This document shows, piece after piece, positions 1 to 64,000 of a stretch of DNA of 64,000 nucleotides. The first letter of the stretch is position 1. Each line of letters begins with the position of its first letter. Below the pieces are notes generated by a model. The model was not told the origin of the DNA. It did no database searches and worked only from the letters and a program-made list of their open reading frames with translations. Location: contig OZ024743.1 of the NCBI GenBank assembly GCA_964016885.1, forward strand, positions 81,468,001 through 81,532,000. Direction: 5' to 3'. The stretch is from Eledone cirrhosa. Lineage: Eukaryota. The translations under genes were made by a program, and so were the position numbers.

Positions 1-590
1 CCACCACCACCAACAGACCACCACCACGACCACCACCACCACCACCAACATACCCCACCACAACCACCACCACCACCAACAGACCCCCACCACAACCCCC
101 ACCACCACCAACAAACGCCCACCACTACCACCACTAACAGACCCCCCCCCCCCCACCACCACCTACAGACCCCCACCACAACCACCACCACCACCAACAG
201 ACCGCCACCACAACCACCACCACCACCAACAGACCCCCACCACAACCACCACCACCACCACCACCAACATACCCCACCACAACCACCACCAACATACCCC
301 CACCACAACCACCACCACCACCAACAAACGCCCACCACCACCACCACTAACAGATCCCCACCACCACCACCAACAGACCCCCACCACCACCAACATACCC
401 CCACCACAACCACCATCACCTCCACCAACATACCCCCACCACCACCACCAACAGACCCCCACCACAACCAACAACAACAACAACAACACAATATCTAAAC
501 AATAACAACCACTACTGTAATAATAGCGGTAAAAGTGACAAAAACAATAATAACAACAACAATTGCAACAATGACAACCACAACAACAAC
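1..590. repeat. (CCA/CAA)n-rich low-complexity tandem repeat
   Basis: Degenerate CCACCACCA/CAACAGACCC units followed by (CAA)n; the 163..609 ORF is a repeat translation. Confidence 0.9.
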
Positions 591-634
591 AAGACTTAGA
601 GTTCTTCATTAAATCTCTATGTCCTGCTATCTGA

Positions 635-1585
635 TTTGACTGGTCTCCTGGTCTCCTGGTCTCCTGGTCTCCTGGTCTCCTGGTCTTCTGGTCTCAGCTG
701 TGACAAAGGGGACAAAATATTGACTGGTCTCCTGGTCTCCTGGTTTTCTGGTCTCAGCTGTGACAAAGGTCACCAAATATTGACTGGTCTCCTGGTCTTC
801 TGGTCTCCTGATCTTAGCTGTGACAAAGGGGACCAAATATTGACTGGTCTCCTGGCCTCGACTGTGACAAAGGTCACCAAATATTGACTGGTCTCCTGGT
901 CTCCTGGTCTCCTGATCTCGACTGTGACAAAGGGGACCAAATATTGACTGGTCTCCTGATCTCAGCTGTGACAAAGGGGACCAAATATTGACTGGTCTCC
1001 TGGTCTCGACTGTGACAAAGGGGACCAAATATTGACTGGTCTCCTGGTCTCCTGGTCTCGGCTGTGACAAAGGGGACCAAATATTGACTGGTCTCCTGGT
1101 CTCCTGATCTCAGCTGTGACAAAGGGGACCAAATATTGACTGGTCTCCTGGTCTCGACTGTGACAAAGGGGACCAAATATTGACTGGTCTCCTGGTCTCC
1201 TGGTCTCGACTGTGACAAAGGGGACCAAATATTGACTGGTCTCCTGGTCTCCTGGTCTCGACTGTGACAAAGGGGACCAAATATTGACTGGTCTCCTGGT
1301 CTCCTGGTCTCGACTGTGACAAAGGGGACCAAATATTGACTGGTCTCCTGGTCTCCTGGTCTCAGCTGTGACAAAGGGGACCAAATATTGACTGGTCTCC
1401 TGGTCTCGACTGTGACAAAGGGGACCAAATATTGACTGGTCTCCGGTCTCCTGGTCTCAGCTGTGACAAAGGGGACCAAATATTGACTGGTCTCCTGGTC
1501 TCCTGGTCTCAGCTGTGACAAAGGGGACCAAATATTGACTGGTCTCCTGGTCTCCTGGTCTTGACTGTGACAAAGGGGACCAAAC
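635..1585. repeat. Minisatellite: 26-bp core CTGTGACAAAGGGGACCAAATATTGA plus 2-4 copies of the 8-mer CTGGTCTC (units mostly 44/52/60 bp), about 18 units
   Basis: Read directly; cores start at about 698, 758, 818, 862, 922 ... 1565. Confidence 0.95.
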
Positions 1586-1944
1586 ACTGACAGACCTTCC
1601 TTTTCTCTTACCTTTAATAATATATTTTGTCTTTAGTAGATACCAGTTTCTCAATTTCCTAATAAATTTCACCATTCTCTATATTACAATTTTATGTATA
1701 TTGTTCTTCTCATTGAGTGAAGTTCATCGGGGTGGAATTGGCCGGCCGCGGGCGTGAATTCCACAAGGTGTGGAGTGGCTGTTTTAGCACGTCTACCTCA
1801 CCGTCTCCCGGGGAGATACATTCTCCATCCTGTCGGTCGTCAAAGTCGTTTCAAAGTCGATGAATAAAGTATCACTCACTAAATATTGCAAACATTCCTC
1901 CACTTATCACATCATATATAAACATATATATTTGTGCGCGTGTG

Positions 1945-2960
<1,016 letters not shown>

Positions 2961-2989
2961 TACATACTTACGTGTGCGTATACATATGT

Positions 2990-3300
2990 CCAACCTCTTT
3001 GTTTTGGTGATCTACCACAATAAATGCATGCAGTACACGTTGTAAAGTAAGTCATAGGAAGCTTGCCAGAGAAAGAAGGACTCTTCAGTTGTGTAGAAGA
3101 CATAATCTCCCTACTTCTGGTGTCAAAATGAACTGGCCTTGACTCAATATTGACTTGATATGCAAAGACCAGTCTAACCCTTGCTAGCAAGATAAAATGG
3201 TGTTCGTTACTTGTTGATATATATACAGAAGAGGCTGTGTGTTTGATGGTATACAAATTCTGCCACCGCCTCTCCACTAGTATTTTCCTTAACAAACTCG
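2990..3300 (-). mobile_element. Possible highly decayed CR1/Jockey-like LINE RT fragment
   Basis: A minus frame reads LDWSLHIKSI...VGRLCLL, resembling the L.W..HI thumb-region motif, but it contains stops. Confidence 0.3.
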
Positions 3301-3399
3301 ACTGGATAAGAAGCAGAGTTGACTACAGCGGGATTTGAACTGTGGAAGCAAGGGGTTTGAAAGTATTCGGAGGCATTGAAACCGACATCTAACGACTAT

Positions 3400-3600
3400 G
3401 GCTGGCAGGTTCCTAATTCGTTTGTGCGTTAGACAAAATGCTTCGCTGATTTTCCGGGGTTTTGGGGTTCAAATTCCATTGAAGTCGGGTTTGCTTTTCA
3501 TCCTTACCTGGTCGATAAAATATAGTACCAGTCAAGTACCGGGGTTGATATAATCGACCTGCCACTTACCTCAAATTGTTGGCCTTGAACCTAAATAAGA
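3400..3600 (+). mobile_element. Degenerate tRNA-derived Nin/Deu-domain SINE
   Basis: GGTTCAAATTCC B-box followed by ttttcatccttacctggtcgataaaatatagtaccag, matching younger copies at 21375 and 39075. Confidence 0.75.
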
Positions 3601-4014
3601 GGCCATTAAGGTACGGGAATCAATATATCTGACTATCCAAGAATGGTGGATATTTGCCAATGGAAGACATTATTATTACTTTCCTCACCAATCAACTATT
3701 TCCATTGGTTAGATTCCCTTTTAAACCCCGGTTACAAAAGCAATGACCTCAAATGTCATTGGTTAATAGTTCACTTATTGTTATATATATTTTTTCTATA
3801 TCGTTTATATATGTATTTTTTGTTTGCTATAGTCTCGCTATTCCAAGCAAAACCTTATTTTGGAAATGATCCAAATACATTTCGATTTATAGACGTTTCC
3901 GAAATTATTTCAAATGTTTGCTAAGCACTCATACCGCACCAATTATCGCTGGAACCATTCCGCAGAGTCTTCCTTTTTTATCAATGAATGAATATATATC
4001 TATATATCTATCTA

Positions 4015-4471
<457 letters not shown>

Positions 4472-4889
4472 TGTCTTTTTCAATACACTTTTGTATTTGT
4501 GTATTTACTTTTTATGCTTTGTTATTCTTCCTAGTTTTTTTTTTTCAGTTCCCTTGTGCGGTCTTCTGGGACACCTTTGTGAAGTCTATAATCACGCAGT
4601 TCTCTCCCTTCTTATTTATTCCTATATTGTCAGAATATTTGTGTTCTACTACATAATCACTTTGGATGTTGAAATCTCGCGAGATTTAACTTCTTATTCC
4701 CAATATCAGTTTTTTTAATGATTTTTTCTTCTTCTTTATCCAACTGGTAAAGTCCATTCATCTTTAAATTAACTTTTCGACCACCAATATCACTTCTTCT
4801 TCTTCTTCTTCTTCTTCTTTTAGTTTACTGTATTTTTCGCACCTCTACACCTGGCACTCAGTCATCATAGAAATTATTTCACTTTACCA

Positions 4890-5010
4890 CCACACATATA
4901 CCTATATATATATATACATACACATATACCTATATATATATACATACACATATACCTATATATATATATATATATACATATACCTATATATATATATATA
5001 CACATATACC

Positions 5011-5045
<35 letters not shown>

Positions 5046-5064
5046 CTATATATATACATATATA

Positions 5065-5119
<55 letters not shown>

Positions 5120-5178
5120 CTATATATATATATATACACATATACCTATATATATATATATATATATACATAAATACT

Positions 5179-5213
<35 letters not shown>

Positions 5214-5260
5214 CTATATATATATATATACACATATACCTATATATATACACATATACC

Positions 5261-5292
<32 letters not shown>

Positions 5293-5375
5293 CCGATATT
5301 TATATATATATATACATATATACCTATATATATATACATATATACCTATATATATATATATATATATACATATAT
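4890..5375. repeat. Minisatellite CACATATACC-(TA)n
   Basis: Repeated CATATACC anchors separated by variable TA tracts. Confidence 0.9.
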
Positions 5376-5376
5376 T

Positions 5377-6760
5377 GTTATACTTGGGGAGGGTCATATT
5401 TGTGTAATATTGCCAGAATTAATAACAGAACACACTCACTGTTTGGTTGGTTTTCGCTTTTCGCTTCTGTGTCTTTTATATCGGTAATCTGATATATTCG
5501 GTCCTCAATGTTGCCATTGACTGACCGACGGTAAAAAATAATACAGATACAATATAGACACAAACACATATATATAGTTTATCATAAATCTTTCGTTGCA
5601 CATCTGCAACATCGTCAGTGGTGCTATTGTTTCCTCCTGTTGAATTGTATGGCTACGCCAGTTTTATTCAGTCTGTCTATATATTTATTTCTTTATTTGC
5701 TTGTTTGTTTATTTTATTTTGTCTTCTTTGCGCATGCGTTTGCGTGTGTGTATAGTGTTTTGTTTGATGTGTGATGTGTGTTCGTGATTGGGTGACTAAT
5801 GTGTGTTTATGTGTTTGTTGTTATTGTGCTTGTGTATGTATTTATTTGTTTATTTATTTATTTTATTTTATTTTATTTATTTACTTATTTATACTTCTCT
5901 TAGGTCAGTGTTGTTTGTTTGGGTGTTGTTGTTATTCCATTCATTCTTTCTGTTTAGTCTTGGTCTTCTAAGTTCTATTTCACTGGCCTCTCTGATTTGC
6001 CTATCTGCTGGGTCATTTCTATGTTTAGATATTATTCTAATTTCTATGTTGTCTATCTTACCGTCATGTTGTTGTCTGGCATGTTCGTATAGTACTGATC
6101 CGTTTTTTCGTCCTTTTAGTTCCCCCCAGTGTTGGTCTATCCTTTCACCTATGCTACGAGCTGTCTCACCTATGTATGTTGTTGTCATGTTTCTGCGGGT
6201 ACCCTCTGTACATCTTATGCTATAGACTACGTTTCTAGTTTTACAGTTTATCCGGGGGTTTACCTTACATATGATACAATATCCTACTGGTACAGTGGGT
6301 TTTCTTAAAAGGGTAGGTTTTGCTGATCAGGGATTTTATGGTGGTTCCTGGCTTTTCTACCACCTTAATTTTTAAGTGGGTCTTTCTCAGGGCCTTTCTA
6401 CACTGGTTAGCTAATTTCCCTCCAGGGTTAGCGTCTACAAACATGACACTCTGGTATCTCTGGTTGTCGTACCATGAGGTGGCTTTCCCTATCTTATGTC
6501 TAGCCCTATCTAAGCTATTCCATGATTTGCTCCTGTATAATGGGCAAATTCCTTTCATGTCCAGTTCTATGAGGGTCTTATACTTCTCCATGGCTCCTTC
6601 GTATACTCTGACTCTGTCTCTTTGGTTGTAGCCAGAGAACTGCATGCGGTTGATGAAGTGTTGGATGTGTCTTTCCATTTCTGTTGGGTCGCACACGCGG
6701 GACACGTTCTTCATCACTCGTACCAAGTCTGCGATCAGAATATTAAACTTAGCACTACTG
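5377..6760 (-). mobile_element. 5'-truncated Penelope-like retrotransposon (RT thumb, Cys-rich linker, GIY-YIG endonuclease, 3' pLTR), frameshifted
   Basis: ORFs 6265..6948 (NILIADLVR...RMQFSGY...SVMFVDANPGGKL) and 5889..6188 (YIGETARSIGERIDQH...HARQQH...RQIREA...LNRKNEW); hammerhead in the 3' UTR; 3' end abuts (TA)n. Confidence 0.92.
5581..5622 (-). ncRNA. Minimal type-I hammerhead ribozyme in the PLE pLTR
   Basis: Minus strand: ACCA CTGACGA T GTTGCA-gatg-TGCAAC GAAA GATT TA TGAT; stems I and III each carry a mismatch. Confidence 0.7.
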
Positions 6761-6764
6761 GAGA

Positions 6765-8282
6765 CCACACACCACACACCACACACACCACACACCACAC
6801 ACCACACACTACACACTACACACACTACACACACTATACACACCACACACACCACACACCACACACCACACACACTACACACACCACACACCACACACAC
6901 TACACACACTACACACACTACACATACTACACACACTACACACACCACACACTACACACACTACCCACACCACACACACTACACATACTACACACACTAC
7001 ACACACTACACACTACACACTACACCACACACTACAGACACTACACACACTACACACACTACACACACTACACACACTACACGCACTACACACACTATAC
7101 ACACTATACACACTACACACACTACACACACTACACAATATACACACTAAACACACTACACACTACACACACTACACACACTACACACTACACGCTACAC
7201 ATTACACACTACACACACTACACACACTAGACACACTAGACACACTACACACATTACACACTACACATTAAACACACTACACATTACACACACTACACAC
7301 ACTACACACCACACACTACACACACTACACACACTACACACCACACACTACACACAACACACTACACACTACACGCTACACACACTACACACACTACACA
7401 CACTACACACACGACACACACGACACACACAACACACACTACACACTACACACTACACACCACACACACCACACACTACACACACTACACACCACACACT
7501 ACACACTACACCCTACACACCCTACACACACTACACACACTACACACACTACACAATACACACACTACACACACCACATACACTACACACTACACATTAC
7601 ACACACTACACACACTACACACGCCACACACACCACACACACTACACACTACACACACCATAGACAACACACACTACACACTACACACACCACACACTAC
7701 ACACACTACACACACTACACACCACACACTACACACTACACCCTACACATACTACACACTCCACACACACTACACACACTACACACCACACACTACACAC
7801 TACACCCTACACATACTACACACTCCACACACACTACACACACTACACACACTACACACCACACACTACACACCACACACTACACACACTACACACACTA
7901 CACACCACACACACCACACACTACACACTACACACTACACACACTGCACACACTAAACACTATACACACCACACACACTACACACACTACACACACCACA
8001 CACTACACACACCACACACTACACACACCACGCACTACATGCACTACACACACTACACACTACACATACTTCACACTACACACACTACACACACTACACA
8101 CACTACACACACTACATACTACACACTACACACTACACACTACTCACACTACACACACTACACACACTACACACACTACACCACACACTACACACACTAC
8201 ACCACACACTACACACACCACACACACCACACACACTACACACACAATACACGCTAAACACACTACACACACTACACTATAC
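6765..8282. repeat. About 1.5-kb compound minisatellite (CACACTA/CACACACTA/CACACCA)n
   Basis: Directly visible; fused to the 5' truncation point of the PLE. Confidence 0.95.
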
Positions 8283-8376
8283 ATCTCTATTTTTTCAAGT
8301 TTTAAATAATTATTTTATTGAAAATGTCTTCTCATTCTGTGCTCAGCTCAAGGTTTCAGTGTCGAATCTGAGGCTG

Positions 8377-8462
8377 CCATTTCTTCACCATTTCTTCACC
8401 ATTTCTTCACCTTTTCTTCACCATTTCTTCACCATTTCTTCACCATTTCTTCACCATTTCTC
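8377..8462. repeat. 11-bp tandem repeat CCATTTCTTCA (about 8 copies)
   Basis: Directly visible. Confidence 0.9.
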
Positions 8463-8609
8463 ATGGTTCTTCTCTATTGTCTACAAACCACACCCATATC
8501 TCATTTCAATCGACTTCATATTCTTTGCATCAATTATTCTCTATTCTGTTTTCTTTTCAGCCATTTCTTATATTCAATTCTTTCTTGTTTTTTTCCCCTA
8601 CATAACTTG

Positions 8610-8700
<91 letters not shown>

Positions 8701-9552
8701 CTCTATCTATCTAACTATCTCTCTATCTCTCTATCTATCACCCCTCCTCTCTCTCTCTTTCTCTCTCTCCCTCTCTTCTTTCGTCTTTCCTCTTTCCTTT
8801 GTTCCGTTTCAACATCAATGCTCTGTGATTCTATTCTATTGCCTATTTCAATAATCTACCCTGAGCCGCTCTTGTTCGTTTCACTACTTCTTCTTCTATA
8901 CAGCAGTCGATATCATTCTGGTCTGCTTTGATAAACTCCTTTCTCTTACTTTTTACGGTTAGCAGCTAATCAGACATCGCTGCTCTCAAAATTGTCGTAC
9001 GACAAAGTTGAGCAGACGATCAATGTATCACTGTCGCTTTTCCTAAAGAAAAGCTCTACAACATAGCCGACAGTACTCTAATTATTCACTATTTTATTTC
9101 TTCTTCTTCTACTGTCGTCTGCAGCTTTTTTCTTCTTCTTTATCTTTTTATTTTCCTTTTCTTCTCTTACCTTCTTCCCTTTTATCTTTTCCTGTCTTCC
9201 TACCACTTCTCCACTCCCCTCCTCATACTCATGTCCAACCTCCTTAGTCAGATTCCTATTTCCACTTCAGCAGTGTGATATCACAGGTGCTGAATCTTCC
9301 TCAGTTACCTTACATATCTATTGATTTTACAAATCATAAACGTAAGTTAAGTCTTCTCACTCCAAAATTTGTTATTCACAAAATATATTTATATATTTTT
9401 TTTACTTCTTTTTACATCGATATCCATAATTTTAGACTATTTTCATACACTTCCCCCACACGATATTTAATCATTTCTACATAAAGTTAGGTACATATAT
9501 TCCGGCTCGTGTATTCCAGTACTGTCCTTTCACCATTCCGTGAGCGACAAAA

Positions 9553-9623
<71 letters not shown>

Positions 9624-9664
9624 GGAAAACGAAGAATCAGTGATGCATCGGAACACAATTTATT

Positions 9665-9757
9665 ACGTATTACAATTGTTTCTCCGACGAACAGCTCGTT
9701 CTGCGATCTGTTTGTGGATCGAACCTGACTCTGGATTCGCAAGTTCCTCAGATACGT
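9665..9757 (-). ncRNA. Minimal type-I hammerhead ribozyme with enlarged stem II
   Basis: Minus strand: ACGTAT CTGAGGA [long stem II] GAAA C-AATT-G TA ATACGT. Perfect 6-bp stem I, 1-bp stem III with a palindromic loop, and a 3' tail running into (TA)n at about 9620. Confidence 0.82.
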
Positions 9758-10112
9758 CTAGTCATTTCGAAGCAAATTCTCTTCCTGCTGGACTCCGACC
9801 CTTCGAATTTCTATCATCTGCCATCATCCTGTTTGCGCGGCGGTTTGATTGGTTGATAGTTGATTGGTTGATATATATATATGGAGAGAGATAGAGATAG
9901 GGAGAGAGAGAGAGAGACAGACAGAGAGGGAGAAAGAATGTATGTGTGTATGTGTGTGTGTGAGAGAGAGTGAGAGAGAAATATATTAGGTGATTCAGTA
10001 GAATTGTGGTTTGGCGAGGAAAGTACCAATATTACACTTTATGATACAGAAGAATGTGTAGATTAAGAACAAAGAAAACGAGTTTTCACATTGGGGTAAT
10101 TATTGATTAAAC

Positions 10113-10200
10113 TCAGTTACGAACGTTTCACAGATGGCTAGCTTGGGATCCCTAATTGTGTTATAGACCCGACTCTAGCCCCTATTTGCTCATCAGACTC
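10113..10200 (-). ncRNA. Type-I hammerhead ribozyme in a fold-back cassette (10103-10350)
   Basis: Minus strand: AGT CTGATGA GCAAATAGGGGCTAG...CTAGCCATCTGT GAAA CG-TT-CG TA ACT; a partial inverted copy lies at 10265-10340. Confidence 0.72.
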
Positions 10201-10446
10201 GTTAATTAAACCAAACCAGACTTTTAAAAGATGACCTTCTGGTTTTGCTTGATTAACAAATACCATGAGCAGATTGGGCCTGGAGTCATTATTAAGGATC
10301 TTGAGCCTACCATCTGTGAAACGTTCGTAACTGAGCCTATTCATTAAACAACACGATGTGAAACTACTTTGAATTATTCTCTCTCTCTCTCTCACTCTCT
10401 CTCACTCTCTCTCTCACTCTCTCCCTATCTCTCACTCTCTCTCCCC

Positions 10447-10815
<369 letters not shown>

Positions 10816-10822
10816 TATATAG

Positions 10823-11040
10823 GGAAGGCGCGTGGTTTAGTGGGTGGAGTATGATGAAGAGGAACGACATAGTAGTAAGAGTTTTCGGCTCATGATCGTA
10901 TATCTGTGAATTCGGCTCCTGATAACAAAAAGGTTTCCTTGAACAAGACACTTTATTTCATCTTGCTCCAGTACACACAGCTATAATAAGTGTGTTGTAT
11001 CTGTAATTCAAAGAACTATCCTTGTTGCACACCATAACAA
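10823..11040 (+). mobile_element. tRNA-derived SINE with CORE-like domain
   Basis: GAAGGCGCGTGGTTTAGTGG A-box head; ccttgaacaagacactttatttca motif shared with 17608 and 34835. Confidence 0.7.
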
Positions 11041-11379
11041 CAGGTTTTAATTTCTCCGTTGAAAAATAGTCATTTCATGATGTTATAATAAATGCATAGA
11101 GTATAATGGAAGCGCACAGAATATTATATAGAATTGGTTAATGTGGTGCCAGTTGATCCTGTTTTGTTTATTAACCAAACCAGAGAATAACTAACACATC
11201 TAGCCTATATTAAGAAAAGCACTTTCAACGTATAAATAATGTAAATTCTTGATGACTATTATGATATGCAATAAAAAAAACTATGCACGAACCTCAAACG
11301 AAATACATGAACAGTGAACACCATAAAATAAGCATTAATAGTATTTACTATTTAATTAAATGACCATTATCTTTTCCAG

Positions 11380-11720
11380 TCAAAGTGAGGTAAACTTTGT
11401 CTTGATTTCTGTAAATTTAATATGAATTTGTGCCTATTTTCGTGCCTATTCTGACTTCAGAAGCTTTTGACATTAAATTGAGAGCATGCTCGACTCCTTG
11501 GCTATGACAGTGAAACGTTATTGCTCTAAATGGTCCTGAACGAGCTTTAAGAAGATCAACATTTGTAAAGTTCCGTAAAACTGGAGGCGATGTTATAACT
11601 TTATTTTCCCAGTTAATCAAGTCAACATAATCCTGTGCTTCAAAATTAATTTTGCTTGGTAGTTTGAAATTTCCTAATTCTTCACGGGTCATTCGGGGAA
11701 AAGTTCTTGTTTTAATAATT
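11380..11720 (-). mobile_element. DNA transposase C-terminal fragment (hAT-like), decayed
   Basis: ORF 11417..11692 reads INFEAQDYVDLINW...SPPVL...FHCHSQGVEHALNLMSKAS, matching the recurrent FPCHxQxVERxVKLxxEAS motif of hAT-related transposases. The superfamily call is tentative. Confidence 0.6.
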
Positions 11721-12255
11721 CGCTGAAAAGTTGTAATTTCACCATCTTAGAGGGGTACCTACCTATCAATTGTCTTATATCTCAATGTTTTTGCTATCTT
11801 TACTAAACAGATGTTTTAAACAAGGTTTCTACAGTGAAATATGATCAAATGTTTCATATCCATAAGCAATTTAATATATGTGTTAGAGATTATAAAACCA
11901 ATATAGAAAATTAGGGTATTTAATTGTGTGTGGGAGGGGGTATGCGAGGAGCACGGAGGGGGGGGGGGGGGGGGGGGGGGGTCACATAACCCTAATTTTC
12001 ATATATTTTATTTAAATTACTATTTGAAACTCTGTGCATACCATGGAATTAAGATTCCTTTAAAATGGTTGTGTTTCGACCCCCACCCCCAATATATATA
12101 TATTTCATACAGAAAGAACCTTACATATATTGTATTCACATGTATATATAAAAGGTCATACATATGTGTGTGCACTTGTTCGTGCCTATATGAATGAGGT
12201 ATATATGTGTATGTGTGTATGAATGTGTGTATATGTTTACTATGTGTATCCATGG

Positions 12256-12478
12256 AAGGGCGGTCGACTGGATGTATCGGTAGAGTGTCGGACAACATGC
12301 TTTAGGCATAAGTTTACGCATCTTTATGATCTAAGTTCAAATCCTGCCGAGGTTAGCTCTGCCTTTCATCCTTGCGTGGTCGATAAAATAAAGTACCAGT
12401 AATGTACTGGAGTCGATTTAATCGACTTTCCTCTTCTCCCAAATTGCTGATGTGCCAAATGTACAAACAATTATTAAT
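12256..12478 (+). mobile_element. Nin/Deu-domain tRNA SINE
   Basis: GTTCAAATCC B-box followed by gccgaggttagctctgcctttcatcc...gtcgataaaataaagtaccagt. Confidence 0.85.
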
Positions 12479-12609
12479 ATGTTTAAGTACCTACTAGTGT
12501 TTTAGTGACTGAGTGATACAGTCGATTAAATTTAACAAGAAAAAGATGGAAGGATCCGATCCACAGATTTGACCAAGGAAACAATATTTCATCAACTGAT
12601 ATTACAGGT

Positions 12610-12748
12610 CACAACGTCTGACTGGAGAAATAACGAGAAATAAAGTATTTCGATTAAGAACTCAACATATCACCTGCTGCAAGAATTCCATCAAATTTCC
12701 TTTGATCGTGTCATCAACATCCTAACCACTAGGCTACGGGCTTTCACA
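12610..12748 (-). mobile_element. CORE-like SINE, decayed
   Basis: ctaaccactaggctacgggctttca is the reverse complement of the SINE head; gaaataaagt motif present. Confidence 0.55.
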
Positions 12749-13654
12749 TAATGTTTATTTAACAATAAAGAGAAAACTGCGTGAAATGGGAATTCTATGG
12801 CTAAACCTTTTTCACGGCATGCAAAGTTTTCGTTGGGTTCATCACAAACGGATAGTCTAACCTTTGATCTCGATTATGAATAATTTGTTAAATAGGCTGA
12901 TTGAATTACTTATGTTTATTGAACCAGTTCAATAACATGATACTGACGCCCCCCCCCCCCTTCTGTCATCTCTCCCTCCATCCCATCACTTCAGTTATTT
13001 TATTGACCTTTCGCTACACTTTACAGTAGCTTCCATTTCACACACTGAAGGTAGGGAACAGGCAGAGTTATTGGAGCATCAGACCGAATGTTCTGCAGTA
13101 TTAGTTCCGGCACTCATCGCACTGAGATCAAATCACAGCGAGGACAATTTTACCTTTCATTGAAAAATAAGAATCAATTCATTACGGGAGAGGCCAGGCC
13201 CCCCCCCCTCTCTCTCTCACTGTGTAAAAAATTAATGGTGCTCCAACTAGGAGAGGAATATACTCTACTAGTTAAAATGCCCCTAAAATATATCGTGTGT
13301 TACGATAGTGTCCCTAGGACACCACTAGCAGTTAAAGGCCCACTTACTCACACTATTTCACAAACAGATATCCGCTTTCTTGACGTCTGGAAGGAAAATG
13401 CTGAAGAAGATGTGGAAAACTTAGTAAGAAAACAATGTTACTTCTTTCGCCGAGACTATCCTTCGTCATCACGACAACAAAATTTCGCTAAAAGAAAATA
13501 TAGAAAAAACAAAATGGTAGGAAGGAAATTTCGACTGAAATAAAAAGTTAAAATGATGGAAATGCTGAAAGGGCTGAAATATGAAACCGAAAAAATGCAG
13601 GAAGGTAAAAGGGAAGAAAACTGAAGAAAAAAAAAGACCCTGCAAATATGGTTG

Positions 13655-13900
13655 TAATAATAATAATAATAATAATGATGATGATGATGATGATAGTGAC
13701 AATGATGACCACGACGATGATGACGATGACGACTACGGGGATTATGATGGTGATAATGATGATATTCATGATGTTGATGATGATGATGATGATGATGGTA
13801 ATGATACAGACGCTGTTGATGATGATGATGATGATGACGACGACGATAATAACGACGACAATAACGACGATGATAACGACAATGATAATTATGATGAAGC
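13655..13900. repeat. (AAT)n/(GAT)n/(GAC)n trinucleotide repeats
   Basis: Directly visible; the poly-Asp ORF is probably an artefact. Confidence 0.9.
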
Positions 13901-14287
13901 AGAAAAGTGTTCGTATTTTGGAATTGTGTTAAAATACCAACAAAGGACTGTATGATTGTGTTGGAGTATTTGTTATTGTGTTAAGACAATGTAAGCAATT
14001 AGAGTTGATTTAATTCAATTTAACTGCACAATACCTTCCTTTGTAGCTTCTCATTTTATTTCTTTTACTTTCACCGTGAAAATATCATCACTGGAGAGGG
14101 AAAATGACAAGACATTGACATATATATCTATATAGACACATAGTTATATCGACATATGGACACATATGTATCGACAGAGAGGTACACGTACATACACTTG
14201 AATATGTGCACGTGTTATATACACATATATAAACACACATATACACTCATGTATATATATATACATATATACATACATATATATATA

Positions 14288-14420
<133 letters not shown>

Positions 14421-14431
14421 GTGTGTATATT

Positions 14432-14468
<37 letters not shown>

Positions 14469-14756
14469 GCGAAATAAAACACGGCAGTCACACAGATACA
14501 CACATTTCGCGAAGAAAGAGACACTGAAATAATAAAATTTAAATGAAAAAAATAAAATAAAATAAGAAATAAAAAGTAAAAAAAAGAGACAAAAGTAAAA
14601 ACAAATGTGAAGAAAATTTTTGAAAAGCTTTTCAACAATAGATATACGATGGATGTTCAATCACTATTGAGGATTGAACGAATTTCTTGACTGGAGGCTG
14701 CCATGATGAATACCACGTAACGAAATTATTTAGTCTTACTTCTACTGTGAACGGCT

Positions 14757-14846
14757 ATATTATTATTATTATTAATGTTATTATTATTATTATTATTATT
14801 GTTATTGTTGTTATTATTATTATTATTATTATTACTATTATTATTA

Positions 14847-14916
<70 letters not shown>

Positions 14917-14932
14917 CTTTATTATTATTATA
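14757..14932. repeat. (ATT)n microsatellite
   Basis: Directly visible. Confidence 0.95.
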
Positions 14933-16436
14933 TATTGGTGGCCTGACACAGAAAAATGTTGGCTAGTTATACAGTAAAATGCTGCAAGATAGCTTGCTGT
15001 TAGATAATGTGATTGAAAATTTGGATTTGATTCACGTGTGCTTATTTGCCAGCAGATTCGACAAAGGATCACCATGTCTTCCTCCTTACTTCTAAGGCAG
15101 ACACTATCAATGCCTCCCAGTAAAACGGAAACTATTATTAACGTATGCTGTTCTCTAGAATCTTGAGTCTTATCCTTACCAGCACCACCAATACCAGCGC
15201 TCCAACACCACTATCGTCACTACCACTCTTCAATCACTGTTAGATAAGAGGGGAGTAAAGAACTCCCAACGTTCATAATGGTTTCCATCTCCTTGGAGGC
15301 ATTCGAGATCTGCAAAGCAAGATCGACTTACTGATGACATTTTAATGGCACTCACAGATAGTTCTTTGCTCTTGAGAACTTTGGCAAGAATCCTTATTGC
15401 CGAGCTGAAATTCGGCAAATGTATTCAACAGATTTTTTTAACTAACATAAGACAGTCGTTACATGGGGAGAAAAAGCAACAGGGGAGATAACAACAACAA
15501 CAACGACAACGACTAAATAATTGATTTCTTCCATAGTAATCAGACTTTAGATTTATAAATGAAAAAGGAAATGTAATTGTGCGACATTCATCAAGGACTG
15601 TAGCAATGTAAAAAGCTGCCTAATTGTTGTGAAATGTTTGGCAGCTTAGAGTTTTCAGTTCAAATCCGCTTATTTTCTAAAGAAATATAAACAGCTCCCT
15701 TCACATTCTAAAAATCGCCCATAAAACTGTTGCTAGAATCCATTGAATAGTTAAGATATCACCGAAGTCTACATGTTTATGTCGTATTTCTTTGACTAAA
15801 TACTTTTTGTCGAAGACCCTACTTCTTGGAATTATAGGAACTAACCCCGAGTAACAGTCGATATTATCAGCAAAGATGGTGAATTGTCGAATGGTTAGAA
15901 CGCTGCAGAGAAGGATTTGCTGTATTTGTCCCGTCTCTCTGATCTCTGATATCAAATCCCTAAAAGAAACATCTTTACTTTTCATCTTTTTGCTGGCGAT
16001 AAATATAGTATGAGTCTCCAATAGTGGGATCAATACTTCAGTTCTATCTATTACTTACTTTCTCGTATTTCACAGTCCCTTTCTACCTCTCCTCTCTCTC
16101 TCCTTTATTCTGGAAGCAATCAGCTGTGTCCAGACTGGATGGATTCCTCTATACGAGTTCATCAAGTGACCACTGATTGTAATCTGTGATTGCTATCTGT
16201 GATTTGTACCAACTGTAAACACTCCTATTTGCAGCTACATAGCTTCGGCCATTTGAGAGACCAGCATCTTATTCATTTATATAAGCACATTCGACCTACC
16301 AACCAGTTTTACAGTACCATATCTACAAATACATTCACATGTAGTTTATTGCTAAATAGAATTTATAAAAATAATACGAGTTGTATTATATCGAGCGAAT
16401 TGAGTTTCTTTTGAATTCTGTGTTTTATATAGTTTT

Positions 16437-16437
16437 C

Positions 16438-16479
<42 letters not shown>

Positions 16480-16800
16480 CGAGGGGCTATGGCCCTTTAC
16501 TGCACCAGCTCTAGCAATACGTGCATTTAATCCAACCTTGTGCCATTCATCACTCATTAAAATATCTCCGAGACACTTGAACCCCTCTACAGTGTAACTC
16601 CACTCCTATGCCAAGTACACTGTGCAGGCCTGCTTGGGAGGTCCCGTGTCTCAGTCTTCGCACCACTGATTCTCATCCCTGTCGTCCAGCACTCGACAAC
16701 AAAACTCGTAATTGCATGTCGGACATCACCTGGCGAGTTAAGTAATATGTCCTCTGCAAATTACAGCCGACTGATCCTACACGTTGACACCACATCCAGC
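16437..16800 (-). mobile_element. Probable RTE-type LINE 3' fragment with (CAT)n tail
   Basis: GC-richer segment ending on the minus strand in a (CAT)n tail; coding remnants are too decayed for a firm call. Confidence 0.4.
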
Positions 16801-17607
16801 CCGGCTGCGCATGTCATGGGATTGATGACGTAGGGTAAATATGGGTATTGAAGAAATTCCAAACGACTAAGAATGTGGGGGGGGGGGGGACAGTTAGGAG
16901 TGATGAGAATATGAGAGGGTACTGATATAAGAGGAGACGTGAATGTAGGAGGTGCAATATCAGCTAATATCTAGGACGATAGGCCATTGTAGTAGCGGTA
17001 GAAGAGACAGAATGAGGACACATCACATCTGTAGGCCAGAGGCTGAGATGTTTTGGCAAGGGACTTCATACCAATCAGTTAGATGGTTCATATTTTTGTT
17101 GACTCATTTTGGGACAGCTGTAGACATGGCGGCAGTTAAGTCCTACATGTAGAAGTAATATCATATTTGTATTACAACGAAACAATTTTAAAAACGTTCC
17201 ATCTAATTCTATGCAGCTACAGTAATACAGCTTGACCTGAGAGGTCTCAATGTAATAATCTGTATGATAACATGATTAATCATAACAGTAAAATATGAGA
17301 TAGTCGTTGAATCAGAACTATAAAACATATATTACTACTAACAACCTTATTACAAAAACAGAATATAATTAGATAGGTTGTGTTTTCCGATCAGTTTTAA
17401 TCTGATGTGTAATGGAAATAATCTATATATTCTAATCAGTTCTCCTGTCATAATTTCTCCCTTTATTGCAATTTATATTATAATGGTTTATCAGAATTCT
17501 CTGTTTATGTAATATATCCTCTTACTATCATGGCGCTTAATATTTTGACAGAATTTTTTTACTCAGAATTTCGCACTCTTTCTCTCTTCCAGACAATATA
17601 TATATAT

Positions 17608-17760
17608 GAAGGCGTGTGGCTGATTGGTTAGCGAACTGGATTCACAATCGTGAGGTTGTCGGTTCGATTCCTGGACCGGGCGATGCGTTATGTCCTTCAG
17701 CAAGACACTTTATTTCATGTTGCTCCTTCTACCTGGAGTTGCGACCGATAAATAGTATTA
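17608..17760 (+). mobile_element. tRNA-derived SINE with CORE-like domain
   Basis: A-box TGGCTGATTGG, B-box GGTTCGATTCC, then gtccttcagcaagacactttatttcatgttgctcc. Confidence 0.85.
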
Positions 17761-17910
17761 GCAAATAGAAAGACCAACGGAAACATTGTTTCCTCGGTCC
17801 GATTTGACGAAAGTCGATCGACAAAAAAATATATATATATATGTGTGTATATGTGTGTGTATGAGCGTGTGTGTTTGCATTGCATACGTACATATATAAA
17901 CACATACATA

Positions 17911-17966
<56 letters not shown>

Positions 17967-18011
17967 GTGACGAAACATAAGTCAATTGCATGAACTCATA
18001 ATCCTTTATTT

Positions 18012-18067
18012 ACTGCTATATATATTTCGATGATAGCCATTGAATGGCTATGACCTCATCAAGCAGT
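18012..18067 (-). ncRNA. Hammerhead ribozyme with C3>U core change
   Basis: Minus strand: ACTGC TTGATGA GGTCATAGCCAT-tca-ATGGCTATCATC GAAA T-ATAT-A TA GCAGT. Its tail (17965-18010) has an inverted copy at 24250-24292, and both end in (TA)n. Confidence 0.7.
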
Positions 18068-18130
18068 TAGTCAGTTCTTAGATATACCAGCTCTGTGTTT
18101 ATGGTTCTTGGGACATATGTATATATATAT

Positions 18131-18312
18131 AGAAGTAGTAACACAACAGTTAGTTCACCATACCGAGAACAATTGTTTCACCTTATTGGATCTTCAGCTC
18201 GTACTGGTCATATGTTATGGTGAACTAACTGTTGTGTTACCACTTCTACCTAACTCGTCCCATGGACTGAGTGCTCTACCACTACGGATATTACCTTCCA
18301 GTATTCTACCTA
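18131..18312. mobile_element. Fold-back pLTR-like cassette with a hammerhead at 18164-18201 (-); same family as 41227-41396
   Basis: Arms AGAAGTAGTAACACAACAGTTAGTTCACCA / TGGTGAACTAACTGTTGTGTTACCACTTCT; ribozyme CGAG CTGAAGA TCCAATAAGGT GAAA C-AATT-G TT CTCG. Confidence 0.8.
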
Positions 18313-18322
18313 TCTCTCTCTG

Positions 18323-18357
<35 letters not shown>

Positions 18358-19149
18358 CTTCGTTTTCCCAATAATATATCGAGTTATTAACGCCCTCAGG
18401 TGAAGTGGTATCTTGTCTTTAAAGCGTAGAAACATCCTAGACCCCTAGTAGACAACTGATGAGGACAACTCCTCCCACCTGTTCTTGCTTTCTTCGTATT
18501 CCCACTGCATGTTAAGTTACCTTAAACAGCAACTACACAGCCATTTCTATTCTCCATATATATATATATATATATATATGTGTGTATATATATATATATA
18601 CACTGACGGAATGTAAAATCCAAACAGTCAAAGAAAATGAACCAAAAGAAAAGGTATTTGATATAGACGGAAAATCCTTGTATTTTGTAAATGTGAAGGG
18701 GTGACTTCTAATTAAAGATTCTATACCAGGATCTCTGTTGGAATGGAGGGATATGATGGGTTTGTTATATCTCAGGCCTAGCCAAGACTATCTCCCTCTA
18801 GGTCTGTGCACAGTGAGAGTACTGTGGTGCGGGTAGAATCGATCGATCGAAGTACTCGTCTGGCAGCAGTTTATTTATTGACCTCAAAAGACTTTCGCTG
18901 TAGAGCGCAGAGAGCCGTAATGAATATTACTTTCTAGCTGACGTTTTGGAAACCCTAAACATTCTCCTTCCGTGTTTGAAGCTGTGAACCATTAACACGA
19001 AGTGAAGTACAAAACATGTTTTGTACTTTATTTGTCCATTAAACATATTCTTTGTCTTTCAGTGATGACTCTATATTGGAAGAGGAATAGATTGGACATT
19101 AGTCGGGTTTCAGAATGGGTGGTTACGTTTCCTAGCAACGGTACAGCCT

Positions 19150-19400
19150 GTTCAGGAAATTAATAAGCAAGTGACTGAGCATTCTAAGACACACGTGACC
19201 ATAACTTAATTCTCAGGGAGATTCAACGTGACAGAATGTGTAGTAAGGCTTGCCCCCTTTTGGATTACAAGTACCTTGTATTGTAGTGCAATTGAATGAA
19301 TATTCCATAGATACGTCTACGACACTAAACGTAATTCTCAGGGAGATTCGGGGTGAAATAGTGTGTGACAAGGCCGGTCATCTAAATTACAGGTACACTC
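19150..19400 (-). mobile_element. Tandem ~135-bp units of the CORE-like SINE 3' region
   Basis: taattctcagggagattc...gtgtgacaagg occurs twice and matches 33005-33300. Confidence 0.55.
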
Positions 19401-20146
19401 TATCCGTCTGCCTAATTCCGTACCCGCAGATGGAATGGCTCTTCCAGCGCGTTCCCCTCACATCCTCCGGGAAAACACCTTCTCTATTCCGTCCTCCGGG
19501 GCAGCGGGGAAGCCTGCACATGGGCCCCTATTTGCTCATAATAGTGAAAGATGGGGAGATAGGAAAGACGGTGACAGTGACAGTGGGAGTTTGGTTCCTG
19601 GTGTATATAATGTATAACAGTATTTTACTAATTTTAGACTTTTCGCACAAAGACACCACACACACACACACACAACACACACACGCACTCCCACTCGCAC
19701 GCACTCCCACTCGCACGCATACATTTCACACATAAATCTCCTGTTGTTACGAGACTATAGCAAATGACACATGGCCAAGATGTCATTTGGAGAGATCGAA
19801 CCTTAGACCTAATCATTGCGATCAAACATATTGACCACTCTGTTATGCTGTGTTCACAATCTCCTACAAGCTACGACAGTATTACTATAAACATTAGGCA
19901 ACAACATATCGTCTCATTATATTCATGTATTGTAATTTCCTAATTTTGTTTATTTAGGTATATAACCGGTTTTATGTAGGCAAGATAATTACATTAAAAT
20001 TACAGTTATGTAAATACATATAAGTATGTTATTTATGTAAATATATGTAAGTATATTGTTGATGTAATTTCTATGCAAGCTTGTATGTATGCATATTAAT
20101 ATAAATTACACACATACACGTTCTTCTGTACACACACACACACACG

Positions 20147-20267
<121 letters not shown>

Positions 20268-20419
20268 CAGCTGGAGAATCTAATAATTTTATTTTACATT
20301 AAAAATTATTATATATAAAGAACATTACAAGAAATTCCATATTTATGAACGTAACCTACACAATTACTGACCCCCCCCCCTCTATTATTGCCATGCCTCC
20401 TATTATTTGGGCATCGAGA

Positions 20420-21090
20420 GTGACACCAAATCCTCCTCCTCTCTATGTCTATCACACAAACTCTACCCTCTCTATATCTACCACGACACCGCCACTCTTA
20501 TCCCACTCTCTATATCTACTACACGGTACTCTCTTCCAATCTCCCTCTCTATATCAATAAACATCAAACTCTCCCCATCTCTATATATGATATACAACAC
20601 ACTCTCCCAACCCCCTCTCTATATAAATTACCATCAACCTATCCCCCTCTCTATATCTACCATATAACACCCTCTCATTCCCTCTCACTCTATTCATTAC
20701 CACCAAACTCTCACCCTGTCTACATCAACCATACAACACTTTCTCCCAATCCCCCCTCTATATTAATTAACACCAAACTCTCCCCCTCTCTATATCTACT
20801 ATACAGTACTCTCTTCCAATCCCCTTCTCTATATGAATTTACCCCAAACTCTCCCTCTTTTATATCTACTATACGAAAATCTCTTCCAACCCCCCTCTCT
20901 ATATCATTTAAAGCCAAACTCTCCCCCTCTGTATATCTACTACACGGAGTTCTATTTCACTCCCCCTCTCTATATCAATAAACATTAATCTCTCCATCCC
21001 TCTCTATCTAATATACAACACACTCTCCCAACCTACTTCTCTATATCAATTACCACCAAACTCTCCCCCTCTCTATATCTATTACTCCCA
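20420..21090. repeat. Degenerate C/T-rich minisatellite (ACCAAACTCTCCCCCTCTCTATATCTAC... units)
   Basis: Recurring CCCCTCTCTATAT and CAAACTCTCCC motifs. Confidence 0.8.
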
Positions 21091-21213
21091 TCTTTCTCTA
21101 TATAACATGTACATAATTTGTAGCACGTATACAAAGGTGTGTTTTGATAGTTTGGGGAGAAAAATATAATTATTATATTTGAATATCGGCAGTCTTTATC
21201 TAATTTTTCCTTT

Positions 21214-21316
21214 CATGCTGATAGACTTTGTAAGGGACATGCTGATAGACTTTGTAAGGGACATGCTGATAGACTTTGTAAGGGACATGCTGATAGACTT
21301 TGTAAGGGACATGCTG
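21214..21316. repeat. Short perfect tandem repeat CATGCTGATAGACTTTGTAAGGGA (4 copies)
   Basis: Directly visible. Confidence 0.95.
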
Positions 21317-21374
21317 CCAATAAAAACACATGCACAGGTTGAATAGCATTTCAGTTTTTATTATTAATAAGATA

Positions 21375-21940
21375 ACAGGGCGATGGATTGGCAGTATCGG
21401 TAGAGAGTCGGACGCCATGCTTTGAAGCATAGAGTTACGTCCCTTTATGATCTGAGTTCAAATCCCGCCGAGGTTAACTTTGCCTTTCATCCTTACGGGG
21501 TCGATAAAATAAAGTATCAGTAATACACTGGTGAATTGCTGGCCTTGTGCCTAAAATAGAAACAATTATTAATAAGATAAACAGGGCGATGGATTGGCAG
21601 TATAGAAAGACCGTCGGACAAGACACTTTGCAGTGTAAAGTTACAGCCCTTTACATTCTGAGTTCAAATCCCACCGAGGTTAACTCTGCCTTTTATCCTT
21701 ACGGGTTCCATAAAATAAAGTAATAGTAATGCACTGGGATCGATATTATCGACTCTCCCCTAAAACTGTTGGCCTTGTGCTTAAATCAGAAACCATTATT
21801 AATCAGATCCACAGATTGGTGACTTGACAAAGTCATTGGAACATCGGACAACATGAATTGCGATATTCCTTTCGGCTCTTTAAGTTCTGTTGCCACCGAG
21901 ATCAACATATCACTTCAGCATTCCGGAGTTGATAAAATAA
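21375..21940 (+). mobile_element. Head-to-tail array of three Nin/Deu-domain tRNA SINEs
   Basis: Heads GGGCGATGGATTGGCAGTAT at about 21378 and 21583, plus an older copy at about 21812; the two younger copies have the B-box and all three have the Nin motif. Confidence 0.88.
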
Positions 21941-22128
21941 TATTTCTTCGGAGACAGATTAGTAAAATTTAATAAGCAGGGGAGTGGGGATCTGAGTGGA
22001 GAGTTGGAAAGAATCTGAACATTTTTTTAGATTGTTTCCAACCCTCCGCTCTTATTCCAACCTCCCACTCCACTCCACCCCACCTGCTTATTAAATTTTA
22101 CTAATCTATCTCCGGCGAAATTTTATTT
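21937..22128. mobile_element. MITE-like inverted repeat
   Basis: CGGAGACAGATTAGTAAAATTTAATAAGCAGG / CCTGCTTATTAAATTTTACTAATCTATCTCCG, with related TTCCAACC motifs to about 22406. Confidence 0.6.
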
Positions 22129-23151
22129 TAAGTGGTGGCATTCCTGCAATAATTAATTTTCTTTATACATTAAAAAAAATATTATACATGACAAAAATCA
22201 AATACCATATGTTATAAAATAAATAGTATGAGGTCTCAATATGTAAACTAAACAAATAATTTTGGTTTTTAAAAAAATCAGCGGAGACAACCTGGAAAAA
22301 TTACATATTTTCCAACCCACCCACACTCCTCTTATTCCAAATCCTCGGCATATTCCAACACCTAAACCCTCACTCCAGCCCCTCTATTATTTCGCACCCG
22401 GGAGTACATACATAATTTTAAAAAATGAGATTCGCTGCTTAATTAATCCATTGTTTTACGATCGTTTCAAAGGTGAAATAAACTATAATATTATCGATAT
22501 AGTTACTAGTCGATAGGAGATATGTAACTGCATAATATCAGCTTCGACAAAATATGGCCATCTCACCTATTACTTTCCGAAACATCTTTTTTTGATAAAC
22601 CGTACTCGTTTTTTTGTTGTTGTTTTTTTTCATAAAATGCCACGGATCCTTCTTTCGGAAGATAAACGGCCAAATGGAAGTGTTTTGTTGAGGCTAATAC
22701 TATGAAGTTACATAACTGCTGTCAATTAATCAATATATAGATAATATGGTTCTTTTTACACTTTGAAACGATCGTAATTGAGCAATAAATTTCGTCTTTT
22801 TTGTTTTCATTGTTCCCTCTATATCATTGTATGAACGGAGACCCGGTGGTACTTTTTGTCTTTGAGCAAAACGTTCCATTTCAGGCAGCTTATCATTGAA
22901 AAAGTTACGAGACTTCCGAAGTGATACAGCCTCAATGGAGGTCAGCAAAATATACATAGCTGTGAGCTGTAAATTTCCACTGTTCAACATTTATTTCTTA
23001 CTCTGCACTTCTTTGAATACTTAACAACATATAACAAGATAATACTTTTCCACAAAAACAGAATCCACTTTGCTTCGAGGAGATATTCATATCTACACCT
23101 CATTAAGTTTTAACAGTGTTATAAACCTTACCTTATTTGGGTAGAATATTA

Positions 23152-23189
<38 letters not shown>

Positions 23190-23457
23190 TGGGCGCACAG
23201 GCATGGGGATGTGTGTTTTTCCTGCCAGCGGCATATCAAATATATCGATCTTCATCTGAGGAAACCGTTCTCATAATCAACAGCAAATGCATGAAGGACA
23301 TCTCGATTGCATGGAGAACCGTAGAAATAATTATTATGATTAAACGATATATGTAACCTCAGCATCTTATTTTATTATTTTTATATATATATATATATTT
23401 CGTTTCTGAATTTGTTTAGCAAGATTCTTTATCTGAAAACGTACGTTGAAACCGATG

Positions 23458-23670
23458 TTGTTATACTTTGGGAGGGTCATGTTGCCAATAAGAAACACAC
23501 GCACCAGTTGCTTTCAGTCTAATTTATTATAAATTAAATTATATATTTAAAAATTTATAAAATTCCGGTTGGTTGGTTGGTTCCACAACCGGACGGTTGT
23601 TCATATATTGTCAAAGTTTTTCGTCACACATTCTGTGACGTCTTCAGTGACTGGGGATTCTTTTCTTATC
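23458..23670 (-). mobile_element. Solo 3' pLTR end of the large PLE family with an intact hammerhead (23610-23651)
   Basis: Direct repeat of 24352-24540; minus strand GTCA CTGAAGA C GTCACA-gaatg-TGTGAC GAAA AACT T TGAC. Confidence 0.85.
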
Positions 23671-23990
23671 GAGCCCTCTTTGGATTTTCGTCTTCAAATT
23701 TATTATTATTACTATATAAGCCACCCAGCTTATGCTGACCGGACAACCATGTTGCTTGTTTATTTTCCTATCTTCTGTTTGCTTTTATCCTTCTATGTTG
23801 TTTACTTGTACCCCTCGCTTTACGCGAATTACTGGTCCCAATAACTTTTTTTAGTTATTGCTCGCACCAGCCTTAGGTATCTGATTTTTAATGCGATGAC
23901 ATACCAATGATGGTTGGAAAATCACTGACGAAGGACTATTTTTATCATATGTAACCCATGTGCAACCACGCAGTATTCTTCTTTCTTCTC

Positions 23991-24063
<73 letters not shown>

Positions 24064-24064
24064 A

Positions 24065-24196
<132 letters not shown>

Positions 24197-24286
24197 TATA
24201 TATATATAGTAAGCAAAAAAAGTGTTGGTAAAATCCACTACTTCAGTATAAAGGATTATGAGTTCATACAATTGACTTATGTTTCG

Positions 24287-24351
<65 letters not shown>

Positions 24352-24353
<2 letters not shown>

Positions 24354-27300
24354 TTTATACTTTGGGAGGGTCTTGTTGCCAATAAGAAACACACGCACCA
24401 ATTTATTATAAATTTAAAAATTTATAAATTTCCGGTTGGTTGTTTGGTTGGTTCCACAGCCGGACGGTTGTTCATATATTGTCAAAGTTCTTTCGTCATA
24501 CATTCTGTGACCTCTTCACTGACTGGGGATTCTTTTCTTTGTTTTGTGGATCTCCTTTGTTCTGTCCTACGCCATCTTGTTTTTGTGTGTGTTGTGTGCT
24601 TAGTTTGCGCATGTGTTACATCCGGGTGTCTGCGTGTATTTTTATTTGTTTATTTGTTTGTTTATTTACATGTTACTGGTTGGTTGTTTGTTCTATGTGT
24701 GTGTGTTTTCATTTTGTCCTTAATTGTAAGTTGTGATGTTACTATTCCATTCATGTTTTCCATTTAATGTTGGTTGGAGTTCATTTATGTTTATTGCCTC
24801 TGTGATTTGTCTAAACATTGCGTCTTTTCTGTGTGTAGATTTTATTTTTATTTTTATGTTCTCTAATTTGCCCTTATGTTCTATTTTAGCATGTTGATGG
24901 AGTACTGATTACTCTTTTCTATCTTGAAGCTCTCGCCAGTGTTCATTTACTCGTTCTTTTATACTACGAGCTGTCTCACCTATGTACACTATATTCTTAT
25001 CTTTACATTGTCCTTCAGTACATCTTATGCTATATACTATGTTTCTAGTTTTACAGTTAATATGGGGGCTTAGTTTACAGATTATGCATTTCTTATCTAT
25101 ACAGGGGGGTCTTTGAAAAGGGTATGTATTACTAATAAGTGTTTTTATGGATTACCTGGTCTTTCTAATATCTTAATATTTAGTTTAATTTTATCTAGGG
25201 CTCTTCTAAATGTGTAATCTAATTCACCTCTAGGGGTTGTATTGATGAACATTACACTCTGGTATTTATTGCTATCATACTATGAGTTTATTCTATTAAC
25301 CTATTGCTTAGAACTGGGTTGTATGAATGTAACAAGGAGACATCGTTTGTGTGTATAATATTTAATCAACAATTTAACAGTATAGTTGACATGTCAATGA
25401 ATAAACGAAAGAATGAAGCAAAGTTAGTAGTTACCGTTTTGATTGCCAGGCAAACGCGGCTGCCAGAAGACGCCTGGCGGAGGCCAGGCGCCGGTAGGGC
25501 AAATGAGAGAGTGAGAACTTAAAGTTATTAGTTTTATAGGGTTCTGACCGGAAGTTACAGAAAGGGTTCTACTTCCCGTCTAGATGTTGTTTATCTATTG
25601 GGGTTGTGAGTCACAACAAGGGAGGCAACTGCTACATAACCTCCCGCCAGAATTTTAGAATATAAAAATCGAATGAAATATGTAGCAAGTTGGCGAGAAT
25701 GTTGTAACAGGCATGAAAATTACGACAAAAGAATGTTTGCAAAAATCAATGATAGATATCAAGGTAGCCAACCGCTCTTGGCCAGAGAACGACTGGACAT
25801 CTATTTATCCATCACCCAAAGATACAATGTAATAAAGTAAGAGAAGAGCTCAAAGTTCAAATGTACAAAATATAGTTCACAGGTGTGCAATCACATGACA
25901 GCAGGAAAGAAAGTGTGTTCCAGAGAATGAATGCAGGTGGTTTCTGTTCTGTGGTATATCGTGAAATTTCCAACCTCCGAATGGATTTTCTCACAGGAAG
26001 AGTGCTGCAAAAATAAATTCTCTGGCTTGTTCTGCTGGTTTTGGTTGTTGGTGAAGCTGTGTTGCTGTTGATGTTGTTGTCTCGCGGAGTGAGCGTATTC
26101 GGTGTTTAAATTCACAGTAAAAAAAAATTTTCAGAAAAAATGAGTTGCGCAAAGTGCTAGAAATAACAGCCGAAGTTGATGGTCGATATTGAGAATGCGT
26201 TGACCTGGAAGGGTCAAGAGGCCAGCGACCAAAGAAATAAGCATTCTGAATAAATGCGCAGTTTTCAACGGCAAATTTACGTGGTAAATTTTTAAACCGG
26301 CAAATAGGAGAATATAGCTTAAGGCTGAAAAATCCTTGGCGAGAAACGTTATCTCTGGCGTGCGGCTATCTCTGTGAGTCGAGATATCTCCGTGAGTTGA
26401 GAATTTGTGCTGCCTACACGTGCCAATACAAGGTTAAGTTAGGTTGAAAAAAATAATATTTCTAACGCGCGAGAAAATGAAAGTGCAACAGGTCGTTGGC
26501 AGCAATTTTGAAAAAAATGTGTGTGAAAGTGACAATGATGAAAAAGAAAGGCTTCACTTAGCATAATTATTGGTGTGAACTTTGAAAAAAAACTTGAACG
26601 ATGAAGAAAACGAAGAAAAAAAAAAAAGGCAATGGTTCATCGAAATAAATGTTCCTGTTGAAATGTTTTTTTTTTTAAATATCAAATTTCTTTTTTGTTT
26701 TTTTTTGTTTTGAAAGTGTTCGTTGTAAGAAACGAGAAACATATATATATATCGTGAAATGCGACAGTTAGTTGATGCGTGAGAGAAAAAGTCTGTCTGT
26801 GCGAAAATTTCACATGTGCGTTTCTTTGACTGCGTATTTTCATAGTTTGTCAATAAAATTTGCTGTGTATTCATAATGTTACTCACACCACACCAGATTC
26901 TGCTATTTTTTTCTTTTTTCGGGGTGACCACTTATAACAATGAACGGCTGCGTGTTCGTATCACGTCAGGGTTACCAATATAGCGAGGATACTGGGTTGT
27001 ATGAATGTAACAAGGAGACATCGTTTGTGTGTATAATATTTAATCAACAATTTAACAGTATAGTTGACATGTCAATGAATAAACGAAAGAATGAAGCAAA
27101 GTTAGTAGTTACCGTTTTGATTGCCAGGCAAACGCGGCTGGCAGAAGACGCCTGGCGGAGGTCAGGCGCCGGTAGGGCAAATGAGTGAGAACTTAAAGTT
27201 ATTAGTTTTATAGGGTTCTGACCGGAAGTTACAGAAAGGGTTCTACTTCCCGTCTAGATGTTGTTAATCTATTGGGGTTGTGAGTCACAACAAGGGGGGC

Positions 27301-29865
27301 AACTGCTACAAACCTTATTCCTAGTTATTTCTATTCTATTCCAAAATGTTCTCCTATACAAGGAGCAGGTCCCATTTGTATAATTATTTACCATTTTTTT
27401 CCATTTGGTTCTGGCTCCTCTATATACTCTGATTTTATGTCTCTGATTGTAACCAGAGAACTGCATCCGGTGGATGAAGTGTTGCATGTATCTATTTAGT
27501 TCTTTGAGGTTGCACATGCGGGACATGTTTCTCATCACTCGTACTAAATCCGCAATCAGTATGTTGATTTTGTTGTGATCCGAAACAGCTGAGTTTCGGT
27601 GGATCAGATATTTGGAAGTCATGGGTTTGGCATAATGGGAATAGAGGATTTGTTTTTTGTTATTAATGGTTTCTAACCAGAGCTCTGTGTCTAGTACAGG
27701 TAATCGATGGTTGGGGTGTTTGCTTGGGTAGTCTATAATAACTCTAATACTCTGGTGGATCGAGTTAGCTATTTGCTGGATGCTTTCCATGGTGTTTTTT
27801 TCTAATTCCTGACTGTTCTCTAGTGGTGGTGTTTTTACTACGATGTTTATATCATCAACGTAGCGGGAGTACATTATCAGGGTTAAGGGGTCTTCTAATT
27901 GTTCTTTAAGTTTAAGTTTAAGTCTACTGTCCCACCATACCATGAATAAGTTAGCTATGTCGCCTGCAATGCTAACACCAATGGCTGCTCCCTCCTCTTA
28001 GGCATATGTGTTTCCATTAAATTTGAACATATGTTCCTTAAGGGTTAGTTTTATACTGGCCCCAACCGCATGTGCAATCATTTTCTTTAGTTCATCATGG
28101 TTTTCGGGGGTCCGTATAACTCTGGTCCACCCGTTCCATCTTTCTGTGTGGGTTTTCTTGGCCATTGATGTAATGATAGGTGATCTGCCTCTTGCTGGCC
28201 TTGTGGGGCAGAGGTTGCTAAGGTCATACGTATCTAGATAATAATTACTATAAGCAAGTTTAAGTAGGAGTCCCAGCTCACTGGTATCAATCCTACGGAA
28301 TTCAACGTTGCTCTCACTGATCATTTCTACGCATTTCTCCACAGCAAAATCCACGTCAATGGATGGGTATAGAGACACAACATCCATACTACCTATTATA
28401 CAGTCTGTTAGGTCCCTAAATCGGTTATTTTCGCTGATTCTGTTGATAAGGTTCTCCGTACTGTCACATATATCCGGGGACATTTCAATGATGGGGCGTA
28501 CGATCAGGGAGAGGAAGTAGGAAAGTCTGTAGTTACTAGCAATATTAGCTCCACAGACTGGCCGCGTTGGTGGTCCCGTGACTGGGTCACTGTTCGACTT
28601 ATGGTCTTTTCGAAGCCCATAAAATGCTGGCACATCATTGTTGGCAGTCCGTTTATTGGGCTGCATTATGTTTGTCCACATCATCATATGACCGTTGAGG
28701 GTTTTCTCCCTATCCTCATGCTCTTGTGGTGTTACTTCTATTGTGTTAGTGATGTGGGGTTGCATTGCCGAGATGTAGTTTGACAGACTGTCAACCGACA
28801 TTCTGCCAGACTTGTCTGTTGGAATGCATGCAATCTCTCCATTACGTGAGCGCTGCATGAGCTTACGCAAACCATTTGCAGATTTTAATCCCAGTTGCTG
28901 GGCCTCCATTCTAGTTTGCTTCTTGCTATACTGTTCTATAATATTTCTAAATTTAGATCTAGCTATATTAAATTGTGCTTCTGTCTGTTCATCGAACTGC
29001 GACGGCAATTGCATGCGTTTGTTAAAAGCTAAAGTCGTGGCGTGGACTCGTCGTAGGTCGGAGGACATATCGGAAGGATTATAAAAAGTAGAATTCAAGG
29101 CTGCTGCTTTATGTGTACTATTGCTTTTGTTATTGTTAGTTGTGTTGTTTCTATTTCTATTTCCACCAACAGACTCATGGTTGTTTCTATGTCTCTCATT
29201 ATTAGTCCTGTCTCTTTCCTCTGGCTCATTGTTATTATCTACTCTATTTTGTGTGCCTGTGTGTTCGTCCTGGTTATTTTCTCTGTCAGTATCGATAGTC
29301 TCCCTTCTTCTTTCAATCCCATACCTTCCCTTACTTCTGTGTTACTGTCATTATCTCTTTTCTGTGTCTGTGTGTCTGTTAAGATTGTGGTGGTGGTGAG
29401 AAGCATAGGATGTGTGTTGATGTGGTTGTTTTGATGTGTGTTGTTGTTGATGTTTGTTGTTGTTGATGTGTGTTGTTGTTGTTATTGTTGTTGTCTCTGT
29501 GTATGTTGTTATTATTGTTGTGTGTGTTGTTGTTGTTACTGTTGTTTGTGTCTGTGTGTCTGTTGCTGTTGTCTCTGTGTATGTTATTATTGTTGATGTG
29601 TGTTGTTGTTGTTATCGATGTTTGTGTCTGTGTGTCTGTTGTTGTTGGGATGTGTGTTGTGTGTGTGTGCGTATGTTGTTACTTTTGTTTTTGTTGCTGT
29701 TGTTTTTGAGGCTCCGACGTAATTTTGTAAATGATTTTTCTATTTCTGACAAGCATCTTATCATATTTACCTTATTATATGTGGCATATTTAGGTGGTAG
29801 CTGTAATATGGATAGTTCATCAGGGTCTACTGTAGTGTTGCCGTATATATTTGTTTTGTTGTTGT
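24352..29865 (-). mobile_element. Near-full-length decayed Penelope-like retrotransposon (N-terminal region, RT, Cys linker, GIY-YIG, pLTR), interrupted by an LTR element
   Basis: N-terminal LSILQLPPKYA...EIEKSFTKLR (~29720-29820); PTDKSG, YGLRKDHK, TRPVCGA, GSMDVVSLYPSID (27998..29098); RYVDD, LPVLD, HYAKPM, RMQFSGY (27269..27943); after the insertion CIDKKCIIC...VYSIRC...YIGETARS...HQHAKIEH...LNGKHEW. Multiple stops and frameshifts; hammerhead with a C3>G change at 24481-24523. Confidence 0.95.
25302..27310 (-). mobile_element. Non-autonomous LTR retrotransposon (probably Gypsy-type): LTRs 25302-25636 and 26979-27310, AACC TSD, tRNA-Trp PBS, PPT
   Basis: Near-identical ~333-bp direct repeats; AACC at 25298-25301 and 27311-27314; removing the element restores the PLE frame (RNKVNRINS*YDSNKYQSVMF). 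PBS TGGTAACCCTGACGTGAT lies next to the 5' LTR and GGCGGGAGG next to the 3' LTR; no gag/pol ORF. Confidence 0.92.
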
Positions 29866-30460
29866 TGAATTATCTTATAAATTTAGAAGGGCTCTAGATA
29901 AACTTAAACTAAATATTAAGATAGTAGAAAGACTAGTTATCTCCATAAAAACACTTATTAGTAATACATACCATTTTCAAAGACCTCTCTGTATAGATAA
30001 GTATTGCATAATCTGTAAACTAAGCCCCATATTAACCGTAAAACTAGAAACATAGTATATAGCATAATATGTACTGAAGGACAATGTAAAGATAAGAATA
30101 TAGTGTACATAGGTGAGACTGCTCGTAGTATAGGAGAACGGTTAAATGAACACTGGCGAGAGCATCAAGATAGAAAAGATTCATCCGTACTCCACCAACA
30201 GGCTAAAATAGAACATAAGGGCAAATTAGAGAACATAGAAATAAAAATAAAATCTACACACAGAAAAGACGCAATGTTTAGACAAATCACAGAGGCAATA
30301 AACATAAATGAACTCCAACCAAAATTAAATAGAAAACATGAATGGAATAGCAACATCACAACTTACAATTAAGGACAAAATGAAAACACACACACATAGA
30401 ACAAACAACCAACCAGTAACATGTAAATAAACAAATAAAACACACACAGACACACATAAT
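29866..30460 (+). mobile_element. Inverted 5' copy of the PLE 3' end (GIY-YIG plus part of the 3' UTR)
   Basis: Reverse complement of about 24630-25228; ORF 30103..30372 YIGETARSIGERLNEH...LNRKHEWN. Confidence 0.92.
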
Positions 30461-30630
30461 AAATGTTCGGTGAATCCATACGTACATATATATATGTGAG
30501 CATGTATGTATATATATATATATACATACTACTGTACGTCTGTATATATATATGTATGTACGTGTACATACTTATATTTAAGTAACAGCCGTGCTAAGAG
30601 TGGGAAATGAAATTTCGTTTAATTTTTTCC

Positions 30631-30660
<30 letters not shown>

Positions 30661-30665
<5 letters not shown>

Positions 30666-30997
30666 GGAGGTGAGTTTTATTGTAGTACAATAAAGCAATG
30701 CAGATATCGGATAAGAAGCACTCTACAGTTTGTAGGACTGGAGTATCAATAATATATAAGATCAAAAGATGGTTAAAAGAGTTCCATGTATTCTATTATG
30801 CGCATTTCAAAAACAAATATCATCATGCAATAACATTTGCATTTTCGTCAGATAAAATAGGGAGACATGATATGAAGGTTAAAACACACTTGTGAATACT
30901 GCGAAAACGCAAATGTTATTGCATGATGATATTTGTTTTTGAAATGCGCATAATAAAATACATGGAACTCTTTTAACCATCTTTTAATCTTATATAT

Positions 30998-31000
<3 letters not shown>
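30661..31000. mobile_element. Fold-back pLTR-like cassette in (TA)n; hammerhead at 30791-30857 (-)
   Basis: Same family as 36039-36452; minus strand TTTTAT CTGACGA [stem II] GAAA T-GCGC-A TA ATAGAA; inverted arm 30899-31000. Confidence 0.88.
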
Positions 31001-31064
<64 letters not shown>

Positions 31065-31319
31065 TGTAAATGATATATACCTGGATAATACATGCTCGGA
31101 ACTGAGGTTTATTGAATATTTTACTGAGAAACAGCGATAGATATTTAATATGTATTGATTAAATCTAAATTATGTTTCATATATATATAAAGAGAGAGAG
31201 GGGGAGGGGAAGAGGAGGAGAAGGGGGGGGGGGGGCTTAGAGAGGATGCTGAACAAACTATGAGCTAACTAGATAGATACATTGATTGACTGATAGAAAG
31301 TTAGACAGGCAGATAGATA

Positions 31320-32295
31320 TCTTTCTTTATTTGCCACAGGGGCGTACAAAATTGGACATTACAAGACGGGACGGCGGGGGTTTTACATAAAATCTTTAAC
31401 AATGATAAATAACAATAAACTATATAAAAATAAAACAATTGAAATCCCCATTAGAGGGAGGGGGTAACGCTACTGCGGGGTTGTTTTACACCCCGTGGAT
31501 AGAACAACCCTCAACACCAGGAACACGTTTTGTAGGTGTTCCCGTCTTCCTTCTTTTTATCTTCCTCAACTTACAGGTTTATATACAGAGAAGGCCCATT
31601 CACTCGGGCCATTTTCGCCACATTCACCCACCTTTCGGCGAATTTACTGGGGTGTAGCACCTCTCTCTCCACTCTCACCTTCCTTCTGAAGTGATACTTA
31701 AAGAAGGAGATGAGTTGTTGTCCGGAGAGAAATGTGTTTGCCCTCAGTACTTTTAACCTCGTCCACCATATTACGTCTTTCGTCATAGCCACCAGACAGA
31801 GGAAGACCGCCTCTCCTTCATTTTCATTCTTAAATGAAGGCGGCCGGGTGATCCTCACGATGGTCTCGGCTGACAACTGGATGCGTTCTACATGTGACAG
31901 TAGCTGTTCGACATAATTCCACAGGTCGGTCACCCCTGAGCACTGAACAATTGCGTACAGAACGGTTTCGATGTCCTGCTCGCATCTTGAACAGGTCCTT
32001 TTGGCAGGATCCCTGCCAGGGCGTCCGTGCCTGCAGATTTTGTCTCGAACTGGTAGAGCTCCTCGGTAGCACTGCCAGGCCAGAGACCTCTGGAAGTTAT
32101 CCATAGGCCCTGGACGGAAAGTTCTCCCGAACAGACTAGTCAGTTCGTCCTCCTCGATGCCTAGAGTTTCCCTGAGAACGTCGGCGCACTTATCCTCCAC
32201 TAATCCCCTATAGAATGTCGAAGTGGAGTCTCCGCTGATTGCCGTTTCCACTTGGTAGAGGGCTGTGAGCGCCTGGGGGCATTGGAGGTGCCAAG
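31320..32295 (-). mobile_element. L1/Tx1-clade LINE 3' fragment (zf-RVT domain plus 3' UTR)
   Basis: ORF 31571..32251 reads LAWQCYRGALPVRDK...CSRCEQDIETVLYAIVQC...LW; the 3' end is AATAAAGAAAG, with (GATA)n-like flanks on both sides. Confidence 0.85.
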
Positions 32296-32468
32296 CAGAT
32301 ATATAGATAGATAGATAGATAAATACACATATCTACATACAAATATACATTCATATATATATATATACATACATGTATATCTACATATCTAAACATACAC
32401 TCAACTTATACATACTTAGATACATACCTACATACATACATACATGCATACATACATACATACATACA

Positions 32469-32538
<70 letters not shown>

Positions 32539-33004
32539 AATTACAGACTTTAAAACGTGATACTCATCAGAAAAGGCGTTTGTGTATTGAGAATGGCTTT
32601 AGTTGGAAGACATTTAATCGATTTCTGATTAGTGTATAGTGAGGAGAGAGGGAGGTGTCTGAGGGGGGAGGGGAGAGATGACGTAGGGGGAGGGAGAGAT
32701 GACGTAGGGGGAGGGAGAGATGGCTAAGGGGAGGAAGGGTTTTGTATGTTGAGGGTGAGTGGGGTATGATAGAGGGAGCTGTTGTAGTTAATCATTATCT
32801 GTGTTGGGTGGTCAAAGAACATTCTGGTCAACTTCCAGTCAGAAGAAGTGTAATACAATTAATCTATTACGATTTGTTTAGAGTTTGGGGAGTGATGATT
32901 GCTCTAAGAATTGACATTATTTTGGGCCTACGTCGGTTGCGACGAACACTGTTCCAGCTTTGCAAAACAACAGAACAAGCCTACTCCTGAAATTATCGTG
33001 TATG

Positions 33005-33447
33005 GAGCTGTAACCTACATGTTCCACAAACACGTGTACTCTTAATATAATTCTCATGTAGAGTCTACGTGATACCAGTGTTATAAGACTAAACACAGAC
33101 ACGTGGATCCTCAACTTAGTTCCATATTAGATTGAGCATGCCACAGTTTGTAATAAGCTGACCTTTTGGAATTACAAGTACAGTCCATCTTATATTGTAG
33201 TATATGTAGCTGAGCCTTCCACAGACACGTGTACCCTTAATGAAGTTCTCAGGGAGGTTCAGAATGACGTGGTGTGACTTGGTTGCCGACTTGTACTACA
33301 GTTACAATACATTTTGTTTCATCTGAGCCGATTGGAACAACGTGAAATCAAATGCGTTAATCAACTGACAGAACATGATGCTGGAAATGCCATGACCGTA
33401 CAATCGTGAGCCAACCATTCTAACCACTAAACTACCTGTCTTCACAC
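33005..33447 (-). mobile_element. CORE-like SINE with repeated 3' units
   Basis: ctaaccactaaactacctgtcttcac is the reverse-complement head; acacgtgtacccttaa units present. Confidence 0.65.
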
Positions 33448-34289
33448 ACTAATATGTATTATATGTATGGTGATCAGCCTTTTTGACATTGAATCATGTG
33501 ATGTGACCAAACTGATTATTCGGCCAAATAGTTTATACGTTTATTTATTCAATAGGACTCTGTTGGTTTTTGGTGTGTTCTTTATGTTGCTGGTCACGTC
33601 CCCACTATGTCAGGCCCGATGTTACAAGTTGCCAGTTTTTAATATTTATATATTGAAATTCCTTTTGAAATTCCTCGCTTCAATGAAAACAGTAAATGGT
33701 GCGATAAGTTGTTGCTTAATTTCAACAAATTGTTAGATTTTGTGTATATATCGTCATTCATATACGACTATGTTCATGTCACATGACACACAAACACTCT
33801 TTAATACTGACCCTTGAAAGAGAAGGGCAGAATTAATTTCAACCTGAAGTCATGAGATATCGCAAAATTTCCATTGGTTTCAGTTGTGTGTTCATCGTAA
33901 TTCGTAAATGTCTGTATGTTTATTTCACATGACACACAAGTATCTCCTCCAATATTGACCTTGAAACAAAAGGTCAGAACTAATGTCTACCTGCAGCCAT
34001 AGGTATAACATGTTTAATGATAAACAACAAACGTTCTGATGAGTCATATATACATGCCAATACAACAGGATGATGTCACATATCACTTGCTCTCTAACTT
34101 ATATAAGACTTTTACTGGGAATTCCTTTTACTGAGAATTGATGTTGACGTTCATTGCGACTCAACTGTTCAGGAACGTCAACCTACCTTTCTATCAGATA
34201 GGTTATCTAGCAATGTGCCTACTGAATATTTCTTATCCATTCAGCGGCATATCATTATAGCCACACTCCACATGGACCTCACATATGGC

Positions 34290-34460
34290 TAGGGTCGGAC
34301 ACCATGCTTTGACGCATAGAGTTACGGCCCTTGCCATTCTGAGTTCAAATCCCACCGAGGTTAACTTTGCTTTTCATCCTTAAGTGGTCGATAAAATAAA
34401 GTACCAGTAATACACTGGGATAATTGCTGGCTTTTTGCCAAAATAGAAACAATTATTTAA
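34290..34460 (+). mobile_element. Nin/Deu-domain SINE (5'-truncated)
   Basis: B-box and Nin motif as in the other copies. Confidence 0.88.
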
Positions 34461-34834
34461 TCAGAATCCGTCCCGTTGTTGACCAAAGGAGACATAAACT
34501 CACCTAATCGTCTAGCCGACGCTCGGGTTTCTATTGTTCAACAATGAGCGAACATATCACTTTTACATACTTATTTTACTGTTATTCAAGTGTTGCCTCA
34601 GTGATATGATGTAGCACCTCGGGGCTCAAATACCATTTATGTTGACCTTAAGAAACCTTGTCTTCCTTAAATTCAGATCTTATTATTGTCTGTCACTACT
34701 GGTACATCTGAGGTAGACGTTACCAGGGGACGCTAATATCTTTTGTCATGTCTAGTAGCAACATCCTTAAAGATAAACGTGTCCTCACCAGACTCACACT
34801 TCTGACACCGAGATATTCTTCAACCGCACCCCAG

Positions 34835-34980
34835 TGAAGACGCATGCTTAGTGGTTAGAGCATTGGGCTTGGAATCGAAAGGTTGTGAGTTCAATTCTCG
34901 GACCGTGTGATGTTGTTTCCTTGAGCAAGACACTTTATTTGAAGTTGCTCCATTTTACTCAGCTGTAGAAATGAGATGAT
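34835..34980 (+). mobile_element. CORE-like tRNA SINE
   Basis: cttagtggttagagc A-box, gagttcaattct B-box, ccttgagcaagacactttatt. Confidence 0.82.
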
Positions 34981-35793
34981 AGGACTGGGGTCTCTATCAT
35001 TAAATCACCCAAGGCACCTTCAACGTGATATAACTTGGAGGAGGCCAGCTAAACCTGCATAGGTGTGAGCTGTCACACACACACAGGAATTGCTGGCAGT
35101 CTAAACATAGTGCAGGATTGGATGGCTGGAGAGGAGATGAACACCGTCAAACATTTCTAAGTCCCTTTGAAATGTTTATGATGGACATACAGTCAGACGT
35201 CTACAGTAGGTAGTCCCAATATCTGAACACACCAGTTACGAGAATTTGATTAATTTATTTGATGTCGTAACCACGGATTTCTCCGTATTTGCAGTATAAC
35301 ATACCAAATGTAATATTTAGTCTGGTGAAATCTTTATTACGATAGAATCCTGTTAAATGTGACTAGTTCCAACTTCTGTCTAAACCCTTCTGGAATATTC
35401 CGTCAACATTCTAAATCTACATACAATACCAACGTATGCAAATATATTATTAAATTCAAAATAAATCAGAGTCGGTGAAGGGGAGGACAGGGGAAGTAGA
35501 GAAGAAATTGTCATTAATGATCGTTACCTAGGCAACGATTTTATATTGATGACTTGATAGCAATATTTATTTTCACTAAAGTTGCATTTTTTAATATTGT
35601 GATCTACTCCAATTAGTGGTGGTCACCATATTGATTATTGTTGTTGTTATTGTTGTCTGGATGTGGAGGTGGGGATTATTGGTGGTGTTGTTGGTGGTGG
35701 TGGCGGTGGTGGTGGTGGTGGTGTTGTTGTTGTCGTAGTTGTAACATTTGTTAACGGAGGTTAGAGTGTCGGTGTTGAATGTGATGGACAAGG

Positions 35794-35879
35794 TTACGAT
35801 TGTAGTAATGAGGATGTACAGGTGAGGTTGAGTAGGAGGGGGAGGAGGTGGTGGAGGAGGGGGAGGGGTCGTGATGATC
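35794..35879 (-). CDS. Candidate terminal host exon encoding a hydrophobic C-terminus (SSRPLPLLHHLLPLLLNLTCTSSLLQS*)
   Basis: Minus-strand acceptor ctgtctatctgttcttatttcag; the phase-1 reading resembles a GPI-addition signal. No partner exon was identified. Confidence 0.25.
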
Positions 35880-35998
35880 CTGAAATAAGAACAGATAGAC
35901 AGTTTCTGTAAGTTCAATCCTATATCAAATCAAGCGTTAAAATAATATATTTCTTCAATGTACTGTGTTGTTTGGTGTGTTATTTCTGTTTACTTTTT

Positions 35999-36038
<40 letters not shown>

Positions 36039-36444
36039 GTAGGAGGTGAGTTTTATTGTAGTACAATAAAGCAATGCAGATATCGGATAAGAAGCACTCT
36101 ACAGTTTGTAGGACTGGAATATACATAATATATAAGATCAAAAGATGGTTAAAGGAGTTCCATGTATTTTATTATGCGCATTTCAAAAACAAACATCATC
36201 ATGCAATAATATTTGTGTTTTCATCAGATAAAACAGGAGAACATGATATGAAGGCTAAAAAACACTTGTGGATAGTGCAGTTATATGTTGATTTAAAACT
36301 GCATTATCCACAAGTGTTTTTTAGCCTTCATATCATGTTCTCCTGTTTTATCTGATGAAAACACAAATATTATTGCATGATGATGTTTGTTTTTGAAATG
36401 CGCATAATAAAATACATGGAACTCCTTTAACCATCTTTTGATCT

Positions 36445-36452
<8 letters not shown>
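36039..36452. mobile_element. Fold-back cassette with two oppositely oriented intact hammerheads (36167-36233 -, 36346-36412 +)
   Basis: Near-perfect ~155-bp arms; plus strand TTTTAT CTGATGA AAACACAAATATTA...TGATGTTTGTTTTT GAAA T-GCGC-A TA ATAAAA; both ends in (TA)n. Confidence 0.92.
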
Positions 36453-36476
<24 letters not shown>

Positions 36477-36804
36477 GTCTGTGTGTGTATGTGTATATGT
36501 GTGTGTGTGATAGGTGTTCACGTCTACCTTTCTCTACTGTACATCTATTACACTTCCCACCTGTCTAATTGCAATAATATATTTGCCAATACGCATGTGC
36601 ACGTCTGTGTGCGTGAGTGTGAGTGTGTGTGTGTATGTGAATGATGTGCTATTAAAGAGAGAGTATTGAAAGTGTGTATAAGAGAGAGAGATATTGGAGG
36701 TGTGTGTGATAGTATAGAAGGTGTGTGTGTGGTTTACATCATTATCACAAATGTATGTTAGTTGTCATCCTCAATTTTTTTAATCCTCGATATCTTCTTT
36801 AGAG

Positions 36805-37031
36805 CTCTCTAGTGTTAGAAACCACGAAATATTCCTGTAAACCTCTCTAGTGTTAGAAACCATGAAATGTTCCTGTAAACTTATCTAGGGTTAGAAATCA
36901 TGAAATGTTCCTGTAAACCTCTCTAGTGTTAGAAATCATAAAATGTTCCTGTAAACCTCTCTAGTGTTAGAAATCATGAAATGTTCCTGTAAACCTCTCT
37001 AGGGTTAGAAATCATGAAATGTTCCTGTAAA
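36805..37031. repeat. 38-bp tandem repeat, 6 copies (CTCTCTAGTGTTAGAAATCATGAAATGTTCCTGTAAAC)
   Basis: Directly visible. Confidence 0.95.
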
Positions 37032-37086
37032 GCGCAGCTCAGTTTTCTCATTCTCTTCACTTTCCTATAGTAAATGAAAGAAATAT

Positions 37087-37396
37087 GTTGCTGTTGTTTC
37101 TGTTGTAATTGTTGTTGTTGCTGTTGTTGTTGTTGTAATTGTTGTTGTTGCTATTGTTGTTGTTGCTATTGTTGTTGATGTTGTTGTTGTTGCTTTTATT
37201 ATGGCCGTTGTTGCTGCTGTTGTTGGCATTGTTGCTGTTGTTGTTGTTGCTGTTGCTGTTATGGCTGTTGTTGTTGCTACTGTTGTTATTGCTGTTGTTG
37301 CTGCTGTTGTTGCTGCTGTTGTTGATGCTGCTGCTGTTGCTGCTGCTGCTGTTGTTGTTGTTGTTGCTACTGTTGTTGTTGCTGCTGCTGTTGTTA
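37087..37396. repeat. (GTT/GCT)n trinucleotide repeat
   Basis: Directly visible. Confidence 0.95.
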
Positions 37397-37695
37397 TTCC
37401 AACTTTCTTTCTACGCTTCCTTTACACAGCTGCAGTTTTTCAATTCTATGCAATGTTTTTTCTTCAATTTCTACCGTTTCTTATGCTAAAACAGTTTCAG
37501 ATGTGATAACACACACATACAAACACACAAAGATACACACACATACACAAACACAAACACACACATATACATATACATATATATATACATATATATGTAT
37601 ATATATATATATATATGTGTGTTTGTATATATTTGTATTTATGTATATAAATATTTTGTATGTATATATATATGTGTGTGTGTATGTGTATATAT

Positions 37696-37735
<40 letters not shown>

Positions 37736-37859
37736 CTCTGCTCTATACTGTACCGATTGTGTTGTTATTTCTGCTTAACTTTTACATATATATATAATAG
37801 ACAAAACAAGGAAGTTTAGTTTTAGTTTACATATGAAAATATATGTATATATATATATG

Positions 37860-38313
37860 CAAAAGTTCTATTTAAATTGTTGGGATACAACAAGCAAATA
37901 TTTTTATAACTGATATAAAGCACTCGACAAGTATTTGGAGTATATATACGATATTAACAAATGGAAACTATATTTATAAAACCATATTTATTCTATTATA
38001 CATATTTCAAGGATACCATGTTAAATTATGGTATGCCTTCATCAGACAAAATACAATATATACCAGTTTTATAAATAAACATTGACCTACCCTTTCAAAA
38101 TGCAACCGTTACTTTTGGAAGACATCAGATATCCTGATGTCTTCCAAAAGTAACGGCTGCATTTTGAAAGGGTACGTCAATGTTTATTTATAAAACTGGT
38201 ATATATTGTATTTTGTCTGATGAAGGCATACCATAATTTAACATGGTATCCTTGAAATATGTATAATAGAATAAATATGGTTTTATAAATATAGTTTCCA
38301 TTTGTTAATATCT

Positions 38314-38320
<7 letters not shown>
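37860..38320. mobile_element. Fold-back cassette with two hammerheads (37991-38051 -, 38211-38271 +)
   Basis: About 185-bp near-perfect arms around 38130; plus strand TTTTGT CTGATGA AGGCATACCAT...ATGGTATCCTT GAAA T-ATGT-A TA ATAGAA; (TA)n on both sides. Confidence 0.9.
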
Positions 38321-38357
<37 letters not shown>

Positions 38358-38604
38358 CATATGTTGCATAATATATGCAGGGGGGGGGGGGTGCAGTGCA
38401 CCTTACTGCTGCATTAAGTGTGGCCACGAACTATTATAGGCACCAGTTTTACGTGTGTTGTATTAAAGCGAATAGCTATGTGTATACTCTGGGAATGTAT
38501 CTTACATTACCTATTGAGTACGCTGAGATACAATCGATCCTGGCATTGATAAATATGCTGGGTCCGTCAACTCCTTATTATATATATATAATAAGGAGTT
38601 GGCG

Positions 38605-38718
38605 GTACTTTATTTTATCGACCCCGTAATTCTTTCATCCTTACGGGGTCGATAAAATAAAGTACCAGTAATGCACTTGGTAATTGCTGGCCTTGTGCCT
38701 AAAGTAGAAACAATTATA
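38605..38718. mobile_element. Nin-SINE 3' fragment with an inverted 5' duplication
   Basis: GTACTTTATTTTATCGACCCCGTAA-loop-TTACGGGGTCGATAAAATAAAGTAC. Confidence 0.85.
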
Positions 38719-39074
38719 TATATATATATATAAAGCCACCGCTCATTAATTAAATATGCAGTCAGATTCGAAAACGGTTTTAGCAACAGAAGTAAAGGAA
38801 GTTGACCCGAAATAGGTCAATGAAAATATGTATTCTCTGATCGAGGTAAAATGAGCAAACCTGTGACTTCAAAGTCTTCATTCACCTCACATTGATACTG
38901 TCACATCCTCTCTCTATCTTTCATTCACTCTTTAAACTCAAATTTACATAAAACAATCTCTGTTAATGACTTCACATTTAAATTCAAATGTTGGACTAAA
39001 ATCTTATTTCATGACAGATATTAGATTTCAATAATTAAATATTTATGTTTATTATTATGTTGAATTAAGTTGAA

Positions 39075-39266
39075 AGGGCGGTGGATTGGCAGTATCGGGA
39101 GAGGGTCGGACGCCATGCTTTGACGCATAGAGTTATGGCCCTTTCCATTCTGAGTTCAAATCCCGCCGAGATTAACTTTACCTTTCATCCTTACGGGGTC
39201 GATAAAATAAATACCAGTAATGTACTGGGTAATTGCTGGCCTTGTGCCTATAGTAGAAATAATTAT
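39075..39266 (+). mobile_element. Full-length Nin/Deu-domain tRNA SINE, followed by an older SINE head (39278-39355)
   Basis: A-box TGGCAGTATCGG, B-box GAGTTCAAATCC and the Nin motif. Confidence 0.9.
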
Positions 39267-39499
39267 TAAGTTGAATAAAGGCAGTAGGCTGGCTGTATCG
39301 GGAGAGCATTAGACAACAATCTTTATGACATGAAGTTACGGCCATTTATTTTCGAGGTGGTGGTGGTGATGGTGGAGATGGTGATGGTGGTAGTGATGGT
39401 AGTGGTGATGGTGGTGGTGGTGGTGGTTGTGGTTGTGGTGGTGGTGGTGGTAGTGGGGGAATGAAGGGGAAATAAAAATTAAAAATAACCAAATGTTAT

Positions 39500-39940
39500 G
39501 TGATGTGTGTGTATGTATGGTTGGATGTGTAAATATATCAGTGTATTTGTGTGTGTATGTGTGTCTGTGTGTATGTGTCTGTGTGTGTGTCTATGTGTGT
39601 GTCTATGTGTGTATGTGTGTACGTGTGTGTCTATGTCAGTGTGTGTGTCTATGTGTCTGTGTGCCACTGTGTGTCTCCGTGTGTACATGTGTGTACATGT
39701 GTGTCTATATGTATGTGTGTCTGTGTGTGTCTGTGTGTGTGTCTATGTGTGCGTCTATGTGTGTACGTGTGTGTCTATGTGTGAACGTGTGTGTCTGTGT
39801 ACGTATGTGTCTGTGTGTGTGTGTATGTGTATGTGTGCCTGTGTGTCTGTGTGTGTGTCTAAGTGTCTGTGTGTGTCTATATGTGTGTGTCTGTGTGTGT
39901 GTCTCTGTGTGTGTCTCTGTGTGTGTGTCTGTGTGTGTAT
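39500..39940. repeat. Degenerate (TG)n/(TGTGTC)n repeat
   Basis: Directly visible. Confidence 0.9.
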
Positions 39941-40681
39941 GAACGTCTGTTTAGAGAGTGACATCTCAACATGGCGCTATCCAGTTTCTCTGTTTAAGGG
40001 GTTCGAGAGGCTAAATTTAGAACGAAATTTGAAACGTGAATCAATGTAGAAGTTTTTCCAGTAATTTCCTAGTATAAACACGGTGACCATTAATCCTGAG
40101 CCAAAACCTACACAGCCTTTCCATCCCCACCAAAAACAAAGATGGACGTCATGAAGTTCAATAAAATATAAAAGCATAAATAAAAACTAAAATCTGTGTA
40201 AAAAAAAAAAATGTAGAAATGATAAAAGCTAATATTTCAACTGGCGGTGGATTTGCAGAGTCGTTAGAGCGTCCAATTCTTTATATTTTGTGTTCAGATT
40301 TCACGAAGGACAACTTTACTCCTCATCACTTGGTGATCGATGAAATAAATTGTCAGTCATTCTTATCTAAACAATTCTTGCTGGATGAACGAGTGAGTAA
40401 ACAGATGAAACTCGGGAGTTATAAGACTCATCACTGAGCTATAATATAAGATATTATTAAACTACACTTCGGTATTGAGCACTCATTTTGGGGAAGGTCA
40501 GCATCATATGATGACACTATGGTAAACATCTCGTGTATTTGTTTATTTTTAGTTGTTTTTACCCCCACCCCCCACCCCCCTCTTATCATTGTCAACAGGT
40601 ATCCTTTTGTCTTTATTTCGTTTTTGACATTGTATTTTTTTTGTTCTTATTCATTTATTTATTTATTCTTATTACTTCCTG

Positions 40682-40734
<53 letters not shown>

Positions 40735-41002
40735 CTATTTTGAAAATGTGGACTGTGAACAACAATTATATTTGACTGGCTGCTATTTGCAGTATAGCAA
40801 TATAAGGTTGCACTTACCAATGAAACGGTGTAAATACCTTGATAAAATCCTTCTCTTAATGCTTACCTGTGTTTTCTCTTTTATACTATATATATATTCC
40901 TTTTCCCCTCTTCTTCTTCGCCCGTTTTTTTCTCAGCCACACTTTCATATTTCTTGAATTTTGTTTTCAAATCCGTATTTAATAAAAACACAATGTTTTT
41001 GA

Positions 41003-41063
41003 TTCATTCTGACGACTGAAAACAGATCTAACATCTGCTTTCAAGAAACCACTGGTAAATGAA
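41003..41063 (+). ncRNA. Type-I hammerhead ribozyme
   Basis: TTCATT CTGACGA C TGAAAACAGAT-ctaac-ATCTGCTTTCA A GAAA CC-act-GG TA AATGAA; all three stems pair. Confidence 0.88.
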
Positions 41064-41157
41064 ATAATTATCTTATGTTATTTATTACATAACTAATAAG
41101 CTCAGTAGCCTACATAGAGCACTCTTTTTTCCTGTACCTTTCCGACCGAATTACTTC

Positions 41158-41210
<53 letters not shown>

Positions 41211-41226
41211 GAGAGAGAGAGGGGGG

Positions 41227-41396
41227 GTAGAAAACTGGAAGGTAATATCCGTAGTGGTAGAACACTCAGTCCATGGGACGAGTTAGGTAGAAGTAGTAAC
41301 ACAACAGTTAGTTCACCACACCGAGAACAATTGTTTCACCTTATGAGAATCCTCAGCTCGGATCTGCATCAGGTGAAACAATTGTTACTACTTCTA
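41227..41396. mobile_element. Fold-back cassette with a hammerhead at 41321-41361 (-)
   Basis: Minus strand CCGAG CTGAGGA TTCTCATAAGGT GAAA C-AATT-G TT CTCGG; same family as 18131. Confidence 0.82.
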
Positions 41397-41435
41397 TATA
41401 TATATATACATATATATATATATAAATATACATAT

Positions 41436-41525
<90 letters not shown>

Positions 41526-41551
41526 TTGGATGGGACTTGCCATGTAAACTC

Positions 41552-41639
41552 GCATATCTGAGGAGGTGTCGATTAAGTGTCGGGATGCAATCGCCTAGTC
41601 AAACCCGAGCTGATCGATATCGAAACAGTTGTAATATGC
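41552..41639 (+). ncRNA. Type-I hammerhead ribozyme with a long stem II
   Basis: GCATAT CTGAGGA GGTGTCGATTA...TGATCGATATC GAAA C-AGTT-G TA ATATGC. Confidence 0.88.
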
Positions 41640-41676
41640 AATAACATTTCATAACAAACTGCAAATCTGACTTCCT

Positions 41677-41751
<75 letters not shown>

Positions 41752-41779
41752 ATATATATATATATATATTAAATGTATA

Positions 41780-42566
41780 TATTGAGTTAGCAACTCAAAA
41801 TAGTGTCTTACAACAAAATACTTATATTATAATAGAATATAAAAGCAAAAACAAACACAGATATATAGATATATGTGTTCAAATCGCAAGGGACCTGATT
41901 CGCTAAGGTGAAAAGAATACTAACTATCGACAATTGGGTCGGCCTGTCTCAATTTAAGAAAGAATTAAGAAAATAAATACAAACCGGATTTGTGGTAACT
42001 ACCAATCACCCAGACAACTTAGTGTTGTTTTGCAATATTAATTGTGAATAGATATACTAATCCAAGCTCATCAGTGGGTGATGAATTCGTATCCTAGACA
42101 CATCTATGTATGCTAAATATAAAAAATAAAACAGTGCACATGGCATCCTAGCGAGTCTCACAAACACACACCACTAGAAATAGCAGCCAGGCTTACTCGA
42201 TATTTGAAATAGCTCAACAAATTAACGGAGCCGAATATGTTAAATGTATATATTGAGTTTGTATTTATTTTCTTAAATTGAGACAAGCGAACCCAATTGT
42301 CTTTAGTTAGTATATATATATATATTGAGTTAGAAACTTCTTTTTCTTGATTTATTACTTTAAATTAAGTCTGGCAAACTATATTGTTATAGTTAGTATT
42401 TTTTTCACCCTAGTAAACCTGATCCTTTACAATTCGAACACATGTATGTTTATATTTGTGTTTATCTCTCTTGTATATTCATTTATATTACACGGCTCAG
42501 AAAAACTTCTTTCTTGGAGCTATTTAATTGTAAGAGACTATTTTGAGTTTCTAACTAAATATATAC
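41780..42566. mobile_element. Diverged fold-back structure with a hammerhead at 42005-42082 (-, G12>A)
   Basis: 41780-41985 is inverted against 42255-42310 and 42340-42566; ribozyme ATCACCCA CTGATGA GC...GC AAAA CAAC-actaa-GTTG TC TGGGTGAT. Confidence 0.75.
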
Positions 42567-42647
<81 letters not shown>

Positions 42648-42650
<3 letters not shown>

Positions 42651-43670
42651 CAAGAAAGTACGTCCATAGAATCATTTGCTAAAATATATACAGTATTTCC
42701 TCTCCCAATCAACATAATCAACCACACAAAAAATCAATTAAACAAGGCATTAAACCATCTATGAAGAAACAATAGATAAATAAACGATAGCTATTTTATC
42801 CGCGATCAACAGCCACAGAATATTTACCCAGTATTTCTAATAGCCCGTGGAAACCGATTAGATATATAGCCAACCATACACAATTAGGTACAAAATCAAA
42901 GTTAGAAGAAAAAATGTATATAAGCATACCAAAATTATGTCTCTACCCCATGAAGTTTCATTCGCTTTTTGTAAATATCCGATCAAGGATAAATTCACGA
43001 GTTTCGAAATCATCAGGAAATATACTCAATTGGACAAAGATTTTTCTTAAATGATCCCCGCCAAAAACGAATTCCAATTGGCTAAGAACTGTGACGTGGC
43101 TAGTGGTCAAGCCATTTTGAATTCGTTTTTGGCGGGGATCATTTAAGAAAAATCTTTGTCCAATTGAGTTTATTTCCTGATGATTTCGAAACTCGTGAAT
43201 TTATGCTTGATCGGATATTTCCAAAAATCGAATGAAACCACTTGGGGTAGAGACATAATTTTGGTATGCTTATATACATTTTTTCTTCTAACTTTGATTT
43301 TGTACCTAATTGTGTATGGTTGGTTATATATCTAATCGATTTCCACGGGCTATTAGAAATACTGGGTAAATATTCTGTGGCTGTTGATCGCGGATAAAAT
43401 AGCTATCGTTTATTTATCTATTGTTTCTTCATAGATACTTTTTAAACTTATAGCCTTGTTTAATTGATTTTTTGTGTGGTTGATTATGCTGATTGGGAGA
43501 TGAAATACTGTATATATTTTATCAAATGATTCTATGGACTTACTTTCTTATATATTGCTCTGATTGTTGATTATTTAATTAATTAATTCGTCATTGAGCC
43601 ACACCGTGAATGGTTGCCAAAAACACATATATATCTATATATATCTACGGCTCTGTCTAGTTTATGTATA
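42648..43670. mobile_element. Large fold-back element (~440-bp arms, 42648-43085 / 43108-43553) in (TA)n
   Basis: Arm-to-arm complementarity can be read throughout; contains the hammerhead-like CTGATGA-TTTC-GAAA at about 43177 and its complement at about 43003. Confidence 0.88.
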
Positions 43671-43678
43671 TGTAAATA

Positions 43679-43764
<86 letters not shown>

Positions 43765-43837
43765 AGTTATGTATATATATATATATATATATATATAATT
43801 TAGTTATATATATATATATATATATATATAATTTAGT

Positions 43838-43877
<40 letters not shown>

Positions 43878-43977
43878 AGTTATGTATATATATATATATA
43901 ATTTTGTTATTTACACACATATATATATAATTCAAAATATTAACAAATGAAAATATTCTCATAATCAAAATATATAC

Positions 43978-44038
43978 TTTATTATATATATTTCAAAGGT
44001 ACTGTTTTTTTTTTTCAATATGTCTTCATCAGACAAAA
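43978..44038 (-). ncRNA. Hammerhead ribozyme of the same family as 37991/38211
   Basis: Minus strand TTTGT CTGATGA AG...CTTT GAAA T-ATAT-A TA ATAAA; shares the ATATTAACAAATG tail; ends in (TA)n. Confidence 0.72.
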
Positions 44039-45409
44039 TATATGATTTGGTATATGACATACCGCTACGGTCTTGATTATTCAATTCCAGTATTGGTAGT
44101 ATATATATATATATATATATGGAGAAGAAGTTTATGAAACGGAAATGCGGGTATAAAGAATTTATTAGGTAACAATTGTTTCTATAGTGGGGTATATATA
44201 TATGTGGGGTATATATATATATATGCAACTGTATATATGCCTGTATTAAAGTAGTTTGCCTGTCAGCGATTTGTGTTTCTCTGGGTATGTTTGTGCGTGT
44301 CTGTGACCATGTCCATGTGTCTGTATATTTATTTGTGTGTGCGTGTACGTGTTCGTGACTATGTGTATGTATATTTATCTGTTTCTATATGTGTACATCT
44401 ATTTCCCTTCCTGTATATGTCTATTTTCAATAGTATATTTGCCATTGCGCATGAACACCACTGTTTCGACGTGTGCGTGTGTGTGCTTGTGTGTGTGCGC
44501 GCACGTGCACATGTGTGTTCAAGTACTGATTTAGAATATTAACCCCCAGAGAAATCCAGGGGTAACGACAAGAAGTCCCGGAGAGCAGGGAACAATGGAT
44601 ATTCCCCTAAATGAAATCCATGTCACTTTGTGCCTTATAAAGGTTTCTTAATTATGCAAGAAGCCATACACACATCGAAGCAACCTTTAGACAGGAGTGC
44701 CGTGTACCTGCCTTCAGCAGGATTCGAAATTATATACCTTACAGGCAAAAGTTTCCTACATTATTTATATCGTAAATTGTGTTTCGCTATTCTGATATTT
44801 GTTGGAAGAATGATGTGGAATGTGATATCTACAGTGAATATAATCGTATTGTATAGTGGTATCTTTATACATATATGTGTGTGTCTAGAGATGTGTGGAA
44901 TATATATGTGTGTGTGAATATACTCTGTGTGTATGTGTATATGTTTATGCAACGTGATATCTGTGTGGTGTGTGTATGTGTTTATATATGTGTGGAAGTG
45001 TGGCCTGTGTGTATGTGTATATGTGTATGAATATTGCATGTGTGTATATGTTTATATGTGTATATGTGTATGAGTATTGCTTGTGTATATGTCTATATGT
45101 GTATTGTCTGAGTGTATGTGTATGTGTGTATGTGTATATGTAGGTGTGAGTATGTACAGAATGGTATGCGTTAGACAGAGTGACTTTAAAGGTATTACAA
45201 TGTGACATATATAATTACTTTTGATTTGAATGTGTGAATATATGAATGTGTGTCTGTGTGTGCGTGTGTGTCTGTATGTGAGTGTGTGTGTATGTGTGAG
45301 TGTGTGTCTGTGTGAGTGTGTGGTCTGTGTCTGAGTGTGTTTGTCTGTGTGAGTGTGTATCTGTGCATCTGTGTATATGAGTGAGCAACTGTGTGAATAA
45401 GTATGCAGA

Positions 45410-45449
45410 AAATCGTATAACATGTTATATCATTAAACACACAAATACT

Positions 45450-45506
<57 letters not shown>

Positions 45507-45665
45507 ATTTGTGTGTTTAAAGATATAACATGTTATACGATTTAGCTTCAGGTATAGTTGTATGCAGATATGTATTGGAATTTCGTATTTCAGAAGAAAT
45601 ACGGTATGTTTAAAATACGAAATTCCAATACATGTCTGTATACAACTATGCCTGAAGCTAAATTG
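45410..45665. repeat. Two abutting inverted repeats, the first centred on a (TA)n tract
   Basis: AAATCGTATAACATGTTATATC...TACTACA-(TA)n-TGTAGTA...GATATAACATGTTATACGATTT, then TTTAGCTTCAGG...CCTGAAGCTAAA. Confidence 0.85.
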
Positions 45666-45801
45666 TAGTTCTGTTCTATTATAAGTTGGGCCAACTTATA
45701 CAGCTTCATATGCAAATGAGATTAATCACATCATTTACACAGACGAGAAAACCATATATTCTCGCCTGTTTTTAAAGTCCGGCAGTTTAAGAGTGGGAGG
45801 G

Positions 45802-45846
45802 ATCGTGCTGATGAGACCAGTTTAGTTTGAAATGCACATCCACGAT
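45802..45846 (+). ncRNA. Minimal type-I hammerhead ribozyme
   Basis: ATCGTG CTGATGA GACCAGTTTAGTTT GAAA T-GCAC-A TC CACGAT; the tail runs into (TA)n at about 45928. Confidence 0.85.
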
Positions 45847-45924
45847 TGTCCCCCTTGCTTCTGCTGGACACCGCCAGACGGCGTTAGTCGCTGCTTTTTT
45901 GTCATAGATACAGCTCTCCAAATG

Positions 45925-45973
<49 letters not shown>

Positions 45974-46070
45974 AATAAATGATCCACAGGAGGCAATTTT
46001 ACACAGTTACATTAGGCTCACACTTGAATAAGTATATACATATATATATCTATATATCTATCTATCTATC

Positions 46071-46104
<34 letters not shown>

Positions 46105-46356
46105 AATGTACAGTATGATGTGCGTCTATGTGTAATGAGTAGTATGAAACTTACATACACATACACAGATACATATACACAGATGAACATAAAATAAAAC
46201 ATAAAGACATATAGAGTTGTATATATATATATATATAGATACAATAAGATATGTAGACATATAGAGTTATATATATATCGATACAATAACAAATGTAGAC
46301 ATATAGAGTTATATATACACGCATATAAATACAATAATATATGTAGACATATAGAG

Positions 46357-46391
<35 letters not shown>

Positions 46392-47046
46392 TGTACAAAC
46401 AATAAAAAATGTACAGACATATAGAGCTATATATACACATATACATACACATATACATACATATATATACATATACATACATATACATATACATTTACAT
46501 ACATATACATACATATACATACATATACATATATATACATATATATACATACAAATTCATACATATATATACATGTACTACATATACATACAAATACATA
46601 CAAATACATACATGTACATACATATACATACAATGAAATAATGTAATATTTGCAATCAAGATGGAGAAGAAAAAAGCAATGAATTTCGAGAAAATTTGAG
46701 ATATTTTTCACTTCTTTTCCTCTTCTATGCAGTAAGTAATCACTTTCCATTTTCTCAATATTTAATAATTACGTATATATATATATATATATATACACTC
46801 ATTTAGGTTTATATATATATATATATATATACTCATTTAGGTTTATATATATATATATTTATTAAAATAACAGATTAAAGTTTAAGCATATATATGTATA
46901 TATATATACTCATTTAGGTTTATATATATATGTGTATATATACACATATACATATATATGTAGATGTATATATATACTTAAAAAAACAAAAATTCGTTAA
47001 CACTTATTACATCGATAATGTTTTAAATACTCCGTCTCATATATAC

Positions 47047-47081
<35 letters not shown>

Positions 47082-47176
47082 AAGTATTTCTCTATGTATT
47101 ATTTTATTCATTTAACTTAATATCTTTTAAATCTTGTTTCAAATTCAATAACATTTATTCACATTTCTACGCATAT

Positions 47177-47293
<117 letters not shown>

Positions 47294-47458
47294 TGTGTGT
47301 GTGTGTAAGAATTATTTTTTAATAAAACTATATACACTTACTTATCTTCTCTTAGCTAAAATGCTGTTGCATACATTGATGTTGTTGTTGTTGTTGATGT
47401 TGTTGGTATTTGTTGTTGATGCTGTTGGTATTGTTGTTGCCGGCGTTGATGTTGATGG

Positions 47459-47507
<49 letters not shown>

Positions 47508-48273
47508 CCTGGTTTATCAAATATCTATCTTTATCCATCCATGTTTTCTCATTTCTTATTTCCTCGTTGATTACATTTAGAGGAAAAAGAAAACATTAGT
47601 AAATAAAATATATAATTACATTTTAAATTAGCACTCTATTCATTACGATTATTGTTGTTGTTATAGTTATTTTTGTTAATGAAATTACGTTATTATTGTT
47701 GGTGTTGTTGTTAATGAAATTATGTTGTTATTGATGTTATTTTGGTCGTTGCTAATGAAATAAAATTGGTGTTTCTTTCATTATTCTTATTATCGGTGTT
47801 GTTCGGAAAGAAATTACAATGATGCTTGTGTGGTTGTTGTTGTTATTTACCTGTTATAATTATTGTTAGATGTCACGTTAATTGTCAATGATTGGGAAAC
47901 GGCGGGGAGAAACCTTTCAAAAGAGGTTCAAACTAAACATTAATATCACTGTCGTATATATTGAGAACATAGTGCAAATATATATAACTAGATGTCTGTA
48001 TATATATATATACTTATATATATATAATTACATATATACTTACATATATATGTATGTATATATATACATACAAACTTATCTATAGACATACATATGTACA
48101 TACATATATAATTATTTACATATATATACATACATACATAGATACATACATGTATATTTACATTCATACATGCATATATGTTTGTGAGTATGTGTATGTA
48201 TATAAATATATATATGTATGTACGTGTGTACATATATACATGCATGGATGCATATATATGTGTATATTTGTAT

Positions 48274-48317
<44 letters not shown>

Positions 48318-48321
<4 letters not shown>

Positions 48322-48440
48322 TTAATATACTTGAGATTCTACAGGACTAGAACTGTTTCATTCCTGGCTCCTTTTATACTCTGATATGTATTGAGTACCT
48401 TACTTACTGAGGTTACCTCCGATTCAAACCGGAATAACTT
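48318..48440. mobile_element. Collapsed copy of the pLTR-like family also at 50420-50560 and 54805-54990
   Basis: Shares TTCTACAGGACTAGAACTGTTTCA and ATGTATTGAGTACCTTAC; (TA)n on both sides. Confidence 0.6.
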
Positions 48441-48443
48441 ACC

Positions 48444-48474
<31 letters not shown>

Positions 48475-48477
48475 ATT

Positions 48478-48597
<120 letters not shown>

Positions 48598-48904
48598 TGT
48601 GTTTGTGTGTGTGTGTGTATGTGTGTGTGTGTATATATATATATATATGTATGTACGTATGTATGTATGTATATATACATATATACATATGTGTGTGTTA
48701 CAGTACGCTTGTCTGTAGCATAAGCATACGCACACTTATGGTAGCCTCTATCAATAAATCTATCGATTAATAGATAGTTCTCTTGCAATGATAGCGATCT
48801 TCAAATATTGAAAATTAAAACCCTGCATTTGAGTACAAACACACACTCTTACGACACCGCCTCCCACACACCACCATATACAACTTCAAACACAAACATG
48901 TAAT

Positions 48905-48941
<37 letters not shown>

Positions 48942-49070
48942 GTATTTACGTTTAGATATTAAAATGTTTATAGAAATATTCTCATATAAATAAATGTCTC
49001 ATTCTTCAGCCTACTTACATATCTTCATATTTATTAATTTCATACTCTCTGTCTCTCATATATCTATATG

Positions 49071-49219
<149 letters not shown>

Positions 49220-49289
49220 GTAAATACATATATATATGCATTTATGTAACGAAGGAAGTGTGTTAGACTCTTTTCCTATGTATTTATGT

Positions 49290-49345
<56 letters not shown>

Positions 49346-50097
49346 CTTAAATTCGTCCAAGTAGCGTATTGATTCAGCTTTCACCATGACTGTATGCGTG
49401 ATGCCTGTATAAACTAACCGTTTCCAGCTGACATATCTATCATCCCTTTTAGTAAAGGTCTGCTACACTTTAGCTGAAGACTATACATTTTTTTCAGCTT
49501 CATTAGCTTTATCTCTTAGGGTTTTCCACTATTCCACACTACGATTTTATTCGTTTGGTTGGAACCAAATTTTCTGTAGAATCACAAGACTTTTACTACA
49601 ATTGGAAGACGTATTCTAAGATTCGAAGTAACATTTAACTGTTCTCTATAATTGTCCTTGATTCTTTGCTTTTTCAACTCTTCATATAGTTTCTTTTGTC
49701 CTCTCATATCTCTCTCACTCATTCACACACTATCTCCCTCACCCTATACCCCTCACTCTCACTCACACTCTACCCCACTCTCTCTCACACACTCTCTCAC
49801 ACCTCTCTCTCTCTCTCACTCTCCCTCACTCTCTCTCTCTCTCTCACACACAACTCTTCCCCCTCTCCCTCTCTCGTGTTTCTTAATTATAGGTGACAAT
49901 AGACACCTTTTCTTCAAACCATGGATCACATGACCTACCAACACATGAAATAAAAACATAAAATACTATTTGTCTTAGTAAAGTTCATACATTGATAACT
50001 AAGATATTCTCACTGACTGACCCTCTGATAAATACCTTACAATGTCTTACACTACCAACTAACCACTACAATAACTGATGATTACAATACAATGTCT

Positions 50098-50340
50098 CCT
50101 TCTTTCTCGTGAGAGGGTCACCGGGCAGAGTCCACAAACACTATTTCCAGGGTGTCCTGTCAGAAGCAACCGTCTCCAACTGATCCGGTTGGATTCCCAA
50201 GCGTAACCAGTCAAGCTCGTGGATGTTATCCACCCCTCTTGCTCGGAGTCTACCCCTGGGTCTCCTGTCAGTTGGTTTTACCCGTAAAATCTGTACACCG
50301 ATTCTTTCCTGTCACATTCTAACCAGACGCCCATAATGTT
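50098..50340 (-). mobile_element. RTE-clade LINE 3' fragment
   Basis: The reverse complement resembles 57520-57770 (YYGRLVRM...KPTDRRPRGR...WITS). Confidence 0.75.
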
Positions 50341-50419
50341 TTACATTACTAACTGATGACTAAAATATATTTCCTCACTCCCCATATACTGTCACCGCTA
50401 CTATAAGGTGTCTAATAGA

Positions 50420-50560
50420 ATGCATAGTGGCTCAGTCAAGGGTAAGGTATTCAATACATTAGTAGATGGTAAACTTCACGTTTGATATAGCTTCTACAGG
50501 AATAGAACTGTTTCATTCAAATAAATCAATAGGAAAGCCGGCTTTCCTGGTGATTTATAC
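50420..50560. mobile_element. pLTR-like cassette with a decayed hammerhead and a short fold-back
   Basis: Minus strand TTTC CTATTGA...GAAA CAG-ttctattc-CTG TA GAAG; hairpin GGAAAGCCGGCTTTCC. Confidence 0.6.
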
Positions 50561-51584
50561 ATTAAGCCTCATATATATATATGTATATATATATACAAAG
50601 AGGGCTCGATAAGGATAAATATATATCAAATATATAAGAACCGTAGAGCAAATTACTTTAATATATATATATATATATATATTCAAGAGAAGTGAACATG
50701 TAAAAAGAAAACGATTCGGGGAAACATCTCAATAGAATAATAATATATTAGTTAAACGCTTCAGAGAATTCGTAAAGGGACGTAATACTTCGGATGTTGA
50801 CTTTCATTGGAAGATTGAAGCAGAGAAAGAGAGAAAATGATAAAACACAAAGGAAGCACGCAGAGCTGCTGTGTAGCTATCATCATCATTTAGCGTCTAT
50901 TTTCCAAGTCAATACTTTATCAGATCTTTTGGACTCTCAGACACACCGGGGCCACAACTCACTTACATTCATTCCCACACTTTTCAGAGTGCACTGGGTG
51001 CATTTCACTGTTTTATCTGTGTTAAGGAACTTCGTATTTCACGAGAACTTTTGAACATTTGTTTGGGATATTTTCTACGGTTGGATACCCTTCTTATCAC
51101 CAAAAGAGACTAAAGAGGCAGCATCCTTTTCTTCGGATGTTATAACTTACACTCTGCTCGCGTGTATTGAGTGCTCATTCAGTTAATGTTGAATAGTTTT
51201 ATGTGTATGTGCACCTAAATCACCCTTTCAACTGTACATATATATATATGTATCTGTGTGTGTGTGTGTGTAAATACTTGATTTGTGATTTAAAAGCCAT
51301 GTTCATAACTCCTGTACAATTATGTTTATGGCAGATATAAAAAAATAACAATAAAAAAACCCAAATAACAAACAATGATGAAAGACATGGCAGCCATCTT
51401 TCAAGAGATGTATTTAAAAGACATCTGTCTGTATTTATGTATCAACACAGGTTTCAACATACTCTTTGTGTGGTTGGGTGCCTCACTGTTTACTTGTGTG
51501 TGTGTCTATGTGAGTGAGTATGTACTTGCATGTGTGTGTATATGTATTGTGTATGCGTTGGTGTGGGTGTGTATGAATATACAA

Positions 51585-51653
<69 letters not shown>

Positions 51654-52064
51654 CACACACTTATATACATGTTATTATGAGTATTATTGTCATTACAAAC
51701 TTACCATATATACACAATGACATAAGCATGTATGTAATATGTGATTGTATTGGCATCGAGGTGAATAAGCAGGCGTATTTGTGTATATATATATATATAT
51801 ATATACATGTGTGTGTGTGTGTGTTGTATGTTTACGTGTGTGTGTCAGAGTTTTGAGTATATATTTATGCGTCTACATATGTGTAGGTATACGTGGATGC
51901 ATGAACATATGCCTTCGAACACACAATATACGCATGTATATATAAATATATATGTATATATAAATATATATCCATAAATTACAAATATTTTAGACGATCC
52001 TTTTGAGTGAAGGGATGTATATAAGTTATAAGAATGATTCTATGCGTGCAAACTAGTTGTATCG

Positions 52065-52825
<761 letters not shown>

Positions 52826-53738
52826 TGAACGTCATAACTTTAATATCATTTGTATCAGTAAGCGAACATGTCTTGCGCATATTTCATCAAACACACACAT
52901 ACATATACATACACATACATATACATACACATACATATATATAGAGAGAAACATTTAGAAATACATTCATATATTCATTGATATATGTGTATGTGTACAT
53001 ACATACATAAATATTTATATACATACCCCCCTATATATATATATATATATGCATATACATATTGAGGTGGTATGTGTGTGTGTATGTGTGTATGTGTGTT
53101 TTAATGTATGTCTGCATAAGCTGGAAAATACAATATTGCAGGTAGTAAAAACAGCACGTGCTGTCAATAAATGTTTGAAAGGATACGCACTGCTTGAAAA
53201 GAGAGATAAAATCTCCTGGAGAAGAAAGAGAAGAAGAAAGAGAAGAGGAAAGAGAAGAGGAAAGAGAAGAAGAAAGTGTAGAAGAAAGAGCGGAAGAAAG
53301 AGAAGAAGAAAGAGATATGAAGAAATGAAAGTTGAAGAAACAAACACAGAAAAAGTAACAGGCGTTTCAGTGATGCATCAAAACTAAGAGGATTATCTCC
53401 CCCTGTAACTTGCATTGGCCGGGATGAGTCGCTACTTTGTTCTAACGTAATTTGGAACGACATGGCACAATTTAGTGGAGTAGGGTGCAGAGAGAAGTGA
53501 AAGAAAACTGGTTGGTGTTCAATAGATATATAGATATCGATTATTATTAAAATGATGTAAAGATGCTCAACTAATGTTACAAGAATACTGCACCTATCTC
53601 TCTATTTACAATCTTTCTTTCATAGCTTTCTGTCTATCTATCTATCATATATATATATATATATGTGGGGGGGGGTCTGTGCATGCGGGTGTGCATGTAT
53701 GCGTATATATATATATATGTGTATATATACACACACAC

Positions 53739-53807
<69 letters not shown>

Positions 53808-53868
53808 CGCATTCATGCACACCCGCACACACAGACACACACACGCACACACACACACGCACACACAA

Positions 53869-53902
<34 letters not shown>

Positions 53903-54032
53903 CCTTTGCATGTTTTCGCCTACTGCATTTGTTAAAATATCTATTTTTTTCATCGCACCAATCTATCTATCTTTCTTTCTAACTATCTATATCTAGATGT
54001 CTATGTAATATATATATATATATGTATCTATG

Positions 54033-54106
<74 letters not shown>

Positions 54107-54109
<3 letters not shown>

Positions 54110-54299
54110 AAAAAGGATGACCCCGACGGCAGAACTCAAGCCGCTTCGACGGCTATTTCTGGACTCCAGAAATAGCCGTCGAAACGGCTTGAACTCTGCC
54201 GTCGGGGTCATACTTTTTCTTATTTCCCACTCTGCTACCCTAAGTATTGAGTACTCTGGTGCGTTATGGTCCATCTGGTTCCTTACCAGAATACCTTCG

Positions 54300-54300
<1 letters not shown>
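54107..54300. mobile_element. Fold-back cassette retaining only the 3' half of a hammerhead
   Basis: About 55-bp arms around 54163; the right arm reads GAAA CGGC-ttgaactct-GCCG TC GGGGTC; tail carries GTATTGAGTACTC; (TA)n on both sides. Confidence 0.7.
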
Positions 54301-54363
<63 letters not shown>

Positions 54364-54670
54364 CTATACCTATCTGCAGGATCTGCAGGAATCAAAGCAC
54401 GACTGACAGTTGTATGGAGAGAGCGAGAGGTGTTTGAAAGCTGCAGGAATTATAGGCAATGGCCATGTCAAACATATAACCTATAGCTTAGTTCCGTCTT
54501 TACCGATAGCATCTCCTATCAATCTTACATCATGGCGTCCACACCGGCAACTATTAGCTCGTAAAAATGCACTTTCACTGAACAGCACAATCTATTGGCA
54601 TATATGTTATCTATACATGTGTATGTCTGCATGTACATATGTGTATACGCGTGCATAGCTCTTATATATG

Positions 54671-54769
<99 letters not shown>

Positions 54770-54804
54770 ATACACACACACACACATACACGTATATATA
54801 TATC

Positions 54805-54990
54805 ATGTTTAATATAGAAATAATGTCTTCTACGGGACTAGAAATGTTTCAATCGAAAGAAATCATCAGGAAAGCTGATGTTTTTTTTATATGAAACAGT
54901 TCTAGTCTTATAGAAGCCATTTCTATATTAAGGATGATGTTTACAGTCTACTTATGTATTGATGATGTTTACAGTCTACTTATGTACTGT
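54805..54990. mobile_element. Fold-back cassette with a hammerhead at 54827-54873 (-)
   Basis: Minus strand TTTC CTGATGA TTTCTTTCGATT GAAA CAT-ttctagtc-CCG TA GAAG; inverted arm 54875-54931. Confidence 0.7.
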
Positions 54991-55049
54991 GGCTGCACCC
55001 GGGACTCAGAAATAAAACAAACGACACAGTACAATGAAGAAATATATTA

Positions 55050-55114
55050 GTTTTACGGTTTATATAGTAAGAAAAGAGTCATAAAGTTTCGGACGTCAGT
55101 CCTTCATCAGAAAA
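55050..55114 (-). ncRNA. Hammerhead ribozyme with a long stem III
   Basis: Minus strand TTTT CTGATGA A GGAC-tgac-GTCC GAAA C...G TA AAAC; a decayed relative lies at about 50740-50810. Confidence 0.65.
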
Positions 55115-55299
55115 TAGTATGGGAAATTAAAGAAGAAATAGAAAGATGGAGGAGACGGGTAGCGCGGAAAAAGTTTTAGAAATAATTCTTTTCTGTGTTC
55201 CTGTATGAGAATCTGGTAACAGGCTGGAGAAATTCCAAGAGTACCAGACTAATGGGTGCTCCTTGATATACACGTGTGTGTATATGTGCGTTATATATA

Positions 55300-55470
55300 T
55301 GTATTCCGATAATTTGATCAGAGACACACACTGTATTTAAGGTCGAGTGACGCAAATTCGAGTGATCAGCGGCCTTTAGACTCACCTTATCAGTGAAACA
55401 ATTGTTAATACTGTAAATAAAACCCTTTTTGTACAGACGACCAAGTTATTCTTCACTCTTTCACTACTAT
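55300..55470 (+). mobile_element. pLTR-like cassette with a variant hammerhead (55301-55411)
   Basis: GTATT CCGATAA...GAAA C-AATT-G TT AATAC; same family as 10660. Confidence 0.65.
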
Positions 55471-56546
55471 TATTCCAAGAATAAGCTGCATGGGAATTCT
55501 TGCGAACTCGCGACCTAACTAAGGAAACCTCTTGTTGAGCCAAACAACGCCGTAGGTTAAAACTATTCATAGTACAGAGTACTCACAACCTCTAACTGGA
55601 TTACCTAAAACGATAACTTGTTATCCCATATATATATGAGAGAGAGAGAGAAGGAGAGAGAGAGAGAGTGAGAGAGAGAGGGGGTGTAGTATCAAGCAGA
55701 ATACAACAGATGGTGAATGGTCGGTTAAAGCTTGTAATGTTGATGAGATTTCAAATTATTAGTATTTCTATTTGATTATATTTAGTAATTCATGAGAGTT
55801 TGGCATATTTCATGGTTTATTTGGGCCTTTAGAATCGAAGGATATATTCGTGTTTTGTTGAGGTCGGTTGAAAAACAGACGTGACTAATGCCATGTGTGT
55901 GATGGGAGTTACTTATCCGGTGTAGCACGGCCTGATATAGGCCCTGATTTCAGCCACTTCCGTGTAGAAACACGTGTGATCATCTTAAAACCCTTCAATT
56001 GGTAGGACTCTGGATTGGTCGTTGTGAAGTGGACATAGGTAGAGTTCAAGTAAAAGGAGATTTCAGCAATTATTTAATGCCATTGTTTAGTTGTTAGGTA
56101 ATCTTTAGAATTATGTACGGTTTTCTCTTTCATGTTGTATTCTGTTATTTCAATATATCATTATCATTCTATTCTTGGTTTATTGTCAATAGTTTCTTCT
56201 TTGTTACCATATATCTGTGTTTCAGTTGTTTGTTGGTTAATCTACTTTATTAAGTGAAGGCTTAATCTTTCTTTTACTATTTATTTACTTCAATATATTA
56301 TTATTCATTTTCATTTATTTTGATACTTATTTGTTTCGTGTTGTTTAATCATGGCTTATAGTGGTATATGCTCGGTTATTTATTGGCAAATATTTACTAT
56401 AGATAATACGTAATACGGCGCCTGCAGCTTGATAGAGTCCGTCAAACCTATCTACAATACAATAAAGGAAGGAGTGAGGGACAGCGTCCGTTTTATATCT
56501 TTTTATTCCGTTAGTAAAATAAGTTAGATTACTTTGAATAAATAAT

Positions 56547-56638
56547 TGTTTCTACTTTTGGCACAAGATCAGCAATTATCTCAATATATTACTGGTACTT
56601 TATTTTATCGACCCCGTAAGGATGAAAGGCAAAGTTAA
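56547..56638 (-). mobile_element. Truncated Nin-SINE with a 14-bp TSD (TTTGAATAAATAAT)
   Basis: Direct repeats at 56533-56546 and 56639-56652. Confidence 0.8.
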
Positions 56639-56882
56639 TTTGAATAAATAATGAGTGAATATTACATAATTTATCTACTAAATGTTGTAACACATGATTA
56701 AACATAAATAATTTAATGTATTGCTAATTTTAAGATTCACTTCTTTTAAAAATTTCAAATTTTAACATCCGGTTTATCGCCGCCACAGCCACCACCACTC
56801 CAACTACCATATATAGACAGAGCGAGAAAGAAAGAGAGAGTGTATGGAGGAGGGAGAGATACAGACAGAGTGGCTATGCGAC

Positions 56883-56953
<71 letters not shown>

Positions 56954-57117
56954 TGAAGAGATTAGGAATGTTCAACATGCTGACGCGTATGTGTATGTGT
57001 ACGTGTGTGTATGTGCATATACATACATTTAAATGCATAAAAAAATATAATATAATACTTTCAGAACAAAAACACAAACAAATATAACATTCACACAAAC
57101 ACGCATAGACATTGTGT

Positions 57118-57775
57118 GACAGGCGGATGGACAGAAGTGGCTCAAGTTTATATACATGTGAATGGAGTTCCACTGAAGCAGTTAGAGAAGTTCAAGTATC
57201 TCGGCGCCGTATTCACGAGTGATGAAAGGCAGAAGGCTGAATTAAGTGCAAGAATTACAAAAGGCGATACAGTAATGCGCCATCCTCAGCTTTCAGTAAC
57301 CAGAATGGAGGTAGGTGTCTCGCTGTCTTCTTGGTATTCCTGCCAACCCTTACCTATCGTCATGAATCTTGGTATTGACCGAAAAAATACGATTGCAAAT
57401 ATAATGGAGCTCCTCTGAAGGGTCTTTGGAGTAAATTTAGTCGATAAAGGGCATAGCTTGGAGATCAGAGAGTAACTCCTGGTAGAGCCGCTACTTCTCC
57501 GGATTGAGAGATCACAGCTCCGATACTATGGATATGTGGTTAGAATGTCTCAGGAAAGAATCGCTGGATATATTTTAAGGGCAAAACCAACCGGCGGGAG
57601 ACCCAGAGATAGACCCTGAGCAAGATAGTTGGATAACATCTATGATCTTGGCTGGTCACGCTTTGGGATCCAACTGGATCTGTTAGAGATGTTTGCTTCT
57701 GATAGACTGGAAGGAGTGTTTGAGGAGGACTCTGCCACCACGACCCTCTCAGAAATAAGTGGGTGAAGAAGAAGA
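57118..57775 (+). mobile_element. RTE-clade LINE 3' fragment (RT C-terminus) with a (GAA)n tail
   Basis: LKQLEKFKYLGAVFTSD...ELSARI, then IERSQLRYYGYVVRM...KPTGGRPRDRP; frameshifted. Confidence 0.88.
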
Positions 57776-58867
57776 TATTGTCAACTAACTTTTCAATTTA
57801 CATATCATATTTATATGCATATTTGCATATAATACCAATACGCACACTACATAAAACCACGCGATGGGCGGTTCTTTTGCTAGTATCACTATTTGGTGCA
57901 ATTGGATGCACAAAATAACTAGATTTGCTGTCAAAATGGAATTGCACAGTTCTTTCACTCAGCGACAGTACTGCTGACCCATTCGAGGTCTCAGTATTTA
58001 ACAAGATAGTTAAACATTGTCCTAGAATATTTTACAAGATGACGAACGAGACGATAATTCAATATGGAACACAGACGGAGTAATCTTATTCTTGTGACTA
58101 TTTTGTATGGTCTATATACCATCCCGTCCCTTATTTGTTTGTCCCTGGGTTTCAGGTTTTAATTATACCTGTTACTAAGTCTGCAATATTATTTCTGACA
58201 TACGCTGTTCTCTCATCTTTTGTTGAATTGTTCACTACTTATTATCGCAGAACATCTTTCTCTTATATCACGTGACACTAGTGTCTTGTTCTTTTGTCTT
58301 GGTCTACCACACTTTACAAACGTGTCACCAATTTTGTGTCTTGCCCTTGTCCCCACCAATCTAACTGACCATTTTCGTTATACATTGTTCCACTTATATG
58401 ACGAGCATTAAATAATATCAGTATTTTGTCCTCGACATGTATTTTCTTGTTAGTTTTGCTTCCTTTCTCAGGTTTACTTTTCTTCTCATCTGGGTTTCAT
58501 GCTGTAATTTCTCTCTTTCTTTCTGTAATATACTCCAGGACAGATTTAACTATCTTGCTAGACACTATGACGCCGAATATACCAACAGTGCTATCAGTAT
58601 GAGTGGGTAAGAGAGGAATTTTTAGAATAAAGATTTTTTTTTTTCAATATTGTAAACAAATAAGTATCAACATCCATGTCTGTCTATTAAACTTGACTAT
58701 AGTAGATTATTTTAGATAAAATCTTATATTGTTTAAATCCAAATAAAAATAAAAATTAAATGTTATTAATCCCGGGATCTGATACTATTACCTTGTAAAA
58801 TTTGATTTCATTTGGTCGAGCCGTTTTAGAAGGCATAAGGAAAAAACAGACAGACAAAGAGATAAAG

Positions 58868-58974
<107 letters not shown>

Positions 58975-59478
58975 CACGGAGAGAGGAAAGAGACGGAGTG
59001 GGAAAGTACAGATACAGATATACATACATACATAGCCACTCATATATAGTCTCATACACTCTCATATAAACCTACATACACATATATACATACAACATAA
59101 AAAAATATGTGTCAACTACCAGACCTTATCTAAAACAAACAAAAAACACAGAAACTAAGTCATGGCCGATATTACAATATATTACCCCACCCCTCCTCCT
59201 TCTCTACCATATCTCATCTATTGTCTCTGATTGTCAACCATTGTCAACCATTGTCTCGGTTACAAATTGCCATGTATTGTCATCATTTAATATTTATTGT
59301 CCTCTTCCTACAATGACACTCTCCCCTTCCTACAATGACACTCTCCCCTTCCTACAATGACACTCTCTCCTAAAATTATTGATTTCAAACCATTACTTAC
59401 ATGTAACTCTATATTTACAAACATGTGCCACTTTTATTGCTCCCTCTTATATAGGCTCCTTGTGATCTTATCTCTAGT

Positions 59479-59650
59479 TGGAGAGGGTCGGACGCCATGC
59501 TTTGACACATAGAGTTACAGCCCTTGCCATTCTGAGTTCAAATCCCGCCGAGGTTAACTTTGTCTTTCATCCTTACGAGGTCGATAAAATAAAGTACCAG
59601 TAATGTACTGGGTAATTGCTGGCCTTGTGCCAAAAGTAGAAACAATTATT
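59479..59650 (+). mobile_element. Nin/Deu-domain SINE
   Basis: B-box and Nin motif with an (ATT)n tail. Confidence 0.9.
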
Positions 59651-59659
59651 ATTATTATT

Positions 59660-60796
59660 GGAGTCTCAGTCATTGATGTTATTTAACTGGAAAGTTTGTT
59701 TAAATGAACAGCAAGCCGCTGCCTGCGGCCTCAGATATTCAGGACGTATCGGAGGGTTCTTGCTGTTCCCAGCAAGCAAGCTGTCTGATGTTATCTGCTA
59801 CCTTGAAGATCTCTAGGCTTTTGGTTATACAAGAATGAGGAAACATGTCGAATGCCTTCTTGTAGTCTATCCATCCCATAGAAAGACCAGAATGCCTCCT
59901 CTTGCAATTATTACCATCTTTTCAATAAGTAACTGGACTTTTGTACCACGGGAATTCTTTCGGCATCACCCTTTTGGGGAATTTATTTTGTTACGTTTAT
60001 ACATAGTTTTTTTCTTATATTTTTCGTTGTTAAATTGATTTTGCCATTGTAAACCTGAGGTGTCTTTGTATTGTCCCCTAGATGTCGGCCCTTGTGGCCA
60101 ATAAATGAAATAATAATTATTATTATTATTCTTTGAGTCTCAGTCATTGATCTTATTTAACTGGAAAGTTTGTTGAAATGAATATAAAGTCGCTACCTGC
60201 AGCCTCAGATATTCAGGATGTATCGGAGGGTTCTTGCTGTTTCCAGCATGAAGTGTTCCAAAAAGCGGGGCTGGACTAACTTTCTTTAACCATCCTTGGA
60301 AACTCTTTGAGATAGTACCTAGTGCACCTATGACAATAGGGACGACCTTGATTTCATGGCAGTTCCAAATCCTTTTAACTCCCACTTTAAATCCTGGTAT
60401 CGGTTAATTTTCTCCCTCTATTATTATTATTATTATTATAGTTGCATTTATCTTGCTTTATGTTCATACGAGTTATCACCAAGTCACAACCAGTGACCTC
60501 AAGAGACAACAAGGTCCGCCATGTTCAAGAAAGAACATACATACACACATGCATCTTTAGGTGTTTAGACTTGTGATGTACTTATATTGACAGAATCTTC
60601 CTTAGTATATGGGCAGGTCCCATTAGTACTATCTTTTGTATTTCTCCTATACGTAGGTTTCCTGGGATTTGCGACCACTGGTATTGTTTTAGTTCGCAAT
60701 TTCCACATTTTTCCAATTTCTATCTCCAGGTCCTTATACTTGCTCAATTTTTCAAATGTTTTTATAGATACATTCTTTATTATTATTATTATTATA

Positions 60797-60828
<32 letters not shown>

Positions 60829-61701
60829 TCTTTGATTCTCAGTCATTGATGTTAGTTAACTGGAAAGTTTGTTGAGATGAATATCAAGCCATTACCTGCA
60901 GCCTCAGATATTCAGGACGTATCGGAGGGTTCTTGCTGTTCCCAGCAAGCATACCTTTTGAAGCGTTCCAAAAAGCGTGAAGGGGCCAATTTTCTTTAAC
61001 CATCCCTGGAAACTTTTGGAGATAGTCCCTAGTGCGCCTATGACAATCGGGATCACTTTGACTTCATGGCAGTTCCAAATCCTTTTTACCTCCCACTTTA
61101 AGTCCTGGTATCGGTTAATTTTCTCCCTCTCCTTCTCTTGCACTCTCGTGTCGAATGGGCAGGCCACATCCACAATGAGGCACGATCTTTTTTCTTTGTC
61201 CAAAACCACCAGGTCAGGTCTATTGTGATCCAGTTTCTTGTCCGTCTGTATCCTAAAATCCCACAGCACCTTCACCTAATCGTTTTCTATCACCGCCTCT
61301 GGCTTATGCTCATACCACTTCTCAGAATGTGGTAAATTGTTTACTTTGCATAGGTGCCAGTGGATCACCCTGCCCATCACATCATGTCTCCAGCCCTTAT
61401 AGTGAGTCTGGGCTAGGTGTTTACACTCGGATACAATGTGAGCCACAGTCTCCTCTCTCTCTCTCCACAGATCCTGCACAGTGGGCTAGCCTCCTCCTTG
61501 TAAATGTGGTGTTTCAACCACTTCGTTTTGAGGGCTTGCTCCTGTGCAGCCATTAACATTCCTTCTGTAGCCTTTTTAAGGTCTCCTCTTTCCAACCAGT
61601 TCCATGTCTGTGGATCTCTAAATTCAGTTTTCTCAAAGAAGGTTCTATGAAGGGATTTTTCCTGAAGGCTGCTCTTTCTCCTTGATATTATTTTCTCCTT
61701 A

Positions 61702-61792
<91 letters not shown>

Positions 61793-61935
61793 AGTTGCAT
61801 TTATCTTGCTTTATGTTCATACGAGTTATCACCAAGTCACAACCAGTGACCTCAAGAGACAACAAGGTCCGCCATGTTCAAGAAAGAACATACATATTCA
61901 CACATGCATCTTTAGTGTTTAGACTTGTGATGTAC

Positions 61936-61940
<5 letters not shown>
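59660..61940 (-). mobile_element. Stack of Dong/R4-clade (restriction-like endonuclease) LINE 3' fragments in (TAA)n: 59660-59782, 60130-60419, 60440-60778, 60830-61700, 61790-61938
   Basis: EGMLMAAQEQAL, CRIC...ETVAHIVSEC...RHD, KVLWDFRIQTD...NRPDLVV...DVACP...EKINRYQDL; pieces are bounded by (ATT)n. Confidence 0.9.
59900..60112 (+). mobile_element. Probable Tx1 3' UTR fragment
   Basis: Ends in gcccttgtggccaataaatgaaa, like the Tx1 end at 31320-31345 (gcccctgtggcaaataaagaaa on the minus strand). Confidence 0.5.
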
Positions 61941-62030
<90 letters not shown>

Positions 62031-62244
62031 GGCGACCTACGTAGTAAATCGTATCATCGTGAGCTCTGCAAAGGTTTGTTATTTTCAGTTGTTTAAAATT
62101 GACATTCATGGAAAATGTTTATTGTTAACTGAATATAAGTGCACATACATTGTTATCTGAAAAGGACACCCAAAAAGATTGGGGCCTTGAGCTCAAAATT
62201 TAAACTTTTATAATTATCAAACAAAAATTTTTCTTTGAAAAATC

Positions 62245-63910
62245 ATGGCTGACTCAGAGTCACTCCTTTCTCACAAACTAACACCTCACACCGACACCAC
62301 CATTGTAAATATTACTACGTTTGCCAACACTAAAAATATAAGCAGTAGCAATATTTTAAATTTGTCTCAGGCAGACATTCATTTCCCGCCATTACCAATG
62401 ACTGCAGGTGTTAAAGCCGCCACCCCCACCACCACCGCAACAACAGAAACAAAAGAAAAAATAAATTAACTCGTGATATCGAAATGAATTCAACCAAAAT
62501 GAACTCTTCCACACCGAACACCACTGACGCCACGCCACCACCACCACAACTGAAACTAAAATTAATAATAACAAAAATAACGATAACAACAACAGCAACA
62601 ATGACATTAAGAAAACCACCCTGAGTTTTGCCAGAGTAGCAAAACAGTGCGAAAGTGCGAAGCATTTCAGGTAACTCAGGAGGAATTAGAAGAAGCCAAA
62701 AAAATGGTAAAGAAAGATGGGTACAGGGTCAACCCCCACCCCCACCCCACCCCACCCCCTAATAAAATGGACCATCGGCGCCTATGCACCGTGTCTTATC
62801 GAACAATTAATATAAAATCGCGCCGACTGGAACGGGCATCCGAGTCCCAAATCCAAAAAGCTTTGGGACATGTGTGGGCAAAAAAAACCCACATCAGACG
62901 TGGGCACAAATATGGAACCGTGGACGTGTTCTTTGAAACACCACAGGAGGCTAGAGAACACTCCATGGCCCCATTAAGAAGTGACGACTTCACACTCGTC
63001 CCAAGCTATTGTGGCCAGAGACTCGTAAAGATCAGGGTGACCACGTTTCCACCGGCCATCGAAATTCCCTGGTAATAGCTGCCGTCCTCGCTGGCATCGA
63101 AGCCAACACCAAAATAATCGAAATAGGGAAAGAAAAACAGGAGAACTGGTCCGGATCAGGGATGGAGCTCCTGATCCAAGCGGACCAAAAAAGCATTGAG
63201 GAGATCCTAGAGGTAATAGACCTCACTGACGGCAGCCACCTCACCGAAATCGTCGAGGGCAGAAAGCCTAGGGTGTCGTTTGTGGTGAAGGAACCAATCT
63301 AAGGGCTTTCTGCCCTAAGGCTAAAAGGTTGAGGCCACCTCTCTTACCCACCCAAGTGACTCAACCATCAACACCAGCAGCAGCAGAGATAGCAGCAATA
63401 ACTGTAGCAGCAACAACAGAAACAACTGTAACAGCAACAACCCCAGCAACAGTAGTAAAACCAACACCACCACCACCCAACGCGCCAGAACTAGCACCAG
63501 CGCCTACACCATCCACCACGCCACAACCAAAACCAACGCCTGTGGAGGATTTTCCACTCCCCGGCCTATCACAACTGGAGACAGATTGTGATGACGAGGA
63601 GTGGGAAACGGTATCAGGAAAAAAGAAAAAAAGAAACCAAAAAAGAAAAAATTCTCTTACCTCCCCCTCCAAAAACAAAATACAGAGGGAAACAAATAAA
63701 CTATCAAACAAAAAGGTTAGGACAGATATGCCACCATCCACACCAGCATCACCAACCCCATCACCACAAACACCAACATCATCACCATCATTAACCCCAA
63801 CACCACCATTACCAACACCACAAAAGTCACCAAAAAGCGAAACAGAACAGACCCACAACAAACGCAAACAAAACAAAACAACCAAAACGATACACACTAC
63901 ACTGCATTAA
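62245..63910 (+). pseudogene. Decayed LINE ORF1 (L1/Tx1-type nucleic-acid-binding protein with a CCHC-knuckle remnant and a Pro/Thr-rich tail)
   Basis: SFARVAK near 62625; GTVDVFF...PSYCG...KIRV; VEGRKPR followed by a degenerate CG...LRAFCP; WETVSGKKKKR. Split by frameshifts across ORFs 62647, 63009 and 63329. Confidence 0.72.
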
Positions 63911-64000
63911 ATTTGAACAACAACCAATTATTACACTACATCCAACACAACACCAGCATCACAGAAAAAGACTACACAACAACCCAAAAGTTCACACCAC

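Follow-up and report, generated by a model that had tools for sequence, protein, structure and literature searches.

Two near-perfect inverted repeats are present in the window, the 64,000-nucleotide stretch of Eledone cirrhosa DNA analysed here. The first palindrome (P1) has 167 nt arms (36119-36285 and 36294-36460) that are 98% identical and separated by an 8-nt loop, and the second (P2) has 188 nt arms (37941-38128 and 38134-38321), also 98% identical, around a 5-nt loop. Both elements are lopsided, such that the first ~80 nt (36040-36118 in P1 and 37860-37940 in P2) have no partner, and (TA)n adjoins both ends of each element in the window. No relatedness between the P1 and P2 palindromes is detected by blastn. 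A descriptor for type I hammerheads (a CUGAUGA...GAAA...UA core plus a check of the three helices) places one core in each of the four arms, at 36227 (-), 36352 (+), 38045 (-) and 38217 (+). An earlier note on this DNA had described palindromes with an intact hammerhead on each strand, the left arm on minus and the right arm on plus; this geometry and strand order are found in both palindromes, although the description missed their retroelement origin (see below). The features are as follows, with the arms assigned to pLTRs on the grounds given in the next section.

36040..36118, minus strand: P1 tail of 79 nt, on the left arm only, with AATAAA at 36057-36052; adjoins (TA)n
36119..36285, minus strand: P1 left arm, assigned to the pLTR end of a Penelope-like element, with the hammerhead sense on minus
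36163..36237, minus strand: P1 left type I hammerhead (C3 36227, predicted cut after 36173), with a short palindromic helix III
36286..36293, no strand: P1 junction loop, at the CATATG truncation hotspot of the P1 family
36294..36460, plus strand: P1 right arm, assigned as a tail-less inverted pLTR copy, entering (TA)n from about 36452
36342..36416, plus strand: P1 right type I hammerhead (C3 36352, predicted cut after 36406)
37860..37940, minus strand: P2 tail of 81 nt, on the left arm only; adjoins (TA)n
37941..38128, minus strand: P2 left arm, assigned to the pLTR end of a second Penelope-like family
37987..38055, minus strand: P2 left type I hammerhead (C3 38045, predicted cut after 37997)
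38129..38133, no strand: P2 junction loop, a GATATC-type junction
38134..38321, plus strand: P2 right arm, assigned as a tail-less inverted pLTR copy, entering (TA)n
38207..38275, plus strand: P2 right type I hammerhead (C3 38217, predicted cut after 38265)

The descriptor matches eleven cores in the window, compared with a mean of 0.1 (maximum 1) in 30 dinucleotide shuffles; a search of the whole window against Rfam gave no match at the gathering score. Solo hammerhead cores are present at 41558 (+), which reads CUGAGGA and has an 11-bp helix II, at 44032 (-), which is a relative of P2 (75%), and at 45808 (+), a short, canonical-looking motif. An older P1 insertion (92%) lies at 30663-31004; its right arm lacks a tail and starts within the core, without the CUG, and its sole whole hammerhead is on the minus strand (CUGACGA). 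There is also a third, larger twin-hammerhead palindrome at 42648-43553 (916 bp, 92%, cores at 43016 (-) and 43177 (+)), which has a longer helix III and is multi-copy (3,687 first-look candidates), with head-to-head partners and variable truncation; a search of 20 loci did not find a parent frame for it.

Three other types of repeat are close to the palindromes. A 38-bp tandem repeat of about six copies (36797-37024) lies between P1 and P2, a 50-nt stretch present at both 35952-36001 and 37737-37786 (72% alike) sits directly ahead of the microsatellite that precedes each palindrome, and a short repeat at 38564-38717, dispersed and containing hairpins formed by inverted repeats of 63 nt and 42 nt, has about eight further copies in the window. 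None of the listed contig pieces bridges palindrome 1, and there is therefore no independent read confirmation of that locus; an assembly artefact is unlikely, because there are many copies with varied junctions.

Parent elements and related copies

Both palindromes are almost certainly stubs of the 3′ ends (pLTRs) of two Penelope-like retroelement (PLE) families. At four other loci (L063, L114, L217 and L224) an arm is linked in cis to frames for a reverse transcriptase (RT) and a GIY-YIG endonuclease, and the RT motifs in the P1 and P2 parent frames are ones that we take to be of the PLE type. In L063 a 561-codon RT frame is followed by a Cys-rich linker, a GIY-YIG frame, a 3′ UTR of about 1.5 kb and a tailed P2 arm, and L114 has a 507-codon RT-linker-GIY-YIG frame followed by a 1 kb UTR and a tailed P1 arm. 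L217 contains, in sequence, an inverted copy, a pLTR, a leader, the frame, a UTR and a pLTR; the two direct P1 pLTRs (5151-5394 and 8853-9096) are 3.7 kb apart and flank the frame, and the tail continues into the leader, about 80 nt ahead of the ATG. The upstream pLTR of L217 begins about 57 nt ahead of the truncation hotspot, which was thus rejected as the pLTR start. Direct flanking pLTRs were not seen in the P2 loci examined. In L224 an 800-codon open frame has a tailed pLTR on one side and, on the other, an inverted pLTR that lacks the tail; this 800-aa P1-family product has neither a Pfam nor a PDB match, and the P2 GIY-YIG frame scores below the Pfam cut-off (E 0.0013, 19.4 versus 22.6 bits). 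The leader of the full-length frame in L224 starts directly after a run of ~23 A (1198-1220), a few letters beyond the tail end of other copies. In this one case the run may mark the RNA 5′ end or a captured poly(A).

The two parent proteins are 55% identical and align lengthwise with homologues, and both contain a C-x-C-x5-C-P-L-x3-C segment ahead of the GIY-YIG domain. A Cys-rich linker between the RT and the endonuclease defines the Neptune/Nematis type in the available text of PMC3846280 and PMC8557442, and its presence in both parent proteins, which have the endonuclease at the C terminus, places them tentatively on the Neptune/Nematis side. PLEs of the Naiad/Chlamys type are ruled out, as these have an N-terminal endonuclease and no canonical hammerhead, whereas the elements described here carry a hammerhead and have the endonuclease at the C terminus. 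The non-LTR retrozymes (10.64898/2026.07.22.740005) are, in the portion of that work available, similarly non-coding, PLE-derived and equipped with a type I hammerhead, but they are head-to-tail tandems, whereas P1 and P2 are single head-to-head pairs; an identity with retrozymes was rejected because head-to-tail tandem hammerhead units were not found.

The elements share many features with insertions of endonuclease-containing (EN+) PLEs as described in the accessible parts of Craig et al. 2021 (PMC8557442), which reports an inverted 5′-truncated copy, a one-sided tail and a (TA)n bias, and Arkhipova et al. 2013 (PMC3846280), which reports head-to-head inverted pLTRs with junction palindromes. 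The shared features are the head-to-head inverted pLTR, the tail on one arm, the junction palindromes, the (TA)n target, a full-length copy in partial tandem, and the order of RT then GIY-YIG. There are also departures, in that the tail is about 80 nt in P1 and P2 compared with 30-40 in the published insertions, and that P1 and P2 are extreme pLTR-only stubs, very numerous, and have a sharp truncation hotspot. The two palindromes are real but ordinary PLE insertions. Broken RT/GIY-YIG relics of other Penelope-like families are present elsewhere in the window, at 5889-6951 (-), 24912-25151 (-), 27269-29341 (-) and 30019-30369 (+).

Among the matches listed in the octopus's own genome (3.0 Gb), the 40 copies scored per family are 98-100% identical. 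An exact 15-mer from P1 has 8,904 sites (0 for the backwards control) and one from P2 has 905 (control 9). If a head-to-head pair is counted as tight when its 15-mers are no more than 30 nt apart, there are at least 933 such pairs of P1 and at least 63 of P2, which account for 21% and 14% of the exact sites, respectively; a single mismatch to the 15-mer in its right arm keeps the window P1 out of the 933. When the first 100 sites listed for each family were examined for neighbours within 8 kb, 29 of 33 proved to be head-to-head for P1 (one is tail-to-tail and three are same-strand) and 11 of 11 for P2, giving 40 head-to-head among 41 opposite-strand neighbours, and the distances are either below 100 nt or 0.2-6 kb. 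Meeting the antisense copy first is thus the family rule at any spacer. Exactly one arm is tailed in 33 of 35 P1 and 36 of 37 P2 pairs (69 of 72 in all) with spacers of 0-3.8 kb, a count that is biased towards tails insofar as some of the loci came from searches with the tailed arm. Flanking (TA)n is present at the window elements and in the flanks of 60 loci, and no target-site duplication is resolvable within it. Samples taken in order of position show arm ends 65-75 nt upstream of C3 in 16 of 30 cases for P1 and 82-104 nt upstream of it in 16 of 29 for P2, and the commonest P1 junction is a perfect palindrome around CATATG.

Folding of the hammerheads and of the hairpin

All four motifs have the type I components (CUGANGA, GAAA and UH, with three helices and a core conserved beyond its flanks), but a stable helix III is not predicted in the monomer. 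Helix III consists only of a palindromic 8-mer (AUGCGCAU and AUAUGUAU), with a predicted pairing probability of 0.0 in all four single arms at both 37 and 15 C, so the description of the hammerheads as intact holds for the core letters and not for helix III. In predicted homodimers helix III forms between the molecules (-43.9 versus -31.8 and -36.8 versus -33.0 kcal/mol). Helix II of P1 is bulged and runs to about 16 bp. Of the arms with at least 90% identity, 112 of 115 in P1 and 105 of 122 in P2 retain the core, as do 18 of 21 diverged P2-like arms. Judging from the mismatch in these diverged arms, which is 2.2% in the core and 16.8% outside it, selection acts on the core in the active element.

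For hammerheads whose helix III is this short, cleavage by single copies is reported as poor or absent (PMC4209133, PMC6765202); the available text of the former gives no detectable cleavage of monomers, and in both a second sense copy is required and cutting is weak. The antisense arm cannot act as the partner hammerhead for the sense arm. The PLE type I hammerheads acting as dimers (Cervera and de la Pena 2014, PMC4209133, as far as accessible) resemble those of P1 and P2 in having the core in the pLTR, a short palindromic helix III, a long helix II and dual motifs on opposite strands, and pairs of hammerheads on opposite strands, 100-700 bp from each other, are already mentioned there. They differ in that helix II is longer in P1 and P2.

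The earlier note proposed that the hairpin buries the ribozyme, and this part is likely right as a matter of predicted physics. A read-through transcript of either strand folds at -274 to -301 kcal/mol with 11 of 11 core letters in pairs with the antisense arm, and the hammerhead fold can be imposed only at a cost of 99 (P1) or 90 (P2) kcal/mol; these values derive from equilibrium folds of whole elements and step-wise folds of the growing chain, and are not kinetic simulations. The buried ribozyme is likely idle as a single copy. However, the further claim that the palindrome is tolerated because it traps the ribozyme is not supported, in that the geometry is standard for PLEs (PMC8557442, PMC3846280, available text) and is kept at spacers of 0.2-6 kb. 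A trap is probably not needed for tolerance, because the lone arm is itself predicted to lack helix III and such motifs are the poor cutters described above (PMC4209133, PMC6765202).

It remains to weigh whether palindromes have been favoured because they cage a harmful ribozyme in introns and supply a substrate for ADAR or Dicer, which we consider very improbable. The predicted core burial and its 90-99 kcal/mol penalty agree with such a role, as does the very high standing of octopus in hyper-editing and genomic dsRNA potential (PMC5625713, in part). The depletion of tandem retrozymes from Xenopus introns (10.64898/2026.07.22.740005, as far as available) is, by analogy, the strongest of the indirect arguments that free ribozymes are selected against. 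A P1 palindrome next to a host exon (L013; see below) has a gene-sense arm from which the entire ribozyme is gone, a single case that is readable either way. Against this, the head-to-head order is unchanged with kilobases between the arms, and this order is therefore in itself no sign of selection for a trap; tight pairs are just 21% of the P1 and 14% of the P2 exact sites; single arms are predicted to be without helix III, with no monomer cleavage detected for such motifs in the accessible part of PMC4209133; and a host exon was not found among the frames screened in the window and its flanks. The adaptive part of the earlier proposal is thus unsupported, and the mirrored ribozymes probably follow from the way in which the element inserts, rather than having been built as an RNA trap.

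Host genes, transcription and editing

Pfam searches of eight long frames and 140 of the 177 complexity-filtered frames of at least 55 aa in the window found no host exon, and neither did those of 94 of the 359 candidate frames in the flanks (100 kb each side). The only hits above the cut-off for window frames are two to GIY-YIG, accompanied by weak sub-threshold hits. Two exon-like minus-strand stretches (35560-35900 and 37040-37480) were rejected as simple repeats with stops. There are two informative instances elsewhere in the genome. In L013 a host amidohydrolase exon, whose best match is an Argonauta hians protein (67%) and which makes an octopod host probable, has a P1 palindrome (1469-1814) inserted about 20 nt past its stop codon; the entire hammerhead of the gene-sense arm has been lost by an internal deletion, which could be a result of selection or a deletion induced by the hairpin. 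In L017 an intact P1 palindrome lies about 570 nt from a frame (2318-2908, minus strand) which presumably resembles an eEF2-kinase exon and which has no Pfam hit. Because of this proximity, some P1 copies are probably intronic.

Of the 23 sequencing runs listed, the five recorded as RNA are metatranscriptomes with small shares and were set aside. Four sequencing runs were mapped on 28000-37480, an interval that includes palindrome 1. Run X1 has DNA depth on the unique flanks, and run X4, whose kind is unknown, has depth on repeats and none on the unique flanks, a pattern that is not readable as absent transcription. At position 36119 an A>G difference is present in 1231 of 1232 DNA reads of X21, and paralogous copies can therefore mimic editing. 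Among genomic copies there is no A>G excess for either P1 (2 on 44 A columns versus 7 T>C on 59 T columns) or P2 (7 on 59 versus 8 on 67), in a tally that tests only the copying of edited RNA into DNA.

Octopus is a top hyper-editing species in the available text of Porath et al. 2017 (PMC5625713), in which a palindromic frog repeat and a lizard Penelope are both heavily edited ADAR targets. The palindromic Harbinger repeat of Xenopus is, like P1 and P2, a self-folding repeat of about 200 bp, and the lizard Penelope is reported as massively edited; octopus repeats fall outside the repeat-level analysis of that paper. By analogy, the tight hairpins across the genome (at least 933 and 63) are plausible ADAR substrates. 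Editing of transcribed P1 or P2 copies is likewise plausible, but would be a general property of inverted repeats.

Origin of the head-to-head pairs

Each palindrome is very probably a short PLE insertion with two hammerhead-bearing 3′ ends head to head in (TA)n, likely primed from both cut strands, with burial of the ribozyme likely a side effect. The two-priming mechanism itself we hold with moderate confidence. The PLE protein would nick both strands of (TA)n, one cDNA beginning at the tail end and the other about 80 nt inside. Joined through short self-complementary letters (CATATG in P1 and GATATC-like in P2), both cDNAs would mostly end at 65-105 nt upstream of the core. Should a host transcript read through the insertion, the hairpin would form and the ribozyme would stay inactive, and the duplex is predicted to be an ADAR or Dicer substrate like any inverted repeat. 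We note that a lizard PLE protein cuts and extends both strands in vitro, and that two RT start sites bracket the tail (PMC11167929, available text).

The arms of one insertion are more alike than those of different insertions. Divergence within an insertion is 1.0% for P1 and 1.2% for P2, compared with 1.9% and 3.4% between insertions (permutation p < 0.0001), and subfamily-diagnostic cells agree within an insertion in 64 of 66 and 207 of 214 instances, where 18 and 90 discordant cells would be expected if the arms were independent. This agreement persists at long spacers. Because the subfamily alleles agree within an insertion, both arms come from one source, which could mean a single RNA, a pair of RNAs made from the same active master, or gene conversion at a later time.

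Alleles common to both arms are also consistent with one arm being a copy of the other, made either when a single cDNA snaps back at its self-complementary junction and serves as its own template or when an antisense RNA primes itself; self-priming on an antisense template is the alternative proposed in PMC3846280, in the part available. We consider this rather unlikely. The perfectly palindromic CATATG junctions that are commonest in the P1 list fit it well, and in 11 of 19 long insertions picked by hand it is the tailed arm that extends further upstream, as self-copying needs. However, the tail-less arm reaches further in seven (in one the arms are even), and there it holds up to 2.2 kb without a counterpart in the tailed arm, while the tail is on the tailed arm alone. 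In these seven of 19 each arm has private sequence; simple self-copying is therefore excluded, and the pattern fits two primings.

There are informative rearrangements of two types among the longer or more complex insertions. First, within-frame inversions are present in long copies (L063 4313-4560, L222, L223 and L071), in which the 5′ part of the frame is on the opposite strand; such inversions are expected from two primings. Second, one P2 insertion (L043 793-1769) has four tandem 100-nt partial arms at its junction and another (L044 1774-2038) has a repeated 82-nt piece there, and we read these as signs of repeated template switching at P2 junctions.

A third explanation is that the whole palindrome is copied as a unit from a palindromic master, as a non-autonomous fold-back element of MITE-like or retrozyme-like character. 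The strong length mode, with 16 of 30 P1 and 16 of 29 P2 arms stopping in a narrow zone upstream of the core, and the many identical P1 junctions are compatible with this. However, junction letters vary and lengths range from 0 to 3.8 kb, no allele is particular to tailed or tail-less arms, the copies lack the A>G excess that an edited hairpin template would leave, and tandem monomers such as those of retrozymes are absent (same-strand neighbours are 3 of 44 pairs). Copying as a unit is already largely refuted by the junction spectrum, and we regard it as extremely improbable.

Two primings from both cut strands could also involve the hammerhead directly. In this tentative and improbable variant, the helix III palindrome would be a dimer signal, bringing two RNAs of the same source into one particle, where each would prime one cut strand, one at the tail and the other 80 nt inside, with the cDNAs meeting head to head. 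The idea is compatible with the data because helix III is predicted to form between molecules, the arms are of the same source, and the arms are not copies of each other. We did not find it stated in the literature searched, within the text available.

As a locus, the two palindromes carry little weight, being two among about a thousand similar stubs; the remaining interest lies in the evidence for two primings and in the size of the hairpin population. The many young copies with varied junctions allow a test of PLE integration by two primings versus self-copying, which is an open question in the PLE literature as far as it is available. If the dimer signal were true, a PLE hammerhead would have a packaging role like that of the retroviral kissing loop, which would explain the insertion with two arms and one tail, and the stubs would supply octopod hyper-editing with thousands of near-perfect hairpins. 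Apart from this, the about 1,000 exact-match tight hairpins of the two families are candidates for part of the dsRNA load and hyper-editing of octopus.
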